Source of the DNA: an uncultured Nitrososphaerales archaeon | GTDB lineage: Archaea > Thermoproteota > Nitrososphaeria > Nitrososphaerales > Nitrososphaeraceae | NCBI GenBank assembly: GCA_963709405.1 | Contig: CAVPXM010000021.1 | Span: 250,561 to 314,560 of the forward strand | Direction: 5' to 3' | Length of the DNA stretch: 64,000 bases | Part shown: piece after piece, positions 1-64,000 of the stretch | Layout: each line of letters begins with the position of its first letter | Numbering within the stretch: position 1 is the stretch's first letter | The notes under the pieces: model-generated | Told to the model about the DNA's origin: nothing | The model's database searches: none | Seen by the model: only the letters and a program-made list of their open reading frames with translations | Position numbers and translations under genes: made by a program

Positions 1-1
1 T

Positions 2-337
2 CTCCAATACTGTCTTTAAGCTAAAAAAAATCAGCATTCCCTGTAGCACATAACCGCCGACGATTAGTATAACCGCATTTATTGGCTTTTCAAATGTCGT
101 CATAAGATGTACATGTGGTGGCGCAAGACTGTTACCTATAATTACCAGCAATCCCACTGGTATACATACATATATTGCTTTACCGAACCCTTTCCAAACT
201 AAAAAAGTTAGAGTGATAAACAATAGCTCCAGTGCAATAGATCCATAGATCAATTTGGGATTCCCAAATGGAATTGCAACCAAGCCTATCATTGAAATGC
301 ATAGGAGAGTAATGATTGTTGCCTGATGGTAATTCAT
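2..337 (-). CDS. Multi-pass membrane protein, runs off window start
   Basis: Manual translation MNYHQATIITLLCISMIGLVAIPFGNPKLIYGSIALELLF...; about four hydrophobic segments, no stop before window edge. Confidence 0.75.
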   Translation of the reverse strand, partial: MNYHQATIITLLCISMIGLVAIPFGNPKLIYGSIALELLFITLTFLVWKGFGKAIYVCIPVGLLVIIGNSLAPPHVHLMTTFEKPINAVILIVGGYVLQGMLIFFSLKTVLE

Positions 338-957
338 ATCGTAGGCTAAAATTAGTAAATCAAGAAATAAAACGTTTTCTTCTGATAACGCGGCGTTCAA
401 AAGTTCATTTTTAGTAAAAATAAAATAAAGGCTGTATTTGCATTTGCATTAAAAACTAAAAGATTGCAGACGGTAATCTTATCTAGCAAAAATTGCTTTA
501 AACTCAGACTATTTAATGAATAAGACTTGTGGGATTACTACCTTAAACTCCAATCCAAATCACCAATCAAATTAGTATTCAAGTAAACTTTGTATAATTG
601 TCCTAAGTCAAAGTGGATCATGCTTAGCTTGGAGTTGATTAGTAGGCCATTAGTAAAACAGAATGACATACCGTATACAAAAATTGTGGATGTAAAAAGT
701 ATACTTTATGCAAATATTCTTGCTTTGTTGCGTTATTTGTAGAGTAATTTTCTTATTTATATATCCGGAGATCCTATGTATCCTACTACTTTATATCTTA
801 GACTAAATGCATCAGAAACTTTCAGTATCTGAAAAATTCGGTATCTTAGCTTATCATTATCACTGTATTAGATTTTTCGCCTCTTGATTCAACTTGATCG
901 ATTTCTCTCTGGATTCGAGATGGCTAAACTTATTTATTACTCTCTATAATATCAAAC

Positions 958-1134
958 ATGCCAATAATTACTATTGCTTTATTTTCGGGTAGGACACAGA
1001 GGGAAAAAGATAGATTAGCTGAAGCAGTTACAAATGATGTAGTAAATGTCTTAAAAGTGGAAAGAAAAGATGTCATAATAGTATTTCAAGAGGAGCCCTC
1101 TGGAAATTGGTATGCTTCAGGGATTCGTGTTTAG
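958..1134 (+). CDS. 4-oxalocrotonate tautomerase family protein (58 aa)
   Basis: MPIITIALFSGRTQREKDRLAEAVTNDVVNVLKVERKDVIIVFQEEPSGNWYASGIRV; catalytic Pro-1 and GRT..K motif; below ORF-track cutoff. Confidence 0.9.
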   Translation: MPIITIALFSGRTQREKDRLAEAVTNDVVNVLKVERKDVIIVFQEEPSGNWYASGIRV

Positions 1135-1500
1135 AAAAAAAATAATGAGATATCGAAGAAAGTATTATGATATGACTTGTGGAAATAGCAAATTTAACTC
1201 GCGATATCAACGCTCTGAGAATGATATACCAGATCCACGAAAGTAATTAATGTGGAACTAAATAAGTAAAGGTTTCAAGTGCAATAATTGCGATTGAAAC
1301 TTAAGATCTACTAAAACAATTTCAAGGATCATAGATTACCTTCGAATAGGAATCTTACACTTATGTACTACGTGGGTTGAAAATTGCCAGAGGACTGGAC
1401 TTTTATTCAGTCAGATGCAATAAATTGACAATTCAGAATAAAGATGAGACGATAATTAGTATTCACTTGAACAAAGAAAAAGTTGGTTTGAGAATAACTT

Positions 1501-1644
1501 CTAGGTTAAAGCGTCCCTTACTTTTACCTTGGCTTTATTAAGCGTCTCAGAACTAGGCTTTCCTTCGGCGTGATCTTTTTCAGTTTGAAATTTTGCTTCT
1601 GCATCTTGCTCCACATTTTTTACCTTCTTTGCAATATCTGTCAT
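1501..1644 (-). CDS. Small hydrophilic protein (47 aa), LEA/CsbD-like composition
   Basis: MTDIAKKVKNVEQDAEAKFQTEKDHAEGKPSSETLNKAKVKVRDALT; K/E/A-rich helical pattern. Confidence 0.55.
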   Translation of the reverse strand: MTDIAKKVKNVEQDAEAKFQTEKDHAEGKPSSETLNKAKVKVRDALT

Positions 1645-2416
1645 ACTAACTACTCTATGGTATACATAGTTTAATACCATTTCATTAAACTAAATCTATC
1701 AATTCTCCAATGCGATATTTCTCATAAGGTTACAATCAACCAGGGATTGGCTATGATAATGAAGTAAATTTCTGGAAAAGGCGTTTATAACATGCAATTG
1801 TTGGTAGTAATAAATTAAAAAAGGAGTTTTATTGACAATATATAATTAGTGTGTTTGAATTCGATACGCCTATGATCTGTATTATTCTTGGAGCAATTAT
1901 ATTAGCATTGGTGTTTCATTTTAAAAAAGTGAAATGATCTCTGCAAAACAGTTTATGTGACAAAAATATAGGCAGAAACCATCAAACGTAGTAGGTACAT
2001 CGCCTCTATAGAATAGAAGTGATGTTACTACATATTAGTGATAACGTAGCGATTGCAGCAGTAGATGTTCTATCTAATATCTTGTCCCAAATACAGTAAT
2101 TTCAGGTCGTCAACTGAGCTGGCAATTGCTAAATTATTATTCTAGGTGTTCGAAAATGATAGTATTAGGGATGATTAATCATAGGTATTCGAAATTGCAC
2201 GGGATTATGACAAATAAATGGATTTATATGACGAAAAAGTGATTTAGATTTAGATTTTATTAACTTATCCATACCATAAGTATTAATTTTCCAATAAGTT
2301 CAAACCGCCCTTTAAAGATATTTCTGTCAGAAACGCACCACTACAACTTGGGGTAACCGAAAAAGCATATTGATTAAAGAAATCTATAACATGTGACACA
2401 TCGTATTCTCGTTGAT

Positions 2417-2554
2417 TTATCCACCACCTGCCCCCATTCCTCCACCCGTGGATTCGACCTCTTGCTCTTGCAACTCCTTGTCTAGTTTTGATCTTACTTT
2501 AGTGATTGGTTTAAGAATCTCTTTCGTAATATTTTTCTCCTCTTGATCTTCCAT
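2417..2554 (-). CDS. Small acidic protein with Gly-rich C-terminus (45 aa)
   Basis: MEDQEEKNITKEILKPITKVRSKLDKELQEQEVESTGGGMGAGGG; TATA-like sequence upstream. Confidence 0.55.
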   Translation of the reverse strand: MEDQEEKNITKEILKPITKVRSKLDKELQEQEVESTGGGMGAGGG

Positions 2555-2996
2555 GTTTATAATAGGATCACATTTTATATGAAGATCGTTTTTACTGAAT
2601 TTTATTATTCGTTGATAAAAACTGTAAGGGTTATACTATTTGCGGTAGTTTCTTGAGTTTTGTCTAACTCCGTACCATTGCGCATGTAGATAAACTCATA
2701 TAAAATAATTGGAAAATTCTTGTTGATCTAAAAGTAAACTTACAAACTCTAATTCCACTTCTAGAGACGATAGCCTATGCTCCGGCGGTGATAAATAAAT
2801 AATGAATAGTTCGTGATATTAGACATAACAAGTAAGGTATCCTAAGATCTGGATGCATTGATGTCGTTACCATAAAAGGAATTCAATTGGCAACTTTCAC
2901 AAAATGCAGCGATCGAATTTTAACTGTGACTATTAGCGACAACTGTACAAGCTAAAAATACTTTTATCGTATGTATTTTAATAGATCTAGTAGATC

Positions 2997-3287
2997 ATGC
3001 CTGACACAAAATCAAAAACAAGTTCTGGTAAACGAACAGGTAGCAAAGGCATAGATAAACGATTATCTCCTAGAACAAAAAAACAAATTGATTCATTACC
3101 TAAACACGCGCAGCACATTTATGAAAAAGTACACGCCAATGCTATAGAACAATATCAAAAACCTGAGAAGAGACGTGGAGGTGAAACACAAAGTGCAGAA
3201 GAGGTAGCTCACAAAGCAGCTTGGGTAGCAGTCAAAAAGAAGTATCTGAAAAATGGAAATAAATGGGTAAAGAAAGAAGCAACTTAA
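2997..3287 (+). CDS. chaB: ChaB family protein
   Basis: LPKHAQHIY...A...EEVAHKAAWVAVKKKY..NGNKWVK matches the ChaB signature. Confidence 0.85.
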   Translation: MPDTKSKTSSGKRTGSKGIDKRLSPRTKKQIDSLPKHAQHIYEKVHANAIEQYQKPEKRRGGETQSAEEVAHKAAWVAVKKKYLKNGNKWVKKEAT

Positions 3288-3862
3288 ATAGTCTTTTCTA
3301 AAATCGAAGCCTCAGAAATAAATAGTAATGATGTCCTAAGTATAAAGTCAGTTTGCTTCGGAGTCCACAAACAGGAGTGGGATAGTAGTTTTATACATAT
3401 CGCTCAGTCATCTACTAGATCTTTTAACTGCACAATAATAAAAATATACCAGCATTATAATAACAATAAAGTACCAATATTGTATAACAAACTTTCAAAC
3501 AAAATCTGTGTGAGGTATGGCTGAGGCACCAAGATTCTTTGTTGTCAAGTCCAAGGCATCTATTAGCAATCCTTTCTTAGGATCGTTATCTAAATGTAGG
3601 CAACATCTATAAAAACATACGAAATCCTCTACCAGGATGGCTGATAAAACGCTTGCAACTCCTAAAGATGCGGATTTCCTCCTTTCGCACATACCAAGTA
3701 TGTTAATACTAATGTCGGCAAAGAAAGAACTAGAACCAACCTAGAATAAATATTACTATTTGAGGAAATATGTGATAAGAAAAGTCCACCCATTGTATAA
3801 GTGGCCATGCGATGCGTACCGGATTTTACTGAGATTGGCACTCTTTCCCTGTACAGGATCGT

Positions 3863-4084
3863 TTAATAATAATATTCTAGAAAGCCATAGTTAATTGCAA
3901 AAATTATGACTAAACTGGACGCTACTAGAAAAGATATACGTGTCCACTTTAGCAAGTCTGAATCTGCAGCAGAATCTTTTTCTGTCCAGCTCTTTTCCCT
4001 CAGGCATTTTTGCATAAGTAGATATTTAATATCTAGCATTAAGGTCAGTTCCAACTTCTTCATACTCCACTTCGCTATTGTCAT
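3863..4084 (-). CDS. Small hypothetical protein with C-terminal TM helix
   Basis: ORF track; hydrophobic C-terminus. Confidence 0.35.
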   Translation of the reverse strand: MTIAKWSMKKLELTLMLDIKYLLMQKCLREKSWTEKDSAADSDLLKWTRISFLVASSLVIIFAINYGFLEYYY

Positions 4085-4197
4085 TCCGATATTAGATTGT
4101 CAGTACGGTATATTACCGTACTAAGCTCCCCTCCCTCTCTTATAAGAGCGTGGCTGGTTATTAACTTGTCAGACTCAATATAATTTTGAAGAGGTAA

Positions 4198-4629
4198 TTG
4201 AGGGTTGACAAAATGATTAGTAGTTTGTTGGAAGAAGGAAAACGAGTAATGATAGTAGATGATGATAATGACTGTATGTTCACGATCAAGATTGTTTTAG
4301 AGCGATATGGATTTAAAGTATATTCCTTTAATAATGCATATTCAGCACTAGAGTCTTATCGAGCTAGCTATTATGATCTTGTGATACTTGACGTAATATT
4401 GCCAGGGATGAACGGCTTTCAATTATATAGAGAAATTAAAAAAATGGATAAAAACGTAAAGGTATGTTTTCTTTCGGCTGGTCAAATTTTCTATGGCACA
4501 TATCAAGATATATTTTCTGAAATCGATGCAAGCTATTTCATTCGGAAACCCATAGAAAATCAGAAGTTGGTACGAAGAGTAGAAGAGATAATTCAGATGG
4601 ATTCTACCCAACTTGCACTCTCAGAATGA
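4198..4629 (+). CDS. Single-domain response regulator (receiver)
   Basis: IVDDD, DLVILDVILPGMNGF, FLSA and FIRKP motifs. Confidence 0.92.
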   Translation: MRVDKMISSLLEEGKRVMIVDDDNDCMFTIKIVLERYGFKVYSFNNAYSALESYRASYYDLVILDVILPGMNGFQLYREIKKMDKNVKVCFLSAGQIFYGTYQDIFSEIDASYFIRKPIENQKLVRRVEEIIQMDSTQLALSE

Positions 4630-4914
4630 TTCAATGTTCACATTTAAATGATCTGTGATCGGGACTGGGATATGATTAGAGTTTTCAAGCTATTTTCGAG
4701 TAGACTAAATTCTTAGATTTGTTTGTTTGATTTATTTTTAATTGCGTGTTACTTCTTCCAGTGATTATGCCCAATCATATAGGTACATTAAGACAAGATG
4801 CTATAAAATGAACCTCTTTCGAGCTCAGTACGACACATTTCTCTCTGATAAACCTGATCTTGCCATATCTGTTGTCGCAGATAAGGAGTTTGATAGTAAT
4901 TATATTAAGTGAAT

Positions 4915-5122
4915 GCCATCCAGCTAGTACCTTCCTATATCATACCACTAGACGTCCGATGGTATTATTTGGTTTTTCTGAGGGAGGTATCAACCTTATT
5001 CCATCCCATAAATCATCAATGATTCTCTTGACAGGTGAAAGGCATTTGACTCTATTGTAAGCCACACTTATGCGCAGGACAGTCTCAAGCTATATTTCTA
5101 TCTATTTTTGGGATGAGTTCTA
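4915..5122 (-). mobile_element. IS5-family 5' remnant (terminal IR plus decayed transposase N-terminus)
   Basis: End TAGAACTCATCCCAAAAATAGATAG; minus-strand translation DDLWDGIRLIPPSEKPNNTIGR..RKVL; homologous to 27795-28028 and 53578-53692. Confidence 0.75.
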
Positions 5123-5256
5123 ATAAGATACATGAAATCGCTGTTGTAATGTTCCCAGAATCGTTATCGGCCTCGACAATTCCAGCATACATCATCTTCC
5201 CCCTCTCCCCTATAGGTTTTCAGATTTAACTAGCAGTAGTACTCACTTCTATTACA

Positions 5257-6216
5257 TTGAATTTGTGGTATGATCTGAATAAAGCACCTGAATTTGAAAT
5301 GAAAGAAAGCAAGATGATTCTTCATCCATTTACTGTAAGAGAATATGAAGGGCTCACTATAAATCCATATCAAGGCTGCCAGCACAGATGTGGTTATTGC
5401 TATGCTACTTATCAATGGTCTCCTGAATTTTATGATAAAGTGTATGCAAAGAGTAATTCTCCGCAAATATTAGAGAAGCAGATAAGATCATGGAAATTCA
5501 AAAAACAAATACGTCCTGTAATAATATCTTCTGCAACAGACGCTTATCAAGCGGCAGAACTCAAGTTTGAACTGACAAGAAAATGTATTGAGGTTTTGCA
5601 GAATCATAATTTTCCTTACTATGTATTTACAAAGTCGACTATCATAAAAAGAGATCTGGAATTACATAAACAATATAAAGATAATTGCGTCATAGTGTGG
5701 TCTATAACAACATGTGATGAAAATATAAGAAGGCATATTGAACCAGGCACACCTCCTGCATCAGCAATGTTTGAAGTAATAAGTAAGTTTACTGATGCTG
5801 GGATACGCTGTTGTATAAACATCGATCCCATTATACCACTTATTACTGATTCTTCAGACGATATTGAATCTATAATTGACAATAGTCGAAAGGCCAATGT
5901 CAAGTACGTTTTTGGCGCAATCTTAAGATTAAGAAGAGACATATGGGAAAGAATGAAAACTATCCTTAAGTTACTTGACATAAAAAATGGAACTAAAGAG
6001 TACAACAGGATTTTCCAGTTTACCGAACCAATTATTTCCAGTCACAATATTGCAGCAAATTATTCATATACCAATTTGATACTTGGAAAGATAAGGAAAT
6101 TGGTATTAAAAGGAAATATGAATTTTGAGTTCCCTAAACTAATTGTGACAAGTAATATGGAAACAAGTAAGATGTCCAATAACGATGATCAACTTTCAAT
6201 GATAGACTATATGTAA
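5257..6216 (+). CDS. SPL-family radical SAM protein (spore photoproduct lyase-like DNA repair)
   Basis: INPYQGCQHRCGYCYA (CxxxCxxC), SSATDAYQ, TKS, WSITT and IEPG motifs. Confidence 0.88.
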   Translation: MNLWYDLNKAPEFEMKESKMILHPFTVREYEGLTINPYQGCQHRCGYCYATYQWSPEFYDKVYAKSNSPQILEKQIRSWKFKKQIRPVIISSATDAYQAAELKFELTRKCIEVLQNHNFPYYVFTKSTIIKRDLELHKQYKDNCVIVWSITTCDENIRRHIEPGTPPASAMFEVISKFTDAGIRCCINIDPIIPLITDSSDDIESIIDNSRKANVKYVFGAILRLRRDIWERMKTILKLLDIKNGTKEYNRIFQFTEPIISSHNIAANYSYTNLILGKIRKLVLKGNMNFEFPKLIVTSNMETSKMSNNDDQLSMIDYM

Positions 6217-6409
6217 AAGTTTTTCAAAGGATTTAAAATGATAAGTTCGATTTTCCTTGTTGTAAGAATATAGTATTCTTAACGAATTCATTTTTTATTC
6301 TTTGTATAAAACCTGATTCTATAACAAATGGAAAATAGAGTTGTTATGTTCTATAAGGTGGGATGTTTTATAAATAGATAGCAAGTAAAGACGCACAATT
6401 GAATTCGGG

Positions 6410-6722
6410 TTGAGATCGTAACAAGTAGAAAAGTAATGAGTTCAGTTCTGGGAGGTTTGGCTATTTAAGGAAGGCTTGTCATCATAAGTCCTTCTCAAGA
6501 AATCATTGAAGTACCCCCAAACCTATTCATAGCAGGACATAGATCGATCGTTGGTTGGCCCAGTGGCACGTCAATTGATTCACAAGATACATTGTCATTC
6601 AATGTACTTTCTCGAGTAAGGTCAATGAACCAGGTCCTCCTCTTGAGCATGCCGCAGAAGTATATGAGGTAATGATGAGTGGTAAAGCTCGATTTCGAGC
6701 TATACTTACAACTGGTCATTAG
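6410..6722 (+). pseudogene. C-terminal fragment of a Zn-dependent alcohol dehydrogenase
   Basis: RSIVGWPSGTSIDSQDTLSF and MMSGKARFRAILTTGH; paralogous to 29162-29446; internal stop and frameshift. Confidence 0.75.
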
Positions 6723-7580
6723 GGTTACCAAGAATGCGATTTTCTTACATCACTTGACGGCGACAGCTGATGAAGCACGTTAAGTATTAATACATGAGAG
6801 GCTTGAATAGTCGGTGAATAACTGCGTTTTATGCTAGCTGGAATACCATGGGAATATTTAATCCCAATCTAACCTTCTGGACGATCTTTAGGTCATACGT
6901 AATATTCATGCACTCAGCTGCTGGTCGTTAAGATGAACAGTAGAAAAACTCCTGTCATGAACATCTGGTAGTGAGGTATTGACTACCTTCTTATATGTTA
7001 CACTCACACTTCACTCGCATTACACTCACATTAACCTCATTTACTTCCAAGGCTCTTATTTGTAATTACATGCCTACTAAATTATTTCCTAAGGCAATAT
7101 ACTCTTAATTCTAAATCCATAATTACTTTTCCATCCAGAGTCTTTTGTATTATTTTATCATGAAGTCCATGATAAATAATATCTTGATTACAGATTGCAA
7201 CCTTGTACAGAATGCAATTTCCGACTTATCAGAGAAAAAGTTTCGTTACCTGCCTTGCGAATAGAAGATGCAAAACACACTTCATTTGAAAGAGTTTGGC
7301 ATTTTCAACGATTTTTCTAAACTACCTGAAGTTTTTTTTCCCTAATCCTTCTTTGATTATCCCTCGGTATATCGTCAGCGACAAATTTAATTATTTTTTT
7401 TAGCTGCTCATGCCTTCTATTTCTTCAATTTTCTTAATGGTGAGGGATAAGATTAATCATACATTCTTGGAACACTGTATCTTCATTTGGGTCAGGATTT
7501 TATGGATAACTTCATTCAATCATGCAGGTTTCGTGAAAGTTGTATCCGGGTATTTTATAGAAATTGAATCATGTTCTAAG

Positions 7581-7886
7581 CTAGCTCCAAGACCAGAAAG
7601 GCATCCCTCGTATACTACATTGTTTTCTAATGATAGCTCTGGCTTTTTCGGCTGCTTCTGCCTCATCTCGCGAACTCTTGATATATTGAATTAGTAATTC
7701 TTCATACAATTTTTTTGCACGCTCCTCAGTAAATTCTTTATATTTTTTTATTCCATGTGTTTTATCATCATCTCTATGATTAATAAAATCTGAAGTATCA
7801 GAGAGACCCTTCATTTCATTGTACTCCTTTTTACATTCATCACACTCATCATCAAAAAAGTCCGAATGGATAGTACACTTTGTCAT
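7581..7886 (-). CDS. Hypothetical protein with N-terminal Cys/His cluster
   Basis: CTIH...CDEC motif; 101 aa ORF. Confidence 0.65.
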   Translation of the reverse strand: MTKCTIHSDFFDDECDECKKEYNEMKGLSDTSDFINHRDDDKTHGIKKYKEFTEERAKKLYEELLIQYIKSSRDEAEAAEKARAIIRKQCSIRGMPFWSWS

Positions 7887-8005
7887 TGTATAGCATGATG
7901 AAAATTGATTCTTTGTATAAATTTGATTGGAAAATAATCTTATGTTGTAGTTTAACTATTTTTGGCTTTACGTAAGAGGTAAAGTTAACTTGACATTTTA
8001 CTAGT

Positions 8006-9049
8006 TGTTGTACTTCCTAACATAGGTGACATTATAGCTTACCGACATGGGTTACACTTCTGCTGTCAGGAAGTGTATCCATATAGAAATCAAAACAAGG
8101 TTTAATCTAATACATGAGAAAGAATGGACTGGTGATACCATAAGCATTATTTGTAAAAGATATGGTGTCTCCAGGAAGACGTATTACAAATGGAATAAGA
8201 GATATGAACAGAAAGGAACAGAAGGTCTATCCGATAACTCAAGAAGACCTCATAATATCAAGTACAAGAAGATAACATCTGAAACACAGGAGACAATACT
8301 TGATCTACGATTAACCAAGAGATTTGGATGTAAAAGGATCAAGTTTAGATTGAGAAAGATTATTGGAATCTCATAAGCACTCGAACCATATACAAGATAC
8401 TAAAGAGACATGGTCTAAATGTTCTAAACTGTAAGACAAGGAATAATCAAAAATACAAAAGGTTTGCAATGAAACGACCTAACGATATGGTACAGATGGA
8501 TATTCTTGGACCGTTTTATATTCGTAATTCTAGTCAAAGGAATTATTACATCATTAGCTGTCTGGACGATTGTTCAAGAATAGTAGCTAGCAGATGGTCT
8601 GAAAGGAAGAGGTCAGTAGATGTTCTTAACGTACTGGAAGAATGGATAATCCTTAATGGTAAGCCTAAGAAGATAATGCATGACAATGGAAAGCAGTTTA
8701 CATCCAAAATATTCAGACATTTCCTCGTACAATCAGATAAAGGATAAGCAAATACCAAATTCTTATCCACAGTTAAAAGGGAAGATAGAAGCATATAACA
8801 AGATAGTAAAGAATGAGTTCCTAGCAGTTGAGGATATACCAAACACAGATGATGGTAAAATAAGATATGATAGTATGTTTGTTAAAGCATATAACGAAAC
8901 CAGAGAACATGGAGGAATAAATGGTCTTACTCCATCAGAGATGTTTCTACAAAGAATTAATTACATCCACCATACAGTACAAGAACAAAGCAGCAAAGTG
9001 TAACCCATGTAGGTAATCGAAAATGTAACCTATCTGTGTAAGTACGACA
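8006..9049 (+). mobile_element. IS481-family insertion sequence (transposase frameshifted)
   Basis: TIRs TGTTGTACTTCCTAACATAGGTGACA / TGTCGTACTTACACAGATAGGTTACA; 6-bp TSD ACTAGT at 8000-8005 and 9050-9055; HTH plus rve DDE (QMD, DDCSR, HDNGKQF, GKIE) split across ORFs 8047, 8469 and 8680. Confidence 0.92.
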
Positions 9050-9070
9050 ACTAGTCAACATAAATATCAT

Positions 9071-9213
9071 CATAATCGGTGTAGACCTGCTGAATTACAG
9101 AATTGGCAATTTCCAAATAGATTATAGTTCATTTCCCATGACTCCTTACCAAATATCTGTAAATGAGTATTGATCTCATCAGGAATTAATTGTGACGATC
9201 TATTCTTATCAAT
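9071..9213 (-). pseudogene. Degenerate paralog of the Cys-rich microprotein at 33323-33493
   Basis: SSQLIPDEINTHLQIFGKESWEMNYNLFGNCQFCNS; ATT at the position of the paralog's ATG; C-terminal CxC motif lost. Confidence 0.65.
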
Positions 9214-9364
9214 TATATTAAAATAAAATAAATTCGTTACATCATATTTAAATTCGATCTTTGTCGATTTAGAATATACATAGAATATACACTACAACAT
9301 TATTCTATCTACAATAAGAGCATGATCATCTGAAAAGGCTCATACTAGGTCCATTCACTTACTA

Positions 9365-9895
9365 TTATTGCCATTCTAAATTTCTAATCATATCGATTAA
9401 TGTATTATGGCTACATTCCACTTCTGTAGTTATGTATAGAAGCTGGTTATCACCTAATGGCATTGTTATTCGTTTAACCTTTTCGTATTCCGCCAAGACA
9501 TACTTTCCCTTTCCAATCTTCGATGCAAGTTCACTCCGTATCTTCCAACTCTTTACAGCTAGTTCAAGTGAATTTCTGCTTTCCTCGGGAGTGAGCATAT
9601 TCTTTGTTCCTTGTCTATGACCAGAATACATTATTTCGCCATTAAGATCGCATATTGTAACCAATCTAACCGCTGGATCACTCATTACTCTTTCATATAG
9701 GTGTTTATAATTAAGGTAAGTATAATGGATAGTCCTTTTCTGATGGCTCCTGACTTTACACTCCTCTGAACAAAAGAAATTTCCGCAGCATGAACATTCT
9801 ATCGCATAATCTTGAGATTTCTTGCCACACATAACACATGTTGCGCTCATATCCATGTAACTAATATAAGAATGAGTATGATAAAAACTTGACAC
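9365..9895 (-). CDS. Zinc-finger plus roadblock/LC7-like domain protein
   Basis: CVMC...CSCCGNFFCSEEC; C-terminal GKGKYVLAEYEKVKRITMPL motif typical of thaumarchaeal roadblock-like proteins. Confidence 0.7.
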   Translation of the reverse strand: MSSFYHTHSYISYMDMSATCVMCGKKSQDYAIECSCCGNFFCSEECKVRSHQKRTIHYTYLNYKHLYERVMSDPAVRLVTICDLNGEIMYSGHRQGTKNMLTPEESRNSLELAVKSWKIRSELASKIGKGKYVLAEYEKVKRITMPLGDNQLLYITTEVECSHNTLIDMIRNLEWQ

Positions 9896-10660
9896 GATTT
9901 TCTAGCGTTTTACATTAACCACATCATACTGATTTGATACGACTTTCATCTAAAAGCAAGAATGTTGAAGGTGGTCCTAATTATGAAGACTTGATTGAAC
10001 ATGCTAATACCTCAGGAAATCTCATAATAAGAATGTGTGAAATCCTTTGCGAAATTGTAGAAGAGAATTGATAAATGATGATTATGGCTCAGAATTTTGT
10101 TAGGCAAGAAATTTGACTCAACCATTATAACAAAATAAGTTGGTTGTGAATATCCCCTTATACAACAACCTTTTAGGAAGGGTTACCAGATGATGGTTTA
10201 CAGAGAAAAATCTACCTAGCAACAGAAAGTCTTCCCACATTGTTTTGCAGATTAGTATAAGTGATGGAAGTTTATCAAAGCTTAATTATTCCTCAAACAT
10301 ACCTGTCTTTAACCCAATCTATTCATCATAATCCAAAATGTTGCCTTGGTCTGGCTTAATAATATTAAGTTCGTGGTATAGTCCTGGACCAAGGCTTCAA
10401 GTTTTCTTGCGAAATTACCAGTTAAGACGAATTTTGTAATATTATGATATCATGTTTAGACGTCGTATTGATATCAACGGCAAGACTCATTCGTGACTAT
10501 ACGAATTAAATCCTTGACACTTGCTACGCCTTTAGGTTTAGATAGGGAGTTAGATCATAGCTTAGGTACCGTTTGTCGATGATTAGCAGGGTATTGAAAA
10601 TTGTGTTACGAAAATACGTAAAAATATCTAAAAAAGTAAATGGAGATTATAGTGCTACAG

Positions 10661-10954
10661 TTATGGGTTTGGTGGTATAGGTATTGGCTGTGTCACGGAA
10701 TTTGAAGGACTTGTTGCGTTTGTCGCTGGCGATGGTGTCGCTGGAATACCACATATCTTTGATTCGGTTGAATTGACAAATTTTAGGCGCGGATTACTTG
10801 GATTACAAAACGCCCTTTTCTCTTCTGCACTCATTTGCTGGGCTTGACTTATGCTAACTGTCTCAATTTGTGCTATTATTACTGTTATCGTAACAGCCAC
10901 AGCAAGCTTTATCACCGTGGATCGAGTTATCGTTTTATTCATCAAGCTGTACAT
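10661..10954 (-). CDS. Small secreted protein
   Basis: Signal peptide, Cys pair, Pro/Thr-rich tail. Confidence 0.7.
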   Translation of the reverse strand: MYSLMNKTITRSTVIKLAVAVTITVIIAQIETVSISQAQQMSAEEKRAFCNPSNPRLKFVNSTESKICGIPATPSPATNATSPSNSVTQPIPIPPNP

Positions 10955-11568
10955 TGAGAATATCGAATATTTAAGTATCTCTTATCCAAATTAATTTAGT
11001 CAGATACAATCCACATGTTAAGCAAACCTTTATTAGATTTTCCCTCTTATTTCCTCAGCCCATCGACATATAATTATTATTAATAAGTACTTTCTTTGCA
11101 AATTTTGTAGATAGTCCACGTATGTCGATTTCCTCTGAGTCGAAGATTTCACGCTTCGATTATTCTCGAATCTTAAGAGTACTATAATACAGTATGGAAA
11201 ATATTTGTCAGAGTCGGTCGTACAACGAAACGGTTTCTGCCTCTAATTCAAAAAGATTAAAAGCCCGCAAAAAAGTGACTTGGTTGAAAATGATAATTGG
11301 ATTAAATCATCAACACAAAACTTAATGATGGAAATTAAAATACAATTAATGTTTTACAATACCTGATTCACAAAAGCCAAACCTGACGAGAATGAAATGA
11401 CTACTCCAAGCAACGAAAGATATAACAGTAAGAGCGATGGGAAAGGCCTTGTTAAAAACAAAAGACTATGTATTATTTCAAACTATGATAATCACGGAAA
11501 TGCCTTTGAATAGTGCAAGAAATGAAAATGGCCTTAATTTATATAACTGGGATCCAAAGAATTGAATC

Positions 11569-11946
11569 TCATATACCTGAGGTCTCTGCTTTCTCTATTT
11601 GTATAGTAACAGCGTCTCCTACTCTTAGCCCGGTATCTTCATATTCTCTCATACTAAGTTTGAATGTAGGTGATTCAGATAATCCCATACCTCCTAATCC
11701 ACCTCCACCTAGTATATTCGACATCGCTTTAGGTAGATTTTTCATCAAGTCCTCTGGTGAAGTGAAAGCAAATGCTTTGGCACCGAACGGACTCTGAGGT
11801 TGTTTTTGTAACCTTTCTTCGCTAGAAGAGCTTGGATCAGTAAAACCAACATAAACGTAAGGGCTTCCATCCTGCGAGGCTTCAATCCTTGATACAATAA
11901 ATTTTTTTTTCATTTTTATAACAATAATGACAAATGACAATCGCAA
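11569..11946 (-). CDS. Conserved hypothetical protein (weak arcadin-1-like layout); start probably at MKKKF
   Basis: FIVSRIEASQDGSPYVYV...LSMREYEDTGLRVGDAVTIQI. Confidence 0.7.
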   Translation of the reverse strand: MRLSFVIIVIKMKKKFIVSRIEASQDGSPYVYVGFTDPSSSSEERLQKQPQSPFGAKAFAFTSPEDLMKNLPKAMSNILGGGGLGGMGLSESPTFKLSMREYEDTGLRVGDAVTIQIEKAETSGI

Positions 11947-12423
11947 CTTATATATGTTGATGGATGAATTGAATTCAACTCTCTGGGTTTTAGACGATGT
12001 CTACGCTAAAGATGATTGATTGGAGTTCACAATCATGAAAAGATCTGCAACTTGTAACAACACATTCTCTCCTTCTCCTTTTCGCTAAAACTTGAACATA
12101 ATATAAGATTCATTACATATATTCTGTACTATTTTTGTAACCTGTATAAATTAATCAAATTTTTCTACAGATACTTTTTCTATATCCTTCCGAACGTGCT
12201 ATGAGATTCTGTGTTATCTTTCACTTGTTTATGTGAATATAAACTGTGTATACAAACCCACACAACTTCTTGAAATATACTATCTGCGGGCAATTTAAAG
12301 TGGAGTAAAAACGTCTACATATGTTTCCTATTCTTGAGCCTCTCTACCTATTAACATGAACCATGAACGTACACCGTGTTCATAGTTAATATTTAGTATA
12401 TTGAAACATGATCCTACCTATAA

Positions 12424-13176
12424 TTAGAATTCTTCTATTCTGTTACTAAGTATTGTACAAAAATCATGCCACTTTTTTGAATTGGACACTCCCCATTGCT
12501 CAAAACAAATAACGTTGGATAAACCCAACCTAGATATCCAGCCTAAAATTTCCAGGTCGGGTTTGGGTGAAAATTTTTCAACATATCCCAGACAGAGGTA
12601 CGCTATTGGCCTGATATGCATTGGTATTTCCAGAATTTGATGCAAGTCTTCATTTGCAAGTATACTAACCCAACCTACTCCTATGCCTTCAACTCTAGCA
12701 GCTAACCAAAGATTCTGAATCGCGCAGCAAACACTATAAACTCCTGTTTCCTCTATGGATGTCCTTCCAAGAACAAAAGGCCCAAACCTTGTTGGATCAT
12801 AAGTGACACATATGTTTATTGCCGATTCCATTATTCCTTCTAACTTTAATGACACGTATTTTACTTGTTTTTGCTTATCGTTATCAAGCATAGAAACTGA
12901 TTTCTTGTATTCTTTTAAGAAGGATTTCTTGACTTGTTCTTTAATCGAGTTTTCCGTTATAAGAATAAAATTCCATGGTTGAGAATAGCCTACCGATGGT
13001 GCATGATGTGCAGCATTAAGAATTCTTAATAGAACATCATTTGGAATGGCTTTACCACTTATAAAACGAGAGCGAACATCTCGTCTCGAAAATATTGCCT
13101 TATAAAAAGCTTCTTTTTCGTGATTTGAGAAAGGAACATCGCTGTAATCATTACCGCGTCGACTCTTAGATATCAT
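12424..13176 (-). CDS. bluB: 5,6-dimethylbenzimidazole synthase (nitroreductase fold)
   Basis: RRDVR, AAHHAPSVGYSQPWNF, LKLEGI, LGRTS, YSVCCAIQNLWLAARVEGIGVGWVS. Confidence 0.92.
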   Translation of the reverse strand: MISKSRRGNDYSDVPFSNHEKEAFYKAIFSRRDVRSRFISGKAIPNDVLLRILNAAHHAPSVGYSQPWNFILITENSIKEQVKKSFLKEYKKSVSMLDNDKQKQVKYVSLKLEGIMESAINICVTYDPTRFGPFVLGRTSIEETGVYSVCCAIQNLWLAARVEGIGVGWVSILANEDLHQILEIPMHIRPIAYLCLGYVEKFSPKPDLEILGWISRLGLSNVICFEQWGVSNSKKWHDFCTILSNRIEEF

Positions 13177-13611
13177 GATTATCGCATATGTAATAATTCT
13201 CCTATAATAATTCAGCTACCAAATAAAGTCATCTATATCCAACTATTTGATAAAGGTTAGTATGACATGAATAAATTGTAGAGATATATTTCATCATAAT
13301 TTGATCAATTTAGGGTATTAGTCTATTTCGTATGTTTTCATATATTGTAATATCAAGAAATTTTACACATCTGAAATCCCAAGACGATATATAATCTCAA
13401 CCTAACACAAATTTACAAAGAGGTATTTATTTCACACTTCAAGGCAGCACTCACTTCTTCATCGGGCCAACTTATTACTCATATCGATAGAATTAAAGAC
13501 TTACAATAGTTGTTGACATATTTAAAATAAATTATCTCTTTATGTCGTACCATGACTATACGTACCATTCTTTTTAACTAGTAGTTTTTCCATTTTACAG
13601 TATCAAGCTCA

Positions 13612-14457
13612 CTATCTTTTTAGATAACGTGTTCTTTCAGTTATATTTTCCATAGCAATCCTAACATATTGTTCATCTATTTCTGTTCCCAAGTAGTCTA
13701 TACCCAATGAGAGGCAAGCCAATGCAGTAGTCCCTATTCCCATAAAAGGGTCATATACTAACAATCTATCTTTAATTCCGTGTAATTTAATACACAGACA
13801 TGGTAACTTTTCTGGAAATACAGCCGGATGTGGGCGGCGCTCTGTAACAGTAGGATATGGAATAAACCATACATTGCCCCTATCTCGTTTATCTTGTGTA
13901 GCAGATTTCCATCTACCTATGTTCGTCTTGTCTTGATATTGAACACCTATTGAAAGTTTGCTCAATTCCAGACATCCAGTTTTTGTGAAGTGAAATATGT
14001 ACTCTTGAAAATCACTCAAAAACCTTTTACTAACAATAGGTTTAAAATGACCAACTGACACGCTATCTCGTAGCGAATTACTTCTTCCTATGTCTTCTTT
14101 TTCAATAGTTACAGACTTAATCCAATGAATAACATTTTGTAATTTGTAATCTTCTTTGATAAATTGTTGTGCTATCTTAAATGGTAGGGTTGGTTCTGAA
14201 TGCATAGCGCCAACATTAAGGAAAAATGAACCATCTTCTTTTAAAATATTTACGCTTTTCCTGGCGATGGTTTGAAGCCAGGACAGATAATCCTTTTCCT
14301 GTCTATTGTCATGATAAGAACCGTATTCCTTATTAATGTTGTATGGTGGAGATGTAACAATAATGTCTATCCTGATTTCATTGTCCATTAGCCTATTCAT
14401 AAAGCCAACACAGTCTTCGTGATAAACTTTATTTATCTCAATCAATGACGGTACCAA
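13612..14457 (-). CDS. Site-specific DNA methyltransferase (N4-C/N6-A, beta class), no adjacent restriction gene
   Basis: TSPPYN catalytic motif precedes HPAVFP and YDPFMGIGTT (SAM binding). Confidence 0.9.
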   Translation of the reverse strand: MVPSLIEINKVYHEDCVGFMNRLMDNEIRIDIIVTSPPYNINKEYGSYHDNRQEKDYLSWLQTIARKSVNILKEDGSFFLNVGAMHSEPTLPFKIAQQFIKEDYKLQNVIHWIKSVTIEKEDIGRSNSLRDSVSVGHFKPIVSKRFLSDFQEYIFHFTKTGCLELSKLSIGVQYQDKTNIGRWKSATQDKRDRGNVWFIPYPTVTERRPHPAVFPEKLPCLCIKLHGIKDRLLVYDPFMGIGTTALACLSLGIDYLGTEIDEQYVRIAMENITERTRYLKR

Positions 14458-14666
14458 TCCAATAACTACATCGTTTAAATTGTTTGTTTATATAATATTT
14501 GATTGGTATCATAACAGGATCATATAGAAAAATTTTTGCATAGCATATTCCATTTCAAACCAAAACCGGCCAATTTATTTATTTCTTCGGGCATGACTTT
14601 TCCCATTTAAACAGCGGTATCTTGAATTTGAGACAATATGACCTCGCACAAACATAACTGATTTTA

Positions 14667-15332
14667 TCAAATAACTACGCGCTGATCGCTTTGTGGGTAA
14701 GGATATTCCATGTGTCTAGCAGTGGCCTTTCCAACCTCGGTCCCGAAAAAGTGGCTTACAATTCTTAGGGCTAGGTCGATGCCCGAAGAAATACCTGCTG
14801 AGGTATAGATTGGCTCGGTAGTTGTAAATCGAACATTTTCACGTATTTTGACCATCGGCGCTGATTCACGAAGAAAATCGAATGCGCGCCAGTGTGTAGT
14901 CGCTTCCCGTCCGTCCAACAATCCTGCCTTTCCAAGAAGGCTCGAACCAGTGCATACTGATGCCGTTAATCTAGCTTTGACTGCCCGATCTGCAATCCAT
15001 CTGAGTAAGGCCTTATTACTTATTTGCTTACGCGTACCCCATCCGCCAGGGATGATCAATAAATCTAGATCTGGGCACTTGTGCATTGTCGTATCAGGAA
15101 TAAATATCAGGCCACCAACCGCAGTAACCTGATCTGTATTTTCTGATACTAAGATTACCTTAAAAGGCGATGGTTCTTCACATCGGCGATTTTCGTTCAA
15201 ACGGGTTACAGAAAATACCTCAAATGGTCCTGCAACATCCAAGACCTCCACTTGATCAAAGATTAGAATTCCGACTGTCATCTTGCTATTTTGCTTCATT
15301 CCAGAAAATATGCTATTATTGGGAGTGGTCAT
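14667..15332 (-). CDS. DJ-1/PfpI family protein
   Basis: EVLDVAGPFEVF, IPGGWG, SVCTGS, ATTHW, TSAGISSGID. Confidence 0.92.
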   Translation of the reverse strand: MTTPNNSIFSGMKQNSKMTVGILIFDQVEVLDVAGPFEVFSVTRLNENRRCEEPSPFKVILVSENTDQVTAVGGLIFIPDTTMHKCPDLDLLIIPGGWGTRKQISNKALLRWIADRAVKARLTASVCTGSSLLGKAGLLDGREATTHWRAFDFLRESAPMVKIRENVRFTTTEPIYTSAGISSGIDLALRIVSHFFGTEVGKATARHMEYPYPQSDQRVVI

Positions 15333-15714
15333 GGTTAAACCTTAAAAATTACTATTATCTTACAATTTATTTTTATCGTAACCGCAAACAACCTAATACC
15401 TATATACTTCAATGGACAATTATGATTAACATATTAATCTAATTAATTCATGCCAGTTTATGAATCGCTTAATGTAATAATAATCTCAATAATAGTTCCA
15501 ATCTTAGGAGTGATGTGACGAGCGGCAGGTCGGGGCATCTTTACTCGCAGTTGGGTTTGCCTTACAGGTCATTGGAAATGTCTTCGAATAGCCACTACCG
15601 TAGCACTTGAAACGCGCTTGATGATAGATATCCAAATATTTAGAGTTTTAGATGTGATGTTTAGAGCCTTATATGTAAAAAAATTGAATATTTTTATATT
15701 CTATAGTCAAGAGT

Positions 15715-15908
15715 ATATGGTAGTGGTTATGAACTCTTTTAGTCACAAGAGTAGTACAACTCGACGGATAGAAGACATGATGGCAGGTAGTATTATCACT
15801 GAGTTAGAAACTGCAAATACTCAGCTGGCAAGCCATGTCATTCGGGAAGGAAAAATTCTTGGGTTAGATAAAAACTGCGACTATTGCCGCATTTACTTTG
15901 AATATTAA
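15715..15908 (+). CDS. Small hypothetical protein with C-terminal CxxC; start uncertain
   Basis: ..SHVIREGKILGLDKNCDYCRIYFEY (3' part of ORF 15618-15908). Confidence 0.5.
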
Positions 15909-15971
15909 CCATTTTGAATTACCGTTAAAATTGAATCTTTATTATTGAACTCTCCGATATTATTTGTCATA

Positions 15972-16109
15972 ATGAGTGCAGCGACATTTACTTGCAATCC
16001 TTGTAAAGCTAAATTTGAGGTAATTGATATATCAACCAAAAACAAGGCTAGGTATTGTCCATAGTGTGGGGATATTGCGATAGAAGCAGCTAACTTAATT
16101 CTTTGTTAA
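15972..16109 (+). pseudogene. Zinc-ribbon microprotein with in-frame TAG
   Basis: MSAATFTCNPCKAKFEVIDISTKNKARYCP*CGDIAIEAANLILC; TAG at 16062-16064. Confidence 0.65.
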
Positions 16110-16845
16110 CTTTTCAATTTTTTACACGTCATATTTGGTGTATCAGATGATCTGGAGAAAAATATGGTGTGATTGCAGATTTATTCGTAGAATTGAATCT
16201 TGAGTCTTCCACACCCGGGATACCAAGAATATTTTCTAACCTAAGGAAGAATTGGAGATACATACAATGCTGATATAATAATAGAATGTAATTAGAATGC
16301 GAAATAATCCCGGGTATCTCGGGTGCAATGATGTGCCAATTAACTATTATAATTTTAGTTCAGTATTTCTCGGATAGGGCTGCCTGTCCATTTGCTCTTA
16401 GTACAGACCATAGGGTTATTCCTGACCTTACGTACTCTCATCTCTGGTACCACTTGGCCTATCATGCACAATATGTGTTGATAACTTGCCCAGCATATGC
16501 TTATTTCCAGACGACTCAAAATAAGGTAACATTGTTAGCAGGTGAAAGTCCGAATGCGCTTCTTGTTTATTTATGTCGGTTACACGCCTTATGATAAATA
16601 TCTAGTCTGACATATATGACTTCTCTGACACACCAGTGGAATCACCGTCGTGGTTGTATGAGCTGGATGTCTAGCCTATCTGATATATTTGACATATCTG
16701 ACACCAGATCTGGATTGGGTTCATGACATCAGACCTATGAAGCAGGTCACCGATTGAATTGTCGAATAAGAGAAAAAGTTTGAGTCTATTTGTCGCCGTT
16801 AATTGCGACGGACTGTCTATCTAATATAACCATTCAAAAAAGGAT

Positions 16846-17043
16846 ATGGTATTATTAACAATATTGTCTATAGAGCTATTGATGAGCGTAGAAAGGAAAA
16901 ATCCACTAAAGCGCGATCAAGCATTAAATGATGCTACTAGCGGGCAAATCGAACAGCCAAGACCTGAACCATCAAAACCAGCAGATGACAACTTTAATGA
17001 GCAACGTGTAAGAACTGCTCGTAAAATGTCGAGAGATCTGTAA
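16846..17043 (+). CDS. Small hydrophilic hypothetical protein
   Basis: ORF track; likely start at MSVERK. Confidence 0.5.
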   Translation: MVLLTILSIELLMSVERKNPLKRDQALNDATSGQIEQPRPEPSKPADDNFNEQRVRTARKMSRDL

Positions 17044-18611
17044 TACATATTTTTAGCTTCGCTTGCATTAACCGATATTTATATAGAAGCTTCATTTTGG
17101 AAACAGATGCGGAGTAAGTCGAAGACGGAACGAAGATTTTTGATGACTATTATTATCCATGTAGAAAACATCTAGCAATTAAGATAGCAATGACAACACA
17201 GATTCAGATCTACTGTATATATCCGATAAAGAAAACAAATCTTAGAATAAGTGTCCCATAATAGATTTATGTTATCTGCTCCCTAAAACACCTAGATATA
17301 TCATCAATTTATACCCGAATCGACCGATTTAATAAATTAATAAATTTATCTCGATACTAACAGCATCAGGCTCTATTTATCAGCTAATTCATGATCCTGT
17401 CTATGATATTCAATAACTTCAATAACTTCAATCTGTGCTTCTCAGGATCTTGTACTTGAGTGATGTTTCATAGATTTCAGATCACTCTTTACTTCAGAAT
17501 ACAAATACAGTCAAAGTATCCCTGGATTATGCGGAATTATTGCATGACGTGGACTTTGATCAAAAGTATCTGTTGGAATTGGTGCATATGGTGTATTTAG
17601 ATCATAATATTACCCAATTAGTATTTTATTTCATTCTGTCTAGATAGGATTTCTAATGCCTGGGTATTCTGGTTTATATATAAAAACCCATACTGTTCAT
17701 AGAGCTAACGCCATACATTAAGGTTATTTGGATGTTATACATCCGGAGCTCCAGCGAGTATAGATGGATCATATGATTCGCACCATGGTACTGAGTTATT
17801 TCGAGTGTCTTGGACATGAGAAAAGCATTATCTAAACTACTATGACATAGACGTAATCCCTCTATAGATCAGTTGTTTAATCTTTGGTTAAACTGGGGCA
17901 ATTTAATCTAATGATGTGAATATGTTATTTATAAGATCTGAAGTCATCTGAGTTACAATACCGACTAAGCAGTTTAGGTCTAGTCAAGATGCACCCATCA
18001 GTGACGTTTTCCTATCCCAATAACAGAACTGGCATTCACCTTGAAGGCATCACGTTAGTCGTAACTAAGATGCCGAACTGTCATAATATTACAATTCAGA
18101 AAATATTTATAATCTGGTAATACCTCATAGGTTTAATCGACTACATGCAATCGGAAAAATAGTTTCATAGTTGATGTTTGGAATGTAAAATCGATGACAA
18201 AATTGATGAGTCATTGAATAATCTCATTTTTATAAGCCAAACGTTCCAAACTCACTCTAGCTATAGAGGTGACCATGATACCACTGCACCGAGCACCTGT
18301 GTTGTAGATATGTCAATTGACAATCTTGTAGCACTTACGAGAAGGTTTGCAATACTTGACGCGAGGTTATTACAATAGTAGAGCTTTTTATCTCAGCTAA
18401 ATTGAAGTTTCGGAAGCTTTGGAGATACCGCATTTTCTATCCTTTCCGAATTTGCTAACCGTGGCTATCTGATCTCAATATATTTTGGATGCTAATTGCG
18501 TGAATGTTTGAACTTGCAATAAGCAGCTTTTTTACATGCTAAAAATTCATTCTGATTAGTCATAGATGGTTTTTACTGAAGGTAATTAACGACATTCGAA
18601 TACAATAAGTA

Positions 18612-18710
18612 ATGATGATTGAAAACATACTCTATGTAGTTATCGGGTTTGTTGTTACCTATCTATCACTGGAATTGGTGTGGCACAGTAAAAGTATCCC
18701 GGTATTATAG
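18612..18710 (+). CDS. Single-TM microprotein, possibly truncated
   Basis: MMIENILYVVIGFVVTYLSLELVWHSKSIPVL. Confidence 0.4.
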   Translation: MMIENILYVVIGFVVTYLSLELVWHSKSIPVL

Positions 18711-19024
18711 CATTTATTGCGTAAGAAGGACTTGGTCGTAAAGCACTTAGGATAGATTGGGTCTAATTAATGGCCCACAAATTCTTGTTTATATCACTAA
18801 GACAAAACGGGTGATAAAAATAACGAGAATTTTTTTGTCGGCGCACTAATTTGCCATACTTATATCAACCCTAGGACTTTTTATGGACAGGGTGATCCAG
18901 TAAGTATTCCTGAAGCAACTAATTCTCCTGGCGTTAATCTTTCATCACAAAGTGCGTTTCCGACATTGCCTATACCGAAACGGCCGGGCTGATTATCTTC
19001 AAAATTTGGCGGATTACCTGCCGC

Positions 19025-19420
19025 TCACTCCACTGCGAAGGCCTGCCGAAGCCATGACTAGTATGATACGTTTATCTCGTAACTGAGCGGCGTCAACCAA
19101 CGTTTTGATTTGCTCGTGAGTATACGATTTATCTTAGACTATGCTTCTGTATTTGGCTTTAAACTTATTGAGTTTATTCCATCTTATAATTACGTCGTTC
19201 ATTTCAAAAAAGTGTCCAATTGGTGCTAAGGATGAAGAAACTGATGCTAGTGCTAATTTTCTGTGATGTCTTAGGTGAATAATATATTCTCTTATTAGGA
19301 CTTCAAGCATTTTTGCTAAATTAGTAACATTTCTTCATATGCCTTTTTGTTGCAAAATTTCATAAAATAACTAAACATTGTACTATAATCTTTTCTTGTC
19401 GCCTCACTTTTAATACTACT
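19025..19420 (-). pseudogene. Tyrosine recombinase/integrase remnant
   Basis: EYIIHLR..HFFEMNDVIIRWNKLNKFK..*DKSYTHEQIKTLVDAAQLRDKRIILVMASAGLR; internal stop; truncated after the first catalytic Arg. Confidence 0.8.
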
Positions 19421-19530
19421 AATGAAAATCTTGTATGCTTCACATTCTAAAATTGCTCAGACATAACATTCTGAGCGCGAAACTGATAATTAAAAGTACT
19501 ATACGTTATTCTTAACTATGGATAAGAATA

Positions 19531-20268
19531 ATGGTTAAAAGTATTAACAATAATAACTTCAAGAATCCTAATCGACGCCAATTAGACAGAGTTGCATTTT
19601 ATGGTCGAACTCTATCAGAGTATCTTATGATGTTCGGTATAAACAATATTGATCGTCTGAAAACATACAATGCAATACTGGATTGTCCTTCAGGTGCTTC
19701 CTCCTTCGTTGCGGAATCTAACAACAATTATAGAATTAATACGATTGGCTGTGATCCTTTATTCGGCCTGGATCCTACAATTTTGCAAAAACAAGGTGAG
19801 GAAGACATCGAGTATGTTGTAAAGCGAGTATCACTTACTCCTAATCTTTTCAATTGGAGTTTTTATTCTTCCATAGAAGGTTTAAGGAAATATAGAAAAC
19901 TGGCATTAGAACAATTTATATCAGACTACAGTATCTCTAGGGAAAGAAAACGTTACATAAAGGCAGAATTGCCTAAATTACCATTTGATGATAGGAGCTT
20001 TGACCTGGTATTAAGTGGACATCTCCTCTTTACGTACAGTCATAAATTTGACTTCTCATCCATTTTGTCTTCCATAACAGAGTTATGTAGAGTATGTTCT
20101 GGAGAAGTTAGAATATACCCCTTGCAAAAGACAAGTTTAGAGCCTTATGAACATATGATAGATTTACTCTATACCTTGAAGAAACAATATGGGATCACAT
20201 ATAATGTCGTACCAGTCCCATTTGAGTTTCAGAAGGGTAGCAACAAGATGTTGTGTCTAACAAATTAG
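19531..20268 (+). CDS. Class I SAM-dependent methyltransferase
   Basis: ILDCPSGASSF, LPKLPFDDRSFDLVLSGHLLFTY, ELCRV, EVRIYPL. Confidence 0.85.
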   Translation: MVKSINNNNFKNPNRRQLDRVAFYGRTLSEYLMMFGINNIDRLKTYNAILDCPSGASSFVAESNNNYRINTIGCDPLFGLDPTILQKQGEEDIEYVVKRVSLTPNLFNWSFYSSIEGLRKYRKLALEQFISDYSISRERKRYIKAELPKLPFDDRSFDLVLSGHLLFTYSHKFDFSSILSSITELCRVCSGEVRIYPLQKTSLEPYEHMIDLLYTLKKQYGITYNVVPVPFEFQKGSNKMLCLTN

Positions 20269-20579
20269 GAACAACTTGATACATAGTAGTTATTACTTTT
20301 ACGAACTGACTTTTCCCTGTATAACACTACTGTCCGACCTCAGACAACCGCTTGTTACCTTTCCGTTTATTTCACCGCTAAGACGACCGGCAGTAGTACT
20401 ACTCGAAATATAAGCTGCCTCTGCCAGTACGATTTGCCATGAAATTGATATTTGTTCATTATACTAGCTTGCCAATAACACATTCATACGTTATTAGCCA
20501 CCATTTCTGGTAAGTGCTTTCGCCTGCTCTGATTGAAGCACTGATGGTGGGACTGACACGATCGCAATCGTAGCCAGAG

Positions 20580-20870
20580 TCAAAGAAGATAGATTGAAGC
20601 GCCAGAAGCAATAGAAGATATTGCAAACGAGATGCAAACTATCTGAATTTATCATAGATGAAACATTGATCAAAATATGGAATGACTATGTAACACGAAT
20701 ATGGGTTGCTGCTATCGATCCAATGAATAAGACAATTCTTGGTATTTGCATCTCCATTGAAAGGAACGTGCTTGTGACTGACCAATTTATACAATCTCCG
20801 ATTAGAAAATATGGAAAACACAAGATGGTGGTACTAGAAAGATAGTGATTGTAAACTAAAGCATGTCATG
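20580..20870 (+). mobile_element. IS6-family transposase remnant
   Basis: FIIDETLIKI..IWVAAIDP..ISIERN..KYGKH. Confidence 0.75.
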
Positions 20871-21042
20871 AATTGGTTGAGTTTATTTGTAGATATGCAC
20901 AATAGAGAAATTACGGGAAAGATTGTAAGTGAATAGAGCCCGTTAGAGAATTATCAAAGGTCAAATGAAAAATGTCACCAGACACAGAGAGGTAGATATT
21001 AGTTTGTTAGTAGGATTTAAAGTTAAAAATGAATTAAGTTAC

Positions 21043-21657
21043 TTACCTCTGTGTTAATGGTTTTGCCATTGCATCTAATGTATATGTAACAGTGAACGGT
21101 TGTCCGTCCGTTTTATGAAAGACAAGAGCACTACCTGCAAAGGTAAAGGATCCCGTGCTTATGGGAGTGTTAGTAATAGTTACTGGAGTATTCGAAAATA
21201 TCGTCATAGTGGATAGAGCTATCCTTGTAGCATTATCAATCCATCTAGCATTGAGAGGCGCTCCACGTTTGACATCGGGGATCATTTTAGGATTATATTT
21301 ATGTTCGACTTCTACTTCGATGGGTTTGCTAGCAGTAAATGTCGCGGTACCTACCCAAATCTTTCCATCTTGCCTTATTGGAAGAGCAACTACTATCTGA
21401 TGTGGGATAGATTGATTATTAATCGGAGCATTTGGAGCTGGTACTGACATAGACGTATTCTGTACAGTTATTATGTCAGGTAATGTAGTGTTAGACGGTT
21501 GTTGTACTTGCTCTGCACTTACTTCTTGATTGGTGAAGGGTGTTTTAGTTGGTAACAGTAATAGTAATTCCAAGGTTATTAAAATAATTACAAGAACTGT
21601 TACTTTAGTGTTTGACATAGGTATGCTTTCTTCGTACTGACCATCATCCGTCAGCAT
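21043..21657 (-). CDS. Secreted or membrane-anchored hypothetical protein
   Basis: Hydrophobic N-terminus; beta-rich domain HQIVVALP..WVGTATFTASKPIEV..FAGSALVFH. Confidence 0.8.
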   Translation of the reverse strand: MLTDDGQYEESIPMSNTKVTVLVIILITLELLLLLPTKTPFTNQEVSAEQVQQPSNTTLPDIITVQNTSMSVPAPNAPINNQSIPHQIVVALPIRQDGKIWVGTATFTASKPIEVEVEHKYNPKMIPDVKRGAPLNARWIDNATRIALSTMTIFSNTPVTITNTPISTGSFTFAGSALVFHKTDGQPFTVTYTLDAMAKPLTQR

Positions 21658-22115
21658 CGGGTATTAATAGTTTTTGCGGATGATTTATTTTCTTATTTTT
21701 GAATACTTTTACTATTTACATATCACAATTCAGTTATAGATTAAGTATTCATTAGCGATGTTCATCTATAATAAGCACTTGATCAGTAGCGATTTTCACG
21801 ATGCCTTTAAATACCGGTACTCATAGGAATGATATACTACTCCAGATGGATTATGTAAAGTACTAATCTAGAATGTTGGATGGCTCGGACTTTCCATCAT
21901 AGGCACGTCATAGCAGGATTACATAGAATATTAACGTAAATAATTTAACTTAAAATTTTGTTTAATAATAATCTTTTAGAGTGTACCGGTACGCGAGCAT
22001 AATAGAGCAATCATCTACTACCTACGTTGATACACTGAGATAGTAGTTTATGATAGTACGATAATAATATAGACGATAGAATAATAACATATTCCTGCAA
22101 CTATTTTTTGATAGT

Positions 22116-24449
22116 CTATTGTACTATCTGTTTTACACGCAGGTTTAATATACCTCCATCCTGGTATAACTCACCTACCACTCTGAATTCTTTGCCCTTC
22201 TTGATAAGATCTCTCGATCCTTCGTAATCATAATGGTTTAATCTTGCGCGCCATTTACCGTTTACTAATACTACTGCTCTTCCTTCCATCATTTTTTCCA
22301 CATAAACATCATAGGTTTTCCCAGGAATTTTTTTCAAATTGTCAACAAGAACAATGGTACTATCATCAATCCATTCTATCCTCCTTAGTTTTTCAAGTCT
22401 ATTAAGCGCTTCTATCACTACAGAATTACTAGTAGCGTTAATATTTTCACATATAACTTTGAAATCCAACCCTGCTTTTCCCGTCCTAGCCAACAGGGAA
22501 TTAATCCTTCTCGCAGTTTTGTCAACTTGTTGTCTGAAATTGTTTGTTAATGTTTCTTCGGCTAAAGATGGTGAATGCTTTCTTTTGTCTCGCAAACTTC
22601 TTATATCCTTAGCACTGGTAACATAAGATGTTTTAGTATTTTTGTCATCTATTAATTTTTTCGTTTTCACTTCGAGTTTTTGGTTTATCCGATCGATCTC
22701 ATTGTAAATCAAACTTAGATCATCTGGTGTCATAGGGTTATCAGATAAGTGGCTCCTGTCGATTAGTTTAAGCGACGTACTAAGTGAAGAGAGTGTTTGA
22801 TTCATCTTCTGAACACGTCTTTTACTACCATGGAGATAACGTTCATCTATAGTATCTTTGGCTGCAAGTATAACAACAGAACCTGCTGATTTTCTTCCCG
22901 TTCTGCCTTTCCTTTGGATATACCTTATTTCGCTTGGAATCGGTTCATAAAAAATCACCAAATCAACTTCAGGTATATCAAGGCCCTCTTCAGCGATAGA
23001 AGTTGCGACGAGTACGTTAAACTCACCATTTCTAAAAGATTCGAGAATTGATGTCTGTTCATCTTGCTTCATTCCAGTATCTCCTAGTCTTTTTGCTTGT
23101 CCTACAAACCTTGATGCTTTTATTCCATTTTCTGAAAGGACCTTGACTATACGTCTTGCAGTATCTCTATACTGTGTAAATATCAAAACATGTGAATCTT
23201 TTTGTGGATAGTCCGATATAACATGATTAATATTATGATATTCCAATTCAGGGTCTATCTTTTCTTGAAGATTAAAATGATAACATTTCTCTCCGTCAGT
23301 CGCTTGACTAGATTTAGAAGTATCTCGGTATTTATTTCTCAAGATATTCACTATATAACGAAGCTTAGGATGGTCTATTGTTAATTTACTAACAAGTATA
23401 TGTATCTCTTTTATCCTTGTATCTTTCATTAATGACTGATGAGACTTACGACCTATGCCGTGCACATCTTCAATTCTATCAAGAAATGCTTTAAGTGAAT
23501 ATGATCCTTGACTTTCAATCAGTTCATTACAGTACATCAAAGATAGAGCTGAGGATTGTTGCATTAACGCGATATACAATGGTCTTCTCTCCTGTTCAGT
23601 TGTAATCTCTAGATTGTGCCGAATTTGATCTCCTACATCAATCAAATCCCGTTTGAAGACCCATCTTGCATCCCTCCGTAATAACAACCTGTGCTGAATT
23701 AACCATTTGATCTTTTCGTCAAGCATACTCTTCAAATTAGATCGTATATACTGATATTCTGACGGTAGATCAAAGAATTTCCATTCTACCTCAATAGGAT
23801 TAATATATTGTCTTACATCTGGGTCTTCCTCATTTCTGTACTCTAGACGTTCAATAAATAAATTGTCACAAACTTCCTGCATCCTCTGCTTGTCTGAGCC
23901 CGGACTCGCAGTTAGAGCAAGAATTACTGGATAGATCGACTGTTTGAGGTATTCTTTAGCTATAAACGTATAAGCATAATCTTTCACAGCTCTGTGAGCT
24001 TCGTCAAAGACTAACAGTGTGAAGTCAGTTAGTGATAATCTACCTTCTTCAATATCATTTTTTACGACTTCTGGTGTTGCAAAAACAAGTCTGATTTCTG
24101 GTTTATCCCAAATTATCCTTCTTGCATAAGGAACAATTTTCCCTGTGACAGCTGCAGTTTGTTCCTCTAATATTCTTAGATTGGAGAAGAATGAGTTCAT
24201 ATGCTGAGTAACAAGTGGCCTAGTCGGAGCCATTATTAGGACACGTTTATCCCTATAATTGTATAGAGTATTTACACACACAAGTAATGATATAATAGTC
24301 TTACCAAGAGCTGTCGGAAGTATTACAAGGGTATTTTTGTTAAACGCAGATTTAGCTAGGTTGTTTTGATATGCTCTAAATTCAACCGAACTTTTCCGTA
24401 GAAGGGGGTGATTTACATAATAAGTAGATTCGTGTATCCTGTCAGACAT
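22116..24449 (-). CDS. hef: Hef/FANCM-like SF2 DEAH helicase without ERCC4 nuclease domain
   Basis: LPTALGKT, DEAH, TASPG, FTQYRDT, ATSIAEEGLDIP, QRKGRTGR. Confidence 0.9.
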   Translation of the reverse strand: MSDRIHESTYYVNHPLLRKSSVEFRAYQNNLAKSAFNKNTLVILPTALGKTIISLLVCVNTLYNYRDKRVLIMAPTRPLVTQHMNSFFSNLRILEEQTAAVTGKIVPYARRIIWDKPEIRLVFATPEVVKNDIEEGRLSLTDFTLLVFDEAHRAVKDYAYTFIAKEYLKQSIYPVILALTASPGSDKQRMQEVCDNLFIERLEYRNEEDPDVRQYINPIEVEWKFFDLPSEYQYIRSNLKSMLDEKIKWLIQHRLLLRRDARWVFKRDLIDVGDQIRHNLEITTEQERRPLYIALMQQSSALSLMYCNELIESQGSYSLKAFLDRIEDVHGIGRKSHQSLMKDTRIKEIHILVSKLTIDHPKLRYIVNILRNKYRDTSKSSQATDGEKCYHFNLQEKIDPELEYHNINHVISDYPQKDSHVLIFTQYRDTARRIVKVLSENGIKASRFVGQAKRLGDTGMKQDEQTSILESFRNGEFNVLVATSIAEEGLDIPEVDLVIFYEPIPSEIRYIQRKGRTGRKSAGSVVILAAKDTIDERYLHGSKRRVQKMNQTLSSLSTSLKLIDRSHLSDNPMTPDDLSLIYNEIDRINQKLEVKTKKLIDDKNTKTSYVTSAKDIRSLRDKRKHSPSLAEETLTNNFRQQVDKTARRINSLLARTGKAGLDFKVICENINATSNSVVIEALNRLEKLRRIEWIDDSTIVLVDNLKKIPGKTYDVYVEKMMEGRAVVLVNGKWRARLNHYDYEGSRDLIKKGKEFRVVGELYQDGGILNLRVKQIVQ

Positions 24450-25211
24450 GGTTTATTATATCTAGTCTTCTATAAAGGATGCAGGTAGTCATTATTCATG
24501 TTTTCTAATTTTGACATATCATGTAAAAATCTAAACGCATTAAATTTAAGGCACCTTTCCTAGTTTTATGGAGTAATTCTGTGCTCATTAATAAATCTCG
24601 TCATTTCTTAAAGTATTCCATATTTGATCCTGTTCTATTCTTGACTAAACCGGGATTTGTGTTCCTTAGTATCAGCATTTACTAAATTTGATGTATTTAA
24701 TTCAATATCAATAACAGAGATCTGCTCCCATAGGCAGAAGTATTTAGAATGAAGATGCCATATATAATCAACGACTTGCGTTACGGCCCCGTATTAATGT
24801 CCAAGAATTGATATTCTTTCATCCACTACAAATAGTTACATTATCAAATAACTGCTATATGAAAGGACATGAAACGCAAAAGGGTTCTACGTTCTGATAA
24901 TTATTTGTTGTATAGCATATATGATAATTATCACGATGGATGGATGGATGCAATTTAGTCAACCAAGATTCATTCTGCCAAACCATTCTCATAATTAATA
25001 GGAAGAGATAGTTTTTTCGATGTCATACATACATTGATAGTATGATGAAATAGAGCACTTTAGACGATACTATTATATAACTGGAAAAATATGTTTAAAT
25101 TTCCTATTTATTCCCAAAAACTATTACTCATACTAAATCATTTTTTCATATATGTATGGTTAACGCGCATGTAACTAAAATTGTATTATTGATACCAAAT
25201 TACAATATAAT

Positions 25212-25658
25212 TCATTTATTCTTCCATGTTATTACTTTTTGTGGATATATCATTATAACATATTCGCCAATCCCAACTTTTCGATACTGATAATATTTTT
25301 CAGACAATAGTTTGTGAGCCTTTTCTAAGTGACATTGACTTTGATCTTCTCCTAACCCATTGCCTACTAATATAGCTCTTCCTTGAATCATTATAAAATA
25401 AAGTTTTGTCCAATCTTCATTATATTCATCTATGAGCAGGGCAACATTTGGATTTGCTTCAATATTCTTGACCCTTTTTAATCTTTCTGGTTTTGGGCTT
25501 TGCTTGGTTTTCCTATCTATAGGTATATAGTAATAATCATCGTCATCATATACGAATACAACTGGCACCAAATGTGGCCTGCATCCTGAATCAATTGTGG
25601 CAAGTCTGGCTACCCTAGCATTATCGATTATTGTTCTAAGATGTGCAATATTAACCAC
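25212..25658 (-). CDS. PPOX-class F420-dependent oxidoreductase (TIGR03668-like)
   Basis: ARVARLAT, PHLVPVVF, LKRVKNIEANPNVALLIDEYNEDWTKL. Confidence 0.88.
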   Translation of the reverse strand: MVNIAHLRTIIDNARVARLATIDSGCRPHLVPVVFVYDDDDYYYIPIDRKTKQSPKPERLKRVKNIEANPNVALLIDEYNEDWTKLYFIMIQGRAILVGNGLGEDQSQCHLEKAHKLLSEKYYQYRKVGIGEYVIMIYPQKVITWKNK

Positions 25659-26094
25659 AATATCATCACCATGTTTAAGCTATTTTAGCAGCGCGGAGTA
25701 CAGAATCTATGGTTAAAGTATTTCTGACAAATTTAATATGTATAAACTATTGCAATTAATTACATAGTCAGATTTGGCTTTTCTAAATGGGCTACACTTT
25801 GCTGTTTGATTGTTGAATATCTAGCAAATGTAACTAAGCTTTTAATATATGTTTAACTATAATAGTCAATTTATTCGCCCAGGGTGCACAGGAGATATTG
25901 TCTTTTCAGTGTTCTATCTAAAGTTCTGGCACAGAACTATATTCCAACAGGCTAGAGGCGTCATGACTGATGCCTCTGATGGTGGCCTCTTGCACTTGAT
26001 ACTATAATGCATCTTGGAGTATCCGACAGTTGAATTCAAGCCATTTATGCAATTTTATAATTTGAGGGAGGGATCGATGTTTCAAATATGAAGC

Positions 26095-26658
26095 CTATTT
26101 AGATATCTGTCCTCTAATTTCTCCATTTGGATTTTGTTTTGTATGAACATTTACGTATGCATCGTTATCTTCAATAAGTTTAGTCAGATCTGAAATTTGT
26201 TTTCCTTTCAGTGGTCCTTCAAGTTTACTAGATGATATATCGCCTTGGGCTAGACTGTCCATTTACTGGACCAGTAGGGGTTAATGTCTTGAAACGAATG
26301 AGAGTAACTACAACAGGCCCGTTTTCACCTTTCTTACCTTGGTGTATATCTGCCATCGTAACTTTATCTATATTATTAACATCTACACTATAGTCCATAA
26401 TCATTCCATTGCTATTAGGAGTAAATTCAGCAGTACCAGGACTTTAGTATTCGTTGGCGGTACTTCGTCTTGACCACTTAGTTTTGCAGTGAACTTTTGT
26501 TCTACTTGCGCTAAAGCTGGCTCTAGAAATTTAATTGATGGTAACATCGTAGCTGTTGACATTGCTATTGCTACAAGACTAAAAGATAGCGTAACCAAAC
26601 TGACGATTTTGCGAGGATTGCTTCTTAAATTTTGAAATCTATCGAGATTTAACCTCAA
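26095..26658 (-). pseudogene. CHRD-domain secreted protein, frameshifted
   Basis: FTAKLSGQDEVPP, IHQGKKGENGPVVVTL and AYVNVHTKQNPNGEIRGQI lie in different frames. Confidence 0.85.
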
Positions 26659-27239
26659 TGAAATGTAAATGGAACTATGTTATATATCAGTTATCCGGCA
26701 TATTATAATAGATTATCTAACCGGCCCATAGGTTACTTGAGAATAACAAGTTAGTTATCTAACTTTACATTAGAGATTCGAACAAGGATATGTTTTAATG
26801 CTGGGCTGAGTATATATGGTAAAAATAGGAAGAGCAATATTAAGGGAGCTACTCTGACGATGCCTCAAGACTGCTAATCTAACGAAACCAGCCTCATGAT
26901 TAGGAACTTATTCGTAGGGTATTATTCGGGACACCTAATGCTAATGGCAAGAATTCCTTGAGCTATCAGAAAAAGACTGGTTACAACAAACTTAACCCAA
27001 CTTACTATAATTACATGGTTTCTGCAAGTCCAAATAATTTAACCTCTAGATTGGTGATTAATATGAGACTGTAAATACCAGAGTTTGAGCGTTTATAAAT
27101 ATATTTTAGAAATAAAACGAAAATCAATCGAATCGCCTGTTCAGACGATCTTATCTCTTAATACATCATAAATGTAAATATGATGAATAAATTTACCGGA
27201 AGCGAATATCACGTAAGACTTTAAATGCTGCATTTGATA

Positions 27240-27780
27240 TTGATCTAAAACCTATGTCTAGTTATTAGCAACGACTAGAATGCGCGCCGGAGAGGCTCTG
27301 TCAATACGTATAAAAGATCTGGATCTATATTCTAATCCTTCAAAATTATTTGTAAGAGGAGAATATACAAAAACTAGAACAGATAGAATTATTTTTCTAA
27401 CCGATGAACCTCATCAATTAAAATCATGGTTAGATTATAAACATCTGACTAGGTGAGTTTGTTACAAAGGCGACCAAGACGAAAAAACGATTGCAGAATA
27501 CAAAAGTCCTATTAAAAACGATACTGATTTAATACTTGCAGTTTACCAAGATATTGAAAAACCAAATTATCTCTGGCTCTATAACGATTTGCTTAAGTCT
27601 TTTCAAATGACATCAGATCGTATTGGTAAATACAAACAAAAGTAGAAGAATTAGAGGAATTAAATCAATCATTAAGACAACGTGACCAAGTAAAGGATGA
27701 TGCGGGAGCACAATTGTCAGATCAACTCGTATCATTATCAACTAGGTTACAGGAGATCGAGAGAAGACAACAACTATGAG
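27240..27780 (+). pseudogene. Tyrosine recombinase/integrase remnant
   Basis: LLATTRMRAGEALSIRIKDLD..VRGEYTKTRTDRIIFLTDE; stops, deletions, coiled C-terminal tail. Confidence 0.8.
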
Positions 27781-27794
27781 ATCAGCATCTGTTC

Positions 27795-28028
27795 TTCACC
27801 AAGTTCCTAACACATATGGAATGTTATTCACTATTTTCCTAAATGATACCACTGAACGCCCCATGGTGTTATTTGGTTTTTCTGGTGGAAGTATCAACCT
27901 AAATTCACCCCATAACTCATCTAGGGTTCTTTTGACAGTTGGAACGCATCTTGACTTTGTCGTAAGCCACATTTATGAACAAAACGTCTTTCAAGCTATA
28001 TGTCTATCTACTTTTAGGATAGGTTCTA
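27795..28028 (-). mobile_element. IS5-family 5' remnant
   Basis: TIR TAGAACCTATCCTAAAAGTAGATAG; DELWGEFRLILPPEKPNNTMGRSVVSFRKIVNNIPYVL. Confidence 0.8.
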
Positions 28029-28391
28029 AACCCCGCATTAACAAATCGTTCTCTACCAGAAGCTACAAATTCACCTACATCTTTTTTACTGCTGAAATAA
28101 TTAGCTGTGCTGAATAATATTTCAACTTCGTTGACATTCGCATTGAATGTTTGACGTTCATCTTTAGTGGCACCCACCCTCGATATTCATCAACAAGTGC
28201 TTGATCCAAAAGAGTTCATAAACTACTTTACCAATAAATTATATTTCAAAGTGACTCCTCGACGAGAAAAACTCTACGATACTTTCTATTTAAAAATTTG
28301 GTTACCAAGTGGTAATCCAATTTTCTTTATCTCACCTGTGTATTATTATAGTATCATAGATGTATATGTATCTTAATGGTGAAAAAGAACA

Positions 28392-29446
28392 ATGTATATG
28401 CGTTCAGTCCAAGTTTCTAAAGCTAATGGGCCTTTTGAAATCGTGGAACGAGAGGTTCCAAAGCCGAATCCTATGGAAGTGCGTATCAAAGTCCAAGCCT
28501 GCGGCATCTGTCACAGCGATTCTATCACAAAGCAAGGATTATTCCCGGGAATCAAATATCCTAGGGCTCCAGGACATGAAGTAGCAGGTGTTGTAGATGA
28601 AGTTGGAGGAGGTGTCGTCTCTGAATGGAAGCCTGGAAGAGAGTCTCTGTTGGTTGGTATGGAGGTCATTGTGGCCATTGTGAATCCTGCAGACGTGGGG
28701 ATTTTATTACCTGTAAGTATGCTCAAGTACCTGGGATTTCATATGATGGCTATGCAGACTATATGATTGCTCCCTCTTCAGCTCTGAGCATCGATCCCTG
28801 AGCGTCTTTCAGCTATAGAAGTGCACCACTTATGTGTGCCGGTATTACTACATATAATGCTCTTAGAAATAGCGGCGCACGAGTAGGTGATGCAGTTGCT
28901 ATCCTTGGAATAGGTGGACTTGGTCATCTAGGAATTCAGTTGCAGCCAAGATGGGTTTTAGGACTGCTTGCCATCGGACGAGGAAAGGATAAGGAGGATA
29001 TGGTCAAAAGCTTGGTGCTATTCACTACATTGATAGCCAGTCTCAAAATGTTGTTAAAGAGCTTGTCAAGTTTGGTAGTAGTAGTGAAAATGGTGGAGCA
29101 GTAGAAGGAGCAGATGGTGTCAAAGTCATCCTTGCAACAGCCCCAAGTGGAAAAGCAATGAGTGAAGTATTGGGTGGTTTATCCGTCAATGGAAAAGCTT
29201 ATCGTCGTAGGTGCTTCTGATGAAAACATAGAAGTGCCTCCAAATCTAATGTTACTTGGACGTAGATCGATTATGGGTTGGCCTAGTGGTACTTCTATCG
29301 ATTCACAAGATACACTCTCCTTTAGCGTTCATTCAGGTGTAAGATCAATGAATCAAGTGTTTCCACTTGAGCGTGCACCAGAAGCCTATGAGTTAATGAT
29401 GAGTGGTAAAGCTAGGTTTAGATGTGTACTTACAACAGGTAACTAG
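28392..29446 (+). pseudogene. Zn-dependent alcohol dehydrogenase (AdhP-like), multiple frameshifts
   Basis: CGICHSD, GHE, CGHCESC, MCAGITTYNALR, GIGGLGHLG and GKARFRCVL spread over several frames. Confidence 0.9.
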
Positions 29447-29609
29447 AGCGACTAGGTAAAGGAGGCCCCAGAAAGAAGATTATAGGCAGACGAGTGTGAT
29501 GGTATTCTATATCGCTGTCATAAAGATTTACCAACCTTAACAGGTAGTCGTCGTGAAATATTCGTTGCCATGATGTCTATTTTGTTATCGTAATTAATTT
29601 GTGAAGAGA

Positions 29610-30125
29610 TCAGACTGTTGGCACTGTTCCACCATCAATCACGTTCTCACTTCCGTTGATTGATGACGCTCTGTCTGAACCCAAGAAAGCGACCAGTTCG
29701 GCTACCTCTCCAAGACGTCCAGGACGACCAATGGGAGTGCCGCCAGGGGATTTCAGTAATTCTTGGCGCGCAATCTGCATATCAGATCCGGTTTGTTTGG
29801 ACAAGCGCTCTATAAGCGCTTGAGGCAGCAGAAGTCTCTATGAATCCCGGAGCAACCGTATTGACATGAACTCCTTTGGGCCCCACCTCGTTTGATGATC
29901 CCTTGTTGTAAGTTGTTAACGCTGCTTTTGCAGCTGCATAAGGCAATGTCGCTTCAAAAAGTGAAAGCCTTCCGAATCGACTAGATATGGATAATAACAC
30001 CAATAGCCCCCCTTAGGCATTCCGGGTAGTAACCCTCGATCCAGTCGAACAGCCGCCATAAGAGTTATGCTCAGCTCTTTTCGCCATTGCTCATCGCTCA
30101 AGACGCTTAAGCCTCCGCTTAGTGC
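29610..30125 (-). pseudogene. Short-chain dehydrogenase, 5'-truncated and frameshifted
   Basis: YAAAKAAL, VNTVAPGFIET, PIGRPG..EVAELVAFL..IDGG. Confidence 0.85.
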
Positions 30126-30258
30126 GAGTTAGCATCTTACATCTAAATGCAAGCAAGCACTTGGCTCTAGGGTATATTAGTCGAAAACCAAAAAATCGAT
30201 GCATTCAATTTTTCTTCATCATAAGTTAATAAGATGCAGCTATACGAATACAAAATAT

Positions 30259-30825
30259 TCATTTGGTCCATGGAGAATACGCAAGGAAATAAAAAGCAGG
30301 ATGGATTGATAGGCCCATTATCTTTTCGGGTCGGATCTTTATTGTAATTCGCTTATGATTGGGTTTTCGGTAGTAATATTTTCCAATTCCAAGATACTTT
30401 TTGGCAAGCCCTTTGAGATGCTCATCTGCTCCTTCGGTCGTCTGCTCGATTACCTTTCCTTTTATCGACACCATATTAAATGGATTGTTCTGCTCAACAA
30501 CGGATACGGCTATTCTTTTATCATTTGTTATATGTTTGTTTTTTGCTGAAGTTTCAAAAGTATTTATCAAGATGAAATCGTCGACCATCTCTGCCCAAAC
30601 GGGGGTGACATGCGGAGAGCCATCTTTTGATAATGTGGATAAAAAAGCTAAATTTCTGCCATTAAAAAATTGGTATACTTCCTCTTTAGTAAGTTGTGTT
30701 ACACCTGCTGCTAATTCATTTGCTGCAGTTATTGTTACGTAGTCTTCTGGTTCTATTGGAGGTACATCAACCACTTCTACTGAAGTTATTATCCTTCTAT
30801 GACTACTATCATTATCTTTTTGCAT
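30259..30825 (-). CDS. PPOX-class F420-dependent oxidoreductase (TIGR03618-like)
   Basis: LSTLSKDGSPHVTPVW, INT, NPFNMVSIKGKV, LAKKYLG. Confidence 0.88.
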   Translation of the reverse strand: MQKDNDSSHRRIITSVEVVDVPPIEPEDYVTITAANELAAGVTQLTKEEVYQFFNGRNLAFLSTLSKDGSPHVTPVWAEMVDDFILINTFETSAKNKHITNDKRIAVSVVEQNNPFNMVSIKGKVIEQTTEGADEHLKGLAKKYLGIGKYYYRKPNHKRITIKIRPEKIMGLSIHPAFYFLAYSPWTK

Positions 30826-31288
30826 ATTGTAAGAAGATTAGATAACTATGTATTAATCATTATGCTATATGATATTGCAATATAATACTAATTTTTAATT
30901 TGGCGCAAAATATAGTTCGTAAAAACGCATAAGCGATCCGCTTCATTATTAAAATTTGGTCCTGGAACTGCTAACACTTTCAGGAAAATGTTGGATTTGA
31001 CAGAAGTATCATGGAATGGTATTAAAATGTGCCAAACAGAAGCACTATCTATTAGTAATACAAAAAAAACTACTCTATCAGATTTTTGAATCAGGCAAAT
31101 CAATCTCACAGAATAATTATAGACTTGTGTAGGTAAAAACTCATTTTTGTTGGTATGGCTTTGAATGGTTATGAAAATTGTTAATGCGACTTCAGAAGTT
31201 CCTGATATGACCAGGGAAGAGATTTAGAGATTCCTTGAAAGTAAATTGATCGTGATCCATTTATAGTAGCCATTTTATCTTTATTGGT

Positions 31289-31648
31289 ATGACAAGTATT
31301 AGATCACTCTTAATAATAATTGCATTGTCTGTGATTGCTGTTTCGCTTATCATGCCATTTTATTCATATAATATATCTGCACTCAAATCACATGATTGCC
31401 CTAAATATTGTGATGGTTGTTGTGTTACCACTAAACCTAAAAATGCTACGGGAATAGGAACTATTACTCCAGAAGGAGCTAAGAGCGCGAATAGTGGACT
31501 TATTCAGGGTCCAATAACTGGCGATAATCAAAAATCTATGGTGCGTAATAATAGCGGTCCAACTCCACCTCCATGTCCACCAAATGGACCAATACCACCA
31601 AATTGCACAATGAAACCGTTTCCTAATGCTACTTTAGCAATTCGTTAG
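31289..31648 (+). CDS. Secreted Cys/Pro-rich protein
   Basis: Signal peptide; CPKYCDGCC; PPPCPPNGPIPPNCTMKP. Confidence 0.75.
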   Translation: MTSIRSLLIIIALSVIAVSLIMPFYSYNISALKSHDCPKYCDGCCVTTKPKNATGIGTITPEGAKSANSGLIQGPITGDNQKSMVRNNSGPTPPPCPPNGPIPPNCTMKPFPNATLAIR

Positions 31649-31927
31649 CGCGTTTGACTAACATTGTCACTCCTATTAGGAACTAATATACCAATTCGCT
31701 GGAATAATTACCAGATATTGTCAGGTCGGGGTTGCCGTTGTTGTTTACGGTATGCGGCCATCCTCATTGTTCTGCTGTATCCAGACGTTACCACAATTAA
31801 AACATATGAATCGTGTGTGATTTGGTTTGACCGACGTATCATGAACTGAATGGAATACGTTATTGCTACTGCATTTGCTACAATTAGTGAACATGGTCAT
31901 ATTCTGGTTAGTTCGTTGATTCCTTAG

Positions 31928-32209
31928 TCAGTTAGTGGGCTTGATTTCATCTAGTTTCAGTTGTCTTGACTTTTCTTGTTCGTCCAACTTTTTTAATGTC
32001 TTATAATGATCAAATATAATGGATAGGAAGATTGGCTGTATTCTTATAGGACTAGCGGCATAAGAACACGCTGAATTATACAAACGTTCAATTGAAAACA
32101 TTCTATCAAATAACTTCTTGTCAGATCTGCCAAGACAGTTGCGAAATTCCTTCCATTCTTCCTTTTCTACTAAGGTTGCTAATCTAAATGATGGAATTGT
32201 TCTACCCAT
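31928..32209 (-). CDS. Small conserved archaeal MGRT-motif protein (family usually linked to PolB2 loci)
   Basis: MGRTIPSFR..EWKEFRNCL..DKKLFDRMF..; family link is from recall, not searched. Confidence 0.75.
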   Translation of the reverse strand: MGRTIPSFRLATLVEKEEWKEFRNCLGRSDKKLFDRMFSIERLYNSACSYAASPIRIQPIFLSIIFDHYKTLKKLDEQEKSRQLKLDEIKPTN

Positions 32210-32231
32210 ACTGATTTACCCGCGTTGATAG

Positions 32232-32372
32232 ACCCTGGGATGCTAATTAAGAAGCTGGATGTCGGGTGAGAGGGAGAGAGTGACTATTGCTACTGCTACT
32301 ACTACTGAAATCTAAAGATGAGCGTTAACTTTTATGCTGGAATTAATCCAGCCTGTGTAGCGTGGATAGGGT
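32232..32372. ncRNA. Candidate structured RNA or cis-regulatory element
   Basis: Three nested helices: ACCCTG/TAGGGT, ATGCTA/TAGCGT, GCTGGAT/ATCCAGC; GC-rich relative to surroundings. Confidence 0.35.
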
Positions 32373-32473
32373 ATGAATGAATTGTGAGTGTCAAACTATA
32401 GGATTAAGTTGTGGACATCTATTAGGTAGGCACAGGCTTTGTAGTGCGTGCTCTAGAGTCATTTTTTCTTTGA

Positions 32474-32530
32474 ACGATTCTTATCTATAGAATGCGTGCA
32501 TTTGGCGCGCGGCCAAGACTTACATAGATA
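32474..32530 (+). repeat. Direct repeat copy 1 (ACGATTCTTATCTATAGAAT...TGGCGCGCG)
   Basis: 20-bp exact match plus about 35 bp similar to 33658-33718. Confidence 0.75.
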
Positions 32531-32762
32531 TGAAGGTTTCATCATAGATGTCTGAGTTACGATGACGTAAATTGCTATCCTGCAGGTATTTGCTTTACGT
32601 TCTATATGTATAGATCATCACTGTAACTGGAAAAATGAGCATGAGCACGACTCAACTTTCCCGTCATCTTTTCTCGATCAGAACCTTGTTATAATTTGAA
32701 AGATCCAAATTCAATCAATCATCAAAAGGTAAAATATTTCGCAGATCAGTATAAAATCTGAC

Positions 32763-32784
32763 TTAGAACCTATCCGAAAAGTAG
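32763..32784 (+). mobile_element. Solo IS5-type terminal inverted repeat
   Basis: TTAGAACCTATCCGAAAAGTAG is 21/22 identical to the reverse complement of the IS5 end at 28008-28029. Confidence 0.8.
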
Positions 32785-32789
32785 TTGAG

Positions 32790-33006
32790 GTTGTAATTTG
32801 ACTAATATAGGATTGGAATAATGACTAGGCGGTATACATCAAACCCCGCCTAGATGGTTGTAATTTGACTAATATAGGATTGAAACGTCACTAATGAGAA
32901 CAAAACAAGTAATGCGAGAAAATGTTGTAAATTGACTAATATAGGATTGAAACATCATGAAAGAAGTAATGTTAGATATCGAGGGTGAACCGTTGTAATT
33001 TGACTA
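32790..33006 (+). CRISPR. Orphan CRISPR mini-array with 30-bp repeat GTTGTAATTTGACTAATATAGGATTGAAAC and 3 spacers
   Basis: Repeats at 32790-32819, 32857-32886, 32924-32953 and truncated 32992-33006; unique spacers of 37, 37 and 38 bp; ATTGAAAC 3' handle typical of type I-B/I-A/III; no cas genes in window. Confidence 0.9.
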
Positions 33007-33322
33007 TTTAGTCAACAGGGGACTAGCCAGATGGAATCCATCAAGAATATTTCACAACCTAAGAATACTAAAGTTCCGTTAACCCTGAGTTTGTACTTGA
33101 GATCTATCCCGATAAGTACGTGTAGCCAGAGTTAATCAGAAAGTTACCTATTTGAGTTAGTTAGATCTGCCATCCATCTGCATGTAGCCGGCCGGATTAT
33201 ATCTTTTTTATGAATTAGGATCTTAACAAATATGCTGACGAATAGACGCTTAGGAATTCAGATCATTATTCCATTGAGCGGAAATAAAAGAAGACCTCGC
33301 TTAAGAATGTAGGAAAAAATAT

Positions 33323-33493
33323 TCAATCAGCAGTTCCACCACATGCACAGTAACCTAATTCGTCTATTCTGCAGTTGCAGAATTGGCGATATCCAAACAG
33401 ATCATAGCTCATTTCCCATGATTCCTTCCCAAATTTGTATAAATGAATATTAATCTCATCAGGAATTAATTGCGAAGATTCATTTTTATTCAT
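33323..33493 (-). CDS. Cys-rich microprotein (56 aa), putative zinc finger
   Basis: MNKNESSQLIPDEINIHLYKFGKESWEMSYDLFGYRQFCNCRIDELGYCACGGTAD; paralog at 9071-9213 conserves the reading frame. Confidence 0.75.
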   Translation of the reverse strand: MNKNESSQLIPDEINIHLYKFGKESWEMSYDLFGYRQFCNCRIDELGYCACGGTAD

Positions 33494-33657
33494 TATATTA
33501 CAATTAAAAAATAAACGCTATATTATATTTAAATTCGATATTCTCCCGGTCTACGAAAATAATGTAGAGCTATTATAACATTTCCAGTACAATCTTTTCC
33601 CATGCGTTATTAATTACAAGTATCACGTCAAGTTATACAACCTCTTCGCATCGCCGG

Positions 33658-33718
33658 ACGATTCTTATCTATAGAATTAGGTATCTGGCGCGCGCCCATG
33701 ACTAACTCACATACAGAC
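33658..33718 (+). repeat. Direct repeat copy 2
   Basis: Matches 32474-32530. Confidence 0.75.
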
Positions 33719-33788
33719 TACCTGATTAATGTCTAAATACATCGAATCAAAAACAGTCTATATAGGTAAAGTCTCATTTTAGAAAATA

Positions 33789-34842
33789 GATCTCTTGCGT
33801 AATTAGCAGTTATGATCTATTAATGCTGCCTATTTTGACTGTATTCTTAGATTGAAATCCTGTTAGACTGCATCACTCTGAAGTTCAGTATACCGGATAC
33901 AATATCAGATATGTTATTGTACCTTCTTAGTTTGTTTCTGAACTTAATACCCATTATTCCAAACTTCTTGATCTTGCATATGGTGTGTTCTACTATCTAT
34001 GATCCTGAGTCTTGAGTGATTCTTGTTGTATCTCATATCGTCATTTGAAAGCAAGGTATTCTTTTTCTTTCTAATGGGAAGTACAGACTTTACTGTGGGA
34101 AAGTCCTTTTCAATACCAAGATAACCAAGATCAACTATATTGTCAACTTGTGATGGAGTTATAGTAGGATGATTGTGTTTGTAAATGTCATAATCATGTT
34201 GTTTTCTTCCATTCCTGTGACCTGTCTTATGCAGGATCAAACCTTCAGTATTAACCATCAATTGTGTCTTGACAGTATGTTTCCTCTTTCTACCTGAATA
34301 GTAACTCTTTCTCTTTCTCTTGTTCTTAGGTCTTGGAATCTCCTGTTCTGTAGAGTCTATGAAAGCCTTGAATCCAGGGAAGGACTGTTCAACTTCCTCT
34401 ATAGTTCTTAATCTCTTAGTACGTTTGTATATCTTCTTTGGCAATGGAATACACTCCTTTAGCAAAGATTCTAGGATAGTCAAATCTCTAAATACATTGC
34501 TCTGGTCAAGATCAAATAGAAATCCCGATAATGCATATGTAATGTACAATCGATAATAAACCAAAAGCATTAGAAGTCTTTCTCTTGGTTTCAGTTTAAA
34601 CGGTCTACCGGCACCAACATCTCTTTTCCTCTTCCTTTTAGAAAGACGTCTTCTTTCATATTCCTCATATTTCGAGTCCATTTCTGTGCTTATTTGATCA
34701 AATTCTGGTACAGTTAGTCCAGTAAGTGACCTGAATAACAAAGGCTTTTTGCATAGTCTTCTATATGACATCAAAGAGATATCACATAAATATCCTATAT
34801 GACGTCGAATATAGCTGTAAGCTTCTAATTACGCAAGAGATC
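33789..34842 (-). mobile_element. IS5-family (ISL2-like, HTH_Tnp_4 + DDE_Tnp_4) element; transposase 33944-34774 frameshifted near C-terminus
   Basis: Perfect TIR GATCTCTTGCGTAATTAG flanked by TA on both sides; FIDSTEQEIPRP, YYSGRKRKHTVKTQ, VDLGYLG. Confidence 0.92.
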
Positions 34843-35016
34843 TAATGTTTATAATCTGATATGATGCATATCGTATTAGAAGACGCTTTTTCCGATATAA
34901 TTATTATGGGATTTCATCAGAATTCCAGTTTTGTCGACATGGATCATGATCCTATTAGGGTAATAATTCTCACATAAAGCGTAAAACTTAACTCCTCGAT
35001 AAATTACTATCTTTTA

Positions 35017-35211
35017 ATGACTCTAAGCTTAAACTGTAAGGATGCTGGTGATCCAGTATGCACACACACTATGTATGGTGAAACAGAAGAAGAATTACTA
35101 CAAAATGCAAAGAAGCACGGTATCGAAGTTCATGGATATAATGAACAGACGTGGAACGAAGAAATATCTAAAAATAAAGACCATTTCCTCAAACTCATGA
35201 AAAGTTCGTAA
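35017..35211 (+). CDS. DUF1059 small metal-binding protein
   Basis: LNCKDAG..C...GETEEELL...H...VHG. Confidence 0.85.
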   Translation: MTLSLNCKDAGDPVCTHTMYGETEEELLQNAKKHGIEVHGYNEQTWNEEISKNKDHFLKLMKSS

Positions 35212-36174
35212 ATTACTTTTCATCTTTTTTATTGAGTTCTTTCCAAATATCAGTCCAGAAAAAGCATTAATATCCTTTCGGATGGTTTCCTTGAATTAGT
35301 ACTTGAATACACCTCTAAGTGAACCAGTAAAAATCACAATACATTATCGTTTCACTATCATGTAATTTCGCTGCAGTCATCAATTGGAGTTCATATTACA
35401 CAAATATGAGCTTACTGTCTTTAACCAGTCCAAACTTATCGGTAGATAACCATTCCTCTTTGGAATATTAATATTATATTTGATCATATAATTTGGATTA
35501 AAGTCTAATCTCTTTATCTTTCTTTTAAATGCTTACATTTCGTATCCCTTCCTCCAAAGTTATTCTATTGAATAGGTATACCAGGGTGTGTCTTAATTCT
35601 AAACAGAAACAAGCCTGAGCAAAATCCTTAAACGAATGAGCTTTCTCACGGTCTAATCCCATTAGAGACGTTAATCAATCATTAGGAGTATTTTATGAAC
35701 GCTAAATGGTGTGTCACAGCCGCTAAAACAAAAGCTTTATTATTAGGAGGATGGAAGGAAAAAATTAAACCTGGGTGGGGTGGTCTTTTGACAGGTCCTT
35801 CAATACTTGAAACAACTCTTTTTCATCAAGACCATCAATGATGTTAATTTTAGCATTCTTTTTAATGCTATCTAACACAGAATCAGCAAATCATATAACT
35901 TATCTATATTTTTTATTTTTGTTATCTCTGACAACTTTTTTAATAAATCGTAACGATTTAGGTTATCTTGTGTTGTTGTAAGTTTTTGTTAATCATCATC
36001 GTTAAATTGATCCGTAACCTCTTTGGGCAGAGCAGACATAAGGCCTGAAGCCACTTTCGGAGTAGATTTTTGAAGAAACATTTAGGTGTTAATTGTTTTA
36101 CAATGATAGTCACTAACTGCTGTAGCTATTTAATTGATGGCACATTTAACTAAGCTCATCTTAATTTAGATCTT

Positions 36175-36375
36175 TCACTTGTCTTCCGAATCTCCTTTGT
36201 AAATACCAAATTCTTTCAGAATTCTAATAACTGTTGGAATCTCTAAATCGAGTTGCATGGCAATGAACTCTTCTCCTATTCCAGATTCATATAGATTCAT
36301 AACGATTTGTTTTTTATCTTCAGATAATGTTCCCCGCCCTAAGAGTTGTGACGACGTATTGTCAGATAGTGACAT
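36175..36375 (-). CDS. Small helix-turn-helix protein
   Basis: IVMNLYESGIGEEFIAMQLDLEIPTVIRILK. Confidence 0.75.
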   Translation of the reverse strand: MSLSDNTSSQLLGRGTLSEDKKQIVMNLYESGIGEEFIAMQLDLEIPTVIRILKEFGIYKGDSEDK

Positions 36376-36404
36376 CTTTCTATTTCTATCTTAATTTTAA
36401 GTTA

Positions 36405-37588
36405 ACAGTTATGTAAACATGTAGATGCTTTCTCCATGTAAACTGTTTATACTAGTTTTGCCTCTATGTTTTTTATTATAATCACATGCCCAATCAGATA
36501 CTGCTTTACCTATATCACGTTCATTTTGAAAGGTGGAATTGTTTATTGCTTGTCGTTGCATCCATAGCCATCTTACCTCTATCAGATTGAGCTCGGGTGA
36601 TCTGGTGGGAAGAAATACAAGGTGTATCCTTGGATGGATGATATTTGGATAATACTGCTTTCACCTTGTTTGATTTATGTATCGATACGTTATCAAGTAT
36701 CAGAAATATCTGCTTGATACTATCGTCATACTTTTGGTCCATTCTTTTGATAAAATCTAAAAACTGTTTTCCGGTTTTCTTTTTGTAGCCATGCGTCCAC
36801 ATTTGATCATTGGTATAATCGTATATACCAAACACGTTTAGAATTCCCTTTGTCTTTTGAGCTTTGGATACCTTAGACTGTGTAGAGGACCAAGATGTAC
36901 CGCCATATGTTTTTGCTACTATCGGTCCTTTCTCATCCTCGTAGAGCAGTACTGAGTCAGAAGACAGGTTACTGTATCTTAGTTCTTCAATTCTCTTTTT
37001 TTCAAATGATATTCAGGATCTAGGCTGTATCCCAGAGTAATCTTTGACTGCCTATATTTTATTCCGTGTTTTAGGAGGATATTTCTAACCTCGGTGTGGC
37101 TGATAGCATCTACAAGGCTCATCTCCTTGGAGACAAATCCTGCTAGTACTCTTAATGACCATGTGGAAAATGGTAATCCATAATCTTTTCTTGAATTTTT
37201 GGTTGCTATCTCCACAATCTTATTCTCCATATCGTCAGATATTTTGATTGGTTTATGCTTGTGTATTTTTGATGCTATTCCATCTATACCTTTTTCATTG
37301 AAACGATGAATCCATTTTCTTATGTTGCTATCATGATGGTTAGTTGCCTTCCTTATTTCAGGAACTGTGTATCCATCATCCTTAAGAAGAATAATCTTTG
37401 CACGGTATCCAGATTCTCTATCCTCAAGTATGCTATCATGTAACCTATTCTTTTCATTATTTGTAAGCAATCTGAGGAATGTATCCCTCATGCTGATAAT
37501 TTAAAAGAGAGTAAGCTAAAGGTGTTATGGTATCTGAACGAGCACTGTTAGTTTACAGAAGAGCATTACATATTCTTTACATAACTGT
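36405..37588 (-). mobile_element. IS630-family element (orfA 36979-37491, orfB about 36430-37000)
   Basis: TIR ACAGTTATGTAAA flanked by TA; A7G slippery site at end of orfA; YEDEKGP and ILDNVSIH DDE motifs; extra frameshift in orfB. Confidence 0.9.
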
Positions 37589-37791
37589 TAACCAACTTAA
37601 ATATGGTTGATTAACTTTGTTAACTAATTTGGTAAAAGAATTAACAGCTTATCGTACGACCAACATCCTAGCTACTAATTGATGTTCATACAAAAGTCCC
37701 TCTTAATTGCTCGATAATATCTCAATTCATAGAAATTGCTTAAAATCTTTAATATAGAGGAGTAATAATAATTAATACAGGGGATGTCATT

Positions 37792-38238
37792 ATGACTGTT
37801 CGAATAGATCTTGTTAGAGAAGTTCGAGCATCGGTCCAACGTGTTTTAGAATATTTCATGAACGTAGAAGAATTACCTCGTCTTCATCCAGAATATATCA
37901 AAAACGTCAGAATCATAGATCGGAAAGTGGCAGACAACAGTAGTGATAGTAGTATAGAATTCGAGCAGGAGGGCTCATTTCATGGCAAGAAGATTAGATC
38001 TGTAAATAGACTAAATAGACTAGCACAGGACAATGTTATTAAGATTGAAACAATAGATGGAAATGGCAAAGGGAGCTTGACGACTATTAGATGCCAAGAA
38101 ATAGATCTAGGAAAGACACAAATAAAATTGAATGGAGAGCTTCATTACGGACTATTGGAAAAACTACTTAGTCGATCTATTCATGGTATTACAGAAAAAA
38201 CTCTAGAAGAGGATATTCTGAACATAGAACAATCGTAA
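37792..38238 (+). CDS. SRPBCC/START-like family protein
   Basis: Polyketide-cyclase-like pattern VRASVQRVLEYFMNVEELPRLHPEYIKNVRII. Confidence 0.75.
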   Translation: MTVRIDLVREVRASVQRVLEYFMNVEELPRLHPEYIKNVRIIDRKVADNSSDSSIEFEQEGSFHGKKIRSVNRLNRLAQDNVIKIETIDGNGKGSLTTIRCQEIDLGKTQIKLNGELHYGLLEKLLSRSIHGITEKTLEEDILNIEQS

Positions 38239-38567
38239 GAATGAAGATATCATCAGATTCAGATATAGGACAGGCTAGTCATTAAAGCAAATTTACAAAT
38301 CGCTGGCTAGTTCGACAGCCTTGAGGTCAGGTCCCTCCTTTAGCCTTTTTGTTCGATTACCCTTAATTAACAATAAAATTTACCTAATACTCGATAAGAA
38401 TAATTATTGTTCAGAGGATAGCGTAAACGATACTTTAATTCTTCTAAATAACATCGACTTGATTGAATATCAAGATTATCTGTGAAAATAACGTGTTGGG
38501 CACGTCACATAATAATTAGCTGCATGCATGACTATTGATGAAAACATTGGTGTGAAACGCGTCTTAA

Positions 38568-38765
38568 CTAATCGATTATCTTACTCTGAGAGCAATCTTT
38601 ATTTTTTACACTCATTAACGTTTCCCAGAATTGTTTTGCTATTACAATCATTAACATTTTTTCTTCTTTAATTGATCGATTATAATTATTATTCTCTTTT
38701 ACCTTGTCTGTCATAGATCTTATTACATCAACGAGCTCTTCAACCTTAGTTGCTATTGCTATCAT
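38568..38765 (-). CDS. Hypothetical protein
   Basis: ORF track only. Confidence 0.3.
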   Translation of the reverse strand: MIAIATKVEELVDVIRSMTDKVKENNNYNRSIKEEKMLMIVIAKQFWETLMSVKNKDCSQSKIID

Positions 38766-39103
38766 GTCGTGAGTATTTTCAATTCTTTTGCTTTGTTTTA
38801 TTCCTGGGAATGCTCCAGCCGATAAGTTCAGAGTGTATATGTATTGGTATCCGCTTGAGTAGCGGATATGCGAGAAAGAAGAACTATCGTGCGATATTGT
38901 ACATCAAATATATCGATACAACAAAATAGATATCAAGTTGCAAGACGCGCTAACTGAAAGTAGATAACTATAGCTAAAAAGTAGCCAGTCCACCGTCACT
39001 ACGTTTCAGTGCAGGCAATCTTTGACTTTAGATACAATTTTACTACACAAAGGAGCACAGTGTAGCACAGTTTTCTCTTTCTTTTTTAAACCTTACTTTT
39101 ATA

Positions 39104-39711
39104 ATGACTGACATTATGGCTCAACAACTATGGGCATGTTCGATGTGTGGTCAGGGTTTCACAAGAAAACGCAGTGCTAACAGGCACAATCTGAATCTCC
39201 ACTCTGGACAGGCATTGGTACTTAGAACTATGGAATACATAATCGGAAGGGTAAATGGTAAGTTCCCTGCTCAATTGATCCGTCGTTATTTAGAAAGACC
39301 AATAGCAGAAAACACAATCACAATATTAGCACTGAGGCTCGTCATATATATAGCCACGATAGCTCCATCAGTAATAATCTTGATGTTAAGCCTGTTGAGT
39401 ATAACACGCATGACAAACGACCATCATACCCCATACAACGACCAGATCTGTCTACTCCAGTAGTGCAACAAGAGTCATTTGATAAAGCAGTCAATGAGAA
39501 TGAACAATCTCATCATCGGTATAAACCATCAGAAGGACCCTCGATTATGGAAAAGCTTGCTGAATTTAAAAGATTATCATATGAATTATATGCTAACCTG
39601 GTTGCAGAGGACATGATAAAAATGGTTCATTGTCGTGTCTTCAATTTTGGGGACGAAGGTTTTCTAGACGACCAAATAAATTGGCTCCGTAAATTTAAGC
39701 ATAAACTCTGA
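39104..39711 (+). pseudogene. C2H2 zinc-finger protein, frameshifted
   Basis: WACSMCGQGFTRKRSANRHNLNLH; continuation in another frame to 39711. Confidence 0.7.
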
Positions 39712-40208
39712 AGTCTTCTAGAATCAGTGAGAAATTGATAGAACATACAGCAATAAATTCTCAATCTTATGTGTCGTAATTACGTCGGTCTCCCATATGC
39801 TAATATTATGTTCATGATAGAGCAGGATTAATGTTGTTCTGAGACAGTGGTTGAAATGCGTGTATGTGAGGTTTTAATCAGGAAAGTTTTTACTTCCTTT
39901 TATAAGAAAATCAATAAGAGCGTCTTGCTAAGAGAGAATCAAGGCTGAGAATGCAGTTCCAATAACAAGACCACCTGGCACCGGAAAATCAATAGTACAA
40001 ATCCTAGTAAAATTGGTAATTTCTTTCTTTGTATCATTCCATTAGGTTTGATATCCTTTGCATAATAATTTTTCTTTCTCTATGTTCAATTGTACTATAT
40101 CCAAAGTTGCTAATGTGATGTGGACAATAAATACTGTACAAGCTTTTATTAACTACCTAAACTGGGCATATTAGAATTCACACATTATTACATAAATACT
40201 TGTAACTT

Positions 40209-41006
40209 TCAACGGAACATGCTTCTGAGCATATTTGCTGATAGTTTAGCATCGTTAGTACTGGTAAAAACCTCCAAAGTAATTGTTCTATCATAATAAA
40301 TATCTTTCAAAGCCTTGACTACTTTATAATAATCTATCCAACCTTCACCAATTGCTAAGTGTTCATCCTTCGTTCCATGGTTATCATGCCAATGTATGTG
40401 AATTATCCTATCATTAAATATGGAGATATAATCAAGTATTGATTTCATACCGCCCGAAGTAAAAGCATGTGGAATATCTAAATGAACTAGTAATGAATCT
40501 ACGTTATCAACAATATATTTGAATTCATTTAGACTGTGTACTCCATTTGACAGAGGAACATTTTCCAACATTACCTTTACGCTAGACCTTTCGGCATATT
40601 TTGTGAGTTCTTTAAGACTTTTGATCATATTGTCCAAAAGACCTTGCCTTTTTTCTCCATAAAACATACCATTGAGATTGGCATGAACATTTATGAGATC
40701 TATACCTATCTTTCTTGCCGTTCTAATTTCTCGCATAGCTTCTAAAATCCAAGCCTGCCTGATGTACTCATAGTCCGAACACAAGTCTATCCAATAAGCT
40801 GTATGACCTATTGGTTTTTGATCGAATTTCCGTACAAGTTTTGTAATTTCATTCTTATTTCTATCAATTAATTTTGGATTACCTTCTGGACCTTCTATCG
40901 CAATTTCAACATAATCAAAACCTGACTCATATATTTTATTAATTTCACTCAATATTTCATTTGAAGGGTTAGTAAGTAATCCGTAAGAAGGCATATGAAA
41001 TTTCAA
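40209..41006 (-). CDS. Sugar phosphate isomerase/epimerase (xylose isomerase-like TIM barrel)
   Basis: GFDYVEI, MLENVP, HLDIPHA, HIHWHDNHG..DEHL, TLEVF. Confidence 0.9.
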   Translation of the reverse strand: MKFHMPSYGLLTNPSNEILSEINKIYESGFDYVEIAIEGPEGNPKLIDRNKNEITKLVRKFDQKPIGHTAYWIDLCSDYEYIRQAWILEAMREIRTARKIGIDLINVHANLNGMFYGEKRQGLLDNMIKSLKELTKYAERSSVKVMLENVPLSNGVHSLNEFKYIVDNVDSLLVHLDIPHAFTSGGMKSILDYISIFNDRIIHIHWHDNHGTKDEHLAIGEGWIDYYKVVKALKDIYYDRTITLEVFTSTNDAKLSANMLRSMFR

Positions 41007-41539
41007 TACTTCTCACGCTTCTAATTCTCTTGCATGGAATATAAAGATGGATGGATGGAATTCAATACTACAGTCTCGTGTATTGATCTTATATAATATC
41101 ACGATTGTCGATTCTTGAATATGAATTTTGATCCAATCCCAAAAGCGTTAACTAAATAAGACAACCTCAAAATATGACTAGAAGTGCCTCAGGCATTTCT
41201 ATTCTATTACTTAACATGGCTCTGAAATTCAGAGTAGCATCATATAGTATACAAGCTCCGGTTAGTAAACATTGGATAACTTTACTATGGCAGTGCTATT
41301 ATCAAGATTTCAAAGTTCCCAAAATATCGTATCAAATTGATCGTTATTGTAGAAATTAGGAAGGGTTTGAATTCCTTAGATTTCCATTAAGGTTTAGTCG
41401 TTCTTACTATAACAATTTGCGCTCTAGAGCAAAAGCTGAAAATAAGAATGTTTCTTATATACAATTGTTATACATCAAGACCTCGTGATTTATGTTCATA
41501 ATCTTAGTATAATAAAATCTATTATACATTTATGTAGAT

Positions 41540-41870
41540 ATGAATCGAATTCATGTTATTTCAGGAATTGGAATAGCTGACAATAGCTCTATTGCTAGTT
41601 ACTACAACAATGTCAGATCAGCAGTCGGCGTTTGCACATAGAGACTACTATTACTATGGTCATCATAACCATCATAATCATGATGGCAATAGTGCAGCAG
41701 CCGCAGCAGCAGCTGGCGATAGTGCAGCAGCAGCAGCAGCAGCAGCTGGCGATAGTGCAGCAGCCGCAGCAGCAGCCGGTGGCAGTGCAGCAGCCAGCAG
41801 CAGCAGCCGGTGGCAGTGCAGCACCGGCAGCAGCAGCAGACTGGCAGATAATGTTTGTGAGCAAGATTAG
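41540..41870 (+). CDS. Secreted His-rich, poly-Ala/Gly repeat protein (two apparent frameshifts)
   Basis: Signal-like MNRIHVISGIGI/TIALLLVTT..AFA, then YYYYGHHNHHNHDG, then about 5 x SAAAAAAAG(D/G) 30-bp units. Confidence 0.65.
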
Positions 41871-41973
41871 GGAATGGGATGGGATGGGATGGAACGAACG
41901 TCTATAATCACATTTTTTCAAAAAATCAACTATTATTATAAAGAGGAGGTAAGCAGATATAGACAAGTATAGT

Positions 41974-42639
41974 GTGATGATTATGAAAAGAGAATCTAAA
42001 TTTCTACTTATTAGTCTCCTTGCAGTTTTGACAGTGACAACTTTATCATCATCTTCAATGTTGCTATCTAATCAGTTATTGTTGCCCACATTCTCATCAT
42101 CATTACCATTACTATCATTTTCACCTACTATCGTCCAAACTGCAAAAGCCGATGTGAATATTGATACTTCTGGAAATGGAAAAGCAGCTGCCTTTGATGG
42201 TAAAAATAGTATATCTTCAGATGGAAAGGGCTTTTGCAATACTGTTGACAATATTGCTGGAGGAAAGTTTGCACCTCTGTTCAGTGGAATCGTTGATTGC
42301 AAATCTTCAAATAATTCGAAACAGTTTATTGTGGACTATTCAGTAATAAAAGACCCTGTAAAGGTAGGTGATACAACGTACATGACCGTAGCTGTTAGAG
42401 ATAAGGATACAGGTCAGCCCATCTCTAATGTACTTGTTCTGTTGACTATAGAACCACCAAATTCCAACCCATCTATAGGCAAAACGACGACTCAAACGGC
42501 ATATACTGATAAAGATGGACATGCGACATTTACTGTACATATTGGACCTCAATCTAGCAGTGGAATTTATAATACTGCTCTCGAAATCAGAAAAGACAAT
42601 TACGATTCGAAATTACAAAAAGCCTTCCATGTAGTATAG
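41974..42639 (+). CDS. Secreted protein with Ig-like C-terminal domain
   Basis: Signal peptide; TVAVRDKDTGQPISNV..TDKDGHATFT. Confidence 0.8.
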   Translation: MMIMKRESKFLLISLLAVLTVTTLSSSSMLLSNQLLLPTFSSSLPLLSFSPTIVQTAKADVNIDTSGNGKAAAFDGKNSISSDGKGFCNTVDNIAGGKFAPLFSGIVDCKSSNNSKQFIVDYSVIKDPVKVGDTTYMTVAVRDKDTGQPISNVLVLLTIEPPNSNPSIGKTTTQTAYTDKDGHATFTVHIGPQSSSGIYNTALEIRKDNYDSKLQKAFHVV

Positions 42640-42647
42640 ACAAATCC

Positions 42648-42675
42648 TTTATTTATTTATTTATTTATTTATTTA
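42648..42675 (+). terminator. (TTTA)n T-rich tract, likely archaeal terminator
   Basis: TTTATTTATTTATTTATTTATTTATTTA immediately after the stop codon. Confidence 0.45.
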
Positions 42676-43407
42676 GTCTTATTTGACCTAAAACAATGTA
42701 ACTTTCTCTCTTTGTATTCTATCTAAACTAAGTAATACAATCTCAAAACCTACGATATTCTGTTACTATCAGGGATAGTCATTAACAAATAGAAAAGCAC
42801 CTGTCTTTTCTCTATTGCACGACAAGCGAGCATTTTCGTAAGTGTTTGCACTTGCTTATGAAAAACAATGAAATTAAATAATATCCGAATTATGAGTTGT
42901 GGCAGATCTTATGGCCAGTTCCAAGTTATTACTATATGAGATACATTTAGTGCAGTCAATCTTGATGCATTTATATTTATTATTGGAAGTTCGCATATCC
43001 CATAACTAAACCTTGTAAGATAAGGCCGATTTGATGACAGTCGTTAAATTGATGATTCGAGGTTGAATGTGCTAAATTTTGAACACCTTTTACGTCTATC
43101 CATCAATTAGTGTATTCAGTCACAATATACGTATTAAGTCCAATAAAGGAAAGCATCAAGTAATTACTAAAAACATAATTAGATATTCAGATAAATGCTA
43201 GACATATAACTCCGACTACCGCCCTATAAAGATGTCATACTCCTACTTGCCCTCGTTCTTTTTTCATCTTCAGCATTTCTAAGCCTGCTCCATATCGATC
43301 TTAGAATTGAAATAATACAAGATTTCATGTTTCTCATCTTAACCTTATTTTTTCAGAGGGGCGACGTATTACAAAAATCAGGCATAACTTTTTCACGCAT
43401 TTTAGAG

Positions 43408-43608
43408 TTACAATTTTCTATGAGTTATTAACTTGCTGGTTATAAAAATAGGCCAGTTATCATCACGATAAATCGTTCCTTTCATTTCTAATTCAGCGAA
43501 GTATCTCATCATTTTGTCAAACGATAATCTTGAGAAATGCTGTACATGAGTAGGTTTTTGCTGTTCCAGCACAAATCCTATCCTCTTCGATAACACAGAG
43601 TATTTCAA
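43408..43608 (-). pseudogene. Winged-helix DNA-binding protein remnant
   Basis: KPTHVQHFSRLSFDKMMRYFAELEMKG. Confidence 0.55.
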
Positions 43609-43737
43609 AAATGGTTGAAGTTTATGTCTTTTATCTTGTCTGAATTCCAGTGATTATCCTTTTTAATGCAGAAGACTAGGGATATTAAATGTATAAATAT
43701 GAATAATCCTGTTAAATTGATAAGTATAGATATAATT

Positions 43738-44908
43738 GAGGCTTGGACATAATTGAATTCTATATTTTTCATATATTATTTAGTAACATATTAACTACAT
43801 AACATGTGTTTGATTGATTTTGGTCGTTGACTACGTCTGGTTTTATAATTGTAGTAGACAAGGATTCTGATATAGTAGTACTGACAGAAGTGCTATTCCA
43901 GCAGCCTTCTGGTAGCCTCTTACTGGTAATGGGTCTATTCTAAAAACAGATTTAATATGTTCTATTAGTGGTTCTATCGATTTACTTCTCCAAGAGTAAA
44001 TAGCCTGTCCTAACTCAGATTCATAGAATTGTATCAGCTCAAGTCTGTCAGTAGGGGTATGTTCATATCTTTGTACTGGACATACCAGTTCAAATCCTCT
44101 TTTAGTACTCAAGTCATATAGTTTATGGTCGTCATACCCAGAATCGCCTATCATGAAACATGTTTCTGGAGACAGAGATGATGATGATGATATCATCGGA
44201 TTGTACATTTGATTATCTTGTACATTAGCAGTTGTAAAATCTGCTGCTAATGGGACTATGATGGAACCAGTACTTGATATCATATGTAGTTTGTAACCAA
44301 ATATCCATCCTTTAGCATGGCTGAATCCCCATCTTGCGTCAGTATCTATGCCAGAACGTGGTACTATACCTTTGTTCATAGATGATTTGTGCCAAACATG
44401 TCCTTTGGCTTTCAGTAAAGTACTATCTATTGCAACAATGTATGGATCTATCATCTTTTCGTATACAAACATGCAGGTCATGACAGTAATCCTTTTTTTG
44501 ATGTCTATGGATATGGTCTTAAGTCGTCTGTCAAATGTTCGCCTGTCTGGTATTTGGGTAAGACCACATCTTTTCATTATCTTCTTATTGTAAGGATAAT
44601 CCAATTCTAGGAATTCATGTAATGCATTGTTAGAATCCAGTCTAAACCATAGCCTAACTATGAAACATCTCAGAATTACAGTAGGAGAATAAACATATGG
44701 TCTGCCCCTTCTTCCCTTTTGCGATTCTGACCACGGTATCGAACCTATCAAGTACAGAATACTAAAAAGAATAGATTCACATTTACTACCATATGCTATC
44801 CTTTGGGAATGTTTGATTATGTTTCATCACAAATTCAGACACTCAAAGATAGCTTTATCCTAATTCATTATAGACATAAAATATGGATCTGGAATATGCC
44901 CAAGCCTC
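43738..44908 (-). mobile_element. DDE_Tnp_1-type IS (IS5/IS982-like); transposase 43843-44751
   Basis: TIR GAGGCTTGG(A/G)CATA; 8-bp TSD ATATAATT; AIDSTLL, DARWG, GYKLH, GDSGYD, IEPL motifs. Confidence 0.9.
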
Positions 44909-45495
44909 ATATAATTAATGAATTTGAGCTATAGTTATAGTATGTTACCAATGAGAAAAGCTGAGCAAGTCAGGGCAATGCAAATGACACGAGAGTACAG
45001 ACTAATTTAGCATTAAACTTTGTTGTTACTGAGAGTACGACACTTTTCAATATGTAACCAAGGATAATCGTATTAAAGATATTCATATAAAATGCCAATT
45101 CTGCAAGTCTGGCAAAATCAAAATAAGGCAAAATTGTGAGTACAAACAGGAACTATGAAGTCATCAAAATTAATGCTACGAATAGGCTGCCAGTCACAAC
45201 ATTTCTTGACCTATTACTAAGACAAGCATGAGACTATACATGCAACACGTACTGTCAGTATCGAAAATGTTCTAACACACCAAGAAGTTTTATACTTTAT
45301 GAATAAATCCAATTGTCAAATTCAATGTTATTAACATGCATTATCATAATTGTACATTGAATATAGAGAAGTTATATAGTACAAGATTCTATAATATAGA
45401 ATGGTCGACGATGAGACAGTATATTTACATTGCTGTTGTCTCTTTTTAAATAAGTTAAATCAGAAAACATCCTTTATCAAAGAGCAATCACTCTT

Positions 45496-45804
45496 GTGGA
45501 GGATGCAGTGGATATTGTAAGTATCCTTCAAACTAGCGTAGAAAAAGATGAGGACACAAATATCTATAACAATGGTAGCAAAGAGTCATACAGACAACCG
45601 TTACATTTCTTAATATGCGACTCCTGTTTTTGGTGTGCTTCTTGTATTAGATTGGATGCCTTAGATGTCAAATGTCCTTCCTGTAATGGTAATAAAGTAG
45701 AATGGATGCCAATCAATGATGGCGAAATTCATAAAGTTTATTATTATCGTAAAGACTTGAGGGTACGAGAATTCTTCTTTGATTCACGGGATGGGATTAC
45801 GTAA
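45496..45804 (+). CDS. Zinc-ribbon protein
   Basis: FLICDSCFWCAS...CPSC. Confidence 0.75.
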   Translation: MEDAVDIVSILQTSVEKDEDTNIYNNGSKESYRQPLHFLICDSCFWCASCIRLDALDVKCPSCNGNKVEWMPINDGEIHKVYYYRKDLRVREFFFDSRDGIT

Positions 45805-45839
45805 AATAAGGATAAGAAGGAGGTAACAAACAGAACTAA

Positions 45840-46094
45840 ATGAATATCGGTGAATCAGAGGTTCTTCTAACAATGGTTGCAAAAACATGTGGCTGCGCTG
45901 AAACAAGTAAACGTAAAATAACATACGCGCTCATCGATTCTTATCATAGTCTTTGTCTAGTTAAGAAGGACATTATCCGATCTGAATTATTAGCATGCGA
46001 AAAGTTTCTAAAATACACTACAGAGGAAAACGATAAACAAATCATTGAAAAAGAAATAGCAGAACTAAAGATGACATTGGATCTGTTGTCTTGA
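45840..46094 (+). CDS. Conserved hypothetical protein
   Basis: AKTCGC..DSYHSLC..ACEKFLKY..EKEIAELKMTLDLL. Confidence 0.75.
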   Translation: MNIGESEVLLTMVAKTCGCAETSKRKITYALIDSYHSLCLVKKDIIRSELLACEKFLKYTTEENDKQIIEKEIAELKMTLDLLS

Positions 46095-46580
46095 AAGGAC
46101 GTAGATTGCTACCATAAGGATGTATGTATTTGGACTGGATAAGCCTAAGTGGCTGATATCATAAGACTAGTGTAAAACAACTCATCCAACATGATAGCCT
46201 CTAGAAAGTTCAGAACTATAACCGCAGAGTATTAGTAAATGGTTAACTATCGTTTTGTCTTATTACATTCCTTATTTGTAAAGTCTCTGCATTTATTGTC
46301 ATGCATCCAACGACCATTCATAAAAACTTCTAGGTGTTTGATATTATCCCTATTTTCTACAACTCTTTGGTATCCATTCTTGGGGTTGGTATGGTTAAGC
46401 CCACCTAAGCGGCTAGCATAATAATTTATCATGTTAATATTGCTCAGTGCTTGCTTAAGAACTAATCACTATTTCATTCTATGTTACAGTCCTAATTGGG
46501 TATGTCCTTCTTTTTTTGAAATACTTTTCGTTTGATTATGTGAAAGTAGTCAAATATCCCATCAGGGAATGAGGTTATAC

Positions 46581-47543
46581 GGCTCTGTAGAAACCATGTT
46601 TTGAACACCGTTAGAGCTTTGTAGGAGCACAATGCAATATGGATGTTGAAAGAATCAAGATATGTTAGACTGGCTAGCAAATACTATGTACCGTGTTTTG
46701 AGAAATTCAAGGATACCATTGTTTCTTCACAGGAAGAGTAACCATGTCTTTACGATGTGGCAGCATTTAGTATTGCTCACAATAAGACAGTACGAAGGTA
46801 AGAAAGAGTTATAGGATGTTTGTCGAGTGGTTAATCGAAGCCTATTACCTAAGATTATTTTTAGGATTATCACGTATTCCTCATTTTACAACATTGCAGA
46901 AATTTACAGAAAGAATTAACAATGCATTGCTTGAAAAGATAATTTCGTCATTCATTGTAATTAGCGGTACCAAGCATATCTTTGTAGGAATAGATTCGAC
47001 AGGATTCAACATGACTCATGCATCCCAGTACTATACTGATCGAACAGGGTTGAGAAGAAAATATGCGAAATTATCTATTGGAGCCGATGTATTACAACAA
47101 ATCATATGTACAATTAAGATAAGACGAGCTCCAACAAGACATGATAATATAGATTTCAAGCCAATCCTAACAAGAATAGCTGAAATTCTACCATTATCTG
47201 TAGTTACAGCTGATAAGGGTTACGATAGTGAAGAGAATCATCTTTTGGTAAGAGAACGCTTACATGCATTCAGTATAATCCCAGCTAGATACGAACACGT
47301 GCCAATATGGAGGACATATGGTAAATACAGAAAAGAGATGAAACGTGGCTATTCCAAATTGCTGTACAATCAACGAAACAAGAAGGATGAAACCATAATG
47401 TCTGTCATAAAACGACTGTTTGGAGAGCATCTGATATCTAGACTGACTAGAACACAGAACAGAGAATTGTCATTCAAATGCATAACCTACAACATGCATA
47501 GACTGACTAATCTGATAATATTGATGATGCTTTCTACAAAGCC
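46581..47543 (+). mobile_element. IS5-family element; transposase frameshifted at 5' end and reading through the right TIR
   Basis: TIR GGCT(C/T)TGTAGAAA; 9-bp TSD AGGTTATAC; PHFTTLQKF, GIDSTGF, ADKGYDSE, ETIMSVIKRLFG. Confidence 0.9.
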
Positions 47544-47936
47544 AGGTTATACATATGTTCAATCAGAAATTTGTCTAATATATCTGTTGAAACATACCTC
47601 GTAGTTAACATATCCAATAGTTTAATTTTTAAACTAACCTCAACCACATATTAGAATAATTGTAAATGGTCATAACGGCCCAAAGGGATAACAGGACAAT
47701 GTCGTCCATTCATTAACTTGCAATTCTAAAGGTTTTTGCGCCCTATTATGATAATTATTATTCACTCATTCATTGAAAATTCCAATCAGGGCTACCACCA
47801 ATGAAACTGCAATTATACCTGCTGCAACGATTATGAATTTTGAGTTATTATTCATCTATCAATATAGGCGCCGTGTCTTAAGAACATATCGTATAGCCTA
47901 CTCCCCATTCATATATGCCCCAAGTTGACCATATTC

Positions 47937-48906
47937 TCATACTCCCTTGATCCCTTGTGCAACAAGTATTGAATAACAACCAAGCCCACATTGTTCACAA
48001 ATTGGCTTCAATCCTTTGTTATCTGCACTTCCTATACAACATGGCTCGCTTTATCCTTCCCATATGATCTAATGAAAGGATAGCCCACGAAGGACAATCA
48101 ACTGGTGTAGTACCGCGTCCTCCCCAATTGCCTTTCATTAAGCTTAACTGTTTCTCCCCGTTAATAACAAATGATGGATAAGTTTTTCTCAATTCAATAA
48201 GCTTATCTACGACTTGGTTTCGAATATCTCCAAACGGCAACCACAAAGGATCTTCCTTGATGAAAGGTGTATGGAATTGGAAGCCTATCTTATTCACTTT
48301 ACCATTCCACTCGTGTACCAAATCTTCAACACAAGCATAATTTAAGGAATTAATGGTCATAGTAATCCAAATATCTTTCCACAAAGGTTTACCGTTACGG
48401 TCTGGACCTTCTGAAATATAGTCCAAGATATTTTGCTTGGTCAGTGCATAGGATCCCTTTCCCCTAATTTTATCGTGAATCTTTTCAGTACCATCCAACG
48501 AAACCCAGTAAAAATACAGATTTTCAAATCTTTTTAGGGGGAATGTTCCATTTGTTACAACACATACTCTTCTTGGCATTTCCTCACAGAAAACCTCGAT
48601 AATGTCAGGACGCATAGTTGGCTCGCCACCCACCAATGTAACGACAAATACTTTTTGTTTTTTGAAAGTATTTCTGATTATTTCCTTCCAGTCTTTCACA
48701 CTTAGATCTGATTCATTTTTCCTATTCAGCCACCAATAACAGTGACTACAATGTAAATTACAGACATTATTAACATCTACCGAGCCGTATAGCACTGGTT
48801 TTGCCTTGAATAGCCTAATTGAACTATATTTTTTGAATATGCTTATGAAATATGGTAATTCACGTAAGATATCAGTTATACCGCGTCCATAAATAATGTC
48901 TACCAT
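47937..48906 (-). CDS. Radical SAM protein with C-terminal Cys-rich (SPASM/twitch-like) region; frameshift near 48050
   Basis: CNLHCSHCY, GGEP, TNG, SLDG; continuation PCCIGSAD..PICEQCGLGCYS in another frame. Confidence 0.85.
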
Positions 48907-49259
48907 TATATTATCTCTTGCTCCCTTCTACCCATGATAGATGATAATATTAATGATAGATAAGCATTAATGCAATACTTGATATAATAATCGATGCATT
49001 ACACCATATAACCACTATAAATGCAACATTGTATCGACAAGAGTTAATTAAGTTAATTAAGAAAAGACCTTAGCAAAATACGAAAAGATAGACACATGCA
49101 ATATAGGAGTAATACACAAGTACCAACGTATAAAGTGGCTGTAAGAGCAAAATTGAGCTACGGAACTCTTACATTATAATATCGATGATAAAGAGATATA
49201 ACAACACCTAGCCTATCAAACTTCAGGTCTAAAAGTGTAATAAAAGATATATTTCTATT

Positions 49260-50210
49260 TCAATTCAGATGCAATTGAATTTTAATATCTTGCAATCTAT
49301 TTCTTAGTGTCACTTCAGTTATTCCTGCAGCATCTGCGATGGCCTTTTGACTTGTATTCTCGTCTGCCCTATCACATGATATATACAATACTGTTGCTGC
49401 AAGTCCCATAGGATTTTTCCCGGCACTTAACCCTTTTTTCATAACCCTGCCCATCAGATTTATTGCCTTATATTTTGCTTTTTGACTTAGGCTAGCTTTA
49501 TTTGCTATCATGACAATACATTTTGTTATATCAACGATTGGAATCTTATAGTCAAGCTCAAGTATTAGGGTTCTATAGCATCGCCTAACAGACTTGCGTT
49601 TGATATTACTAACTATTGCTAGTTCATTTAGTGTTCTTGGTATTCCCATTTCCCTGTAAGCAAGGTAAACAACAGCAGGTAAGAAAGCGGATATATCTCT
49701 ACCACGCACGAGTCCTCTCTCACGAGCTTTTCTATAAATATATGCAGCCTTCTCTACTATTAGATTCGATAGGCCCATCTTGCTTTTTAATATATTAAGT
49801 TGGTCGAAAGCACGTTTAAATCGTCTCTCAGCAGCAACCTGTGTTCTAATATCACAAATCCTTAACCTTTCCATTTGAGGGCGTAGAGCAGGATTGATTT
49901 CATTTCCATTGACATCCTTATTCGTCCTTCCTATAATGGTAGATAGTCCCATATCATGTCGAGCTAAGGTTGTTGGCAATCCTATTCTACGCCTATTATT
50001 ACAACCTTGTTCCATTTCGAAAGAACGCCATTCTGGTCTGGCACTATCTTGAATATTTTCAGCAATTACCATACCGCAATTATTGCAAATAATCTCGCCA
50101 GACTGAGGATCTGTGATAGTCGTTGTCCCTCTGTGAGAAGGATGACGATCTTTCCGATCATTACGACTAATACATACTGGGCAAGCCACACTGGATATTT
50201 CGTTTTTCAC
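49260..50210 (-). CDS. tfb: Transcription initiation factor IIB paralog
   Basis: Zn ribbon CPVC..GEIICNNCG, PEWR, HDMGLST, GKNPMGLAA, GITEVTLRNR. Confidence 0.93.
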   Translation of the reverse strand: MKNEISSVACPVCISRNDRKDRHPSHRGTTTITDPQSGEIICNNCGMVIAENIQDSARPEWRSFEMEQGCNNRRRIGLPTTLARHDMGLSTIIGRTNKDVNGNEINPALRPQMERLRICDIRTQVAAERRFKRAFDQLNILKSKMGLSNLIVEKAAYIYRKARERGLVRGRDISAFLPAVVYLAYREMGIPRTLNELAIVSNIKRKSVRRCYRTLILELDYKIPIVDITKCIVMIANKASLSQKAKYKAINLMGRVMKKGLSAGKNPMGLAATVLYISCDRADENTSQKAIADAAGITEVTLRNRLQDIKIQLHLN

Positions 50211-50325
50211 TATTATGCATTATGAGGATAAAGAAAATATTTGGAATATATATGATCGACTAAATCAGCTACTTAAACTTTAATTGTTTTATCAATATCT
50301 AAATGTCACGAAGTTAGCGATAACT

Positions 50326-50634
50326 CTATGGTTGATACTGAAAATGTTTCTCTAGTTCGTATAACCTTTCCATAGAAGTATAATTCTTTCTAAGCTCAGT
50401 GAAGGATGAATCATTTCGAATTTTTTGTAAAAGCAAGAGAACTTGTTCATTTGTAGCGCCTTGCTTTATGTCGTAGTTTATTTGTCTACAAACATTAGTT
50501 ATTTTGCCATAACGTTTATTCATTCTTTTTTCCCACGAAGTAGCATTTTCTGATATTCCAATTATAAACTTTAAAACTATCTTTTCCATGTGTTTAACAT
50601 GCCAGTCAATTAATGGAAAGCTATTTTGGATCAA
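50326..50634 (-). CDS. Conserved hypothetical protein
   Basis: 102 aa ORF; RQINYDIKQGAT motif. Confidence 0.65.
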   Translation of the reverse strand: MIQNSFPLIDWHVKHMEKIVLKFIIGISENATSWEKRMNKRYGKITNVCRQINYDIKQGATNEQVLLLLQKIRNDSSFTELRKNYTSMERLYELEKHFQYQP

Positions 50635-50707
50635 AAATCAGTGTCACACAATATTGTTATAATATAAGCTAAGCTGACATATATGTTAGTATGGTTTGAA
50701 ATTAATA

Positions 50708-51030
50708 GGCTCTGTCAACTTAAGTTCCTTGATTTTAGTGGTACTGACTATAGTCTGATATGTTCTAATGTATTCTTATGATATTAGTGAAATGCATCAG
50801 GACACATCCAACTGTAATGGCATATGGTCTACACTTTCATTTTAATTCTAGAAGTTAGTTACAGATCTGCCTGAAATCACCGGAAGCACCAATAAATGGA
50901 CAAATATATGTAGCTATTTGAATGGTGTACAGAAGTACATCAATAGCGTATAGATTCATAATAGGAAGGAGGAGCGTATCACAGATTTTTGTTGACGAGA
51001 CTTTGATTAAGAAAAATGGTCGACTTTACT
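50708..51030 (+). mobile_element. IS6-family remnant
   Basis: GGCTCTGTCAACTTAAG resembles the IS6 TIR at 55833; decayed IFVDETLIK. Confidence 0.6.
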
Positions 51031-51960
51031 ATACTGCCTAACATAATTTGATGCAACTGTCTGATGGTCTTGGCCAATACAAATTTAGCTTGAGGGCATT
51101 GTGTACCTAATCTGTTGGCGACTGCAGCTTTGAGCAACGCCTATAGAAATGAAAAAGATGCTGACCTAAGGGAAAGAATTCTACTAGTAAGGCTTGTTAG
51201 AGAAGATAAGAAAGAAGCATCCAGTGTAGCTGAAAAGGAATTCCATAGATCTAGATGGTGGGCTTACAAATGGCTCAAGAGATTTGATAATTCTGGTTTG
51301 GAAGGACTAAAGAATAAGCATAGAAGTGGTAGACCTCCAGAAGTGTCGGAAGAAACATCTACCAAGATAAGAAAAGAATAGTCATAAAATCAATCAGGAT
51401 GGATGGCTAAAGAAGTCATGAATTTGATATATGAAAGAACATGAGTCAAATATCATGAAGTTCATATCTACAGACTATTACATAGATGGGGTTTCAGTCC
51501 TAAAGTACCAAGAATGAAATTTGTTAATGCTGCCATCAAAGCAAGAGAAAAACGAGTTTCGAAAAAGGCAAGAAGGATAATCTCACGAATACCTCAAGGC
51601 TTTACCATCACAGTTATGGACGAATCCATCTTTATACATGATTCTTTGGTTCGAAGGAAGATGTGGACTGCAGATAGAATAAGACCAATTGTAACTATTA
51701 CTGGATCACACCAAAGGACCTGTGTATTTGGTGCTCTGTGTATAGACGGAAGACAGTTCTTTCGTCAGTATGAATCCTTTAACCAATACACCTTTCTGGA
51801 TTATCTCATACAATTGCAAAGAAGGTTTGGAAAACTAATATTGTTCATAGACAGAGCACGTCAACATCACCGGTCCATCATGGTAAGAGAATACATAGAG
51901 CAAAACAAAGACGTTCTAAAAGTAATATATTTTCCAAAAGGTTCGTCTGAATTTAATGCT
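51030..51960 (+). mobile_element. IS630-family element, degenerate and 3'-truncated
   Basis: HTH ORF 51115-51381 with internal stops; MDESIF, TCVFGAL, FIDRARQH, PKGSSEFN. Confidence 0.85.
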
Positions 51961-51969
51961 AAGTCAAGT

Positions 51970-52788
51970 GTCGTAGTGTCTGTCGTCATTCCAAGTTTCC
52001 AAATCTACTCTCTAGATAACCTGATACTGCAGCTTTCTGTTCTTCTATCTGCGTATAAAATCTGTTTGCACACACATCTGATTTTATCTGCTGGTTTACT
52101 TTCCTTTCATTTGGATTTAGGTATGGTGCTTTCTTTGGTAGGTGAATAATGGTCAGCCAGTCTTCTTCTTTCTGTGCATTGATATAATTCCGTACCATTA
52201 GGCTTACATGGTATGAAGCGTTATCCCATATGAGTATGAGTCTTTTCTACCAATCACTTTTCATAATGTTTCTCTTAGATTCTCCAGATGGTCAATAGTA
52301 TTCGTAGAATTCATTCTATCATCATAGAAATCATACGTCATTAATTTCTCTTCAGGCCATAGCATGGATATATATGCGGAGAACTTCCTTCTACTTCCAT
52401 TATGTTCTATCCTTTGTTGCTGGCCTTCAAAACTCATGGACTTGTGAATACAAGGTTTCTGTGTTATGGTAGTTTCATCTTCAAATGCCATTATAACTCT
52501 CTTTTTTTCAGAGCTGATGCTACATGCTTGTAGTTATCCACTCTCTTTTTCCCTTGTTCATAATCCTCTCCATGTAATAGTTCCAATTTTGGTCTTTTGC
52601 ATCTAATTCCCATATCCTTAGTTATTCTTTGTAGATGTTTGAAACTGATTGGAATATCAAGCTCATCTGTAAGACACCTTGCCAGCGACCTTAGACTCCA
52701 TGTATTCCTTAGATAACCAAAGATATGTGGATCGTTAAACAATGCTGAAAGGATAATCTCTTTATCCCTATCAGTTATCCTAGATTTC
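51970..52788 (-). mobile_element. IS630-family element, 5'-truncated
   Basis: TWSLRSLA, LKKREL slippery site, FEDET, WDNASYH, LPKKAPYLNPNE. Confidence 0.85.
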
Positions 52789-52938
52789 GATCAAATTCTG
52801 GTACAGTTAGTCCGGTAAGTGACCTGAATAACAAAGGCTTTTTGCATAGTCTTCTATATGACATCAAAGAGATATCACATAAATATCCTATATGACGTCG
52901 AATATAGCTGTAAGACTTCTAATTACGCAAGAGATCTA
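52789..52938 (-). mobile_element. 150-bp left-end copy of the ISL2-like IS5 element at 33789-34842
   Basis: Near-identical to 34696-34844 including TIR (1 SNP, 1 indel). Confidence 0.9.
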
Positions 52939-53000
52939 TTATCTATCCCTGAAATTACTAATATTAGTGTATAATTATAGAGATATAGTAAGAGAGTAGC

Positions 53001-53056
53001 ATAGGTAGAATAGGTAGAATAGGTAGTAGGCGTGAACTAGGGACACTAGGGACACT
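53001..53056. repeat. Short 9-bp tandem repeats (ATAGGTAGA x3; CTAGGGACA x2)
   Basis: Direct reading of sequence. Confidence 0.7.
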
Positions 53057-53577
53057 TGTTTAAAACATAAACCAGCAGGTTCTATCAGTTATGCCTGCGC
53101 AATGAATTATTTCTGTCTATAATTTTATTGATATCCTCTTCTCTGCTTGTTAGAGATTCAGAAAATAAGCTAAATGAGGCCAAGATTAATCTGCTAGAAG
53201 TTGGAATTATGGTTGAGACCAGAAAATAAAGCAATTATTCTAACGATGTTATTTTAATGAAGCAAATGTTAGCGAGGAGGAAACTGGTAATTCATCATTA
53301 CAAAGTTTTCCGTATAGTTCCCCGTCTGAAAATAACCAAATTCACACTCAAATCGCTAGTGATAAAGTGGAGAAACCCGACGGGGATGTTAAGGGGGCGT
53401 GCCTACTCATGTTCCACGTATATGATGTTTCATCGATAGATACAGAAAGTGAGGCAGACAAAGTCTGCTCGATAACTGAATTCTTTTCTGATGATCCGAA
53501 TATACCATACATACATCCAGCTTACTGGACATGATTTAGACCAAAGTCCATGTTATCATTGTCGATTCTGCAGGACA

Positions 53578-53692
53578 ATATCAGGCGTTCTTTTAACAGT
53601 TGGAAGATACTTGGCCCTGCCCTGTCGTAACTCACACTTATGAGGAAAACGCTCTCAAGCTATATGTCTATCTATTTTTGGGATGGGTTGTA
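53578..53692 (-). mobile_element. IS5-family left-end remnant
   Basis: TACAACCCATCCCAAAAATAGATAGACATATAGCTTGAGAG homologous to the ends at 5122 and 28028. Confidence 0.7.
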
Positions 53693-53787
53693 AGTCAGAA
53701 CGTTTGTAGCAAAACCATAATTTTGTTATAAATTCGCAATATTGTCGTAAAAATAAAAAAGATAACGTTATTACAACTACCTAGTTA

Positions 53788-54003
53788 TTATGGTCCCTCA
53801 TGAATGTCTAGATCTCCTGTAAAAGTACATGATATACTTCCACCAGTTGCTCCTAGCCCACCTGGCCCACCCTGTGCTCCAGCAGCACCGAATCCTAGTC
53901 CTAATCCAATGCCGAAACCTGTGCCTCCTCCAGTTTTACCAGTACCTGTTCCTGTTCCTGCACCACCATTTCACCAATATCATTAGGATTATTTTTGCCC
54001 ATA
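53788..54003 (-). pseudogene. Gly-rich paralog fragment of 54049-54339
   Basis: NGGAGTGTGTGKTGGGTGFGIGLGLGFGAAGAQGGPGGLGATGGSISCTFTGDLDIHEGP; no signal peptide; frameshift near 5' end. Confidence 0.65.
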
Positions 54004-54048
54004 CTCTAGCCCATGAGCTTTAATAATGCTTTTGAAACGAAGGCCCAT

Positions 54049-54339
54049 CTATCCGACGTTCTGATTTATTTGAATGTCCAGATCTTCTTTAAGGCTACAT
54101 GATACACTTCCACCATTACCACCATGTCCACCATATCCACCATTACCACCATGTCCACCAATACCTGCAGTATTGTGACTACAAGGACTGGCGTGTGCGT
54201 TCTCTGTCATATTAGGGAGTATTGCCAGCGTAGTCATCAAGATTGTTCCTATTGCAATCATCATAGGAATGATAATACCAATTCTATTGGTCATCACTAA
54301 GGAATCATTGATATTGATTTTGTTGTTCATAATTCTCAA
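54049..54339 (-). CDS. Secreted Gly-repeat microprotein
   Basis: Signal peptide ending AHA-SPC; GIGGHGGNGGYGGHGGNGGSVSC. Confidence 0.75.
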   Translation of the reverse strand: MRIMNNKININDSLVMTNRIGIIIPMMIAIGTILMTTLAILPNMTENAHASPCSHNTAGIGGHGGNGGYGGHGGNGGSVSCSLKEDLDIQINQNVG

Positions 54340-54839
54340 TGCTTATTACTCGATTATGGTATATCGGTATTTTGTAAGATAGTAATATGTTGCAATGAAG
54401 TATAAGATTGTTATAGTCACGTGATAGAATAATACAAAGTATTATGTTACATCAAATGATTAATCAGTCCTAATAGCTACAAATTTTCATAATCATAAAT
54501 TTTGATGTTTAATAAGGTATTGAGGTTATGCCGACATGGGAATGGATATAAACATGTAGCGAAAGGAAAAATACGTATTAGTCTATAAGGCAAACAGTCT
54601 TGGACAGGCATAGATTATATCCTTATACTGCCCAATAATTCTTAATAATAAAATTGATGTGTTCCATATCAGCGTACAGATCAAATGTATACTGACTACT
54701 TGGTATAATGATAAAAATTAGATGCAAAACGACTAAGAATTAGGCATTACACTATTGGTAATTCTATGTATCTTCCGGTTCTCTCTCCCTCTCTTATAGG
54801 TATTGTATTTTATAATAAACATAATTTTGAATTCAGGTT

Positions 54840-55142
54840 GTGTCGAAGAAGGGATCGCCCCTGAAGAGATTGCTAATGCAGTAGTTTGGTTATTGTCTGA
54901 TAAGGCATCTTTTGTCTTAGGTCACACATTGTTAATTGATGGGGGAATGGTTAGTAGATGAGTCAAAAGTTGCCGTTGTTACTGGTAGATCAAGTGGCAT
55001 GGGATTTGAAACTTCCCTTATGCTGGCAAGAAGCGGATTTCATACTTTTGCAACAATGCGTAAGATAGACGGAGCAGGAGGATCAAAGGAGATATCAGAC
55101 ATTGCAAAAATGAGAATCTCAAAAGAATCAGTATGGTTATGA
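54840..55142 (+). pseudogene. Two fused SDR fragments (C-terminus of one, N-terminus of another)
   Basis: PEEIANAVVWLLSDKASFVLGHTLLIDGG; KVAVVTGRSSGMGFETSLMLARSGF. Confidence 0.75.
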
Positions 55143-55231
55143 AACACAGTGACCGAGCATCATGACGATTTTTTATGCGTCTTAACCTAACCTCACTTTA
55201 GTAAGCCTATTAACTTTTCTATTACTCCTTA

Positions 55232-55492
55232 TCAATCGTCATCGTATTCTCTGATTTCATTAGCCTCTTCCTCAGATATGACTTTAGTAACAATGGCGGC
55301 CTCTTCGGCACGGTTCTCCCTTTCGTATTTCGTACGAAGATATGATAATGCATGAATCTTATCCCAGCCATTTTCTTTTGCCAATCGCTTAGCCTCTTTT
55401 TTGATGTACTTTTCGCTGTCCGATTCTATAACCTGCCTAAATGTCTTCAATCGTCTCATCGTATTAGAATGTTTTGTGTTTATTGCCGGCAA
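55232..55492 (-). CDS. Hypothetical protein
   Basis: 86 aa charged helical ORF. Confidence 0.6.
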   Translation of the reverse strand: MPAINTKHSNTMRRLKTFRQVIESDSEKYIKKEAKRLAKENGWDKIHALSYLRTKYERENRAEEAAIVTKVISEEEANEIREYDDD

Positions 55493-55832
55493 TTTGTAAA
55501 TTGTGGTATAATGAACTGCTGATACGAGCTGTTAATCGGTTAAGTGCAGATTTATATGAATACCTGCTAAATGATCACCTTCCTTACTTACGGTCACAAT
55601 ATTATTACTGTTATTCGAGTACTCTCACAGTTGTTATAGTATATACAAATAAACCATTTCCGAGCTGAAGTGATTTTTTTGCTTTATGATACTAGATGAA
55701 GAACAATTAACCGGCCTGACATACAAATATGTGTGAAATCATCTTAGACAGTATGAAGAATAATATAACATATACATTCAGAAAGCACGTAAAGAAGTCT
55801 ACGCATGTAATATATGTATAGAGTGATAAAAT

Positions 55833-56518
55833 GGCTCTGTAAAGTTAAGATAACAAATTATTGTTATGATGACTAACAAATAGATCCAACCATTTTTGTA
55901 TGTGTTGCAATTTACACTTACTTTTTCTACAAGGAAAATAATCATCGAAATATTCTGTTCTATCTTTGATGTATTGTACCGTCCTTTCTATGATACTTTT
56001 CTCATATGGAGAATGGATGTGATGGTGCAGTCTCAAGAATCTACAAGCCTGTGGATACCATGTACCTCCATCAATTGAAACAGGATAGATGTTCTCCATA
56101 TCTTTTTACAAGGTTTAATATAAAACGTTCTGCAACAAACATGTTTCTCTCTTTCTTTTGATATGCTTATTTGAAGGATTTCTCGGTTATCATTCATTTT
56201 CAATGGCTATCCATAACCAGATATATTCGGAACCAACTTTAATGATAGTTTCATCAATTATAAATTCAGTAATACGTATCTATCTTTCTGGAACTTAACA
56301 TCTCTGGTTTATATTTTTGAATCCAGTCTCTGATGGCAGTATGACTTCTTTTAACAAATCTAGACACAGCTTTGGAAGTATTTCTTAATGAAAGACCAAG
56401 GAAATACAGATACAGAGAATATGCTATATCCTCAGGTTCTGTTCTCTTTCTTATTTGACACATCATAACCTATATCGGAGTCATAAAGCTATAGATTTTT
56501 CCTTAACTTTACAGAGCC
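55833..56518 (-). mobile_element. IS6-family insertion sequence (frameshifted)
   Basis: Perfect 17-bp TIR GGCTCTGTAAAGTTAAG; 8-bp TSD GATAAAAT; GLSLRNTSK, IDET, DGGTWYPQAC, IERT motifs. Confidence 0.93.
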
Positions 56519-56555
56519 GATAAAATATATCGCACTGATAGTCGCCATAGTCTTA

Positions 56556-57434
56556 ATGAGCGCGCCCTTAGTGCATGCATACTCATTTCCATTCTGGACA
56601 GAACTTAAGATACCTATGAATCCGGGCAACAGAACCATCCATGTCTTCATAAACCACGTTAACACATTAACGGATACGAGCATAATGCGTATCTGTGTAA
56701 CTGATACTAATACGACACATGGACTGTGTCATTACATGAACCCTACGGAGGAAGAAGCCCGGATAAGAGGTAATGACGTAAATGTTTCAGCGGGATTTTT
56801 TACATTTCCGATTGATCAGGCTCCGTTCAGTACAGAGAACGAGATACAAGTCTGTCTTAAGGTATTAGATCTGCACAGCGAGCAATGCACATCGTATAAC
56901 ATTAATTTTGCCGCTGAGAATGAGACACTCTCTATAGACCGTAGGGACGTAGTTCCAGTATCCTCTAAAGGAACACTATATGATAAAGGTAATGCTCTTA
57001 TTGAACAAGGCAATTACACGCAAGCTATACAATCCTTCGATAAGGCTTTAGCAATAGATCCAAATTATGAGTTAGCGTTAATTAACAAAGGTAGTGTTCT
57101 TGACAGGTTAGGTAATTATACAGAATCTATACAATATTATGATAAGGCTTTAGCAATAGATCCAAATTACAGTGGTGCATTAAATGGGAAACAAAATGCT
57201 CTTGAAAGCTTAGGTAATCATACTCAAGCTTTACCATCCTTCGACAAGGCTTCAGCTGCAGATCACTACCATGAGTTAGCGTTATATAACAAAGGCTTAG
57301 CTCTTTATAATCAAGGTAATTATACACAGGCTATACAATACTATGATAAAGCTTTAGCTATAGATCCAAAGGATAAAGAAGCACTAAACGGTAAAGGTAA
57401 TGCTCTTAGTGGTCAAGGTAATCAAATAGGCTAG
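56556..57434 (+). CDS. Tetratricopeptide repeat protein; original N-terminal signal peptide disrupted by IS6
   Basis: Repeated KG.AL...GNYTQAIQYYDKALAIDP units. Confidence 0.9.
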   Translation: MSAPLVHAYSFPFWTELKIPMNPGNRTIHVFINHVNTLTDTSIMRICVTDTNTTHGLCHYMNPTEEEARIRGNDVNVSAGFFTFPIDQAPFSTENEIQVCLKVLDLHSEQCTSYNINFAAENETLSIDRRDVVPVSSKGTLYDKGNALIEQGNYTQAIQSFDKALAIDPNYELALINKGSVLDRLGNYTESIQYYDKALAIDPNYSGALNGKQNALESLGNHTQALPSFDKASAADHYHELALYNKGLALYNQGNYTQAIQYYDKALAIDPKDKEALNGKGNALSGQGNQIG

Positions 57435-57619
57435 GGTTCAGGACCCAAGGTATTTAGTCTCTATGTAGGTCACAAAGTAATCTGGGTTATAGCCTTCATT
57501 GAAGGTATTATTAAGAAGCACTTTGGGGGCATAAACAGATCCATGCTGGTGTATTTTTAATCTTAACCATTTCATAATAGGAACGCTCTTACTATGTAGT
57601 AGTAGTAGTTCAACTAAAT

Positions 57620-58055
57620 CTGGAATATTCGATTACCTATTTGAACACAGACCTCGATACTTCATTATAGACGAGATCAATATAATCTATCGAATCTAAT
57701 GGAGTCCGGTATATTAATCTGAGCTAAACATAGACAGCAAAGAATGATTCGATTAAAGACGTGCGTTTTTGCTAGTGCTAATAGGGCAGACAGACTATTA
57801 GTTCCGTTATTGACGAGATTTATAGTCATTCATCTTAAATCCTACACTAAAGAAGAATTTGAAGTTCCTGTCGGGATCCTGAATGGAGAGGAAGACATTG
57901 AAAAAAGATATTGCCATCCTTATTGCTGAATCAGTGTTCAACAAATTAAGCGCAAACATTAGAGAATGTGTCAGAATTGCCACGTTGGCAGCCAATAATG
58001 CTTCCAAGGTTGATCGGATTACAGATATACTTACAGAATGCGTTGGCACTTAGTT
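57620..58055 (+). pseudogene. AAA+ ATPase remnant
   Basis: DYLFEHRPRYFIIDEI, NLMESGIL, VFASAN, PLLTRF; frameshifts. Confidence 0.7.
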
Positions 58056-58620
58056 AAGATAGATAAGCCTAATATAGAGGCGTGCTTTCTGCGGGCATGT
58101 ATTATTAAGTTAATTACTGGACTAAAAGAACGTCTTCAAATAAGAAATATCTACAGATTGTTGTCTAATTATTATCCCTGGCTTAACCACATTATAAGTA
58201 TGATTAAACCTCGCAAATCACAGAAATTACCTCCTAGGTGTATTGTGCATGAGAGATATGAAAGATTTTTTAGATTGCTTGGTGCGAACAACAATCAAGC
58301 CAAAGCACTAAGCGTAGCTCGATTTATGGGTTGTTGGATGACCCGTATGACAAAAACATTAAGCGAGCTGTTAGTGAATATCTTAAAATAGATCAAGAAA
58401 GTTTAATGGAATTACTGGATATTGGTGTAATGAATTGCTCATGGATTCATGGTGCAATACAGCAAATGAGATCTACGATAGCAGACCAACAAAGGTTTCA
58501 CTATTCTCCTACCACCGATGTTGAGGAGGAGATTACTAAGGATCTCAATATAGTATAAGAGGGATTCGCTTCATTCCATTTATGAGTAGAGGCGCACAAA
58601 AAACATACATTCTCATCTGA

Positions 58621-58941
58621 TCAGGCACCCAACTTTTCATGTATAGCTGCATCTAACCTAACACCAGGATACTCTTGACGTTCTTTTCTAATTCTAATTC
58701 TAATTCCATCTTTCATATCCTTTGAGTAAATGCGAAGTAATGCGTGTTCTCCGTCCTCCCACGTCATCTCGAACTTCTCGCCTGCATACTCACTTAAAGA
58801 ATCTGTACCAAAGTGCCACATTGTTACGATCCAAGAGTTATGGTTTGGAATTTGAATTTGAGGCAATGGTGATATCGTATGCGGGCAGCATGTTACTGAT
58901 GCTAATAGCCTTTCCTCTACTGATGTCAGTATATTTGACAA
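58621..58941 (-). CDS. Hypothetical protein fragment (probably mobile-element derived)
   Basis: WIVTMWHFGTDSLSEYAGEKFEMTW..RIYSK..RKERQEYP. Confidence 0.5.
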   Translation of the reverse strand: MSNILTSVEERLLASVTCCPHTISPLPQIQIPNHNSWIVTMWHFGTDSLSEYAGEKFEMTWEDGEHALLRIYSKDMKDGIRIRIRKERQEYPGVRLDAAIHEKLGA

Positions 58942-59074
58942 GCGGATAAGACTTCATGATCACATATAATATTAAGCTCTGAATTGTTCTGATTACTTTC
59001 TATGGAAGTAAATCTTTTACTCAATACGAGTATGATCCGCACACTAAAAATAGGTAAATGTTTTTTCATATTTT

Positions 59075-59900
59075 ATGGCTAAAGATGTGAAAAACCCTTC
59101 TCAACTAAGTGAGCTCGAAAATCATTTCGTTGATGTTTACATTATGAATTGGAACCTGATCGCCTATATTTTGAGGACACAGTACGCTGATCCGAAAGAT
59201 TTTGCAGAAAAGATACTCATAAAGACTATCAGGTCTAAGACTAAGACCGCCGAAAGCTTCTTATTTTTGTACGGATATAGAGAACCAACTGGCATTTATA
59301 CACCTTCTAAGTTAAATGAAATTCTTAAAAAGAGATCTCGGAATATTCCATAGCGATTCATCCAATACAGAGCCATTTTTGCGCCCAAATATTATAACAC
59401 AGGTTCTACAGAAGTTGGAACGATATGAAATATATCATAATGTAAGAGGGAAAAGAGAACTGAAACGTAAAAGAATAGGGCCAGAAAAATCAGCTTCGAG
59501 CTTCAAACGATTAGGTGGGAGGCCTTCAGCTTACATGATTTCAGACATCTACTCTAAATCAAACGAATTTATCAGCAATCCAGATATAAGGAATTTGATA
59601 CACAAAAAACTTATTGATCATAAAATTGGCCTATTTGTATTGAAATATATGTCTATGGCAGTTTTTTATTCATTTAAGATAGATAAAGAGGGCAGCTTCC
59701 AAAATACTTCTAATAGTGAGTCCTCCACCCGCTAGCGTAGATCTATCTAACATCCAGTCTAAATTCGACGAAACCGCTTCTCTTGATGAGATCAAATTGG
59801 AAGGGCTTGCTGAACAAAATGCCAAATTTATATTAGATAGTCGTTGTATTTTTCAGCTACTGGTTTATTCGGACTAATACTGCATTCCTTATAACCTGTA
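59075..59900 (+). pseudogene. Frameshifted hypothetical (possibly winged-helix) protein
   Basis: Overlapping ORFs 59075-59353 and 59316-59735; GGRPSAY motif. Confidence 0.5.
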
Positions 59901-59995
59901 ATAAGCCAGCTGTGCCATAGTACTGTACCTAAATCCAAGCATTTCCAAATGGTGCCGCAGATATGATATAGATAAGTATTCAAGATTCAAATAAA

Positions 59996-60192
59996 TTAGC
60001 CGACATTCCTCTTCGTTAATATCGCTGGCTTAACATGCACCAATTTGGGATTATGCTGTATCATTGAGATAATCTGATTGAATCGCTGATTAGTCTCATC
60101 ACGGATAGCTTGAATGTCCTGTTCATATTTTTGCTTCATGGCCTGTATCTCTCTATCCTTTTCAGATAATTTTGATTCAATGCTTTTGCCTC
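59996..60192 (-). pseudogene. Coiled-coil C-terminal tail of an integrase-like gene cut by IS630
   Basis: KLSEKDREIQAMKQKYEQDIQAIRDETNQRFNQIISMIQHNPKL; the ORF-track N-terminus lies inside the IS. Confidence 0.55.
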
Positions 60193-60194
60193 TA

Positions 60195-61316
60195 TACCAA
60201 TTAAGATAAGTATACTTACATATTATTGATGGAATTGTCATATTCCTCTGTACAGGAAGAGCTATAGCTTTGTTCATTGATCTGCTTTCCTGAATGAGTC
60301 TTGACTCTTAGTAGAGGAGAATTAGAAACTTGGTACAGGAAGGAATCACGAGCGGGACTAAAGGAGAGGCTATTACTTGTTCTCAAAGTCGAAGGTGAAG
60401 GAATGATTCCAGCTCGTGTTGCAAAGGAGCTGCACAGAAGCAGAACATGGACTTCTGATTGGCTTGCAAGATATCGTAAGGAAGGTATTAACGGACTAGA
60501 GAATAGGCCTAAGAGTGGTAGGCCCTCAAAGCTACCTAAAGAAGTTGCTCTTAAGGTAAGGAAGAAACTGAAGGAAGGAAAACAGGGCTGGACTACACAA
60601 CAGGTAAATGAAATGATAGTAAAAGAAGGAAATGTACACTACCATCAAATCTATATCTATACATTGCTGCATAAGTGGGGATTCAAACAGAAAGTACCTA
60701 GGAAAGTGCACGTTAATACTGCATCACAAAAGGAGAAAAAGCAGTTTAAAAAAGAGCACAGAAAATACTAGATTGTCTACCGAAGGACTTTACTGTAGTA
60801 TCACTGGATGAATCATTCTTCTTCTTTGATAGCCTTGTTAGAAAAGTATGGATCTATAAAGATTCCAGACCTGTAGTTACAATAACAGGCTCACACAGAA
60901 ATTTCTGTATGTTTGGAGCTATTAGTCTTGAAGGAAAGCAGTTATTCAGACAGTTTGAAAAGTTTGATGAGGATACATTCTATGAATTCCTAAAACAGAT
61001 ACATTACAAATTCCCAAAATGTTATTTATTCTTGGATAAGGCACCTCAACACTATAAATCTCATAAAATAAAAAAGTACTTTGAAGAACATAAGGATAGT
61101 CTAATACCAATCTATCTTCCAACAGCATCACCAGAGTTTATGGTGCTGGAAGAATGCTGGAATATATCCAAAAATGATTTGTTAGTATTAGCATATTATT
61201 CGGCATTTGCAGAATTTAGAATAAGGTTAGGACAGTACTTTAGGACCAAACATTTCAATCTAAATATGAGAAATTATCTCACTAGGAATATGTCAGAGAA
61301 CTTATCTTAATTGGTG
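60195..61316 (+). mobile_element. IS630-family element, apparently intact (orfA 60301-60771, orfB to 61310)
   Basis: TIR (T/C)ACCAATTAAGATAAGT with TA duplication; TTTAAAAAAG slippery site at 60745-60754; SLDESFF, FLDKAPQH, LPTASPEF..EECW. Confidence 0.93.
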
Positions 61317-61849
61317 TAGGTATACCAAATACGATACCGGTGCAAATAAGTAAAATGGATATCCCTTTTCTGTCATTTTTGAGTCTACAATCGAAAAAAT
61401 GAAAGATCTTGTAGGTCAATTCAACCAATGAATTTGATATATTATTAAAAAGTTGCTAATATCGATTAACAGGAACAAAAAAGAATAAGTCAATATCACG
61501 GAACTATATTTGTTAGGTACACTCATCGAAGCAAATTAGGATAATGGAATGTAGATTTTAGTTCCTAAGTTTGTCCATCATTATGGTTGATTGTTATTGA
61601 AATAATAACATCATCATTGAAAACACTGAATAATTTGTATCAAGCATATAACTATATGTTATTATTTGATACTTTGAATATTCAATAGGTATCAAATATT
61701 CATCTGCTTTGAATAATAGAAAGTCGAAAATTTTAGAAATTAGTCCACGGCACATAAATAGCACATTGACAAAAAGAGATTGTAGTATGAACTTTGGTAA
61801 TAGAATAGGACCAAGTTTTAATTGAAAATACATTGTTAGCCGCTGCTAG

Positions 61850-62150
61850 GTGCGATAGAGAATTAAAGGGATACTATCCTCTTTAAGAATATTCAAAATT
61901 ACAAGTTAAACTATCAATCGATAGATTCAATTAATAGACTTTTTTGGAAAATGAAGCCAGGAGATTGCTAAAAGAACTAAAGCTATTAATCGCAATAGAG
62001 CAGAAACGATAACAGCCGGTTTATGTATAATAACTACATTGATGTTTAAACTAGCTTTCGAAGAGGTTACTGTAAGTTCAAGTGGACTCAGAGAGGGAAT
62101 ACTATCATCATTTCTGTCGCTAAGAGATATAAAAAATAATACGAATAATA
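61850..62150 (+). pseudogene. Ppx/GppA exopolyphosphatase fragment
   Basis: NRAETITAGLCII..LMFKLAFEEVTVSSSGLREGIL. Confidence 0.7.
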
Positions 62151-62559
62151 GAAAAACGATAATACCACCAACATTGAATGTACAGCAACTCTAGTCACGC
62201 CAATCTATATGTTAGAGGTCTTTACCAAAGAAGGGATTGATTCTCAAAAAAAGCCGAAGATTTCATATTTCAAAAGACTGGGATGATGCTTGCAATATAT
62301 GACAATGACACTCATTGTGTAATAAATCAAAAATTAACACTGGAAATGCTCAAAGAAATATCTGATTCTGAAGACGTTTTGGAAGTTACTGATGTGGTAG
62401 CATTCGAGGATTTGGTCCATCTCATGAACATTTAGATTATAAAGATGCACATGATTGCTATTTGTCGCAGGAGCAATTTGAGAATCAAAGATTACCAATT
62501 AAATAAAATGCGACCTAACACGCGATATTCCAAGGTTTTAGTAATCGTAAGTCCCCAGT

Positions 62560-62939
62560 TTATGCATTAACAGGAGTAATTGGATTTCTCTGATTAGCTG
62601 GGATCATTATAAGCGGAGGACTGTTACCAAATATGAATAAATATGCTTCTCCAGTAGTTCACACATCGTCTTCTTCACTTCCGTCTGTGTTAGGAGTGAT
62701 TCATGGATATGTAGGTCGGCCAACAGGACTACCAGCTCATGGGTGCTGTAGTAGTAGTCGCAGAACAACAGACGGGTTATACCGTAAATTCAATTGTTTC
62801 TATAGATGGCCAATACTCCTTTACTTTACCACAAGGAAAATATATCATATTGGTTGCTTATCCTGATGGAACCAACAAGAAAGTAAGTGATTTTCAGGTA
62901 GAACAGCGAACGGCTCACAGTCTTGATGTTAGATACTAG
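62560..62939 (+). pseudogene. Secreted carboxypeptidase-regulatory-like beta-sandwich protein, frameshifted
   Basis: GVIHGYVGRPTGLPA / GAVVVVAEQQTGY..DGQYSFTLPQGKY. Confidence 0.65.
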
Positions 62940-63094
62940 AACTACCTTTTATTTTTAATCTACTTAAGATGTGAACGAATTCTTTTTACAAATTTTGTAG
63001 TGAGAATCGATCTGCAGCACCATAGATCGTAACAACGAGATATAAAAATACTTATAACAACGAGAAACAGGTACAGATCGGGCAAACAAATTGA

Positions 63095-63721
63095 ATGGCA
63101 ACAAAAAAACAACTAAACCTTCAATTATAATTAGCGGCAATCACTGTGGTAGTGATCATATTTGCTGCTATGATTCTCGGAATACAAAGCCAAACATTGC
63201 ATACCGTATTAGCACAAAGTGCCAAGAGTAATGCAACAACACCAGCAACAAATACTGTTATAACAGTCACCCCAAACCAATCAAGTAACAAGACTTTCTG
63301 GATAAGGACGTACACTTTGATGGATCAACAAGCTTAAAAGCTGGCGTAGCATGTGGTAATTGTAGCCAGAATATTCCACCGCATCCAGCTGAGAAGTTTC
63401 CAAATACTACGCTGCCTGCAGGGCCAGGGCTTGTGTTAAGAGCACCCAACAAAGTAGGAGCTTGGGATATGAGATCATTTACCTTTGCTCCGGATCAAAT
63501 AGTCGTTAATCAAGGCGACACGGTCACTCTTCATTTCTTAAGGCTAACAAGGTACGCATCATGTGATAACTGTTGAAGGGGTTGGAACCTTTCCACTTGA
63601 TAGGGGACATATCCATACAGTATCGTTTACCGCGGACAAACCTGGAACAATAGCGTACTGGTGTCACATACATGTGCCGAACATGGTTGGCCAGATATTG
63701 GTACTTCCTAAACCAGCGTAG
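63095..63721 (+). pseudogene. Secreted cupredoxin (blue-copper-like), frameshifted
   Basis: FTFAPDQIVVNQGDTVTLHF..HH..FTADKPG..YWCHIHVPNMVGQILVL (C-x2-H-x3-M); several frameshifts. Confidence 0.85.
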
Positions 63722-64000
63722 TAGATGACAACGATGCGATATCAACCTCCACATATTGAGCACTCTCATCTCATATTTTTTGCAACGATTTCAACATAAT
63801 TTAACGTAATTCCAAGTAATTTGTTGTTTATGTCTTTTGCATACTGGTATGAATACGACAACAATGACATTTACTATGAATATTAGGATTACAAATAACA
63901 CGACTCGAAGAATATTTAAAATGATGTTTGAAACTGAGCTAGAAAGCTCGAAATGGTAATTACATATAGATATTTAATATCTGGCTCACGAATATTCTAT

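Follow-up and report, generated by a model that had tools for sequence, protein, structure and literature searches.

A CRISPR array fragment that recurs at about 15 loci in a soil archaeon genome as probable cargo of an IS5-family element

The window analysed here is a stretch of 64,000 nt (C21:250561–314560) from a 4.83-Mb archaeal assembly of 100 contigs that is 91% complete. It contains a short array of three full 30-nt repeats and a terminal stub of 13–15 nt (Table 1). The repeat period is 67–68 nt, and the constant repeat length together with the similar spacer lengths is as expected of a CRISPR array. With up to three mismatches allowed the repeat was matched three times in the window, and none of 100 shuffled sequences gave any match. 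A reading made from the sequence alone (below, the sequence-only reading) had described four 30-bp repeats, the first mutated at its 3′ end and the last truncated. This description is borne out: R1 carries two 3′ mismatches, R2 and R3 follow, and from 32992 onward 15 nt agree with the repeat before the sequence becomes unrelated. No ORF of 50 aa or more runs across the array. Between 26000 and 38000 no tRNA was found, and an Rfam scan of the same interval placed CRISPR-DR2 at repeat 2 on the minus strand with 24 bits, which is below the gathering score of 37. Where an AT-rich leader would be expected, a 24-nt IS end preceded by a TTA duplication stands directly before repeat 1. The locus is not an assembly artefact, as its junctions are covered by contigs of DNA sequencing runs: the left junction by two runs from different studies (X1 record 2 and X3 record 16) and the right junction by X1 record 6, which spans 32885–33212. 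In all, 20 runs belonging to 15 studies contain the locus at least in part. The surroundings of the array in the window are a patchwork of multicopy repeats, a broken alcohol-dehydrogenase-like gene, a PNPOx-like gene and a DDE_Tnp_4 transposase.

Table 1. Features at the array locus (positions in the window) and at the cas locus on contig C46.
Feature	Position	Strand	Remarks
Truncated remnant of a third IS5 subfamily	27797–28029	-	231 nt; 83% identical to the final 231 nt of a full copy on C7
TTA, left 3-bp target-site duplication	32763–32765	.	GAC, the preferred target of the IS family, just before
Solo IS5-family end "End1" (GAACC...GTAG + TTGAG)	32766–32789	+	First 24 IS nt only; fused to repeat 1, pointing into the array
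Repeat 1 (R1)	32790–32819	+	2 mismatches in last 4 nt; GGAAT replaces GAAAC at 3′ end
Spacer 1, type A	32820–32856	+	37 nt; arms common to 11 further copies, loop variable
Repeat 2 (R2)	32857–32886	+	Exact match to family consensus
Spacer 2, type C	32887–32923	+	37 nt; other copies C21:92602–92635 and C59:11027–11059
Repeat 3 (R3)	32924–32953	+	1 mismatch
Spacer 3, type D	32954–32991	+	38 nt; other copies C21:92534–92571 (100%), C40, C55 and C63 (97%)
Repeat 4 stub	32992–33004	+	First 13 nt of repeat, GAC at end; point of IS–array contact in 8 other copies
TAT	33005–33007	.	Probable footprint of a lost IS; 1 nt off the expected TAA
TTA, putative right target-site duplication	33008–33010	.	GTC next; both flanks rebuild palindromic GAC-TTA-GTC
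cas6 fragment	C46		Cut by the GC-rich, apparently chimeric contig start
5-repeat array	C46		Between cas6 fragment and Cas_CXXC_CXXC gene
Cas_CXXC_CXXC-domain gene	C46		Read as cas8b
cas7 (DevR)	C46		After putative cas8b
187-aa ORF	C46		In cas5 position; no Pfam match
cas3	C46		Last of the listed locus genes

The 22-nt IS end at 32763–32784 has an inverted counterpart at 28008–28029. The two differ by one mismatch and are the sole matches in the window, with none in shuffled sequences. What had been reported of this terminal inverted repeat, namely its length of 22 nt, the 21/22 agreement with 28008–28029 and its stop 5 nt (TTGAG) before R1, stands, but the two ends are not partners. The sequence at 28008–28029 closes a truncated IS remnant with its body to the left and is therefore not the partner of the array end. 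A single 4.7-kb transposon with ends at 28029 and 32763 was accordingly rejected.

A genome-wide search with up to three mismatches yielded 36 occurrences of the repeat (reversed-pattern control: 0), which group into 15 clusters of one to four repeats, spread over 10 contigs; the repeat of a sixteenth cluster, on C46, is another one. Comparison of the 15 loci with one another, together with BLAST, gave about seven recurring spacer types: 12 copies of A, 6 of B, 3 of C, 5 of D, 5 of E and 3 of F, plus G and G′. The type D spacer of the window is identical at 38/38 nt to a copy that lies on the same contig at a distance of 190 kb, and its type C spacer is matched at 34/34 nt on C21 and 33/33 nt on C59. 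Singly acquired spacers would be unique; here, the types recur among the 15 loci. Thus, of the claim that the window array holds three unique spacers of 37–38 bp, the lengths (37, 37 and 38 nt) are correct and the uniqueness is not, since all three recur elsewhere. Being repeated cargo, the spacers are therefore not records of infection. The order of the types (B before A; A before F, G, C, D or E) would fit deletion derivatives of one longer array. At 10 of the 15 loci the upstream 400 nt occur nowhere else in the genome, and the flanks of the copies are mutually unrelated. We conclude that the window array is one of about 15 scattered copies of an IS5-carried array fragment in the genome of this soil archaeon.

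A 27-nt junction, consisting of the TTA or TAA duplication and the first 24 nt of the IS, is fused to the first base of the repeat at 11 of the 15 loci. In relatives, the same 27 nt begin intact IS copies and are followed by the IS interior. IS5-family elements of about 950 bp are abundant in the genome, with an end-like motif at about 176 places. One subfamily, IS-X, has at least seven copies that are ∼97% alike and retain ORFs of 78 and 214 aa. A second, IS-Y, is about 79% identical to IS-X and is represented by six copies of more than 600 nt, on C21, C30, C40, C50, C55 and C97. The IS-Y ORF on C97 that corresponds to the 78-aa ORF of IS-X matches DUF4096 (E = 2e-12). DUF4096 together with a putative DDE transposase, the terminal inverted repeats and the 3-bp duplication suggest that the carrier belongs to the IS5 family. 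An array adjoins all six long IS-Y copies, the IS end that meets the stub at GAC|TAA being the same one each time, and in all six the transposase frames are fragmented. A 167-nt IS-Y-like fragment on C38 (89% identity) has no adjoining array. Three loci (C50, C97 and C21:92572) have array and IS-Y and no recognisable outer End1. The arrays on C59 and at C63:38158 adjoin an IS-X-like element at the equal repeat position, in opposite orientation.

The position of these contacts agrees with the target preference of the family. All eight full IS-X-like copies have matching 3-bp duplications, TAA in seven and TTA in one. GAC precedes TWA at 23 of 115 IS-family ends (20%, against a background of 0.8%); up to 8 of these 23 cases are the array junctions themselves, and the enrichment persists without them. 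AC precedes TWA at 46% of the 115 ends (background 4.5%), and T is enriched at −5 and −4. The favoured sequence, TTGAC|TWA, makes up the middle of the repeat (ATTTGAC|TAA|TAT), so that an array with this repeat offers the IS family ready-made insertion targets, and the coincidence of the preference with the repeat core explains why different IS copies are found at one repeat position.

The best-preserved unit (C55:150264–151583) consists of a solo End1, the array, a repeat stub, IS-Y and End1. By eye, this composite and the other complete one (C63:38130–39265) have TAA on both sides, which counts for little, TAA being far more frequent than any other duplication. The copy on C30 has a paralogue on C54 (94–95%), and the homology stops exactly at the outer base of End1. 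As in a composite or passenger-carrying IS, inverted IS ends thus enclose the cargo, and this arrangement recurs at several loci together with the duplication of the family. The proposal that a non-autonomous IS5 derivative had moved a CRISPR cassette is the one we favour, in view of the junction, the shared spacers and the array next to every long IS-Y. We consider, with a probability of roughly 0.68, that what the window holds here is a stranded part of a non-autonomous, composite transposon of the IS5 family, with a fragment of a type I-B-like CRISPR array as its cargo.

The history we propose would begin with the insertion of an IS of the DUF4096/DDE family into a repeat at GAC|TAA. A simple IS insertion into an array followed by deletion, the alternative put forward earlier, is probably right for this founding event and does not explain the family. 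A second IS end, trimmed to 24 nt, would then have become joined to the first base of an upstream repeat, giving the unit End1 (solo)–array–repeat stub–IS-Y–End1. End1 would lie inverted at both extremes, and the whole unit could transpose, with the transposase probably supplied in trans by the intact sister IS-X. Its spread can be counted, as the unit is present at a minimum of 15 loci. Recombination from repeat to repeat may later have removed spacers from individual copies. The window copy would have been inserted at GAC-TTA-GTC and its IS part subsequently lost, so that End1, three repeat–spacer units, the 13-nt stub, the TAT footprint and a second TTA would be what remains.

The flanks of the window copy are compatible with this last step. 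They read GAC-TTA on the left, and on the right the GAC of the stub is followed by TAT-TTA-GTC. Loss of IS-Y at its own ends after insertion at GAC-TTA-GTC is expected to leave GAC-TAA-TTA-GTC, from which the observed sequence differs by one base. The second IS-less copy, C63:192330, has TTA on the left and GAC-TAGC-TTA on the right. From the nine bases concerned we infer that the window element is cargo stranded after loss of its IS. In the six other genomes of the genus the window locus matched only other multicopy repeats, and neither an empty site nor an allele with the IS still in place was seen. Its flanks either are unique or consist of other repeats. The copy at C63:192330 also has a 19-nt near-copy of the right junction 67 nt upstream, for which the composite model gives no explanation.

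Two known kinds of element were considered and rejected. The IS-less copies, that of the window included, do not have the structure of a MITE, as they have End1 on the left only and end on the right in a repeat stub without an inverted end. Nor does the unit resemble a CRISPR-associated transposon, in which Tn7-like or Mu-like transposition genes accompany an interference-deficient effector on one element and transposition is RNA-guided: its carrier, a ∼950-bp IS, has one DDE transposase only, the cas genes, including Cas3, are on another contig, and the insertion sites follow the fixed TTGAC|TWA preference.

To locate cas genes, the genome was searched for the Pfam families Cas1, Cas2, Cas4, Cas6, DevR/Cas7 and RAMP. 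Matches to the six families were confined to C46, in agreement with the earlier statement that the 64 kb hold no cas gene, and the Cas1, Cas2, Cas4 and RAMP models had no match in the 91%-complete assembly. The sole cas locus found is thus that of C46, which is type I-B-like and without adaptation genes (Table 1). Its array has four spacers, all single-copy. The C46 repeat is identical to the mini-array repeat at 23 of 30 positions, positions 17–29 being identical throughout, and folding predicts both repeats to be unstructured. A mini-array using host Cas proteins in trans would be expected to have repeats near-identical to those of the cas-linked array of the host; here, 7 of 30 positions differ. 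The suggested search for a cas locus with the same repeat accordingly led only to C46. No cas operon with exactly the mini-array repeat was found in the genome (91% complete), in 60 relatives or around two other orphan arrays.

Of the 60 relatives one, G006, has the mini-array repeat, in an orphan array where a complete repeat and a unique spacer are followed by a second repeat broken by an IS-like end. Two metagenome contigs also contain the repeat; in one of them there are two unique spacers, and the stub breaks off at the same GACTAA. No cas gene was found near the G006 array or the metagenome-contig array. In G001, a relative from the same genus, cas6 and a leader accompany an array whose repeat is 25/30 identical by our own count. 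The G006 and metagenome arrays and the cas6-adjacent repeat of G001 indicate that the mini-array repeat is a genuine CRISPR repeat of the lineage. The sequence-only reading had named a unique junction, and relatives with a long array and a cas operon at the locus, as marks of a decayed relic. Instead, the junction is found at 11 of 15 loci, and the repeat in 1 of 60 relatives, as a two-repeat orphan.

These data bear on two further origins for the array. The 30-nt units might have arisen as internal tandem repeats of the transposon that merely resemble CRISPR. By eye, the IS interior after the 27-nt end bears a loose likeness to the repeat's 5′ half, and the "spacers" recur, both of which would suit such an origin. 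We nevertheless regard it as extremely improbable, since the repeat goes with unrelated spacers, all single-copy, and lacks an IS end both in G006 and in a metagenome contig, is shared at 23/30 and 25/30 positions with the cas6-adjacent repeats of C46 and G001, and recurs in units of 67–68 nt, a length typical of CRISPR arrays. Alternatively, an IS could have landed in a resident array at the window site, which was then trimmed by deletions, so that nothing moved. IS insertions into arrays of this repeat family do occur elsewhere, as in the second repeat of the G006 orphan array, and the array region is littered with IS remnants and broken genes. However, the End1–repeat junction and the spacers recur at 11 to 15 unrelated loci with unique flanks, and spacer 3 has its 38/38 copy 190 kb away on C21. 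A purely local origin is already contradicted for the family as a whole, and we consider it very improbable for the window.

Whether the transposed arrays do anything is a separate matter. In a functional reading, the IS-borne mini-arrays are transcribed, cut by Cas6 and loaded into the type I-B complex that lacks adaptation genes, where they act as non-targeting decoys that dilute host immunity, in the manner of RNA anti-CRISPRs, or as guides against rival mobile elements, in the manner of viral mini-arrays. A processed unit is predicted to be about 67 nt long with an 8-nt 5′ tag, AUUGAAAC. In line with this reading, the 13 nt before the last repeat base, which include most of the 8-nt handle, are identical in the cas-linked repeat of C46; both repeats are unstructured, as expected of the class; and the cas-linked array has 5 repeats, the mini-arrays together ∼36. 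An oligo-dT soil RNA library gave 23 contigs on the array and its left flank, so that transcription of the array is possible. As this evidence consists of assembled contigs, strand, ends and processing are not visible in it and carry-over of DNA is conceivable. RNA run X19 covers the array, as contigs, and run X18 covers only 32284–32475, upstream of it. Viral mini-arrays and solitary repeats are described as acting in this way in the available texts of PMC11656645 and PMC10651486.

The search for targets speaks against it. The proposed comparison of the spacers with IMG/VR and the host genome revealed no targets: a BLAST search of the 4.8-Mb genome with eight spacer sequences returned only the array copies and chance matches of 18–19 nt, with no protospacer, and exact-pattern scans of IMG/VR, which took in types A, C and D and tolerated few or no mismatches, found no match for the A arms or the 23-nt cores of spacers C and D. 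In 120 genomes of the family, the matches listed for spacer C (query 125–161) are all weak, with E values of about 0.002 to 0.02 per genome, and we treat these listed matches as chance; 401 further matches exist besides. Spacers matching related or rival mobile elements, as guides against rivals would require, were thus found neither in the genome nor, for the three patterns, as exact matches in IMG/VR. The carrier IS copies are all dead, and the repeats diverge as fast as they do: pairwise identities are 92.6–98.4% for IS-Y bodies, 92.1–92.2% for repeats between loci, 93.2% for non-A spacers and 94.2% for A arms, and 7 of the 36 repeats carry a mutation at the final handle base. The array hence appears to decay at about the rate of a dead IS, although with the few sites compared weak selection or a past function would be compatible. 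Taken together, we consider a functional cargo rather unlikely. The array may be transcribed and cut by the Cas6 of the host, and is probably inert passenger DNA. Decidedly unlikely, too, is the idea that the IS-carried arrays, if transcribed and cut by Cas6, load the effector with blank guides as a transposon-borne RNA decoy against CRISPR immunity, or are a store of guides against rival elements or, separately, that type A is a diversified recognition element rather than a set of paralogous spacers.

The preferred reading, an array fragment carried as cargo by an IS, places the unit beside several known systems. Transporter IS, mobile insertion cassettes and composite transposons are IS derivatives with passenger DNA between their ends (ISfinder nomenclature). 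The unit is like them in having its passenger between inverted IS ends, a transposase that could act in trans and a 3-bp duplication. It differs in that the passenger is non-coding repeat–spacer DNA without a gene, and in that one bracket is a 24-nt solo end at repeat base 1. Mini-CRISPR arrays borne by mobile elements are described for viruses of Sulfolobales in the text available of PMC6858448, and stand-alone arrays on integrative-conjugative elements of Thaumarchaeota in that of PMC6563490; mini-arrays and solitary repeats on viruses are reviewed in PMC11656645, likewise as far as its available text goes. Like these, the present arrays are short, cas-less, borne by a mobile element and provided with a repeat related to that of the host CRISPR-Cas system. 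In contrast to them, the carrier is a ∼1-kb IS and not a virus, plasmid or conjugative element, some 15 copies in one genome have had their spacers copied along with the element, no targets were found, and the repeat is related, not identical, to the cas-linked repeat of the host.

IS insertions that inactivate cas genes are reported in the accessible part of PMC10359306. They have in common with our case that an IS targets a CRISPR locus; cas genes are inactivated there, whereas here the TTGAC|TWA preference coincides with the repeat core and the array is carried off with the IS. RNA anti-CRISPRs and the solitary repeats borne by mobile elements (PMC10651486) are similar, judging by the part of that text available, in being CRISPR repeats on a mobile element that could engage host Cas proteins without immunity. 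The units described here differ in being repeat–spacer–repeat rather than solitary. The available text of the 2024 review (PMC11656645) contains neither "insertion sequence" nor "IS5", and in the literature searched (main texts, without supplements) we found no account of an IS-borne, multi-copy CRISPR mini-array. Mobile-element mini-arrays are already known; an IS that carries and amplifies a CRISPR array fragment is apparently undescribed in the literature searched.

For CRISPR annotation, this calls for caution, as orphan mini-arrays in IS-rich genomes can be transposon cargo with spacers that are uninformative on infections. It also suggests a route by which repeats are dispersed and amplified, in which an IS with its target inside the repeat breaks an array and then carries pieces off. 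If the copies were expressed, most repeat-bearing RNA would come from transposon cargo, given the 5-repeat cas-linked array and the absence of adaptation genes among those found, and transposons and CRISPR immunity would then interact in a new manner in ammonia-oxidising archaea of soil.

The type A spacer stands out among the types as a family of 12 members with constant arms. It has an 8-bp hairpin stem with the arms CTAGGCGG and CCGCCTAG and a loop of about 12–13 nt, and folds at −16.4 kcal/mol (z = −3.0), a stability reached by none of 200 shuffles. The arms are 94% conserved between copies, and the loop is only 64% identical after optimal alignment. Compared by eye with known motifs, it fits neither a box C/D sRNA, a tRNA T-arm, an attC site nor a hairpin of the IS200/IS605 type. 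Taking the A-type spacers as paralogues from a longer ancestral array leaves the constant arms and variable loop of the target unexplained. This origin is favoured over local hypermutation by the copy on C30, where two A units stand in tandem, the first near the A of C50 and C97 and the second near the A of C63:258282, as judged by eye.

The array lies within a 1184-bp segment that is flanked on both sides by a promoter-like motif, in which an AT-rich box is followed after 5–6 nt by a GC-rich TGGCGCGCGCC-like block. When the first 20 nt of the motif were used as the query and up to 3 mismatches were allowed, approximately 16 places in the genome matched, and at many of these the GC block is also seen downstream. 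The motif begins where a contig assembled from the RNA library X18 ends (window position 32475).

Features surrounding the mini-array (positions in the window)
Feature	Position	Strand	Remark
Promoter-like motif, two copies	32474-32530; 33658-33713		
Three further multicopy repeat families	31800-32210; 33325-33542; 33780-34000		beside the array
DDE_Tnp_4 transposase	33944-34774	minus	
Series of short ORFs	28167-29446		
One short ORF of the series	28392-28766		matches alcohol dehydrogenase N-terminal domain

The upstream copy of the motif falls inside a stretch that may vary between strains. In a contig from a second RNA library, X19, window position 32314 is joined directly to 32599, so that 284 nt (32315-32598) including the motif are skipped. 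This stretch may be absent or replaced in the strain from which the X19 contig derives.

Copies of the three repeat families flanking the array were found on many contigs with 83–100% identity, and the rightmost family is part of an IS encoding the transposase listed in the table. The series of short ORFs adjoins the truncated IS5 remnant and looks like a broken gene.

At another of the dispersed mini-arrays (C63:192330; locus C63:192263-192431), 19 nt of the right junction, consisting of the truncated last repeat and the bases after it, are nearly copied (18/19) 67 nt upstream of the first repeat. This near-copy is not accounted for by the model in which the mini-arrays are cargo of an IS5-family composite.

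The only cas6 found lies at the start of contig C46, of which the first ∼925 nt (1-925, locus L012) are GC-rich and bacterial-looking. They meet AT-rich archaeal DNA within cas6, which is truncated by the join. This contig start probably stems from contamination or from a chimeric join made during assembly.

In G020, a genome from a different genus of the same family, an element that spans 1.6 kb or more is present in three copies that are 96–98% alike (L036, L039 and L041). Each copy contains one solitary CRISPR repeat unit around locus position 1480-1520, the last 20 nt of which are identical to the mini-array repeat. The element is a second case in the family of multicopy DNA bearing a CRISPR repeat.
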